Assembly (NCBI RefSeq): GCF_006345805.1
Contig: NW_021835720.1
Location: 1-38,915, forward strand
Reading direction: 5' to 3'
From: Octopus sinensis
Taxonomy: Eukaryota
Length of the DNA stretch: 38,915 nucleotides
In this document: positions 1-38,915 of the stretch, piece by piece
Position numbering within the stretch: the first letter of the stretch is position 1
Layout of the letters: each line of letters starts with the position of its first letter
Notes under the pieces: model-generated
What the model was told of the DNA's origin: nothing
The model's input: only the letters and a program-made list of their open reading frames with translations
Database searches by the model: none
Position numbers and translations under genes: made by a program

Positions 1-300
1 TCGAAAGAGCTGTTCTTCACTCCTGCTCCAGAGCATCGGCTGCGGGGCCATTCCGAAAAGCTCTACCTGCGACGATTTCATCTCAATTGAAGGAGAGGAG
101 CTTTCTCCGTCCGGGTTGCGGATCCGGAACAAGCTGCCAGACGAGATGGTGAAGATGCCGACGACCGCTTTGTTCAAAGCCTCCCTTGACCTCAAGTGGC
201 CTGAACTCTTTACATGAACACCACCCTGTACTTAACTCCATGTCCCCCTACATCGCCTTGCTATTTGCTTTTGAGCCAAATTAACTAACTAACTAACTAA
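1..300 (+). mobile_element. CR1-clade LINE 3' end (ORF2 C-terminus, 3' UTR, (TAAC)n tail)
   Basis: Translates as LRGHSEKLYLRRFHLN*RRGAFSVRVADP(fs)WNKLPDEMVKMPTTALFKASLD, matching the CR1 ORF2 C-terminal pattern RGH..KL...R..F..RV...WN.LP......FK..LD. Ends in TAAC repeats at 282-300. Confidence 0.85.
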
Positions 301-446
301 CATATGTATATATATATATGTGATTGTGTGTGTATGTATATGTATGTGTATATATATGTATATATACATGTGTGTATATATATATGTGTGTGTGTGTATG
401 TATATGTATGTGTGTGTGTGTATGTATATGTATATATATATATGTA
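301..446. repeat. Compound (TA)n/(TG)n microsatellite
   Basis: Direct reading of the sequence. Confidence 0.95.
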
Positions 447-454
447 TTACTCAT

Positions 455-841
455 TACTCTTTTACTTGTTTCAGTCATTTGACTGCGGCCATGCTGGAGC
501 ACCGCCTTTAATCGAGCAACTTGACCCCGGGTCTTATTCTTTTGTAAGCCCATTACTTATTCTATCAGTCTCTTTTGCCGAACCGCTAAGTAACGGGGAC
601 ATAAGCACACCAGCATCGGTTGTCAAGCAATGCTAGGGGGACAAACACACACACGCATATATACATATACATATATACGACAGGCTTCTTTCAGTTTCCG
701 TCTACCAAATCCACTCACAAGGCTTTGGTCGGCCCGAGGCTATAGTAGAAGACACTTTCCCAAGGTTCCACGCAGTGGGACTGAACCCGGAACCGTGTGG
801 TTGGTAAGCAGGCTACTTACCACACAGCCACTCCTGCGCCT
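455..841 (-). mobile_element. tRNA-derived SINE, family A (full length)
   Basis: Minus strand begins AGGCGCAGGAGTGGCTGTGTGGTAAG...GGTTCAGTCCCAC (A/B-box-like head), has an internal TA/TG tract and ends ...TGACTGAAACAAGTAAAAGAGTA. Several more copies occur in the window. Confidence 0.9.
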
Positions 842-1142
842 ATATATGTATATACATATATATATATGTATACCTTTTTGGGGTCCGATGAATTAAGTAC
901 CAGTTGTGTACTGTGGTCGATCTGATTGACTAGCCCTGTCCCCAAGAATTTTGGGCTTTGTATATAGAATAGGAAAAAAATATTTCCAATGTTGAATCAC
1001 TGTATCTTTTAACTATCCTCTTTATCTCACTGGCTCTTTTTTTCTATTTCAGAATATTGCATCCTGTTGACGTTAAAGAAATCTCTTCATTCAGATGTGC
1101 CTCTGATGTTTTTATCAACTTTCATCAACTAAAGGAAGATGA

Positions 1143-1809
<667 letters not shown>

Positions 1810-1824
1810 CATTCCAATACCTGT

Positions 1825-2382
1825 CTCTTTTACTTGTTTCAAACATTTGACTGTGGCCATGCTGGAGCACCGCCTTCCAGTCGAGTAAATCGACCTCGGG
1901 ACTTATTCTTTGTAAGCCTAGTACTTATTCTATCAGTCTCTTTTGCTGAACAGCTAAGTTATGGGGACGTAAACACACCACCATCAGTTGTCAAGCGTTG
2001 TGGCGGGACAAACACAGACACACAAGCATATACACACATACATATATATGACGGGCTTCTCTCAGTTTCCGTCTACCAAATCCACTCACAAGGCTTTGGT
2101 CGGCCCGAGGCTATAGTAGAAGATACTTGCCCAAGGTGCCACGCAGTGGGACTGAACCCGGAACCATGTGGTTGGTAAACAATCTACTTACCACACAACC
2201 ACTCCTGCGCCTATATACGATGGGCTTCTTTCAGTTTCCGTCTACCAAATCCACTCACAAGGCTTTTGGTTGGCCCGAGGCTATAGCAGAAGACACTTGC
2301 CCAAGATGCCACGCAGTGGGACTGTACCCGGAACCATGTGGTTGGTAAGCAAGCTACTTACCACAAAGCCACTCCTGCACTT
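1825..2382 (-). mobile_element. Family A SINE with a tandemly duplicated 5' head
   Basis: Full copy at ~1825-2215, followed by a second ~165-bp copy of the head region at ~2216-2382. Confidence 0.9.
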
Positions 2383-2620
2383 GTGGTAATTATTTTTGGG
2401 GAAATGGTGTTTTAACTATACTTCTCCTGACCCCAACTTCTTCTCTTTATTCCCACATAATTTCTCTCTTCACTGACATCCCCCTCCACCTACAAAGACT
2501 TTCTCACTTTCCTGAGCATCAAATTAATACACCTGCTCATTGATTATACACCTGTCATCTTTTTTGTTTTTCTGTAAATTTCAAGTAATTTTTATTGAAC
2601 TTCTAGTTCAGAAAATAAAA

Positions 2621-3052
2621 ATGACAGCCCCTATTCTTACTAACGAAATGAAAAGGCATGCTGTGATTGTGGCTTTGATTGCTAATCATGGTGATTTAGA
2701 AATTTCTCGTTTTCTAAAAGTTGCAAGATCTTTCGTTCACAAGATTCGTTGCGAGTTAGAAAAAGATGATGGAAATGTATCACCTGTCTCAAAACGTAAA
2801 AAACATTCCAAGCGCTCTGATTCTATCAGGACACCTGAATTTATTCAGGAAGTTAAGCAAAACATTAGAGACAATCCAGGAAAATCAATGAGGTCAATCG
2901 CAAAAAAAAAAAAAAAAAAAAATTTTGTTTGTCGAAAAAAACGATCCGAAATATTGTACATGAAGACATCAGATACAAATCTTGCGAGAAGGAAGAACGA
3001 AAGAAAACTGATTTATCAGATCCGAAAGACTTTTGAGTATCTAAATGCATCA
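2621..3052 (+). mobile_element. Tc1/mariner-superfamily transposase N-terminal (DNA-binding) fragment, decayed
   Basis: MTAPILTNEMKRHAVIVALIANHGDLEISRFLKVARSFVHKIR...IRTPEFIQEVKQNIRDNPGKSMRSIAK, then after frameshifts TIRNIVHEDIRYKS and TKEN*FIRSERLL. This is the bipartite HTH region typical of maT/DD37D-like mariner transposases. No DDD domain is present. Confidence 0.8.
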
Positions 3053-3376
3053 ACACAACAATGGCTTTGATGGTGCTGGATTTTTGTGGAATTTTATTAC
3101 ATGGCAAACAATTATGAATATTCTGTCTACTAAAAGACGGGATTTTTTTCTTCTTCAAATTTTACCTTGTCAAATACAGTTTCTTGGATGTCAACATGAA
3201 ATTCATGAATCACAACTTCAATATCATTTATATATCTAAATATATCAACACAGAGATGACTTTGGTTTCTGAAGATGATTGTGCTGGATTTTTGAGGAAT
3301 TTGTTTTGAGAGAATAAAGGAATGGGAATAAGGAATAAAAGTTTTAAGTGACATTGATTTTGTCTTTGTTGTGTTT

Positions 3377-3553
3377 TCATCATCATCATCATCATCCTAC
3401 TCCTACTCCTCCCCTTCCTCCTCCTCCTCCTCCTCCTCCACATCATCATCCTCATCATCATCAACCTCATCCACCTCTTCATCCTCCTCCTCCGCATCAT
3501 CATCAACCTCATCCACCCCTTCATCATCATCATCTTCCTCCTCCTCATCATCC
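3377..3553. repeat. (CAT)n/(CCT)n compound trinucleotide repeat
   Basis: Direct reading; adjoins a decayed RTE 3'-end copy (family C, minus strand) at ~3575-3665. Confidence 0.95.
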
Positions 3554-3673
3554 TTTAACATCCATTTTCTATGCGGGCATAGGTGGGAAAATATGACATG
3601 AGATGTCAAACCAGAGTGCTGCTCCAGGTTCAAGTCAGGTTTGGCTTGGTTTTTTGGGGCTCTATGCCCTTAA

Positions 3674-3893
3674 CCCTTTTGTTACAAACCCGGCTGAAAC
3701 CGCCTATGGCTCTGTAGTACAAATGTCTTGTTTTCATAAGTTCTGAATTAAAATCCTTCACCAAACCTTAGTCACAATTTATGTTCCTAACACTAGCCTA
3801 ATGATAACTAAGTTATTTTACTAAATTCTTTGTTATATTTAAGTATATTGAAAGAAACACAGAGCATCTCGACAGAATATGGTAACAAAAGGG
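3674..3893. mobile_element. piggyBac-type MITE, copy 1
   Basis: TTAA|CCCTTTTGTTAC...GGTAACAAAAGGG|TTAA; 220 bp. Confidence 0.9.
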
Positions 3894-3924
3894 TTAAAAT
3901 ATATAATAGAGAAACAATTCTTAA

Positions 3925-4143
3925 CCCTTTTGATACCAACCTGGCTGAAACCACCTCTGGCTCTGTAGTACAAATGTCTTGTTTTCATAAGTTTTGAATT
4001 CAAATCTTCCACCAAACCTTAGTCACAATTTATGTTCCTAACACCAGCTTAATGGTAACTAAGTCATTTTACTAAATTCTTTGTTATTAAAATTAATTGA
4101 AAGAAACACAGAGCATCTCAATAGAAATATGGTAACAAAAGGG
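3925..4143. mobile_element. piggyBac-type MITE, copy 2
   Basis: TTAA|CCCTTTTGATACC...GGTAACAAAAGGG|TTAA; 219 bp; roughly 90% identical to copy 1 by eye. Confidence 0.9.
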
Positions 4144-4167
4144 TTAAAGTCACCATGATATTCTTAA

Positions 4168-4388
4168 CCCTTTTGATACCAACCTGGCTGAAACCACCTC
4201 TGGCTCTGAGTACAAACGTTTTGTTTTCATAAGTTCTGAATTAAAATCCTCCACCAAACCTTAGTCACAATTTATGTTCCTAACACCAGCTTAATGATAA
4301 CTAAGTTATTTTACTAAATTCTTTGTTATATTTAAAATTAATAGAAAGAAACACAGAGCATCTCAAAATAAATACAGTAACGAAAGGG
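4168..4388. mobile_element. piggyBac-type MITE, copy 3
   Basis: TTAA|CCCTTTTGATACC...AGTAACGAAAGGG|TTAA; 221 bp. Confidence 0.9.
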
Positions 4389-4484
4389 TTAAGCTACATG
4401 GCGTATTTTATAAATATGCCTGTTCAAGTATCATAATAGCATGAAAACTAGTAGCTCTTTCGGTTGTGTAATTTAATTTGATAT

Positions 4485-4879
4485 GGATCTTTTCGGTTTG
4501 AACGGAAGTTTTTTCTAGCAGTGTCATATGAAATTGTCACCCATAATTATAACCCTAGTATCGATCTGTTTTAGGGCAAAGGGTGGGGGAAGGGTATCTT
4601 TATTCCTTCAGAAATGTAAATAAACCCAATCTGTTTCTGAAACGAGGGACATATTCATACGGCACAGAATGTTTTAACCGCAATAGATGTCATTGATTGG
4701 TTGAAATTCCAGAAATTGAAGAAAAAACCCCACAAATATCTTACGAACTATAGAATTTTCTCAATAAAGCCAAGAGAAAAAGATGTTTTATAAACACATT
4801 CTACCAGTATACGAAGTTTAAAAGTGTTTAGTTACGTGGAAATTATTTTAAAAAACTGCCGGTCAAACCGAAAAGATCC
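4485..4879. mobile_element. Non-autonomous TIR element (MITE/foldback family), copy 1
   Basis: ~29-bp TIRs GGATCTTTTCGGTTTGAACGGAAGTTTTT / AAAAACTGCCGGTCAAACCGAAAAGATCC, followed by TA. Confidence 0.75.
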
Positions 4880-5459
4880 TAGAATATACAATTACACTTT
4901 GTTAAAATAATCTGGTGAGGATTTAAAAAAAAATTGAAGATGGAGTTATTGACAGAAAGGGACAAAGTTAAAAAAACACCGGTACGAATCCAACAAGTCA
5001 GTAGCGCTCTCTATTGGAGAATTAAGGAAATACAATTATATCAGGGGAAACAACTTCTACACCACATCAACTACGTGGCCAAAAAAGCTAATTAAGGTGC
5101 TTAATTACCGATCACTGAGTCGCTGTTTATTTGTGAATTCGGTAAGTTGACAAAGATTTACTTTAAGGCTGTAATAGTGTTGATAATACTACTAATAATA
5201 ATGTAAATAATAGAATTCTGTGAACCTCTCGATGTTACAGTAATTATTTTTCGAAGCGGGAACCTGACAACAATTAGGAAAATATATTTGCTCGTCTTAA
5301 TTAATAACTTCTGAACTGAAATGTTGATTTGTTGTTTATAAAATACAATGACCGACTGTTACATGTGATAGAACTGAAATTAATTGGTAAAATGATAATA
5401 AAACAGCGTAATTAATTAGTTGAATGTGAGGAGTCCGATTGAAGAATTCCACATTAATA

Positions 5460-6077
5460 TATTTCTTGCATTTCGGGAATTTCAACCAATCAATGACGTC
5501 CGTTGAGGTGAAAACGATTTCTGCCGTATAATTTTCTGGCGGCGTTATATGAAAATGTCCCTGTTACATATTATATATTTGTTTAAGAAACAGATTGGGT
5601 TTATTTACATTTCTGAAGAAAAAAAGTTACCCTTACCATCACCCCTAACTCTAACCCTAACCCTAAAACAGATTGAAATACTTACTGATCAGACCTCATA
5701 TACACAAGACCTCAGAAATAATGTTTTTTATTGAAAATATTACAGTTGTAAAACGATACCCTTCCCCCCAACCCTAACACAGATTGAAATGCAATAGATC
5801 GATACTAGGGTCATAATTATGGGTGGACACTAAAAAGGGAACGGTTTTGTTTTCCAGAATGACCTCTCAGTTTATGGCCACTGGGTATCTTTTCTCTCAT
5901 AAAAATCAGGGACATTTTCATATGACACCGCCAGTAAATGTTACGGCAGAAATCGTTTACACCTCAATAGATGTCTGTGATTGGTTGAAATTGACGAAAT
6001 GCAAGGAATTAAACAACAAATATATTACAAACTACAGAATTTTCTCAAGGAAGCCAAGAGAAAAAGCGAAAAGATCC
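5460..6077. mobile_element. Same foldback family, copy 2, with ~105-bp internal inverted arms (5460-5563 / 5907-6010)
   Basis: Arms are about 85% complementary. Right end is GAAAAGATCC|TA as in copy 1. 5580-5680 is the reverse complement of ~4560-4640. Confidence 0.75.
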
Positions 6078-6796
6078 TAATGATGTGTAGGGCATTGCCC
6101 ATGGGCTCATCGTAGACAACATGAAGACAGGGACCTTCACTGCTGGCTAGCTAGTTAGTGAGCTGGTCCAGGAAAGGGAATTCCGGCCGTGCAAGATGAA
6201 GTCTTAAATCAAACATTTTTCTGAAAGGTAGAGGTGAAGTGTGGTGTAAACTTGTGTGGGTATACCAATGTTTCAACACCTCAATGAACTCTGACCCCTG
6301 TAAACATTGACATTAAATGTCTGACAGTGTTCATGTTGTAATATTTACAATGTTGAATTACTATGTCACTTGACTATCCTCTTTATCTTACTGTTTCTTT
6401 TTCTGTTTCAGACTATCACATCATGTTGACATAAAAGGAATTACTTCGTTCAGATGTGCCTTTGATATTTTTATCAACTTTCATCAACTAAAGGAAGACG
6501 ATATATTTATAAGTAGCCTTCATCTATACATCAACGTTTCTATATAAATATAATCTATGACAAACAACAGTGAAATATATTTCTTGTCTTCACTGTCTGG
6601 AATGTAGAGGAGGTGATTGCTTTACAAGTTTGGATAACTTTACAAACGAGTTGACAGTTTTCACCTGTTGATTTAGGTATTAAGTAAGATCACAGATGAA
6701 AGAAAGATTAACATTAAATTATTCTCTGAAAAAACTGATGCAAATGAACACAAACATATTCATGGAAAGGAAAAAAACAGTATTATTGTGATATAT

Positions 6797-8380
6797 ATGA
6801 CAAATTATCCTGTCATAATGAATAAGTTAACTGAACCTAAAAACTCTGATACAAGAGAGAAACGATATCGTTGTGATATCTGTGGTAAATCATTCTCTAG
6901 AAATTGTCACTTGACTACACATAAACGTATTCATACTGGAGAGAAACCATATCATTGTGATATCTGTGGTAAATCATTCTCTAGAAATAGTCACTTGACT
7001 ATACATCAACATATTCATACAGGAGAGAAACCATATCGTTGTGATATCTGTGGTAAATCTTTCTCTCAAAATAGTGGCTTGACTATCCATAAACGTGTTC
7101 ATACAGGAGAGAAACCTCATCATTGTGATATCTGTGGTGAATCATTCTCTCAAAAAAGTCACTTCTCTATTCACAAATGTATTCATACAGGAGAGAAGCC
7201 ATATTGTTGTAATATCTGTGGTAAATCATTTTCTGATAATGGCAATTTAACTCGACATAAACGTATTCATACAGGAGAGAAACCATATCATTGTGATATC
7301 TGTGGTAAATCATTTACTGAAAGTGGTCACTTGAATAAGCACAAGCGTATTCATACAGGAGAAAAGCCATATCATTGTGATACCTGTGGCAAGTCATTCT
7401 CTGAAAGTGGTGTCTTAACTAAACACCAGCGCATTCATACAGGAGAGAAGCCATTTCATTGTAAGATCTGTGGCAAATCATTCTCTTGTAATAGTCATTT
7501 GACTACTCATAGACGTCTTCATACTGGGGAAAAACCATATCACTGTGATATCTGTGGTAAAACATTCTCTCGAAGAATTCACTTGTCTGATCATAAACGT
7601 ATTCATACAGGAGAGAAACCTCATCATTGTGATATCTGTGGTGAATCATTCTCTCAAAAAAGTAACTTCTCTATTCACAAACGTATTCATACAGGAGAGA
7701 AGCCATATTGTTGTAATATCTGTGGTGAATCATTCATTGCAAGTGGTAGCTTGAATAAACACAAGCGCATTCATACAGGAGAGAAACCATATCATTGTAA
7801 TACCTGTGGTGAATCATTTTCTGATAATAGCACTTTAACTCAACATAAACGTGTTCATACAGGGGAAAAACCATATCATTGTGATATCTGTGGTAAATCA
7901 TTTTCTCATAATAGCACTTTAACTAAACATAAACGTATTCATACAGGAGAGAAACCATATCATTGTGATATCTGTGGTAAATCATTCTCTGAAAATAGCC
8001 ATTTGATTTGTCACAAACATATTCATACTGGAGAAAAACCATATCATTGTGATATATGTGGTAAATCATTTTTTGACAGTGGTAACTTGAATAGGCATAA
8101 GCGTGTTCATACAGGAGAGAAACCATATCATTGTGATATCTGTGGTAAATCATTTTTTGACAGTGGTAACTTGAATAGGCATAAGCGTGTTCATACAGGA
8201 GAGAAACCATATCATTGTGATATCTGTGGTAAATCATTTTTTGACAGTGGTAACTTGAATAGGCATAAGCGTATTCATACAGGAGAGAAACCATATCATT
8301 GTAATATCAGTGGTAAATCATTCTCTGGAAGAAGTGTCCTAACTAAACACCAGTGCAGGACAGAAACCATATCATTGTGA
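6797..8380 (+). CDS. C2H2 zinc-finger protein ZNF-B (17 intact fingers plus 1 degenerate; no KRAB/SCAN recognised)
   Basis: Uninterrupted ORF 6788-8380 (first ATG at 6797) of 28-aa CxxCGKSF...HxxxHTGEKP repeats. Candidate acceptor TTCTGTTTCAG ends at 6411. Confidence 0.92.
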
Positions 8381-9435
8381 TATCTATGGTAAATCATTCT
8401 CTGGAAGAAGTGTCCTAACTAAACACCAGTGCAGGACAGAAACCATATCATTGTGATATCTATGGTAAATCATTCTCTCAAAAACGCCATTTATGTACAC
8501 ATGTGAGTCTTCACACAAAAGTGCAACCATTCAGTATTAATCTTTATTACAACAATTATGACTATTTTTTTCTGCTGAAAGGCAGGGCTATTTTTATCTC
8601 TTCAAATATGATGTTATCGACTTCAATTTCAATAATGTCAACATCAAATTCATGAATGTCATGTATATATATGGAAGTATATCAACAATGCCTTTGATTT
8701 CTGAAGATGATTGCTCTGGACTTTTGAGCAATTTGTTTTGAGAGAATAAAGAAATGGGAATAATGAATAAAAGGTTACACTGAAGTTGATTTTGTCTATG
8801 TGTTTTCATCATTGTCGCTCTTATCATCATCATCCTTTAGTGAAATTTTTTTTTTTACTGGCATGGGTGGCACAGTGTGACATGAGCTAGCAAACCATGA
8901 TGCTGCACTGGGTTCCAGTCTGATTTGTTTGGGTTTCTTTGGGTGTATTCTCCTAATGCTAACCTGTTCACAGTTTATGCTGTGTGCTTCAAGTATATGT
9001 GTATGTGTGTGTGTGTGTGCATATACATACATATATATATATATCCTTTCAAAATTTCTCCCAGGCATTGCCCATTACAATTTATCTTTTCCTAGTGGCC
9101 CCTAATGTTTGCTTTATGGATTGTTTACTCTGTATGTCCACTCTGTTGCTGTTTGTTCATTTGAAGCCCTAAATCTCCACAAATTTTATATTTTCAAAAT
9201 TTCTGGATGCTGCCCTCTAATGAAGTTTTCCTATCACTTCGTTGACAGTATGAAATAGGGAGTAAGAAATAGCCGACAGCTGAGGAGGGGTTAGACATCT
9301 TTTGGTACTTTGTCTTGTACCCATCTCTCCTTACATGTTTATGTAATTTTCACTTATTGGTGATATCCTCTGACGTAACGTGTCTTTTCTTAATTTTTAT
9401 TCGTAGTCGAATGTCACGCAGTCTTGTCCACGGAT

Positions 9436-9636
9436 GGCAAACGGCAGAATCATTAGCACACAGTGAAATGCCTAGTGGTATTTTGCTCATAGCTTCATTC
9501 TGAGTTCAATTTCCACCGAGATTGACTTTGCCTTTCATCCTTTTGGGGTCGATTAAGTACCAGTTACGCACTGGGGTTGATGTAATTGACTTAATCCCTT
9601 TGTCCTTATTTGTCCCCTGTGGGCAATTAAGAAATA
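9436..9636 (+). mobile_element. tRNA-derived SINE family B (diverged copy)
   Basis: GGCAGAATCATTAGC...TTCTGAGTTCAATT...GACTTTGCCTTTCATCC...GGGGTCGAT...AAGAAATA; homologous to 22194-22428. Confidence 0.85.
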
Positions 9637-9655
9637 TATATATATATATATATAT

Positions 9656-9882
9656 AAGAATTTTTTGCGTAATAAGATAAAAAACCAAGGCTGTATAGAT
9701 ATTAGGGCATTTATAGATAGGTCTTACAGCATCTTTTCTAGGATATTAATTAATAATATCCCTTCATCGGAGACAGTGTGAGAGGAAAAATTAATATCCT
9801 AGAAACAGCTGTAAGACCTATCTATAAATGCTCTAATATCTATACAGCCTTGGTTTTTTATCTTATTACACAAAAAATTCTT
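9656..9882. mobile_element. Hairpin MITE, ~95-bp arms with 37-nt spacer
   Basis: 9656-9751 is the near-perfect reverse complement of 9789-9882; sits in TA-rich flanks. Confidence 0.85.
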
Positions 9883-10424
9883 CTATACACACGCTGAGAT
9901 AGAACCAACGTTGAACCCTTTATTTGCAATATTACCGATTCTGGAACTTAACTATAGTCTGTCTATAGCACTTATTCAGCATTACCTGTGGGTCTCAATG
10001 ACACCATTATCTCTATCTATAATTTATATGTGTGTATATATCTATATATATATATATATATAAATTATAAGATGACAAAGAAAACTCTTTGACACATCTC
10101 ATGGCTAGTCAGTACAAACGGTTCCACTGGTACTAAAATTCGTCTGATGGGCGAAAATTTATTTGACCACCATACGATCTTCACCAGCGACAACGGAAAA
10201 TAGGAAAAACCATAAAACAGATAATGTGACAATGACCATGGAACCAAAGAATGAAGATATTTATGATGTTTGTGGTGGGGGAGTTGTGTGGTCTGTGTTA
10301 CTGTAGCATAAATCGCCTCCCAGCAAACATCGTGACCTTAGAGTGTGCAGGCAAGGGAAAAGAGAAACAAAAAGAGTGTGAATTATATTGTATGTATGTG
10401 TGTGTATATATATATATATATGTA

Positions 10425-10770
10425 TACTCTTTTACTTGTTTCAGTCATTTGACTGTGGCCATGCTGGACTTATTCTTATGTAAGCCCAGTACTTATTCTA
10501 TCGGTCTCTTTTGCCGAACCACTAAGTTACGGAGACGTAAACATACCAGCATCAGTTGTCAAGCGATGTTGGGGGGACAAACACAGACACACAAGTATAT
10601 ACACATACACTTGACGGGCTTCTTTCAGTTTCCTTCTACCAAATCCACTCACAAGGCTTTGGTCGGCCCGAGGCTATAGTAGAAGACACTTGCCCAAGGT
10701 GCCAAGCAGTGGGACTGAACCTGGAACCATGTGGTTCGTAAGCAAGCTACTTACCACACAGCCACTCCTG
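10425..10770 (-). mobile_element. Family A SINE (small internal deletion)
   Basis: Homologous to 455-841. Confidence 0.9.
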
Positions 10771-11164
10771 TCTGTTCATATAGTCTATATACCTATCCGT
10801 CTGTATATTGATCTGTTTATGTACATACCTAAATGCTTACATACAAAAATAAAAAATATTTACGGGTGAGTGTGTTAAATAATAAGGCACTAAAAGAGAA
10901 TGACTCTCCCCAGACAACAGAATATGCTTCAACACACGAACTCATATAAAGAATCTTGCAAACCAAATCCAAAAACGAAATAGAACGAACATTATTTAGA
11001 ATAGAATAAAAAGGAATTAAATTAAAGTTACGTGACTTAAATTTATCCCCAATTCCCACTGAAACATCTAAGATAGTAGATCATTTTTGATATAGTGATT
11101 CTGTGGTATTTTAAAATTTGATCAAATGTAAAATTTTCATTATCATCTCGAAGTTCGTCAGATT

Positions 11165-11415
11165 CATCATCATCATCATTTAGTGTCCGCTTTCCATGCT
11201 AGCATGGGTTGGACGGTTCGACTGGGGATCTGGGAAGCCAGAAGGCTGCACCAGGCTCCGGTCTTATCTGGCAAAGTTTCTACAGCTGGATGCCCTTCCT
11301 AACGCCAATCACTCCGTGAGTGTAGTGGGTGCTTTTTACGTGCCACCTGCACTGGAGCCAGGCGAGGCTGGCATCGGCCACGGTCGGATTGGTGCATTTT
11401 ACGTGCCACCTGCAT
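11165..11415 (-). mobile_element. Family C repeat: 5'-truncated RTE LINE 3' UTR with (GAT)n tail
   Basis: Reverse complement matches 35690-35889 (GGCACGTAAAAAGCACCCACTACAC...AGGAAGGGCATCCAGCTGTAGAAAC...GATGATGAT). Confidence 0.85.
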
Positions 11416-11689
11416 GAGAAATGTTGTTTTGAAATGCTGAAGATTATTTTCTAGAAATGAATTATAAAGTTACAAGTTAGAATTTCTGTTATTTTAGCCA
11501 GTCAAAGGCCTACATTGGCGATATTTCATCTGTACTGATCAGCACACACACAAAACGTTTATGTGGTCTCCCGATCCGCTAGAAATAGCAGGTTAGATAA
11601 CCATACAGTGAACCTTGGTTTACGAATTTTCATCTTTCCTGAAGACCTTTTCTTGTCTGAAATGTTCGTAAACCGAAAGAATTTTCTCA

Positions 11690-11900
11690 GTGTGGCTGTG
11701 GGGTAAGAATCTTGCTTCACATCCATATAGTTCTTGGTTCAGTCTCACTGCATAACAGCTTGTGGAAGTGTCATGTACAACAGCCTAGGGCCAACCAAAG
11801 CCCCGGGAGTGGATTTCGTAGACGGAAACTGAAAGAAGCCCGTAGTGCGTGTATTTGTGTCATTGTGCCCCACCATCGCTTGACAATCTGTAATGGTTAC
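11690..11900 (+). mobile_element. Old family A SINE, 5' two-thirds
   Basis: GTGGCTGTGGGGTAAG...GGTTCAGTCTCACTGC...GTAGACGGAAACTGAAAGAAGCCCG. Confidence 0.8.
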
Positions 11901-12088
11901 GGTGTATCGGAATATGGTGAGGTGAACGGATGTGATAGGCATGTGGATGCCTTCGAAATAAGCAAATGAACGACGTCGATTTATAGTTTAAATAATTTAT
12001 TTACGGGACTTGCATTTGCTGTTGATATACAGTTTTTCATTACATTAATCTGTTGTCAACTGCTACGAGTTGAGAGGAATAAAAGCAA

Positions 12089-12603
12089 TACTCTTTTACT
12101 TGTTTCAGTCATTTGACTGCGGCCATGCTGGAGCACCGCCTTTAGTCGAGCAAATCGACCCCAGGACTTATTCTTTGTAAGCCCAGTACTTATTCTATCG
12201 GTCTCTTTTGCTGAACCGCTAAGTTTACTCTTTTACTTGTTTCAGTCATTTGACTGCGGCCATGCTGGAGCACTGCCTTTAGTCGAGCAAATCGACCCCA
12301 GGACTTATTCTTTGTAAGCCCAGTACTTATTCTATCGGTCTCTTTTGCCGAACCGCTAAGTGACGGGGACAACCAGCATCGGTTGTCAAGCAATGCTAGG
12401 GGGACAAACACAGACACACACATATATATATACATATATACGACAGGCTTCTTTCAGTTTCCGTCTACCAAATCCACTCACAAACATTGGTTGGCCCGGG
12501 GCTATAGCAGAAGACACTTGCCCAAGATGCCACGCAGTGGGACTGAACCCGGAACCATGTGGCTGGTTAGCAAGCTACTTACCACACAGCCACTCCTGCG
12601 CCT
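12089..12603 (-). mobile_element. Family A SINE with a 137-bp tandem duplication of its 3' part
   Basis: 12089-12225 is repeated at 12226-12362; the head ends at 12603. Confidence 0.9.
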
Positions 12604-12664
12604 ATGTGGTAGAACTGAATGTTTTGTGTGTGTGTGTGCATCGTTTATCTGATAGTAGGGTAGG

Positions 12665-13038
12665 AGCACTCCGTCGATTGCGACGATGAGGGTCCCAGCT
12701 GATACGATCAACGGAACAGCTTGCTCGTGATATTAACGTGCAAGTGGCTGAGCACTCCACAGACACGTGTACCCTTAACGTAGTTCTCGGGGATATTCAG
12801 TGTGACACAGAGAGTGACAAGGCCGGCCCTTTGAAATACAGGTACAACAGAAACAGGAAGTAAGAGTGAGAGAAAGTTGTGGTGAAAGAGTACAGCAGGG
12901 ATCACCACCATCCCCTGCCGGAGCCTCGTGGAGCTTTTAGGTGTTTTGCTCAATACACACTCACAACGCCCGGTCTGGGAATCGAAACCGCGACCCTCGA
13001 CCGCGAGTCCGCTGCCCTAACCACTGGGCCATTGCGCC
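12665..13038 (-). mobile_element. tRNA-derived SINE family D
   Basis: Minus strand begins GGCGCAATGGCCCAGTGGTTAGGGCAGCGGACTCGCGGTCGAGGGTCGCGGTTTCGATTCCC (A and B boxes), followed by a ~300-bp body. Confidence 0.8.
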
Positions 13039-13308
13039 CAGTCTCGTGTCCCGATCCTTTCTGCCTGTCCCTTTACTGACCACAGTATTTATAACAGCCA
13101 TGGCAGTTAGAAAGACAGACATGCTGCAGGAGAGATTGTGTCTAAATAGGTCAGCTTCTGTCCATTTGAACTTCGCCTGACATGGCCCAGGTCGTAGGTC
13201 AAAGGGAGATGATTTATCGTTTTTTGAAAGGACAAAGAAAATTCCTTTGGCGCCTATTGGTCGGTGGTGGCTCAGACGAGCGAGAATCCTTAGTTTCGGT
13301 TTCGAATC

Positions 13309-13461
13309 TAAGCTTGGTGATAATGTCTTCACAATCAACCTTGTCCCATCGCATAATTTAAGAGGATCTAAATTTCTTGGAAGCATTATTGGGACTCCTA
13401 TCTTCGGAAAAAGTTTCTGTGGTGGAATTCCAGGTGGCTCCAGAGAATTAATGAACTCTGT
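13309..13461 (-). mobile_element. Helitron PIF1-type helicase C-terminal fragment
   Basis: [47 protein letters not shown] matches the Helitron RepHel motif EFLNSL.PPG.PPH.L.LK.G.PIMLLRNL.P..LCNGTRL.V. Confidence 0.85.
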
Positions 13462-13519
13462 TGAGTTATGGACCGCTTGGAGATGAAAATGATGATGATG
13501 TCAAGGATGTGTTTCCTCT

Positions 13520-15249
<1,730 letters not shown>

Positions 15250-15308
15250 TGTTCTATAATGTTTCTGATACTACCACAATAAATAATAAATATTTTTCTT
15301 GTCCTTTA

Positions 15309-15343
<35 letters not shown>

Positions 15344-15440
15344 GAGGGTGAAAAATTGATATTAATTTAATAATACCATTAATTTAACACTGAGTGGCTT
15401 AGCACAAAAAACTATGGAGAAAATACAAATTTATACATAA

Positions 15441-15710
15441 ATTATTAGAGAGTTAACCACTATGTGGCTAACTCTAGTGCTAAAAATAGCCCCGATAGTA
15501 AAGCCACAGAAAAAGATGTTTCCAACTAGAAGTAACATACATTTCACGGACGGAAAGTGAAATATAACGAATAAATAGATTGACCCTGAACAAATTGTTT
15601 TCTGTTAAATGTATGTTACTTCTCGTTGGAAACATCTTTTTCTGTGGCTTTACTATCAGGGCAATTTTTAGCACTAGAGTTATCCACATAGTGGTTAACT
15701 CTCTAATAAT
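15441..15710. mobile_element. Hairpin MITE, 104-bp arms (15441-15544 / 15607-15710)
   Basis: About 4 mismatches between the arms. Confidence 0.85.
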
Positions 15711-16299
15711 TATATATATATATATATATATGTATATGTATGTGTGTATGTATATATATATATATATTTCTAGGGATTTTGTCAGTATCTGAAGGTTACA
15801 AATTTCCTTGTAAATGTATCTATGTTTAATTAGAATGTGAAATACAGTGTGTAAGAAAAATGTTGCTATTAATCTCAGTCCAGAACAAAGTATTTCACAG
15901 TTATTGATCATAAATATATTATGTAAACATGTTTATATCTATTATTTATCACATCTTCCTTTAGTCTTTCAAAGATTATTAATATTCTTGATGTATCTCT
16001 ATTAAAAATCCATCCATGCCACAGACGTCTGATGTTCTGAAATGATATAGAAACAATATAAAATAAAGAAAATAGTTAAAAAGGAGAGATTCAATAATAG
16101 AAATGTTAGTATGTTTTTATAAGGATAAACTGTGGAAATAAATTTTTAGCTAAGGGGTTACTTTCCTTTGTTATTAAAAGTGGATCTATTCCATCACAAT
16201 GTAAAAAAAAAACTAAACAGTTTGAATCTTCAAATACTGGTAGAAAGAGGTATGTATACATTATCATTTTCGTAACATAATTTCTGTAGCATTTCAAGA

Positions 16300-16790
16300 T
16301 GTTTCTCTGACACGCATTTTGGTTCACATGGCGGAGATCCAACGTTTCTTCACTTTTTCCGGAATTTCTTCTCTTTCTTTCTTTTTTTTTTGCGAAATAC
16401 GTGCAAAAATACGGAGTTTATGATTCTGTGTGTGAGTGTGTGTTCTTGATAATCATTTAGAACAAGTAGTTTTACACCAATTACACTATATTTTTCTTAG
16501 TTTAAAGGCCGTGGACTGAAGATGTGAATTATCCGAGGCCTCTCCCCCACTCCCCTTTCGCGTGCGCGCATTTTTTTTCATCATATTTGTTTAGAGCAAG
16601 TTGTTTTACACCTATTACACGATTTTTTTTTTATTTTGATGCCTGGGTCAGCCCCTCAGACGCTTTCGGAAATTCCCGATGCGAATTATCTGAGGCCTCT
16701 CGCCAACTCCCCTTTCGCGTGCGCGCTTTTTTTTTTTTTTTCATATTCCTTTAGAGGAAATTGTTTTACACCTATTACACATTTTTTTTT
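16300..16790. promoter_or_regulatory. Candidate (possibly bidirectional) promoter / non-coding first exon
   Basis: Locally CpG-rich. YY1-like CACATGGCGG at 16325-16334, a GTGAGT donor-like site at 16432, and two ~155-bp tandem units each containing CGCGTGCGCGC. Inference only. Confidence 0.3.
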
Positions 16791-16950
16791 TGTTTTTTTG
16801 ACCGGGTTTAACGCTTTAGTTTAACCGATGAAAGTTCTCTGGTAAATGATTTCATGTAAATAGATGTTTATGTTGAATTTGCCGGCAAAATCTTATAAAA
16901 CGACATTGTTCTAAAAGCACTCGTAAAGGTTTAGCCATATTCATTATTCT

Positions 16951-17045
16951 AGTTTCGCACTGGGGTCGATGTAATCGACTTACTCCCTTTGTCTGTCCTT
17001 GTTTGTCCCCTCTATGTTTAGCCCCTTGTGGGCAGTAAAGAAATA
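16951..17045 (+). mobile_element. 5'-truncated family B SINE with a 15-bp TSD
   Basis: CATATTCATTATTCT at 16936-16950 and 17046-17060. Confidence 0.9.
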
Positions 17046-17396
17046 CATATTCATTATTCTGCTTGAAGATTGAGTTCGTTAAAAGTTGTGTATTGTTTTA
17101 TAGTAGAGGCTATCACTAGCCACATGTTTGGTCGACCGTTTGTGTTACCAAAGAGGACCACAGTCGTATATACGTTCCGCTTTTAGCACCTGAGAACAAT
17201 CAAGTCTGCAGCATCATAAAACACAATTTACCGACAGACATTCATATAGCCAACAAAATGTCTCGCTCTTTGAACGGACCTCAGCAATAACTGCAATAGC
17301 AACAGTAAAACAAATTATTGTACCGGTTATCACTAACCACAAGGTGGTCGGCTCTTTGTGTGGTTAAGATATAGAAACAATATAAAATAAAGAAAA

Positions 17397-18218
17397 GGTG
17401 ATCTTTCGTTTGTAGTAGCACGTTTCCGTCGATGATTTCCGTAAAAAACTTTTATTTTTTTACACATGGGCTTGCGGTAACTTCTGAAGTAATGAGAGCG
17501 AAAGAGACTAAGAGAAAGCGATTGTATGACGAGGGAAGTTCTTTTGAAGTTACCGTGCATGGGAAGCATTGATGTACATGTGTGTGTGTGCGTGTGTGTT
17601 TGATGGGGTGTGGGAGACAGACAGTATGTTGTGTAAGTGAAGTGCTTCTGTTAGTGTGTGTGAAGAGACAGAGTAATGTGTGAAAGAAAGAGATAACTGA
17701 AATTTTTTACTCGGTGTATGTGTATATATGTATGTATGCATGTATGTGTGTGTATGTATCTATGTATGTGTGTGTGTATGTATGTATGTATGGTCGATTC
17801 AGTGTACATTGAATCGGCCATACACACATACTTACACACACACACACATACATACACACACACATACATAGATACATACACACACACACATACATGCATA
17901 CATACATATACACATACACCGAGTAAAAAATTTCAGTTATCTCTCTCTTTCACACATTACTCTGTCTCTTCACACACACTAACAGAAGCACTTCACTTAC
18001 ACAACATACTTTCTGTCTCGCACACCCCATCAAACACACACACACACATGTACACGGTAACTTCAAATCAAAAGAACTTCCCTCGTCATAAAATCGCTTC
18101 CTCTTAGTCTCTTTCGCTCTCATTACTTCAGAAGTTACCGCAAGCCCATGTGTAAAAAAATAAAAGTTTTTTACGGAAATCATCGACGGAAATGTTCTAC
18201 TACAAACGAAAGATCGCC
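17397..18218. repeat. Spacerless palindrome, ~410-bp arms, centre TGT|ACA at 17805/17806
   Basis: The left arm is the reverse complement of the right arm, with scattered substitutions and small indels. Confidence 0.95.
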
Positions 18219-18319
18219 AAGAAGGCGAAAACTTCTCACACACTTTACCGCACCAAACCAAGCTACGTCTCTATATCTCTCCGCTTCATGCACGATGCTT
18301 GCCTCCTGTGTTTTTATGA

Positions 18320-18530
18320 GTGAAAACACCAAAGCTCCACACGGCTCCGGCAGAAGGTAATTGCGAAACTTCTGCTGATTCTTTCACCACAACTTTCTCT
18401 CACTCTCTCCCCCTGCATCTTGCAGCTCACCTGCGACGGATCGGCGTCCCGTCCAGGTGGGGAACCTATATGCCAAGAAACCGGGAAACCGGCCCTTATG
18501 AGCCAGGCAAGGTTCGAGAAGGAACAAACA
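18320..18530 (+). mobile_element. SINE fragment sharing a central block with family D but with a different 3' part
   Basis: AAAGCTCCAC..GGCTCCGGCAG...TCTTTCACCACAACTTTCTCTCACTCT is shared with the minus strand of ~12865-12940; it then continues CCTGCGACGGATCGGCGTCCCGTCCAGG. Confidence 0.6.
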
Positions 18531-18699
18531 AGTATGTACACTGGTATTGCACATCCAAAAGAACATACTAGCTTTATTCCTCTCTATTCTTTACATGTCC
18601 TCTGTATTTAGGGCCCATCTCTCACTATCATGTAGCTTTGCTGTTCATACATGAACATCATACAATGTGCCTTTCACTCTGAGAGAACTTAAGTTGCCC

Positions 18700-18895
18700 A
18701 AGCTGCTTGCTTCTTCAGAGACCACCGTATCATGTCAAAAGCTTTCTGCAGGTCAACGAATTCCAATTGCAATGGTTTACTTTTAGCTAAATACATCTCT
18801 TGCAGTTGTTTTACTCAGTAGATGGCAGCAGTAATCCTTCTTCCTGGCAGAAAATCAAACTGCATCTCATCTAGTCTAATTCTGTTTCTTATTAA
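18700..18895 (-). mobile_element. RTE LINE reverse-transcriptase fragment
   Basis: RIRLDEMQFDFLPGRRITAAIY*VKQLQEMYLAKSKPLQLEFVDLQKAFD resembles the RTE RT pattern QFGF.PGR.TTDAIF..RQLQEK......L...FVDL.KAFD. Confidence 0.85.
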
Positions 18896-19337
18896 TTATA
18901 ACTTTCTTGACCTGGTCAATCAATTTTAAGGCCTCTCCTTTATGCTTGTAACATCTGACTACAACTTGATTTCCTTGTCAAGTGATGCCAGGCTCATAAG
19001 GGCCAGTTTTCTGGTTTCAGTGGCATAGAAATATCTGTACAACTTGATTAACTTTATGGGTGACAAGGGTGTATCTTACTCTGCACAATCTTAGTAAACA
19101 AAAAGTTCGTTTATATGGGGTCGTTTGTTTCCAGTTTACTAGGTAAAACATGATTTGACTCTTTGCTATTCAATAGATTGGGATATTAGGACAGGAAGAG
19201 CATCCAATTGTACACAAGGAAAATGCTGCTCCCAAGCAGGGAAAAGTAGGTGTTAAAATGGCAATGATGAAAAAAAAACCCTGAAATTTTTCATATGGGC
19301 AACCAATCACTAATGTTGATTTATCTTTTTACTTTAG

Positions 19338-19586
19338 AACCAGTTGCATTAGGAGACAATGTCACACTTCATACTGAAGTAGCCGAGATGACAGGAATTG
19401 TTTTCTGGAAAAACGACAATGGTAGATATGAATGTAACCCGACTTGTTATAATTACGGTAACTATGAAGTTACACAAGATGGTAGCAAATCTACTCTTTT
19501 GATCCAAATGGTATCAGAACAAGATTTCACTTGGCATTTTTGTGACTTGTGTCTCTGCTCTGCAAAATATACCTTAGTGACAAAAG
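19338..19586 (+). CDS. Phase 1-1 exon (249 nt) encoding an atypical Ig-like ectodomain
   Basis: Acceptor TCTTTTTACTTTAG| and donor G|GTAAG. Peptide (E)PVALGDNVTLHTEVAEMTGIVFWKNDNGRYECNPTCYNYGNYEVTQDGSKSTLLIQMVSEQDFTWHFCDLCLCSAKYTLVTK shows G..VTL, W and L.I..V...D spacing typical of Ig folds. The fold call is an inference. An alternative in-frame ATG lies at 19295. Confidence 0.7.
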
Positions 19587-19615
19587 GTAAGGAAATAACT
19601 TTTGCTAAAAATAAA

Positions 19616-19647
<32 letters not shown>

Positions 19648-19984
19648 TAAAAATAATAATAATAGTTCTTTCTAATTATGGCACAAGGTCAAGAATTTCT
19701 TGTGGAAGCGGTTCTTTGATTACATTAATTTGATTATATTTAGTCGGTCCTTTATTTCATCAACCCCAAAGGGATGAAAGGCAAAGCTGACCTTAGCAGT
19801 ATTTGAACTCAGGACAGAAAGAGTCAGAAGAAATTCCACTGAACACTTTTTTCTGGTGCAGCAACAACAACAACAATAACAATAACAACAACAACAGCAA
19901 CAACAACAACAACAACAACAACCTCAGTGCAAATATTTTTATAATACTTCAGCAAATTCAAAGTTTGTATCACATAGCATTGCT

Positions 19985-20115
19985 GTTCATATACAGGCAT
20001 CATACAACGTGACTTTCACTCTGAGAGAACACAACCCATCGCCTGGTACAGGAATCGAAACCACAATCTTACGATCATGAGTCCAACACCCTAACTATTA
20101 AGCCACGTGCCTCCA
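19985..20115 (-). mobile_element. tRNA-headed SINE fragment (related piece at ~18625-18690)
   Basis: Minus strand GGAGGCACGTGGCTTAATAGTTAGGGTGTTGGACTCATGATCGTAAGATTGTGGTTTCGATTCC. Confidence 0.65.
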
Positions 20116-20541
20116 CCTAATGCTATATAACCCTTCTAAATAATCGACTCATCTGTTGACCTTACATTTTTGTGTTAGAAAGAAGAAATTTAATCCCCTT
20201 TGCTAATGCAACATAACCTTTCTAATTGATGGATTAATCTGAAGGAGAACATCTAATCATTTAGACATAATAATCTGGGATATTGGTGTGTGTTGATCCG
20301 TTTCTTACCATATTTCTGCTGAAATGCATTGCCTTTGTTTCAATAAATTTTGGAAATGATAAAGAATTTAACCTTATCATTACTAAACTATTGTTTGGAA
20401 CATAAGGAAGGTTTTCTTTAAATCTCTTCAAAACTGAGGATTTGTACAATAGAAACAAAAACAATTTTAAGCAGGATGGTATGAAAAGGGTTAAACCTGG
20501 CTGATGTTACTATTTTTAAAAAATTATAAACAGAAAGTATA

Positions 20542-20738
20542 TGACGTATATTTGCCATTTAAATATGGCTAACCCCTAACGGTGGATGCTACTGTAGTTT
20601 GTAGCCCCAGGAGGACACCTCCTCCAGCTGGCTATAGACACACTGGCTAGAGCTAGAGGAGGTGTCCTCCTGGGGCTACAAACTACAGTAGCATCCACCC
20701 TTAGGGGTTAGCCATATTTAAATGGCAAATATACGTCA
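20542..20738. mobile_element. Hairpin MITE, ~88-bp arms with ~20-nt loop, intronic
   Basis: TGACGTATATTTGCC...GGCAAATATACGTCA; 2 mismatches between arms. Confidence 0.9.
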
Positions 20739-20823
20739 CAATGTGTTGCAGCTACCGTTTATAACTCGCTCTGAGATTTATTAGTGCCTAAAAAGTATAT
20801 GTTTTGCTGTTCATCTTTTGCAG

Positions 20824-20960
20824 GTGAAAAAACAGAAACAACGACAACAAAAGATGCTGAAACTAATGGATCAGAAAACAGCTTACCAACCTATGCCTAT
20901 GTCTTAATTTTCATATCTGTATTTGTAGTCATCGTTATCATTAAGAAAGACCAGAACTGA
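20824..20960 (+). CDS. Terminal coding exon: Thr-rich stalk, transmembrane helix, 5-aa tail
   Basis: Acceptor CATCTTTTGCAG|, phase 1 and in frame with 19586. Reads G-EKTETTTTKDAETNGSENSLPTYAYVLIFISVFVVIVIIKKDQN*. Confidence 0.75.
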
Positions 20961-21484
20961 TATTGGCCAACCTTACTACTGACTTTCACTGATCCGGGTA
21001 GAATTGTTGGTTTTTGCATAAACTACCTCCATATTTTATGTAACATCATCATCATCATCATCGTTGGTTTGGCATCACCTTTTCCAAAACTCTGCTCCAT
21101 CTTACTCTTGCTTGTCCAATACAAGCATGGAAAAGTGGACGTTAGAATGTTGTTGTTGATGATGAAAACGATGATATGCGATTGATGATGATTGAGGATA
21201 ATAATGATTGATGGTGATGTCTGATGATTGATGATGATGATTGGTGATGATTGATGATGACGATGATGATGATGCGATTGATGATGACTTCAACTGAAAA
21301 ACTACTTTTTTTTCAATCAGTTTTGAAAATGGTGAAGAATTTCGTAAAATAGCTTTGCCATTATCAATCTGGTGTTTGGAACATAAATTAACATATATTA
21401 AACATAAATTAACATAAAATTTTGAATGGAAGGTTTTAATTTTGATCACTTTAACCCTTTTGTTACCATAAACTTGTGCATTAC

Positions 21485-21950
21485 AGGTGCCGGTGGCACG
21501 TAAAAAGCACACAGCATATTCTGTAGAGTGGTTGGTGCTAGGAAAAGGCGGCGAGCTGGCAGAATTGGTAGCATGCCGGATGAAATGCTTAGCAGTATTT
21601 CGTCTGCCTCTATGTTCTGAGTTCAAATTCCGCTGAGGTCGACTTTGCCTTTCATCCTTTCGGGGTCGATAAAATAAGTACCAGTTATGCACTGGGGTCG
21701 ATGTAATTGACTATCCTCCTTCCCCAAATTTCAGGCCTTGTGCCTATAGTAGAAAGGTTGGTGCTAGGAAGGGCATCCGGTTGTAGAAACCATGTGACAA
21801 CAGGCAATTGGAGTCGGGACAGTTTCCCGGATGACCAGATCCTGTCAAACCGTCCAATCCATGCCAGCATGGAAAGCGAACTTTGAGCGATGATAATGAT
21901 GATGATGATAATGATGGTGATGATGATGATGATGCTGATAATGATGACGA
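21485..21950 (+). mobile_element. Family C (RTE 3' end) copy interrupted by a family B SINE
   Basis: GTGCCGGTGGCACGTAAAAAGCAC... resumes after 21770 with GGGCATCC...GCATGGAAAGCG...(GAT)n. Confidence 0.85.
21545..21755 (+). mobile_element. Family B SINE with a 15-bp TSD, nested in family C
   Basis: GGTTGGTGCTAGGAA at 21530-21544 and 21756-21770; head AAGGCGGCGAGCTGGCAGAA. Confidence 0.9.
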
Positions 21951-22193
21951 TGACCTCTGTTGAAGTACACTGCCTTTATTTCAAATGACCTTGTAAAAAC
22001 CAACCAATATCAGTTGTCAAGTGATGGTAGGGACAAACACATAGACATGTATATTTAAACCAGGGGCTTCGACACAGTTTCCGTCTTCCAAATCCACTCA
22101 CAAGCCATATAAACAAGTAGTCAGTTTGATTCTTGCTGTTCCTCATGCATAGAACGATGTGTTTCATATCTTAGCAGAAAGATCACCCTCCAG

Positions 22194-22428
22194 AAGGCGG
22201 CGAGCTGGCAGAATCGGTAGCACGCCGGGCGAAATGCTTAGCGGTATTTCATCTGCCGTTACGTTCTGAGTTCAAATTCTGCCGAGGTTGACCTTGCCTT
22301 TCATCCTTTTGAAGTTGATAAAAATTAAGTACCAGTTATGCACTGGGGTCGATATAATCGACTTAACCCCTTTGCCTATACTTGTTTGTCCCCTCTGTGT
22401 TTAGCCCTTTGTGGGCAATAAAGAAATA
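22194..22428 (+). mobile_element. Family B SINE, full length
   Basis: tRNA-like head; TSD AAAGATCACCCTC at 22178-22190 and 22431-22443. Confidence 0.92.
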
Positions 22429-22639
22429 AAAAAGATCACCCTCTACGCAGATTCCTGCTTATTGCTAATTTTTATTTACACATTTCATGTTATTTTCTAT
22501 CTCTTACTTGCCCCAGCACCACTGCGGCCATGCTGGAGCATAGCCTTGAGGAAGTTTTTGTCAAACAAATCAACCCCAGTTGGGATGAGGTACTGAAGGT
22601 TGATCTCACAACGCTGAGGTTTCGGAAGGAGATAATATA

Positions 22640-22873
22640 TATTTCTTTACTACCCACAAGGGGCTAAACACAGAGAGGACAAACAAGGACAGACAAACGG
22701 ATTAAGTCGATTATATCGACCCCAGTGCATAACTGGTACTTATTTAATCGACCCCGAAAGTATGAAAGGCAAAGTCAACCTCGGCGGAATTTGAACTCAC
22801 AATGTAACGGCAGACGAATATACCACTAAGCATTTCACCCAGCGTGTTAACGATTCTGCCAGCTCGCCACCTT
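22640..22873 (-). mobile_element. Family B SINE, full length, inverted relative to 22194-22428
   Basis: TSD CG(G/T)AAGGAGATAATA at 22623-22637 and 22875-22889. Confidence 0.92.
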
Positions 22874-23454
22874 CCGTAAGGAGATAATAGAAGACTGAAA
22901 TATGTAGTACATTGCTGTAGTCAAGATGACCTGCCCACCACCACAGAATTAATATACTAAAACCTTGGTACCACATAAAAAAACCATTGGTGTTGGTACC
23001 AGGTAAAAATCACTGGTGCTGGTGCTACGTAAAAAGCACCCAGTACACTGTAAAGTGTTTGACATTAGGAAGGGCATCCAGAAGGTTAAGAGGCATGTAT
23101 GTGTATGTGTGTATGTGTATGTGTGTATATGTATACACACACACATACACACATATATATGTCTGTGTGTATGTGGTATGTGTATGTGTGTACACCGTAC
23201 AACTTGTGAGAACTGACACCTATGTTGGCATGTTTACGTCTCCATAACTTAGCGGTTCGGCAAAAGAATAAGTCCTGGGTCGATTTGTTCGAATAAAGGT
23301 GATGCTACAGCATGGCCACAATTAAAGGACTGAAACAAATAAAAGAATAACAGAATATACATACATACATACATAGATACATACACCCACACACACACAC
23401 ACACACAAATACCTACATACATACATACATACATACATACATACATACAAGCAT

Positions 23455-24395
23455 ACATGCATACATGATGGCCGTCCACTCGTAACCGAGGAAGACCACT
23501 GCCGACCTTCAGGAACATTGTGCGCTCTAGGACTAACTTATATTTTGCATTTGCGGCTCCGTTGGTGGCTAATGAGTCCTGCTCTTGACAAGCATACACG
23601 ACTGCAAACATTGCAGATCAAGCTTTCCCCATTCACTATACAAACCATGTGCTTTCGCACAGCTCGCTTAAGTTCTTCATGCTGGATACGTGCTCTCTCA
23701 AAAGTGTCGATCCCCTCCTTAACCCGCTTCCTCCATCTGTGGCGATGACAGGCATTGTTCTCCCAGTCAGTGTCCTGTATATCAAAAGCCTTTAACGAGG
23801 ACTTCACACAGTCCTTAAATCATAGCCTTGGTTTCTGCCGGAGTCTCCTTCCATTCACAAGTTCTCCATAGAGCATCTGCTTAGGAATCCTTCTATCCTC
23901 CATTCTAATAAGGTGTCCAGTCCAACGCAACCGCCGGTGCTTGTGTACCATCACCTCAATACTCAAGATATCAGCTGTCTTCAGGATCTGTGCGTCTGGA
24001 ATTTTTGAGGTCCAGCCAACATTGAGAATGTGTCTGAGACATCTCTGAGGAAAACGTTCAAGGACCCTTACCTGACGTTTGTACAGAGTCCATGTCTCAC
24101 ATGAGTAGAGAAGCGATGTCAGTACACAAGTACGGTACACAGCAACTTTTGTTCTCCTTGCGATGCCATGTTGGGACCAGACATGAGACTGAAGTGACCG
24201 GAAGGAACTATTTGCTCCCTGCAACCTGAAAGATATTTCCTCATCCAGGGAGCAAGAACGGCTGAGTGTGCTGCCCAGGTAGACAAACTTGTCTACTACC
24301 TTCAGAATTGTTCCTTCAACCAAGATAGCTGGTTCTATATATGGATTTCCTGGGGCAGGCTGGAACATTACAACAGTCTTGTCCAGGCTAATCGG
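23455..24395 (-). mobile_element. RTE-clade LINE, 5'-truncated (RT C-terminal part, zinc knuckle, 3' UTR, (TATG)n tail)
   Basis: VDKFVYLGSTLS...LLYSCETWTLY...LRWTGHLIRMEDRRIPKQMLYGEL...(TGA)FKDCVKSSLK...CNVCSRVCLSRAGLISHQR. Confidence 0.93.
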
Positions 24396-24449
24396 TATCT
24401 GACATATATTCCCAGAGAGCTAACCTTAGCAAAAGCATGAGTAAAAATG

Positions 24450-24682
24450 CATGCATACATACATACATACATACACACGCACGCGCACACACACATACAT
24501 ACATACATACATACATACATACATACATACAATACATACATACATACATACATACATACATACATACATACATACATACATACATACATACATACATACA
24601 TACATACATACATACATACATACATACATACATACTACATACATACATACATACATACATACTACATACATACATACATACA

Positions 24683-24716
<34 letters not shown>

Positions 24717-24744
24717 CATATATACATATATATATAATATATAT

Positions 24745-24775
<31 letters not shown>

Positions 24776-24785
24776 TATATATATT
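24450..24785. repeat. (TACA)n followed by (TA)n microsatellite
   Basis: Direct reading. Confidence 0.95.
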
Positions 24786-24789
24786 TTAG

Positions 24790-25322
24790 CAAAAGAGGGA
24801 GTGGTGTTTCAAAGCAGGAAAAGAAATATATAGGAAAATGTGTTGCTGAAAATGCACTTAAATTTCGAGACCTCTACCATAACAAATGCTTTTGTGTTGC
24901 CAAGAAATTTATAGAGAGTGAAAAGAAAAAGAGACTTCTAAGTAAACAATTCTAGACTTGTGTTTCAAAATGAAATCTACAAGTTCGTGTACGAGTGCTT
25001 GTGAATCGGTGATCACATTTTCAAGTGATGGTGTGTGTGAGTCTAATGTGAGTGACAGTGATTCAGAAAACAATTCTAATAATAATACTTCTTATTATAA
25101 ATGATCTCAACATTCTTTTTACTTTACATAAAATATTCTTTACATTCTGCTGTTGTTTTATTGTCATTTATTTTCGAGTATTATAAATTTTATTGATAAA
25201 ATATTTTTCTGGGAACGACTTATAACATTGCTATTATGGGAAATTATGGCACCGTTTTGCGAGTTTTCGCTTTACGAGCGATCTCTGGGAACAAATTAAC
25301 TTGTATATCGAGGCATTACTGT
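24790..25322 (+). mobile_element. Possible 3' end of a pogo/Tigger-like DNA transposon
   Basis: Ends ...TTGTATATCGAGGCATTACTG|TA, resembling a CAGTAAT.CCTCG-type TIR with a TA target. No left end was found. Confidence 0.4.
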
Positions 25323-25629
25323 ATATACCTCCCTACCACCCTACATTCATACATAATACATACATATATATATACACACACACACACAACATACGTCACG
25401 CATCCTCTTCCAAGTAAGTTTTGTATATATATATATATATTATATATATATGAATGTATGTATGCATATATATATATACATACATATATATATATATACA
25501 TCACCAAGGGATCTGGTTTCAAGTCCCATGGCTGGTTGTTGACAAATTTTTAGATGGCGGTGCCCCAGCATTGCCACAGCTCATGAGCTGAAATTAGATG
25601 GAGTGAAATGAAAAAAAATATATATATAA

Positions 25630-25719
<90 letters not shown>

Positions 25720-25740
25720 ATATATATATATATACACATA

Positions 25741-26010
25741 TCTATAAAATAATATGATACAATTACTCAATAGTCAAGATAAAACTCTGAGTTTCAGATG
25801 CTGAAGTGGAAATCCACAACACCATCTATTCGGTTATCTGGCCACCTGAAAAACGCTATGAAAAAATACCGTTATATAAAGGGAAATTAATGTGGTATAA
25901 TTCTGCAATTTATATAAATTAAGATTAAAAGTTCATAGTAAACATTTCGGCATCTGAAACTCAGAGTTTTATCTTAACTATTGAGTAATTGTAACATATT
26001 ATTTTATAGA
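25741..26010. mobile_element. MITE with ~65-bp TIRs and TA TSD
   Basis: TA|TCTATAAAATAATATG...CATATTATTTTATAGA|TA; about 3 mismatches. Confidence 0.88.
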
Positions 26011-26339
26011 TAAATTTCCTCTATTTACATAATATTGAGGTCTCTTTCTTTCCTTTGTTATCTTACCATTTTTACCAATATATATATACATATATATATA
26101 CATATATATATACACACACACATATATATATATGTAGAAAATTTTAGATTAAAAAAAACACTGCCTATCTTAATTTTGAAAAATAAATTTTTTAAAAATC
26201 CGCATTATTTATGGAATGACATAGAATACGTTTCTATCCCTCATTGACCGATTTACGTGACCGTCCGACTGTTTGTCGGTCTGACTCTCTCCATCTCCGT
26301 CTCTCACCCTCTGCACTATAACGCTTGCATAACATTTGG

Positions 26340-26393
26340 TGTTAAGGGAGGCTACTCACAAATATATTGTACAGGAGTGACCTCCCTTGAACA
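26340..26393 (+). ncRNA. Candidate pre-miRNA hairpin 1
   Basis: TGTTAAGGGAGGCTACTC...GAGTGACCTCCCTTGAACA stem; paralogous to 26435-26495. Confidence 0.45.
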
Positions 26394-26434
26394 ACGCTTC
26401 GAACCTGCTTGCCTGCCATTTCCTGAAATCAACC

Positions 26435-26495
26435 TGTTAAGGGAGACTACTCACAAGTATAGATGGTTTATATTTAAGAGTTCTCTCCCTTGACA
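26435..26495 (+). ncRNA. Candidate pre-miRNA hairpin 2
   Basis: TGTTAAGGGAGACTACTCACAAGTATAG-ATGGT-TTATATTTAAGAGTTCTCTCCCTTGACA; 61 nt with a 5-nt terminal loop. Confidence 0.5.
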
Positions 26496-27060
26496 CCATT
26501 TACCTGCAAAATTGATTTTATCGTCCGACGTTTACTAGTTTCAATTCTTGGACAACCGCCATGCTGGAGCACCACACCAACGTGTTTACTCACACTCATC
26601 GACGGCTGGGCTGATCTCTCTTCAGACTGCTACTCATTCCTTCGTTCTCCTTTACTCGAATTGCTAAGTTACGATGACGTAAACAGCCGAAACCGAAAAT
26701 GAAGCGGTGACTAGGGTCAAACACAAGTCACAGATATGGAAATAAATGTGTGTGTGTGTGTGCACGCGCGCGCGTGTGTATGTGTGTGTCTGTGTATGTG
26801 TGCGCGCGCGCGACTAGTGTCTGCGAGCGCGTGTGTATGTGTGCATGCGTGTGAGTGCGCGTGTTTGCGCACGTAAGTGTGTGTGTGTGATATATATATA
26901 TTTACATGTATATATATATATATATAAATATAAACAAACATATATACATATATACATACATATATACATATATACATACATATATACATATATATATATG
27001 TATGTATGTATATATGCATATATGTATGTATATATATATATATGTGTGTGTGTATATTAT

Positions 27061-27249
27061 TCTCGTAAGTTTGAGAATAATCGGCTCCACCAACGGGAAC
27101 AACTTCGTGCAAGCATAAAGGTACGCTGGCAAAACACTGCTCCACTAAATAGAAACCTCGCGTGTCATTGTGGTTTTGTGTCAACTCGAGAAAACACAAG
27201 TAATTATCCAGAAGCACTGAAATAATGAGCACTCATCATGTATGTATGT

Positions 27250-27250
<1 letters not shown>
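27061..27250 (+). mobile_element. Short RTE 3'-end copy, inverted relative to 27550-28560
   Basis: [39 protein letters not shown], nearly identical to the minus-strand copy. Confidence 0.85.
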
Positions 27251-28200
<950 letters not shown>

Positions 28201-28649
28201 TCCACCCTCGACGGAGCCAGATACACACCAAGGCTGGCCATTCTGCTGGTTTACTGTCTATTCGATGTCAAATTCCTTTTCATCAGCGAACCCCAGTTTG
28301 GGCAGCATGCCTTCAACAATCTTACGCATGCTAAAACGATTACCCTCCAGTTCCATGGCTTTGTAAACTTGTGTGAGCTCATGACAACGGATCATCTTTT
28401 ATCGTTGGGTCCTGAGACACTCCTTCAGCGCTTGGATACACCGATGTTCAGCTTATTTTTACTGTAGCATCCAGTTTTCTGAGGGAACGACGAGGATTTC
28501 ACCGTGTCTTCTCTTTGATACATTTGATAAGCTGAAGGATCCGCACATTTCTTTCTTGGCCACGTCTAGGGCGCCCAGCCGTGGAACCAATCTCTTGAAA
28601 TTTCTTGACAATTTTCTAGACTGTTGTTCAGTTACTTCTAAAAATCTTT

Positions 28650-29040
28650 TGCTATAGTTGTGTTACACCTTCGCCTCCTTGTAGACTGTTATGATTGTAT
28701 TTATGTCTATATCCATTATTAATATCTATGAAGCTGAAATGCGAAAAAGTTGTTTGATTTCTTGGTTATTTGTATCATTTTGGGATGGGAACCGTTTAAG
28801 GGGCGGTAGATGGAGTCGGATTGGCCCCAAAATTTATACTGGGCGGTAAAATGCGGTGGTCAATGGTATGAGGGGGGTTGCAAGTCGCTCGGGGCTACCG
28901 TTTAGTTGCCATGGTGAGGAATATGGGGAAAATTGAGTTTTATGCGATAGACAGGTTATAGTTGTATTACTTTCGCCTCCTTGTGGAGTATTATGGTTGT
29001 ATTTCGGTCTATAACCAATATCTAATCTATAAATGTGAAT
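28650..29040. repeat. Unclassified element with two ~85-bp imperfect direct repeats (about 28655-28740 and 28957-29040)
   Basis: TATAGTTGT.TTAC..TTCGCCTCCTTGT.GA.T.TTATG.TTGTATTT occurs twice. Confidence 0.5.
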
Positions 29041-29215
29041 TTATTTAGTCTGAAGCAAACACAAGACACAATAAGCTTTTATAATGATGTATGGTTTTCA
29101 TATCTTATCGCATCTATTGATTGTTATCAAATTCCGAAACTTTGGTTGCCTTAATTTCGGAACACCATGTGTACACACCCACAACACGCATTATCATTAT
29201 ATCCTTCTCTCTCCC

Positions 29216-29253
<38 letters not shown>

Positions 29254-29294
29254 AAATATATATATGTATTATATATATATATATATATATACAT

Positions 29295-29326
<32 letters not shown>

Positions 29327-29329
<3 letters not shown>

Positions 29330-29730
29330 TCTTTTACTCTTTTACCTGTTCAGTCATTTGACTGTGGCCATGCTGGAGCACCGCCTTTAATCGAGCAACT
29401 CGACCACGGGACTTATTCTTTTTGTAAGCCCAGTACTTATTCTATCGGTCTCTTTTGCCGAACCGCTAAGTAACGGGGACATAAACACACCAGCATCGGT
29501 TGTCAAGCAATGCTAGGGGGACAAACACAGACATACAAACAAACACATATACATATATATATACATATATACGACAGGCTTCTTTCAGTTTCCATCTACC
29601 AAATCCACTCACAAGGCATTGGTCGGCCCGGGGCTATAGCAGAAGACATCGCCCAAGATGCCACGCAGTGGGACTGAACCCAGAACAATGTTGTTGTTAG
29701 CAAGCTACTTACAACACAGCCACTCCTGCG

Positions 29731-29733
<3 letters not shown>
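29327..29733 (-). mobile_element. Family A SINE, full length
   Basis: Homologous to 455-841; flanked by (TA)n on both sides. Confidence 0.92.
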
Positions 29734-29788
<55 letters not shown>

Positions 29789-29825
29789 TATGTATGTATA
29801 ATATATATATATATATATATATTAC

Positions 29826-29856
<31 letters not shown>

Positions 29857-29915
29857 ATAAATACATACGTATCTCTCTTTTTCTCTCCACTTCTCTCACT
29901 TTCAATCTCTCTCTC

Positions 29916-29981
<66 letters not shown>

Positions 29982-30238
29982 ATATATATATAGACACAGA
30001 AATGCACATATAAATACATACGTACATACGTGCCGGTATACATACAGACATGCATACATATATAATTACATACATACACACATACATACATATATATAAA
30101 TACATACACATACATATATACTTATATACATAAATGCATACATAAATATATACGCACATATATGCATACTTAGATATAAATACATATGCGCATGCATGCA
30201 AACACACATACATACACATATATACACACATACATATG
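29734..30238. repeat. Compound TA/TC/TG/TACA microsatellite tract
   Basis: Direct reading. Confidence 0.9.
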
Positions 30239-31639
30239 AACCACCAGTTTTAGACGGATCAGTTTTCCGATTCAGTGTTTTTGTCTGACATTTCAAATCA
30301 GGATAAAAATTCTTAAAATATTTGAAACGAACTCAAAATAAAGAAACAGGATGGAAATTGATTGTTGCATAACAAAATATGATAGCAGAGAGTGTAAAGC
30401 AATATTTATGTTGAATACAACGTGACTGACATCTCAGGTGTGGCGGTATCAATTGACGATATTAATTTACCAAAGGTGTGTTCATTATTCTCTTATGATC
30501 CTGTCTACAATTAACGATGGTTATCTTGATGGTGGCAGTGGTGGCGGCGTTTTGTGCGTGTGTGTACTTGATATTGTTGGCGTTGTTATTGTTGTTGCCC
30601 TCTCTTCCAGTTATCTGATCAAATGACTGCATTGCAGCCACGCATATATTGTCCCGGATATACATATGACTGCATCAGGCTGACACCATAGAGCACGGGT
30701 TCGATGTGTGTCGTGGGAAATGCGGCCACGTCTACTTCTTGATATATTTCTAGTGAGTTCAAATTTTAGATGTTGTTCAGCTCCCAGATTACCTCTAATC
30801 CAGAAATCATTTACTTAAAAACGTTCTAGCCATGACTATCCTGTCTTTAGGATATGAATAATGTTGAAATTACATTATCTACAATAACCTTTCTTTCTTA
30901 TAACAGTAAGGCGTGAGCTGAGTGAGGTGTAGCTGCTTTTTCTATCGGGTCATCACAATAGCTAATTGACAGTTTTGCAGTAATTGTTGCAGTTCTCTGT
31001 GTTCTGAGATCAAATCCAGCAGGAGTAAAATTCTTTCAGGGTCAATAGATAAATTACTAGATATAGCTACCTCAGCTGGGAACTGCATTGATCCCCATTA
31101 AGGGCCCAACTCAAGACATTTGAATAAATCACAGAGTTGGTCTGAGCAGAAATGTGTAGGTCATTATAGTTGTGGTTGTGGTAGTGTTGATGATGCAGGT
31201 GATGGTTGTGGTGTTGGTGGTGGTGGTGTAGGTTGCAGAAGTGATTGTGGTTGGGGTCATGGTGATAGTGGTGGTCCTTTTTGCAAGGAAAGGTCAGTTT
31301 TGGAGTAGTTGTAGCTTATTAGCCTTTTCAGCCCAAATCTTTGAAAACCTAGAAGCAAAGACACTCCACCCATGACATACTCTTTGGATTAACTTTTCAC
31401 ACTATCCCACCACTGGCTGAAAATATTAAGTAGCAATAATATACTGTTCCTGTTTATCTCATCTAATTCTCTTTCTCAGGTTTTGAGGCCTTGTGTAGGC
31501 TATGGGCACCGCCTTACTTTCTTTCACTAATTAATTAGCATGCTTTATGCACAAATACCTTATATGCATATATATGTGCATTAGTCTATGATTGTTACAT
31601 GCACATACTGTATGCACATGTATATGCTTATGTATATAT

Positions 31640-31890
31640 CATCATCATCGCTTAACGTCCGTTTTCCATGCTAGCACGGGTTGGACGGTTTGACCGGGGT
31701 CTGGGAAGCCAGAAGGCTGCACCAGGCTCCAGTCTGATCTGGCAGTGTTTCTACAGCCGGATGCCCTTCCTAACACCAACCGCTCCGTGAGTGTAGTGGG
31801 TGCTTTTTGCGTGCCACCGACACAGGGGATGCAGGAGGCTGGAAACGTCCACGATCGTCTGGTACTTTTTACGTGCCCCTGGCACATGTA
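31640..31890 (-). mobile_element. Family C (RTE 3' end)
   Basis: (CAT)n followed by the reverse complement of the 35640-35889 sequence. Confidence 0.88.
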
Positions 31891-31924
31891 TTACAACTAC
31901 AAGTTCCAAATATCCGTCAAATGT

Positions 31925-32560
31925 AAATAATGTTCTTTGCTAATGTCGATGTATTCCATCGTAAATGCCTCGCTGGTTATTGGTGAGGCGGCAAAGAAGT
32001 CCACTGGTTCGTTCACTTGTCTGTGTTCCAACGGAGTGGTAAAGATACTTTTGAACTGGTCATTTGGTACCTCACTGATCCTGGTTGGACTATCTGTGAG
32101 GGAGCCGTCCTTTTGGAAGAGGGGTCCTATCTTGCAGCGTACTGAGGCTGTTTCTTTTGCATAATAAAAGAACGCCTTTGGGTTTGATTTAATGTTTTTT
32201 AGAACCCAGGTTTCTTTGTCCACTCTCTCCCTCACATAGGATTGTTGCAGGCTTTTTTCAATCTCCATCAATGTTGTTTTTAGGCGGGACCTTTCGCTAC
32301 TTTTGGAATGTTGGTTGAAGCGATTTGCAACCTTTGTCCGTCTCTCGTGAGGATCTTCCTCTCCCTTGGAATCTCCTTCTTTTTTGTGTTAGCCTTGTGC
32401 TCTGGGACATATTTCTGGCATATGGCTTGCTTAACAGACATGAGATATTCTAGTTTCATGCCAATGTCTGGTGTGAAGAGACATTTTGGCCTGTACCGTC
32501 TGAGGATCTCTTTTTGGATCAATTTCCAGGCTGCTTTGTAGAAGTTCAGAAGTGAGAGAT
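31925..32560 (-). mobile_element. CR1-type LINE ORF2 fragment (endonuclease-RT linker)
   Basis: LNFYKAAWKLI...ICQKYVP...IPRERKILTR; IKSNPKAFFYYAK...KIGPL...DGSLTDSP...NDQFKSIFT. Confidence 0.8.
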
Positions 32561-33111
32561 TTTGGGTGCTTTTCGTGGTCAGCTGTGAGTTTCCTTTTTT
32601 AGATTTTGTATGAAGGCTAATGTAAAAATATTGGCTGAGAGAAATAGAAACTGTATATTGACTGACAATTGTGTCCACAAGGAGGTTCTACTTGAAAACA
32701 AAATGTGCATTTTAAGTAAGTTTCACAAAACGGAATTACAACTTTCATGTTTTGAAAAATTCCACAGGATATTTAAACTATATAACAATGGAAGTGTTTA
32801 GGGAGATGCTGGGACTTACAATAACAACAACAACAACAAATGAAATTTCAAAGTTTGTCTTTATTTCCACAGTTAATCTCGAACAACGAGGGAGCCAAAC
32901 CAATAAAGGGGTCTGCATGTGGTAGATAGATCTGCTAGAATTAGTAACCAAATCCTACTCCATTCAAAACCTATCACCTTAAAGAAGGACACATTTAACA
33001 ATGTGGTTCTGTTCTCTATACTTAGGGAAAAGACAGGATGGTCTTGAATGGAAGGCATTTGATAATAGGTCTGTGGTGAAGATAGATGTGGGACTAAGCA
33101 ACAGCAACAAT

Positions 33112-33329
33112 TTACAAAGAAATTCGATTGAATTCTGATGATAAACATTCAATTGCAATAAAACATTCAGTTCTTTCAAGAGCTTCTTTTAATATTTGAA
33201 GTGTACGTTTTGCCGGATCACAACTTTGAAACCATGTCAGAAGCATCTGGAAACTTTGTTCCCTAACGCTATGAGAATGGTCAAGCTTGATGATGTCCAG
33301 GTCATGTTGTTTAATTCCTAATTCCCTTC
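33112..33329 (-). CDS. Terminal coding exon of a death-domain protein (C-terminal part of the DD)
   Basis: Acceptor TTATTTCTTTTGCAG| (phase 1). (G)RELGIKQHDLDIIKLDHSHSVREQSFQMLLTWFQSCDPAKRTLQILKEALERTECFIAIECLSSEFNRISL* matches the DD pattern LG....I..I........EQ...ML..W.......T...L..AL. Candidate AATAAA near 32860 on the minus strand. Confidence 0.88.
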
Positions 33330-34659
33330 CTGCAAAAGAAATAAGAAATAATTGCAACAGCATTAATGATAATATAAAACCTGTATTAATTACGACAAAG
33401 AAATTATGTGAATAGAAGAATGAGAGATACTTAAGAAACAGGGAAATTAGAAGACATTGTTATCTATCTCTAAAGATGTTGATAAAAATAGCAAAGAATT
33501 TGAAAAAAAAGGCTGGAGAAGGAGAAGAATATTTTAAAAAAATTAATTGAAAATTACACAAGAGAAAATGCCTGGTGAACAACTGGCAGAAGAAGTGTAT
33601 GAGAGCCTAAAGAATCAACAAAGACCACCAATAGTTAGATAATTTTATCCATCTGTCCATCTTCTCTGGGCTCTATTCATAGGAGAGTTTTAGGGGTAGA
33701 GTCTTCAGGCACCTCCTTCATGCAATTCTATCAGAAGCAACCTTCATTAGAAGTTCTGAAAGGATTTCCAAACATGACCAATTGAAACTATGGATATCAT
33801 CCAACCATTTCATTCTTGCTCTACCCCTAGGTCTCCTGTCGGTTGGCTCAGCTTGAAGAATCCCTCTTGTGGTTCTTTCCTGTGATATTTTAATCACATG
33901 CCAGGATTACTGGAGCTGTGAATTCTCAATGCAGAGAAGCAGTCACTTGACCTGGAGAGACCCCAAATCTCCAGCCTGCACACCTTGTTGAGTAACGTTA
34001 CTCCAGAGACTCTTTGGAGGAATACAATCTCAGTCGTTTGATAACGTCATGTGATCAATGCCTGAAATAGTAATTTGTGATGTCTTTCCACCTATGATTA
34101 ATAGAAATTTCAAAATTATCAACATTTAAAAATATTTCAAAAATGGGGATTGTGAACCTAAATGATTTCAACCACACAAAGTAAAAATAAAATACTGTTA
34201 GGTAAATATCACATATTATAGAGGGCACTGGCTTAAGGTTTTTGGATTCATGACTTATAACAAGAACTTCTTTCATTGGATCAAGGCCACAATTTCGAAG
34301 AATTTAATACAGGAGAGGCCTTAGCAATGAGAAGAGTTTTAGTTTGTAGGCAATAAGACAAGAATCACCAACATCTACGCCATACACCTACAACACTTGG
34401 GTCCTGAAAGAATCACTGCATCCACAAACAAGCAAGTTTACAGGGAGGGCAGGTTAGGGTTAGGGAAGGACTTTGTAAGTAGCAGATATACAGGAATAGT
34501 TTGTAGTAGGAACAAGTAATAAAGGCATAGTTGATAGTTTCTGTTACCTAAGAGACAGAATTAGAAGTGGAGGAGACTATTCTGAAAGCACAGTAGTTAG
34601 AAGGAAAATGAGATGAAAAATGTACAGGGAGCTGTTAGGTCTACTGGCAACTAAGGGAT

Positions 34660-34970
34660 TCTGTTTCCAAATGAAGGAGAGATTGCAATGTTACATGGAA
34701 TGTGGAGGATGCGTGGAAACTGGCAGGAAATGAGATGAGCACACATCACTAAATGTGTAATGTTAATGCGTTGAAAATGTGGAGCCAAAAAACTGGGTCT
34801 CAGAAGAATCTGTGATAGTGTACAAGAAAAAAGATAATGGTAGAGATATAGAAGGGACATGGAGGATGAAATTGGGATAAAGAAATGCCTGGAAATCAAG
34901 TTGAAGGAAACAAGCGATCAAACTGGACAAAGGACCACAACGACTCTGGGAGAAATCGTCTGACCATTAC
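34660..34970 (+). mobile_element. Old degenerate RTE ORF2 C-terminal fragment
   Basis: AMLHG..EDAWKLAGNEMS and KLGLRRICDSVQEKR*W...MEDEIGIKKC resemble the 35105-35400 copy. Confidence 0.5.
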
Positions 34971-35104
34971 AAACTTAGAAAAATGGATGTAAGGTGATGA
35001 TGATAATGGACCTGGTGTTAGTGGATTGATTTTTGCCCAGTATATGACTGGTACATTTTGTATGATGTCCTTTCTTAATTTAGATAAATCATTTCTGAGT
35101 GCGA

Positions 35105-35889
35105 ACTTCCATGCTACATGGCAGTGAAACATGGGTCATGACTGCTGAGGACATGTTGGACATGAGAAGCATTAAATGTGGTGTGCAAGAGAGATGACTA
35201 CGCTGGTATGGTCATGTGTTACGTATGGATGAGGACAACTGTGTGAAGAAGTGCCACTTCCTAACTGTAGAAGGAACCTGTGGAAGAGGTTTAGCCAGGA
35301 AGACATGGGATGAGATGATGAAGCATGGCCTTCGAACATTGGGCCTCACAGAGGCAATGACAGGAGACCAAGATTTGGGAAATATGCTGTGATTGAGAAA
35401 ACCCGGCAACTAAAATGAGATCGTAGCCATGGCCAATGCCAGTGTTGTATGTCCGGCCCATTTAAGAGCACCCTTGATGCATTGGGTGATATGATATGCT
35501 TGAGAAGACCTGTTGAGTCAAGTAAAACCAAAATTGCAGCTGTGGCCAGTGCCCCCTGACTAGCCCCCGTTCTGGTGGCACATGAAAGCCATCATCTGAA
35601 TGTGGTGAATGCCAGTGTGATCTGACTGACTCCATGTGCTGGTGGCACGTAAAAAGGACCATCCAAATATGATCGATGCCAGGACCACCTGACTGACTTC
35701 CATGCTGGCGGCACATAAAAAGCACCCACTACATACTCAGAGCGGTTGGCATTAGGAAGGGCATCCAGCTGTAGAAACACTACCAGATCAGATTGGAGCC
35801 TGGTGCAGCCATTGGCTCTCCAGACTTCAGTCAAACCATCCAACTCATACCAGCATGGAAAATGGATGTCAAATGATGATGATGATGAT
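35105..35889 (+). mobile_element. RTE LINE 3' end: ORF2 C-terminus joined to the family C 3' UTR and (GAT)n tail
   Basis: MLHGSETWVMTAEDM/LDMRSIKCGVQER*LRWYGHVLRMDEDNCVKKC...GRGLARKTWDEM. The UTR has three ~70-bp GGTGGCAC(G/A)T..AAAG units. Confidence 0.9.
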
Positions 35890-36854
35890 TTATATCAGCT
35901 GACTCAGGGGATATTATCATGATCTCTTGAGTCAAGTCTAGTCCCCAGTATAGCTCAAATGTGCTTGTAAAGACATTTCTCTATGCTGCAGTCCATCTAG
36001 ATGTATATAGGTACCATAGGGAGGTAGAAGACATTGCTGTAAATAATAGGGGCATTGCTGTAAATAATAGTATAAATGATATTTTATGTTGTTAAACTGT
36101 CAGACAAGGGGAAATGGGATATTGTGATGTTCATGCCTTTCCATGTGACATTTGTAATGTAAAGGAGAGTGAAACGATTTCAATTAAGAAACAAAATTGA
36201 GTTGAGTTTGAATTTTCTGTTGAGATTCTTTTTTTGTAATATAAGAGAGTGTTTCATTAACTTACAATGCTGAGTTCAATCCAGCTATGAACACAATCGA
36301 CAATGGGGCCTATCTTCTATAGAGACAGGAAATATATGTTGACCTGGGACTAAAGAATTACAATAAATATAGAAAAACACAGATTGGCCAGGGGAGAGAC
36401 GACATGTCCCACACAATACACACTCTCATGTTAAAAAGTTTGCATTTGATAATGTGGTCCTCTTCACCCAAGAGAAAACATGATGGCACATCTGGAACCC
36501 TTTCCCCTTAATTCTGCCAGATTAAGGCAGATATCTGCCTCAACCTACCAGTAAGCTTACTAAAAGTGTAAACAAGCAAACACATTGTCATTAATTCACC
36601 TGTTTACTCTTAAATGACAATTTTTGAGTCCCCTTTTACAAACGATAGTATTAACTCTACTGTATCTCCTAATTTATACATTTTACAACCGTGCTGACAT
36701 TGGTGGATATTTTATGAAATTTCAGTGATATCTTTACTTTAAGCTAAACTTTCAATTGGAAATTAGGAATGGAACCTGTTCTCAGTCATTCAAACAAACA
36801 GAAGTTTAGCTGAAAGCAAAATTTATAGAAATTAATTGGGTATTTTATACTCAC

Positions 36855-36926
36855 CAAGTTCCTGCCATTTACCTGCCAACTTTTGGGACACCCTATGAAG
36901 ATGAATCTCCTCTACCGTTACAGAAT
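36855..36926 (-). CDS. 72-nt phase 1-1 exon, N-terminal part of the death domain
   Basis: TATTTATTTCAG|AT TCT GTA...GAA CTT G|GTGAGT reads (D)SVTVEEIHLHRVSQKLAGKWQEL(G); joins in frame to 33329 to give W.ELGRELG. Confidence 0.88.
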
Positions 36927-37926
36927 CTGAAATAAATATTTCCAAATTTTACACTTCATAGCACAATTTCCCTATCTCTGTAAATGGTTTATATTTTATT
37001 ATTGTAAGACATTCCTATCATCAATGGACAACTGCTGACCACTATAGGTTCGGTTGATAGATTTATATTTTCTACCGTGGTCTTATATAATGGCTCAATA
37101 TTTAGGCCCATAACAAAATAGACTGACCTTCCTAAGCCTCCTTTTTCTAATAAGACATCCTACTTAATCTAACAATGTTGCAATCATCTTATTTAATGAT
37201 CACATGTATCTCTTGTATCCATGCTAAACCTATGACATGGCATTGTCCCCTCACCACTGGACTTCACTAATCAACATTCCCCTCTTCTTTTGCTTAAATC
37301 TGATGTCAACCAAGCTGGTCATCAACGACCTTGACACAAACTCATGTCACACCTGTTATCTTTGTCAAACGTTGCTGCTTTTAATCTTTAATTTTAACTG
37401 TGCAACTCACAGTTCACCAGAATTTCATCTGATTCAGAAAATATCTAAAGACACCTTAATGAAATAGTTTCCTTTCCTGATGAGCAATGATTAGTTCTAC
37501 ACAGGTAAAACAGAAAGTGATAACAAGTATCCTAAAACTGTATACTTGCACAAAACATCTTAAATGAAACACAAATGTTCATACACCGATTATTGCAAAG
37601 GAAAAATATCTGAAATGGTATATAAGAAATGATATTCAAGAATATATAATCAAGGTGGTGATATAGAAAACAATGAGATGAGAGAAAAGTGAATGTGTCT
37701 CATTATGGGGAGAGAATCGTTTCAGGATTTATATTTTATCTTTTTTTCTATATTTTCCTTATCGTGAGGGACCTTTTTCCTATGTCTCATGATTCCATAT
37801 TTCGATAAAAATCCCTTTATTGTATATTCTTGCATTTGTAGGTAGTGAATAGAATTAATTTTATCACTAACCATTTGAAAGAAATGTAAGAATGGAACCT
37901 GTTCTCAGTCATTCACACAAATAATA

Positions 37927-38455
37927 CAGGGTGTCCCAAAAAAATGTATACACACCTTAAATAATTGTAAATTTGGGGTTTATTATAATTCGAATAATTT
38001 TCAACATGTAAAAGAATTTACAAATATCATTCTATTGTCTTGTTATCGCATGTTCTCAAACTGATGTCCGTTCTGCTCAGACACTGCTGACAACACGAAG
38101 CCATGGAATGGCACACATCATGGAACAATTCCCTTGGGATATTCGTAATTCATGTTCAATGGTTGCCCTCAATTGACGACTGTTGCATGTTTCTGTGCGT
38201 AGACTTTGTCCTTTAGGTATCCCCATAAAAAGAAGTCTAGTGGTGTGAGGTCTGGTGACGTGGAGGGTATTCACACAAACCTCTCCGTCCAATCCACCTT
38301 TTGGCAAGATCCCATCAAGAAAGGATCTACATCGCGATGGTAGTGTGGAGGTGCCCCATCTTGCTGGAAATAAAACTCTTCCTGTTCAATGTCCTCTCTA
38401 ATGCTTGCCATGACAGACGTTGCAGCAAGTGTATACAGTTTTTGGGGACACCCTG
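37927..38455 (-). mobile_element. Internally deleted mariner-like transposon with TA TSD
   Basis: TA|CAGGGTGTCCCAAAAAAATGTATACAC...GTGTATACAGTTTTTGGGGACACCCTG|TA. Internal minus-strand peptides FQQDGAPPHYH and SPDLTPLDFFLWGYLKDKVY. Confidence 0.93.
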
Positions 38456-38512
38456 TATATCTCAGGTGATGGTAAAATTTATAGAAATTTAATTACAGTT
38501 ATTTTTACTCAC

Positions 38513-38562
38513 CAAAAGATTCTGCAACCGTCTGGACTGCTTTCTCTCAGACTTTGGACACA
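38513..38562 (-). pseudogene. Microexon copy C (50 nt; 1-nt deletion relative to copies A and B)
   Basis: CTTATTTCAG| and |GTGAGT are intact, but the plus strand reads TTTCTCTCAG versus TTTCTCTTCAG in copy B. Could be a sequencing error. Confidence 0.6.
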
Positions 38563-38673
38563 CTGAAATAAGAATTGGAAATAAGAATGGAACCTTCTCA
38601 GACATTCACACAAATAATATATTTCAGGTGAAGGTAAAATTTATAGAAATTATTACAGTTATTTTATACTCAC

Positions 38674-38724
38674 CAAAAGATTCTGCAACCGTCTGGACTG
38701 CTTTCTCTTCAGACTTTGGACACA
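38674..38724 (-). CDS. Microexon copy B (51 nt, phase 1-1): (V)CPKSEEKAVQTVAESF
   Basis: CTTATTTCAG|TGTGTCCAAAG...TCTTTTG|GTGAGT. Confidence 0.75.
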
Positions 38725-38839
38725 CTGAAATAAGAATTGGAAATTAAGAATGGAACCTGTTCTCAGACATTCACACAAATAATATATTTCAGGTGAAGGT
38801 AAAATTTATAGAAATCAATTACAGTTATTTTATACTCAC

Positions 38840-38890
38840 CAACAGACTCTGCAACTGCCTGGGCTGCTTCTTCTTCAGACTTTGGACACA
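38840..38890 (-). CDS. Microexon copy A (51 nt, phase 1-1): (x)CPKSEEEAAQAVAESV
   Basis: CTTATTTCAG|TGTGTCCAAAG...TCTGTTG|GTGAGT. Confidence 0.75.
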
Positions 38891-38915
38891 CTGAAATAAG
38901 CATTTCAAAGTTTAT

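What the first reader, a model, noticed from the sequence alone, without database searches (positions are those of the whole stretch)
19295..20960. Hidden small type I membrane protein: atypical Cys-rich Ig-like domain, stalk, TM, no signalling tail
Two phase-matched exons splice to ~128 aa. The domain has Ig-like spacing but His-Thr where the B-strand Cys is expected, plus five cysteines (CNPTC, CDLCLC), so the disulfide pattern is non-canonical. The tail is only KKDQN, suggesting a ligand, decoy, adhesion or co-receptor role. The signal peptide is either an unseen upstream phase-1 exon or the contiguous MGNQSLMLIYLFTLEPVALG from ATG 19295. I do not recognise it as a known family; a lineage-specific surface protein is plausible.
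Basis: partly seen in the sequence, partly recalled or inferred. Interest (0 to 1): 0.72.

Follow-up and report, generated by a model that had tools for sequence, protein, structure and literature searches.

The report
Truncated octopus Ig-like membrane gene copy
The two exons are real and already annotated as an uncharacterised Octopus sinensis gene; they encode an immunoglobulin-like domain, a stalk and a membrane anchor, but this copy is a young duplicate of only the 3' end of a family gene and shows no sign of selective constraint.

Summary
Exons 19295-19586 and 20824-20960, joined by a GT-AG phase-1 intron, give 142 aa. This is identical to RefSeq XP_029657255.2 (LOC115231351 isoform X1, Octopus sinensis), so the gene is annotated, not hidden.

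The Ig call holds. AlphaFold gives a confident beta-sandwich (pLDDT 86-98 over residues 11-100). All top Foldseek PDB hits are Ig V/I-set domains. A family profile matches obscurin Ig domains (hhalign 96.7%).

The domain belongs to an uncharacterised family in octopods, with relatives in abalone. Both canonical Ig cysteines are replaced, and a conserved CxxxC is the hallmark. Only four cysteines are conserved; the fifth (C86) is private to this copy.

A typical family gene has a signal-peptide exon, then one or more pairs of a 39-nt A-strand mini-exon plus an Ig exon, then a stalk/TM exon. The window holds only the last Ig exon and the TM exon. Its "signal peptide" is the translated branch point and polypyrimidine tract of the ancestral intron.

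At least four other O. sinensis copies exist at 1-5% divergence. Variable sites are 3 synonymous to 15 non-synonymous, so there is no purifying selection.

Most likely this is a young, unconstrained 3' gene fragment. A working mini surface protein is not excluded.

The parts
18307..23466 (+). Duplicon of about 5.2 kb, shared at about 90-96% identity with four loci on O. sinensis chromosome CM016885.1 (11.70, 11.92, 12.27 and 15.85 Mb). It contains the whole gene.
   Evidence: blastn of the window against L001-L004. Locus positions.
19115..19142 (+). Optional 28-nt 5' piece (MGSFVSSLL + G) with a phase-1 donor G|GTAAAA. It corresponds to the N-terminus of the O. vulgaris model CAI9743810. It is not signal-peptide-like.
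   Evidence: Frame-0 translation; N-terminus of P0010; hydrophobicity 1.5.
19295..19337 (+). In-frame ATG plus 14 codons (MGNQSLMLIYLFTL and the first base of E15), used as the start in RefSeq isoform X1. The same bases are the 3' end of the ancestral intron: branch-point-like CTAAT at 19310-19314, a T-rich tract at 19316-19335 and the acceptor AG at 19336-19337.
   Evidence: Sequence. The acceptor is used in paralog models P0002, P0003, P0010, P0013 and P0019. The tract is 80% conserved over 40 nt in O. bimaculoides L005. The A-run just upstream varies from 9 to 11 nt between copies and shifts the frame.
19338..19586 (+). Ig-like domain exon, 249 nt, symmetric phase 1-1. It encodes E15-K97, that is strands A' to G.
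   Evidence: AlphaFold strands at 23-28, 36-39, 44-47, 57-62, 65-70 and 79-84, with pLDDT 86-98. Foldseek hits are Ig domains. Family alignment A2.
19587..20823 (+). Intron of 1237 nt, GT-AG. It contains an (AAT)n run at about 19611-19664, a block at 19667-19860 conserved with an O. bimaculoides paralog, a (CAA)n run at about 19861-19923, and a hairpin with 88-nt arms at 20542-20629 and 20651-20738. Reading through the donor gives GKEITFAKNK(N)n..SSF and a stop at 19673-19675.
20824..20960 (+). Exon for the stalk, TM segment and tail: G98-T120 is a Thr-rich stalk with an NGS sequon, Y121-I137 is the TM segment, and KKDQN is followed by TGA.
   Evidence: AlphaFold helix at 121-140. The homologous exon is intact in L001-L004, L011 and L012.

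Best explanation
The feature is the annotated gene LOC115231351 of Octopus sinensis; the window is the whole 38.9-kb unplaced scaffold.

What it encodes. There is one immunoglobulin-like (I-set-like) domain, a Thr-rich glycosylatable stalk, one transmembrane helix and a 5-residue tail. The domain belongs to an uncharacterised family found in octopods (O. sinensis, O. vulgaris, O. bimaculoides, Argonauta), with clear relatives in abalone. In this family the two canonical Ig cysteines are replaced by T/I and F. An invariant C-strand Trp and a CxxxC motif are kept. I infer that the CxxxC forms a local disulfide. Further cysteines come in subtype-specific pairs; here the pair is C83-C88.

How this copy relates to the family. 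Intact family genes have a signal-peptide exon, then one to five units of a 39-nt mini-exon (linker plus strand A) and a roughly 250-nt Ig exon, then a stalk/TM exon. The window copy holds only the last Ig exon and the TM exon. It is one of at least five 1-5% diverged copies of a roughly 5-kb duplicon. It lacks both the signal-peptide exon and the A-strand mini-exon. Its only usable ATG lies in the retained 3' end of the old intron, so the hydrophobic 'leader' is the translated polypyrimidine tract.

How it evolves. The copies accumulate amino-acid changes at about the non-coding rate.

Shown: the gene model, the family, the fold (as a prediction), the missing exons and the lack of constraint.

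Inferred: this copy is most likely a young gene fragment that is drifting and possibly transcribed, rather than a dedicated receptor. If it is translated and the accidental leader works, the product would be a minimal, tail-less surface Ig protein. Such a protein could act only by binding a partner.
For: Identity and model:
- 100% identity and 100% coverage to XP_029657255.2.
- Splice sites read directly from the sequence.

Ig fold:
- Pfam Ig_3 gives only 15.3 bits, but I-set or Ig_3 hits occur in 12 of 34 family domains.
- The abalone relatives pass the I-set gathering score, 56.8 against 23.7 bits.
- Titin and obscurin are the top hits in a PDB sequence search.
- phmmer finds obscurin at E=4e-10.
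- hhalign against an obscurin Ig profile gives 96.7% probability, E=4e-10, over 78 columns.
- AlphaFold pLDDT is 86-98 over residues 11-100.
- The top 50 Foldseek PDB hits are all Ig V/I-set domains, with target-normalised TM 0.58-0.68 among the leading hits.

Family hallmarks:
- W38 and C47 are invariant. C51, I70, W80 and D84 are conserved in at least 90% of domains.

Gene architecture:
- LOC115225372 has SP exon, mini-exon, Ig exon, mini-exon... TM exon.
- The mini-exon in L001 has a good acceptor and donor.
- It is present in L001, L004 and L005, and absent in the window, L002 and L003.
- No family-type signal-peptide exon was found in the window.

The leader is intron-derived:
- The acceptor is used in paralog models.
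- The same tract is conserved in O. bimaculoides.

No constraint:
- 3 synonymous to 15 non-synonymous variable sites in five copies.
- 0 to 9 in the Ig exon of seven copies.
- pN of 0.03-0.04 against non-coding divergence of 0.02-0.05.
- Six private amino-acid changes in the window copy, including an unpaired Cys.

Transcripts:
- Four different N-termini are annotated for near-identical paralogs.
- No transcript-derived protein of this subfamily is in the 15-billion-protein collection.
- A different single-domain member, with a proper signal peptide, does have a spliced transcript contig from an octopus metatranscriptome.
Against: - All seven copies examined keep an open frame, identical splice sites and every family-invariant residue.
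- The leader MGNQS-LMLIYLFTL-EPVALG|D fits the h-region and -3/-1 rules of a signal peptide. This is my reading of the sequence. Its 9-residue hydrophobicity of 2.49 is in the range of genuine family leaders, 2.0-3.5.
- NCBI's pipeline models the gene as protein-coding with two isoforms.
- The ratio of 0 synonymous to 9 non-synonymous changes in the Ig exon could reflect diversifying selection rather than drift (P about 0.05-0.12, my calculation).
- The subfamily is only about 40-47% identical to its nearest multi-domain relatives. Its ancestor must therefore have been a constrained gene for most of its history.
- No RNA-seq, SignalP or expression data could be consulted.
Confidence: 0.6

Rival explanations
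1. This is a functional minimal type I surface protein. After 5' truncation the duplicate recruited the translated polypyrimidine tract as a working signal peptide. The tail-less single Ig domain acts as a decoy, ligand or co-receptor, and the paralogs diversify under positive selection.
For: - Open frames and splice sites are intact in all seven copies.
- The leader has signal-peptide-like hydrophobicity and an A-x-G cleavage motif (and reading).
- There are 0 synonymous to 9 non-synonymous changes in the Ig exon.
- Short tails are normal in the family, as in P0015 and P0024.
- A transcript-supported single-domain member exists.
Against: - Cleavage after G20 would remove the A' strand. Strand A, encoded by the mini-exon, is missing altogether.
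- The excess of non-synonymous changes is not significant and equals the non-coding rate.
- The window copy gained an odd fifth Cys.
- The region just upstream of the ATG shifts frame between copies.
- Paralog models use the acceptor inside the 'leader'.
- No transcript-derived sequences were found for this subfamily.
Confidence: 0.28
2. The true first exons (signal peptide and A strand) exist but were not seen. They could lie in non-homologous sequence upstream or beyond the scaffold, and splice into the acceptor at 19336-19337.
For: - The exon is a symmetric phase 1-1 exon with a strong acceptor.
- Paralog L001 has a mini-exon 2 kb upstream and a further 5' exon 9.9 kb upstream.
- A 28-nt phase-1 piece at 19115-19142 is used in an O. 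vulgaris model.
Against: - Neither tblastn nor blastn finds the mini-exon or any family leader in the 19 kb upstream.
- Homology to the paralogs stops at 18307, 1 kb upstream of the exon.
- Even the paralogs with the mini-exon have no convincing signal-peptide exon. Their annotated leader has an h-region of only about 9 residues.
Confidence: 0.08
3. The product is not secretory. Without a working leader, or when started at M32 as in the models for LOC115225077 and LOC118768220, the C-terminal TM segment would make it a tail-anchored protein with a partial Ig domain in the cytosol.
For: - RefSeq models of two paralogs start at M32.
- The TM segment ends 5 residues from the C-terminus.
- The domain lacks the canonical disulfide.
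Against: - Intact family members have clear signal peptides, N-glycosylation sequons and conserved cysteine pairs, which point to an extracellular domain.
- A domain lacking strands A to B would not fold.
Confidence: 0.04

Closest known systems
I-set immunoglobulin domains of obscurin, titin and MyBP-C (Pfam PF07679)
   Same: - Predicted beta-sandwich with the same strand order.
- C-strand Trp and an E-strand 'STL.I' motif.
- Aligned over 78 columns by hhalign at 96.7%.
- Top PDB sequence hits and fold hits.
- Many of these domains also lack the B-F disulfide (general knowledge).
   Different: - Those are intracellular muscle proteins in long arrays. This domain is in a family with signal peptides, sequons and a TM anchor.
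- It carries a roughly 6-residue insertion with CxxxC after strand C'.
- It does not reach the Pfam gathering score (15.3 against 30 bits for Ig_3).
Uncharacterised multi-domain octopus proteins (e.g. LOC115225115, LOC115225372, O. bimaculoides LOC106867739) and abalone proteins (e.g. Haliotis rufescens LOC124119024)
   Same: - Same domain family: E from 4e-37 down to 2e-13, with shared W, CxxxC (CNPTC against abalone CNPSC), I, W and D positions.
- Same stalk/TM exon type and same exon phases.
   Different: - Those genes have a signal-peptide exon and one to five domain units, each preceded by the A-strand mini-exon.
- The window gene has one domain and neither of those exons.
- Its second cysteine pair (C83-C88) is the membrane-proximal-domain subtype.
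Small cell-surface Ig proteins without the canonical disulfide or without a signalling tail (CD2 domain 1, CD58, CD79b-type chains)
   Same: One or two Ig domains, a stalk and a TM segment. CD2 and CD79b appear among the weak PDB sequence hits.
   Different: There is no detectable specific homology (E 0.17-1). The functional analogy is only an inference.
Partial (5'-truncated) segmental duplicates of genes
   Same: Several 1-5% diverged copies of a roughly 5-kb unit. Upstream exons are missing, copies have different upstream breakpoints, dN is about equal to the non-coding rate, and the annotated 5' ends are heterogeneous.
   Different: No copy carries a stop or a frameshift, and splice sites are intact. 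None is therefore a demonstrable pseudogene.

Membership tests
Immunoglobulin superfamily (I-set-like fold) | Two-sheet Greek-key beta-sandwich resembling solved Ig domains | tested here: met
   The AlphaFold model has pLDDT 86-98 over residues 11-100. All of the top 50 Foldseek PDB hits are Ig V/I-set domains, with E from 2e-4 to 1e-3. This is a prediction, not a solved structure.
Immunoglobulin superfamily (I-set-like fold) | Sequence match to curated Ig profiles at the curated threshold | tested here: inconclusive
   The window protein scores Ig_3 15.3 bits against a cut-off of 30. The abalone relatives pass I-set (56.8 against 23.7 bits) and octopus P0015 scores 23.6. hhalign against obscurin Ig domains gives 96.7%.
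Immunoglobulin superfamily (I-set-like fold) | Canonical B-strand to F-strand disulfide | tested here: not met
   The B position is T27 (I/T/V across the family) and the F position is F82. The absence is family-wide. It is also known in other bona fide Ig domains, so it does not exclude the fold.
Immunoglobulin superfamily (I-set-like fold) | Invariant C-strand Trp | tested here: met
   W38 is invariant in 34 of 34 domains.
Octopod/abalone CxxxC Ig-like family (unnamed) | CxxxC after strand C', plus conserved I70, W80 and D84 | tested here: met
   C47 is invariant. C51, I70, W80 and D84 are conserved in at least 90% of domains. E-values are 4e-37 to 2e-13 against family members.
Octopod/abalone CxxxC Ig-like family (unnamed) | Signal-peptide exon and 39-nt A-strand mini-exon before the Ig exon | tested here: not met
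   Both are present in L010, and the mini-exon is present in L001, L004 and L005. Neither was found anywhere in the window.
Octopod/abalone CxxxC Ig-like family (unnamed) | Stalk/TM exon after the last Ig exon, joined in phase 1 | tested here: met
Type I membrane protein | Cleavable N-terminal signal peptide | not testable with these tools
   No signal-peptide predictor or experiment was available. The leader has an h-region of 9 residues (hydrophobicity 2.49) and an A-L-G|D site. However, it is the translated splice-acceptor region.
Type I membrane protein | Single TM helix with positive residues on the cytoplasmic side | tested here: met
   Y121-I137 is followed by KK. AlphaFold places a helix at 121-140.
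Pseudogene / decaying gene fragment | Disabling mutations (stop, frameshift or lost splice site) | tested here: not met
   The ORF and the GT-AG sites are intact in the window and in six other copies.
Pseudogene / decaying gene fragment | Loss of essential exons and neutral substitution pattern | tested here: met
   Exons are missing. Variable sites are 3 synonymous to 15 non-synonymous, and pN is about equal to non-coding divergence. The numbers are small.

The most novel reading that the evidence does not exclude
The copies may not be decaying. They could be newly born minimal surface proteins whose signal peptide was created by translating the polypyrimidine tract of a retained intron end. 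They would belong to an octopod Ig-like receptor family that diversifies quickly: the Ig exon shows 0 synonymous to 9 non-synonymous changes, exons have diverged far more than an adjacent intron block, and one paralog carries tandem alternative TM exons. That would make this a candidate diversified recognition family in cephalopods.
Probability: 0.2. Interest if true: 0.55.

Novelty: new member of a known kind. Interest (0 to 1): 0.3.

Why it matters
By itself this locus matters little. It is an annotated, uncharacterised, probably drifting duplicate.

The useful outcome is at the family level. An unnamed Ig-like family of octopods and abalone can now be defined by four features:
- a fold, as predicted;
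- hallmark residues (W, CxxxC, I, W, D);
- a modular exon plan: a mini-exon for strand A plus an Ig exon;
- a cluster on one chromosome.

No paper in the searched library mentions these loci. If some members prove to be expressed on haemocytes, neurons or suckers, the family would be a candidate recognition or adhesion system in cephalopods.

The locus also shows how gene predictors and readers can mistake a translated polypyrimidine tract for a signal peptide.

Tried and rejected
1. I searched the window for the paralogs' 5' exons (MSVFIYLC, LARTESYNISQS), for six other family mini-exon peptides and for twelve family signal peptides, by tblastn and blastn. Only noise came back.

2. I first thought locus L001 held a tandem duplicate. 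This was an artefact: one FASTA file held both L001 and L002. It is corrected.

3. A second search of the word-indexed protein database, using the family alignment, added only one abalone protein.

4. A weak minus-strand protein similarity at 19059-19166 to the F-G strands (E=0.058) has no DNA-level support. 328 of 500 shuffles reach its score, so I rejected it as chance.

5. 'WFLHKLPPY' at 21008-21034 resembles a juxtamembrane motif of P0021 (E=0.29). A stop lies just upstream in that frame, so I treat it as probably chance.

6. ARAGORN and Rfam found nothing in the window, so the tRNA-like stretch in the intron is not a tRNA gene.

7. Literature searches by LOC identifiers and by topic found nothing on this family.

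8. P0015 could not be located in the contig index.

9. Cysteine distances in the model could not be measured, because coordinates are not returned. The disulfide pairing is therefore inferred only from co-variation of cysteine positions in alignment A2.
Full report
**1. The observation**

The window is AT-rich animal DNA full of microsatellites, SINE-like repeats and C2H2 zinc-finger ORFs. At the stated place there is:
- an ATG at 19295;
- an open frame to a consensus donor (AAAAG|GTAAGG, exon end 19586);
- a 1237-nt intron;
- a strong acceptor (ttcatcttttgcag|GTG, exon start 20824);
- a stop at 20958-20960.

The exons join in phase 1 and give 142 aa. The internal exon, 19338-19586, is 249 nt and symmetric phase 1-1.

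**2. Identity**

The 142-aa product is 100% identical over its full length to XP_029657255.2, [quoted passage not shown]. The only contig carrying it is 38,915 nt long, so the window is a whole unplaced scaffold.

Close paralogs (84-94% protein identity) are:
- LOC115225077, LOC118768220, LOC115225463 and LOC118768178, at 11.70, 11.92, 12.27 and 15.85 Mb of chromosome CM016885.1;
- three O. vulgaris genes.

In all of them C86 is Tyr. Only C47, C51, C83 and C88 are conserved.

**3. The domain is Ig-like**

Sequence evidence for the window protein alone is weak: Pfam Ig_3 at E=0.029 and 15.3 bits, against a cut-off of 30. The wider evidence is consistent.

- A phmmer scan of 1.84 billion representatives with the 83-aa ectodomain gave 38 hits at E<=1e-3. 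These were multi-domain octopus proteins (4e-37, 4e-36), abalone proteins (7e-24 to 2e-13), vertebrate obscurins (4e-10 and weaker) and bacterial Ig-like repeat proteins.
- In a 34-domain alignment (A2), W38 and C47 are invariant. C51, I70, W80 and D84 are conserved in at least 90% of domains.
- Pfam I-set or Ig_3 is the commonest weak hit among members (12 of 34).
- The abalone relatives pass the I-set gathering score, and octopus P0015 misses it by 0.1 bit.
- The profile's best PDB sequence hits are titin, obscurin, CD79b and CD2.
- hhalign of the family profile against a profile of obscurin-type Ig domains gives 96.7% probability, E=4e-10, over 78 columns. The template domains were picked with the family HMM, which is mildly circular.
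- AlphaFold2 with A2 gives pLDDT 86-98 for residues 11-100, seven or eight strands, and a C-terminal helix at 121-140.
- Foldseek against the PDB returns only Ig V/I-set domains among its top 50: antibody VL and VHH, MyBP-C, obscurin, Kirrel3 D1, sDscam and CD8a. E runs from 2e-4 to 1e-3, and target-normalised TM is 0.58-0.68 among the leading hits.

**4. Cysteines**

By the profile alignments, the canonical B-strand Cys position is T27 (I/T/V in the family) and the canonical F-strand Cys position is F82. The classical disulfide is absent family-wide.

The CxxxC pair is always present together, or as CxxxxC in two domains. The other cysteines occur as subtype-specific pairs:
- WKC with KEC in most octopus domains;
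- C83 with C88 in membrane-proximal domains such as this one;
- an N-terminal with a C-terminal Cys in abalone.

From this co-variation I infer C47-C51 and C83-C88 disulfides. This was not measured. C86 is a private TAT-to-TGT change of the window copy and leaves an odd cysteine.

**5. Family gene plan, and what the window lacks**

In the two-domain gene LOC115225372 the order is:
- a signal-peptide exon (MDVHMLFFCVFALCFC, GT donor);
- a 39-nt mini-exon (SAKTESYEIIQN);
- a roughly 250-nt Ig exon;
- further mini-exon and Ig-exon units;
- a stalk/TM exon.

The mini-exon supplies the end of the leader or linker and strand A (consensus Y-x-I-x-Q). Paralog L001 has such a mini-exon ((C)LARTESYNISQS, with a good acceptor and donor) 2.0 kb upstream of its Ig exon. 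L004 and the O. bimaculoides locus L005 have it too. L002 has a deletion spanning it, and L003 and the window lack it.

Homology between the window and all paralogs starts at 18307, 1 kb upstream of the Ig exon, and ends at 23466. No family leader or mini-exon is detectable anywhere in the 19 kb upstream. None of the single-domain loci has a recognisable family signal-peptide exon.

Gene models for these near-identical paralogs have four different N-termini:
- MGNQS...;
- MAMMKKKNPEIFHMGNQS...;
- MSVFIYLC-LARTESYNISQS-;
- MGSFVSSLL-;
- or they simply start at M32.

This is what one expects when no genuine first exon exists.

**6. The "signal peptide"**

Codons 5-14 (SLMLIYLFTL) are tca CTA ATg ttg att tat ctt ttt act tTA G. 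That is a branch-point-like CTAAT 23-27 nt upstream of the AG, then a T-rich tract, then the acceptor.
- Paralog models splice exactly there.
- The same tract precedes the homologous exon of a 40%-identical O. bimaculoides paralog.
- Just upstream of the ATG, an A-run of 9 to 11 nt differs between copies and changes the frame.

The hydrophobic stretch is therefore a by-product of T-rich codons. It nevertheless looks like a signal peptide: 9-residue hydrophobicity of 2.49 against 2.0-3.5 for genuine leaders, with Pro at -5 and A-x-G before D21. Accidental function cannot be excluded. Cleavage there would remove strand A'.

**7. Selection**

Among the five O. sinensis copies, codons 15-142 have 3 synonymous and 15 non-synonymous variable sites. 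About 21-28% synonymous is expected under neutrality. Pairwise pN of 0.03-0.04 equals the non-coding divergence of 0.02-0.05.

Adding two O. vulgaris copies, the Ig exon has 0 synonymous and 9 non-synonymous sites. The probability of 0 in 9 under neutrality is about 0.05-0.12 by my calculation. L004 and L011 are orthologues, with an identical exon and 0.5% upstream divergence, so the paralogs predate the split between O. sinensis and O. vulgaris.

There is no sign of purifying selection. Drift and weak diversifying selection cannot be separated with these numbers. The window copy is the most diverged and has six private replacements.

**8. Expression evidence**

None could be obtained for this copy. 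The protein collection, which includes assemblies of public sequencing runs, contains no run-derived member of this subfamily. A different single-domain, short-tailed member (P0024) is encoded contiguously on a 1,067-nt contig from SRR3401912, described as an octopus metatranscriptome in PMC11662614. It has a proper leader and A strand, so such small family proteins are really made.

**9. Verdict**

However, the locus is an annotated, recently duplicated 3' module of an uncharacterised octopod/abalone Ig-like family. It lacks the family's leader and A-strand exons and evolves without detectable constraint.

- Best estimate (about 0.6): a drifting gene fragment that may be transcribed.
- About 0.28: a working tail-less mini surface protein that uses the accidental leader.
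- Smaller probabilities: an unseen 5' exon, or a non-secretory product.

This is a new member of a known kind (the Ig superfamily). Interest is modest and lies mainly in defining the family.

Noticed in passing
window 19587-19860 vs L005 13028-13260: Between the window gene and a 40%-identical O. bimaculoides paralog, the Ig exon has pS=0.50 and 63.5% nucleotide identity. The first ~20 nt of the intron and a ~190-nt block after the (AAT)n run are 84-89% identical and collinear. Three divergent paralog models (P0019, P0025, P0036) end in the same read-through tail, GKEITSANNNNNNSF. This could be a conserved splicing-control or soluble-isoform element, a shared old SINE with its (ATT)n tail, or gene conversion.
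   Followed up: partly
L005 14559-15319 (O. bimaculoides LGKD02011600.1): Four tandem exons each encode a TM segment plus an F..PY.WIKTR..W.S..KY cytoplasmic motif, downstream of one Ig exon. They may be alternative TM/cytoplasmic exons. The annotated model P0019 ignores them and reads through the donor.
   Followed up: partly
window 20542-20629 / 20651-20738: A near-perfect hairpin (88-nt arms, 98% complementary, 21-nt loop) lies inside the gene's intron. It is also present in the paralogous introns at about 91% identity.
   Followed up: partly
window 33112-33363 (-): An 83-aa ORF matches the Pfam Death domain above the curated cut-off (30.3 against 22.6 bits). It is probably an exon of a death-domain gene on the minus strand.
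   Followed up: partly
window 1236-1809 (+), 6788-8380 (+), 13571-14011 (-), 14626-15249 (-): There are several C2H2 zinc-finger ORFs, one of 530 aa with about 17 fingers. This is typical of the octopus zinc-finger expansion.
   Followed up: partly
window 23538-24368 (-): ORFs resembling the C-terminal part of a non-LTR retrotransposon protein (my reading; no Pfam hit apart from a weak zinc finger) abut the downstream end (23466) of the 5.2-kb duplicon.
   Followed up: no
window 19586/20824 junction: RefSeq isoform X2 (141 aa, lacking G98) cannot be produced from this sequence with a GT-AG intron. The only compatible junctions are GG..GT or GT..TG. Similar 1-4-residue junction variants are annotated for the paralogs.
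   Followed up: partly
L003 and L004 (CM016885.1, 11.70 and 11.92 Mb): Two paralogous copies each lie entirely within the span of a gene call on the opposite strand with a 1146-aa product that runs over the end of each locus, presumably inside its introns.
   Followed up: no

What the first reader, a model, noticed from the sequence alone, without database searches (positions are those of the whole stretch)
33112..38915. Death-domain gene fed by a tandem array of in-frame 51-nt microexons: a potentially length-variable adaptor or receptor
On the minus strand, ~165-bp genomic units each hold one 17-codon phase 1-1 exon with perfect AG and GTGAGT sites. Copies A and B splice to xCPKSEEEAAQAVAESV-VCPKSEEKAVQTVAESF, then DSVTVEEIHLHRVSQKLAGKWQEL-GRELGIKQHDLD...QMLLTWF...LKEAL, a complete C-terminal death domain. 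Symmetric exons can be skipped or gained without frameshift, so splicing or copy-number change would alter the length of a Cys-containing, acidic, probably helical linker before the DD. The array reaches the window edge and probably continues. C-terminal DDs are typical of death receptors and FADD/IMD/RIP-type adaptors, but I know of no described member with this architecture. This is the best candidate for an undescribed system here.
Basis: partly seen in the sequence, partly recalled or inferred. Interest (0 to 1): 0.88.

Follow-up and report, generated by a model that had tools for sequence, protein, structure and literature searches.

The report
Octopus RING–death-domain gene with cassette-exon linker
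The region is the 3' end of one member of a large Octopus-only family of ankyrin/RING/death-domain proteins whose linker is built from tandemly duplicated 51-nt cassette exons; database gene models already contain these exons, but I found no paper describing the family.

Summary
On the minus strand there are two intact 51-nt phase 1-1 exons, a third copy with a 1-nt deletion, and a two-exon death domain (Pfam Death, E=8e-11).

The interpretation needs correcting.
- The window is a whole 38.9-kb contig of the Octopus sinensis assembly, and it ends inside the array.
- The Octopus vulgaris counterpart and O. sinensis paralogs show the full gene: ankyrin repeats, an IAP/MIB-type RING, n × 17-aa cassettes, then the death domain. 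It is cytosolic and E3-ligase-like, not a receptor or a FADD/IMD-type adaptor.
- RefSeq already models these exons. Isoforms of one paralog differ only in which cassettes they include.
- AlphaFold2 predicts the linker to be disordered, not helical.

New findings:
- The 51-nt unit is a shortened duplicate of the first death-domain exon together with its introns.
- Arrays range from 2.7 to at least 9 copies and contain decayed units.
- Cassette exons are about four times more diverged than their own introns, yet they stay stop-free.
- Death-domain exons are mosaics among near-identical loci.
- All close relatives are Octopus, and the genome holds at least 102 related death-domain exons.

No transcript reads could be checked.

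The parts
38456..38915 (-). Tandem array of 166-bp units (51-nt exon + 115-nt intron), 2.7 copies, running off the contig end
   Evidence: Tandem Repeats Finder: period 166, 2.7 copies, 93% matches. The window is the whole contig C12191.
38840..38890 (-). Cassette exon A, 51 nt, phase 1-1, (V)CPKSEEEAAQAVAESV
   Evidence: AG acceptor and GTGAGTA donor.
38674..38724 (-). Cassette exon B, 51 nt, phase 1-1, VCPKSEEKAVQTVAESF
   Evidence: The peptide is identical to a unit in RefSeq XP_029656409.1 and to O. vulgaris units.
38513..38562 (-). Decayed cassette exon C, 50 nt (1-nt deletion). Splice sites are intact, but inclusion shifts the frame into stops.
   Evidence: Similar 50- and 49-nt units at the C10179 locus are left out of the RefSeq models.
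37927..38455 (-). 529-bp internally deleted mariner-type element in the intron after unit C. It has a TA target duplication, about 27/30-matched terminal inverted repeats and a transposase remnant (FYFQQDGAPPHYHRDV...).
   Evidence: Absent from C10766 and from the O. vulgaris locus.
36927..37260 (-). Intron segment upstream of DD exon 1, homologous (about 70%) to the segment upstream of the first 51-nt unit in paralogs
   Evidence: blastn of window-oriented 1710-2225 against C27a 9794-10221, 10742-11289 and 13998-14842; alignment.
36855..36926 (-). Death-domain exon 1, 72 nt, phase 1-1, DSVTVEEIHLHRVSQKLAGKWQEL. This exon is the progenitor type of the 51-nt units.
36754..36854 (-). Intron segment downstream of DD exon 1, homologous (83%) to the 115-nt unit intron
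33112..33329 (-). Death-domain exon 2, 218 nt including the TAA stop (33112-33114). It encodes GRELGIKQHDLD...SSEFNRISL.
   Evidence: It is 0/218 different from the O. vulgaris exon, while the flanking introns differ by about 2.5%.

Best explanation
The region is the 3' part of one copy of an Octopus-specific, highly expanded gene family. The family encodes cytosolic proteins with N-terminal ankyrin repeats, one IAP/MIB-type RING finger, a modular linker and a C-terminal death domain related to those of TNFR1, RIPK1 and CRADD.

The linker is encoded by tandem 166-bp units. Each unit holds one symmetric (phase 1-1) 51-nt exon with strong splice sites. The units arose by duplication of the first death-domain exon (72 nt) together with its flanking introns, followed by two in-frame deletions (12 + 9 nt) and amplification by unequal crossing-over.

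Unit number differs between near-identical loci, and some units decay to 50 or 49 nt. Database gene models show intact units being included in different combinations, so products differ in 17-aa steps.

Inferred mechanism:
- The ankyrin repeats bind a target.
- The RING recruits an E2~ubiquitin.
- The death domain plugs the ligase into helical death-domain signalling assemblies.
- The disordered, charged cassette linker sets the reach between RING and death domain, or carries variable sites.

Shown here: the exon anatomy, the domain identities, the origin of the unit, the copy-number differences, the annotated isoforms, the predicted disorder, and the fast exon and slow intron divergence. Inferred only: E3 activity, death-domain oligomerisation, an immune or cell-death role, and what linker length does.
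For: Anatomy and death domain:
- The window is a whole contig of the 13,516-scaffold, 2.72-Gb O. sinensis assembly (PMC10700109 table).

Full architecture in relatives:
- Pfam finds Ank + zf-C3HC4_3 + Death in relatives.
- The O. vulgaris locus is collinear at 95-98% identity. It has ANK exons, a RING exon, 6 units, DD exon 1 and an identical DD exon 2.
- C10766, C10179 and the C27 loci have the same layout.

Cassette use and copy number:
- Isoforms differ only by cassettes.
- Arrays range from 2.7 to at least 9 copies.

Origin of the unit:
- Intron-exon-intron alignment puts the unit on DD exon 1, with about 70% identical flanks and two in-frame gaps.

Frame and coding constraint:
- 27 of 30 units are exactly 51 nt. 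There are 0 stops in 25 full-length units against 4.5 expected, P=0.006.
- DD exon 2 is 0/218 different from O. vulgaris while introns differ by 2.5%, P about 0.004.

Structure (paralog isoform, AlphaFold2):
- DD pLDDT is about 85, RING 70-80, linker about 25 with no secondary structure.
- Foldseek matches the DD to the ankyrin-G, FADD and RIPK1 DDs (TM 0.7-0.8). It matches the RING to the IDOL, cIAP and XIAP RINGs.
- phmmer against PDB sequences finds the TNFR1 DD at 4e-7, then CRADD and RIPK1.

Family size and range:
- At least 102 related DD exons occur in the genome.
- All close relatives are Octopus.

Functional precedent:
- MIB2 ubiquitylates RIPK1 in TNF signalling (PMC5912950).
Against: - No transcript reads could be inspected. 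Cassette inclusion rests on Gnomon and EVM/PASA gene models, and short-read junctions among near-identical tandem exons can be mis-assigned.
- The only model on record at the O. vulgaris counterpart locus (CAI9744116.1) joins ANK exons straight to DD exon 2. It skips the RING, all units and DD exon 1.
- In this window the RING and ANK exons are not present, because the contig ends.
- One unit is frameshifted and a transposon sits in the adjacent intron.
- Collinearity with the other loci stops about 860 bp 3' of the stop codon. This particular copy could therefore be a truncated duplicate or an assembly product.
- The structure prediction used a paralog and a shallow 15-sequence alignment.
Confidence: 0.72

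Rival explanations
1. The window copy is a dead or artefactual fragment. It would be a truncated segmental duplicate, a haplotig or a chimeric contig of a functional locus elsewhere, and it would make no protein of its own.
For: - The contig ends inside the array.
- Unit C is frameshifted, and there is a mariner insertion.
- Homology with C10766 and the O. vulgaris locus ends abruptly at window position ~32249, inside a LINE-like ORF.
- Three O. sinensis contigs (C12191, C10766, C10179) are 97-98% alike.
- No RefSeq O. sinensis protein with this exact DD exon turned up.
Against: - DD exon 2 is nucleotide-identical to the O. vulgaris exon while the flanking introns differ by 2.5% (P about 0.004).
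- DD exon 1 and units A and B are intact with consensus splice sites.
- Decayed units are also present in loci that have RefSeq models, and those models simply skip them.
- The mariner insertion is intronic.
Confidence: 0.25
2. The cassettes are hypervariable functional modules, not a passive spacer. They would be recognition, decoy or regulatory peptides under diversifying selection. Combinatorial splicing and rapid array turnover would then give an individual a repertoire of variant E3/adaptor proteins, in the way diversified invertebrate immune genes do.
For: - Exon diversity is 0.150 against 0.039 for the unit's own intron.
- 10 of 51 exon sites against 3 of 115 intron sites have minor-allele frequency >= 0.2 (Fisher p = 5e-4).
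- Between the two unit types (CPKS/F, net charge -1; CPxC, net charge +2), exon divergence is 0.189 and intron divergence 0.035.
- The frame is nonetheless preserved.
- DD exon 1 shows pN 0.126 against pS 0.032 between near-identical loci. DD exon 2 is a 10-14% divergent patch inside 1.5-2.5% divergent introns.
- The expansion is lineage-specific.
Against: - pN/pS in the units is about 0.9, not above 1, and synonymous sites are elevated too. That pattern fits old variants kept while introns are homogenised, or gene conversion, as well as it fits positive selection.
- The sample is 25-30 non-independent units.
- There are no expression or binding data.
- The linker is predicted disordered.
Confidence: 0.2
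3. In paralogs whose units carry CPxC, adjacent units pair up (C-x2-C-x13-C-x2-C) to bind zinc. The linker would then be a string of small zinc knuckles rather than a disordered spacer.
For: - 7 of the 25 full-length units read CP[KR]C or CLMC.
- Runs of four such units occur directly after the RING's last CPxC, for example in O. vulgaris P0001.
- The first Cys is invariant in 25 of 25 units.
Against: - The window's own units are CPKS, with a single Cys, as are most units.
- No Pfam family matches the linker.
- AlphaFold2 gives pLDDT of about 25 and no structure for a linker with two adjacent CPxC units.
- The RING exon tail and its intron show no DNA homology to the unit. The unit derives from a death-domain exon instead.
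Confidence: 0.1
4. The annotated cassette isoforms are read-mapping or prediction artefacts. In vivo, every intact unit of a locus is constitutively spliced in, or none is, and only gene copy number varies linker length.
For: - Units 2 and 3 of LOC115225502 encode identical peptides, so short-read junctions are ambiguous.
- The isoforms are computational models.
- I could not inspect reads.
Against: - Isoforms X16 and X17 use different, distinguishable single units (VCPKCEEKAVKTVVESV against VCPKFEEKAVQTVAESV) joined to the same flanking exons.
- The same stepwise pattern appears in independent annotations of O. bimaculoides, in more divergent family members whose units are not near-identical.
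Confidence: 0.2

Closest known systems
Mind bomb E3 ligases (MIB1/MIB2), the source of the RefSeq name 'MIB2-like'
   Same: - Ankyrin repeats are followed by a C-terminal zf-C3HC4_3 RING.
- MIB2 acts on death-domain signalling by ubiquitylating RIPK1 in the TNF receptor complex (PMC5912950).
   Different: - Pfam found no MIB/HERC2, ZZ or REP domains.
- There is a single RING.
- The RING is followed by a cassette linker and a death domain, which no MIB protein has (my knowledge).
cIAP1/cIAP2 (BIRC2/3), XIAP and IDOL RING ligases
   Same: - These are the closest solved RING folds: IDOL at 33-35% identity, then cIAP1/2 and XIAP.
- cIAPs also combine a death-fold domain (CARD) with this RING type and work in TNFR complexes (my knowledge).
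   Different: - The Octopus proteins have no BIR, UBA or FERM domains.
- The death-fold domain is a DD, not a CARD, and lies C-terminal to the RING.
- In IAPs and IDOL the RING is at the extreme C-terminus.
Ankyrins and ANKDD1-type proteins (ANK repeats + death domain)
   Same: - They combine ANK repeats with a C-terminal DD.
- The ankyrin-G and ankyrin-1 DDs are the top structural matches (TM 0.79-0.85 on the target).
   Different: - They have no RING, and the Octopus proteins have no ZU5-UPA module.
- Sequence identity to the ankyrin DDs is only 20-24%.
Arrays of short symmetric exons encoding repeated peptide modules (titin PEVK exons, 54-bp fibrillar-collagen exons, schistosome micro-exon genes)
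   Same: They share tandemly duplicated, frame-neutral short exons whose number and inclusion set the length or composition of an extended segment (my knowledge of those systems).
   Different: - The protein context is different.
- Here the unit is a derivative of a domain-coding exon (DD exon 1) and sits between two signalling domains.
- Here the introns are more conserved than the exons.
Lineage-specific expansions of death-fold/TRADD-N/TIR immune adaptors in marine invertebrates (amphioxus, sea urchin, oysters)
   Same: This is also a large, species-group-restricted expansion with unusual domain combinations that include ankyrin repeats and ubiquitin-system domains (PMC8195603).
   Different: - That paper says cephalopods have very few or no TRADD-N proteins (no such expansion). 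This is a death-domain expansion in Octopus.
- The ANK-RING-cassette-DD architecture was not in the passages of that paper my term search returned.

Membership tests
Death domain (Pfam PF00531, death-fold superfamily) | Sequence match to the family profile above the curated threshold | tested here: met
   The window's spliced product scores 42.4 bits against a cut-off of 22.6, E=8e-11. phmmer against PDB sequences finds the TNFR1 DD at 4e-7, then CRADD and RIPK1.
Death domain (Pfam PF00531, death-fold superfamily) | Six-helix bundle fold | tested here: met
   The AlphaFold2 model of paralog isoform P0154 has helices at 264-341 with pLDDT of about 85. Foldseek gives TM 0.7-0.85 to the ankyrin, FADD and RIPK1 DDs. 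This was modelled on a paralog, not on the window sequence.
Death domain (Pfam PF00531, death-fold superfamily) | Homotypic oligomerisation with other death domains | not testable with these tools
   This needs pull-down, filament or SEC-MALS experiments.
RING E3 ligase, zf-C3HC4_3 (IAP/MIB/IDOL type) | RING finger present in the same gene | tested here: inconclusive
   The RING is not in the window, because the contig ends in the array. It is present 0.85-3.7 kb upstream of the array in the collinear O. vulgaris locus and in C10766, C10179 and C27a/b. Pfam PF13920 scores 39-41 bits against a cut-off of 27 in family proteins.
Mind bomb (MIB1/MIB2) family | N-terminal MIB/HERC2 domains, ZZ finger and REP region | tested here: not met
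   Pfam scans of full-length members P0001, P0004 and P0007 found only Ank, RING and Death families.
Death receptors (TNFRSF) | Signal peptide, cysteine-rich extracellular repeats and a transmembrane helix N-terminal to the DD | tested here: not met
   Full-length relatives start with ankyrin repeats. No 19-residue window reaches a TM-like hydropathy outside the ANK helices (maximum 0.9-1.8). There are no TNFR Pfam hits.
FADD / IMD / RIP-type adaptors | A DED (FADD), a kinase domain or RHIM (RIPK1), or the IMD N-terminal region alongside the DD | tested here: not met
   No such Pfam families were found in family proteins. The RefSeq label 'RIPK1' on some short Octopus relatives reflects only the DD.
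Alternatively spliced cassette-exon array | Frame-neutral exons with functional splice sites | tested here: met
   The exons are 51 nt, phase 1-1, with AG/GTGAGTA sites. 27 of 30 units keep the length, and none of the 25 full-length units tested has a stop.
Alternatively spliced cassette-exon array | Different subsets of units in transcripts of one locus | tested here: inconclusive
   This is met at the level of RefSeq models (LOC115225502 X5/8/10/13/16/17; the C10179 locus; O. bimaculoides). I could not examine transcript reads.

The most novel reading that the evidence does not exclude
Octopuses carry a private, rapidly evolving family of death-domain E3 ligases. Their linker cassettes and death-domain exons would be diversified by unequal crossing-over, exon-scale gene conversion and combinatorial splicing, while the introns stay nearly constant. 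That would be a germline-plus-splicing diversification system for innate immune or cell-death signalling, comparable in logic to Dscam-hv or the sea-urchin 185/333 genes, in a lineage thought to lack such adaptor expansions.
Probability: 0.2. Interest if true: 0.8.

Novelty: new variant of a known kind. Interest (0 to 1): 0.55.

Why it matters
- Death-domain adaptors and RING ligases are core parts of animal cell-death and innate immune signalling, and cephalopod immunity is poorly charted.
- One comparative study says cephalopods have very few or no TRADD-N death-fold-associated adaptors, unlike the expansions seen in sessile marine invertebrates (PMC8195603).
- Here there is an Octopus-restricted family with at least 102 related death-domain exons. 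Its architecture (ANK-RING-cassettes-DD) is absent from vertebrates.
- It physically fuses a MIB/IAP-type ligase module to a TNFR1/RIPK1-like death domain. In mammals those two functions meet only through complexes.
- The linker is a clear case of a new protein segment being made from duplicated copies of a domain-coding exon.
- Exons that diverge four times faster than their introns are what one sees in arms-race gene families.
- The arrays also break the assembly: two contigs end inside them. That matters for annotating this genome.

Tried and rejected
- **Unit derived from the RING tail (CPICR...).** Rejected. blastn finds no homology between the RING exon tail plus its intron and the unit. 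Homology with DD exon 1 and its flanks is clear.
- **Conserved intron explained by RNA structure.** Not supported. Folding intron-exon-intron gives z = 0.16 against shuffles.
- **Contig C11515 as the missing upstream neighbour.** It has an array of at least 9 units running off its start. This is unlikely to be the neighbour, because its RING is only about 38% identical to the P0003-type RING carried by the collinear O. vulgaris locus.
- **Simple positive selection on DD exon 2 (window against C10766).** Not supported. pS (0.158) is raised as much as pN (0.086), so a conversion or ancient-variant patch fits better.
- **Transcript-derived proteins (Logan and similar) matching the spliced 130-aa product.** None found, only O. 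vulgaris gene models.
- **Locating the window's missing 5' half.** I tried a search of the genome with the O. vulgaris RING-to-array segment.
- **Literature searches.** Searches for death domain + octopus or cephalopod, MIB2 + octopus, and ANK + RING + DD found no description of the family.

Full report
**1. What is in the sequence**

- Unit A is 38890-38840 and unit B is 38724-38674. Each is 51 nt.
- DD exon 1 is 36926-36855 (72 nt).
- DD exon 2 is 33329-33112 (218 nt with the TAA stop).
- Every exon is preceded by ...ttatttcAG and followed by GTGAGTA, and every one is phase 1-1.

Joining A+B+DD1+DD2 gives an open 130-aa product. It matches Pfam Death (PF00531) at 42.4 bits against a cut-off of 22.6, E=8e-11. 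Tandem Repeats Finder reports a 166-bp period, 2.7 copies and 93% matches at 38456-38904.

Three details were missed.
- A third unit (38562-38513) is 50 nt because of a 1-nt deletion. Including it runs into stop codons.
- A 529-bp internally deleted mariner element sits in the intron after that unit, at 37927-38455. It has a TA duplication, matching terminal inverted repeats and a transposase remnant. It is absent from the two closest loci.
- The window is an entire contig, G000:C12191:1-38915. The array ends at an assembly break, not at an arbitrary window edge.

**2. Where it comes from**

The assembly has 13,516 contigs and 2,719,151,902 bases. That matches the published Octopus sinensis assembly statistics (PMC10700109). 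RefSeq O. sinensis proteins map to the paralogous contigs. The rest of the window holds C2H2 zinc-finger genes, microsatellites and transposon remnants.

**3. The whole gene, seen in relatives**

A HMMER search of 1.84 billion representative proteins with the spliced product found 46 hits at E<=1e-10. Every close hit whose source I looked up is from Octopus.

The full-length relatives have ankyrin repeats, one zf-C3HC4_3 RING, a run of 17-aa repeats and a C-terminal death domain. tblastn places these exons in paralogous O. sinensis loci (C10766, C10179, C27:8.16 Mb, C27:10.2 Mb). The RING exon lies 0.85-3.7 kb upstream of the first 51-nt unit.

The O. vulgaris locus OX597842.1:29,577,981-29,619,969 is collinear with the window at 95-98% identity from the array to about 860 bp past the stop codon. 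It contains, in order:
- ANK exons;
- a RING exon;
- six intact units (Tandem Repeats Finder: 6.0 copies, 97% matches);
- DD exon 1;
- a DD exon 2 identical in nucleotide sequence to the window's.

So the window carries only the 3' part of such a gene. The missing 5' part should hold more units, then the RING and ANK exons.

Family proteins have no TM-like segment and no receptor, DED, kinase or MIB/HERC2 domains. The gene is therefore not a death receptor, not a FADD/IMD/RIP-type adaptor, and not a true Mind bomb orthologue, despite the RefSeq name 'MIB2-like'.

**4. Are the cassettes used, and variably?**

Six RefSeq isoforms of the paralog LOC115225502 (the C27:8.16 Mb locus) are identical except for the linker. 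I matched each linker to the genomic units of that locus.

| Isoform | Length (aa) | Linker exons included |
|---|---|---|
| X13 | 325 | units 1, 2, 3 |
| X5 | 349 | units 1, 2 or 3, 4, plus a 72-nt exon |
| X10 | 332 | units 1, 2 or 3, plus the 72-nt exon |
| X8 | 332 | units 1, 4, plus the 72-nt exon |
| X16 | 315 | unit 4, plus the 72-nt exon |
| X17 | 315 | unit 1, plus the 72-nt exon |

Other loci show the same stepwise pattern.
- The C10179 locus has units of 51, 50, 49 and 51 nt. Its RefSeq isoforms (312/295/295 aa) use only the intact ones.
- O. bimaculoides family members have isoforms of 563/545/528 and 424/407 aa that differ by 16-19-aa cassettes.

This supports skipping and inclusion without frameshift, but only at the level of computed gene models. 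I could not inspect reads, and a search for transcript-derived proteins found none. The only model on record at the O. vulgaris counterpart locus (CAI9744116.1) joins ANK exons directly to DD exon 2. That product would lack death-domain helix 1.

**5. Copy number**

Near-identical loci (97-98% in flanking introns) carry different arrays.
- The window has at least 3 units, one of them decayed.
- C10179 has 4 units, two of them decayed.
- C10766 has 5 units.
- O. vulgaris has 6 units.

Another contig, C11515, starts inside an array of at least 9.0 copies with a three-unit higher-order period. A DNA search found the unit in about 20 arrays on scaffolds C27 and C29 and on many small contigs.

**6. 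Origin of the unit**

The roughly 430 bp upstream and 110 bp downstream of the first unit are about 70% identical to the flanks of DD exon 1. They are equally close to the flanks of the extra 72-nt exon in the C27-type genes (blastn).

In the alignment the 51-nt exon lies on the 72-nt DD exon 1 with two in-frame gaps of 12 and 9 nt, in the same phase. An example is ETPKLEEKCLQDVAKLLGVNWQQV against VCPKSEEE----ATQAVA---ESV.

The cassette is therefore a shortened duplicate of the exon encoding the start of the death domain, amplified with its introns. The alternative I first favoured, origin from the RING's terminal CPxC, has no DNA support.

**7. How the units evolve**

I collected 30 unique complete units from the window, the paralogs and O. 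vulgaris.
- Nucleotide diversity is 0.150 in the exon and 0.039 in the 115-nt intron. Codon positions 1, 2 and 3 have diversities of 0.151, 0.181 and 0.118.
- Sites with minor-allele frequency >= 0.2 number 10 of 51 in the exon and 3 of 115 in the intron (Fisher p = 5e-4). pS is 0.153 and pN is 0.135.
- Two unit types exist: CPKS/CPKF with net charge -1, and CPxC with net charge +2. Between the types the exons differ by 0.189 but the introns by only 0.035, no more than within a type.
- 27 of 30 units keep exactly 51 nt. None of the 25 full-length units tested has a stop, where random substitution at the observed density predicts 4.5 (P=0.006).

The peptide sequence is thus free or driven to change while the reading frame is kept. 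The introns are either homogenised or constrained. RNA structure does not explain the intron conservation (z=0.16).

**8. The death-domain exons are mosaics**

- The window's DD exon 2 is 0/218 different from O. vulgaris, where introns differ by 2.5% (P about 0.004).
- The same exon is 22/218 different from C10766, where introns differ by 1.7%. Both pS (0.158) and pN (0.086) are raised.
- The window's DD exon 1, by contrast, is identical to C10766's. It differs at 8 of 75 sites from O. vulgaris and C10179, almost all of them replacements (pN 0.126, pS 0.032).
- An O. vulgaris paralog (P0190) carries yet another combination of the DD exon 2 variants.

This points to exon-scale gene conversion or recombination among copies, plus purifying selection on the version found here.

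**9. Structure**

I ran AlphaFold2 on isoform X5 of LOC115225502 with a 15-sequence family alignment.
- The RING has pLDDT 70-80 and the death domain about 85, with helices at 264-341.
- The 75 residues encoded by the three cassettes and the 72-nt exon have pLDDT of about 25 and no secondary structure.

This argues for a disordered linker and against 'probably helical'. The caveats are the shallow alignment and the use of a paralog.

Foldseek matches the death domain to the ankyrin-G, FADD, RIPK1 and TRADD DDs. It matches the RING to the IDOL, cIAP and XIAP RINGs. By sequence, the closest solved death domains are TNFR1, CRADD and RIPK1.

**10. Most likely function**

Taken together, the protein looks like a cytosolic RING E3 ligase. 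Ankyrin repeats would bind a partner, and a death domain would insert it into helical death-domain assemblies. A disordered cassette linker of adjustable length lies between the RING and the death domain.

Mammalian MIB2 ubiquitylates RIPK1 within the TNF receptor complex (PMC5912950). The Octopus architecture fuses those two kinds of module in one chain.

E3 activity, death-domain assembly, an immune or cell-death role and the effect of linker length are all inference.

**11. Distribution and novelty**

- At least 102 places in the genome match the window's DD exon 2 at E<=1e-6, concentrated on scaffolds C27 and C29 and on unplaced contigs.
- Every close relative I looked up is from O. sinensis, O. 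vulgaris or O. bimaculoides. The one more distant hit I checked (31% identity) is an amphioxus multi-death-domain protein.
- Literature searches found no description of the family or of the cassette array.
- One comparative paper says cephalopods have very few or no TRADD-N death-fold-associated adaptors, that is, no expansion of them (PMC8195603).
- The gene models themselves are already in RefSeq and ENA.

I rate this as a new variant of known kinds: death-domain proteins, RING ligases and cassette-exon arrays. It is not categorically new.

**12. Limits**

- Whether C12191, C10766 and C10179 are alleles, haplotigs or recent duplicates is unresolved.
- Collinearity of the window with the other loci ends at about 32,249, inside a LINE-like ORF. 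A rearranged or chimeric contig therefore cannot be excluded.

Noticed in passing
window 37927-38455: 529-bp internally deleted mariner-type element. It has a TA target-site duplication, about 27/30-matched terminal inverted repeats and a transposase remnant (FYFQQDGAPPHYHRDV..., LDFFLWGYLKDKVY). It is present here but absent from the same intron in contig C10766 and in O. vulgaris, so it is a recent, copy-specific insertion.
   Followed up: yes
window ~32249 (about 860 bp 3' of the stop codon): Collinearity with the O. vulgaris locus and with C10766/C10179 stops abruptly inside a LINE-like ORF (window ORFs 31897-32388 and 32280-32687, minus strand, no Pfam hit). Those three loci stay 97-98% alike beyond the point. 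This could be a duplication boundary, a transposon-mediated rearrangement or a chimeric contig.
   Followed up: partly
window 1435-1809 (+), 6677-8380 (+), 13571-15270 (-): C2H2 zinc-finger open reading frames. The largest is 567 aa with about 17 fingers. The two minus-strand ORFs share duplicated blocks. They are typical of the Octopus zinc-finger expansion.
   Followed up: partly
window 12964-13500 (-): ORF fragment matching the Pif1 helicase 2B domain (PF21530, E=8.5e-12). It is probably a Helitron-type transposon remnant.
   Followed up: no
L017 (G000:C11515:1-1488): A second O. sinensis contig begins inside a cassette array of at least 9.0 copies, with a 495-bp (three-unit) higher-order period. 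ANK exons and a divergent RING exon lie upstream. These arrays evidently break the assembly.
   Followed up: partly
L019/L020 (G000:C10179, units at oriented 8163 and 8323): Two adjacent decayed units of 50 and 49 nt sum to 99 nt. Including both together would restore the frame. I did not check whether the shifted stretch is stop-free.
   Followed up: no
P0044/P0194 (O. bimaculoides XP_014788728.1, XP_052821851.1): An adhesion-GPCR-like protein ('GPR126-like', 1283-1535 aa) ends in a death domain 39% identical to the window's. Octopus therefore also has membrane receptors carrying this death-domain clade.
   Followed up: no
P0025 (O. sinensis XP_036371385.1): A family member whose linker is built from a longer repeat of about 26 aa (APKFEDRCVQTEAICQELGAASQAIE, four copies) before the death domain. 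It suggests a second, independently amplified cassette type.
   Followed up: no
L011/L012 and L013/L014 (C27:10.2 Mb and C27:8.16 Mb loci): These paralogs carry an extra 72-nt phase 1-1 exon (ESLNLEENRSHSTSKKVEVKQQKV) between the array and DD exon 1, with the same flanking intron sequences. It is a full-length but diverged duplicate of DD exon 1, and it looks like the intermediate between that exon and the 51-nt unit.
   Followed up: yes
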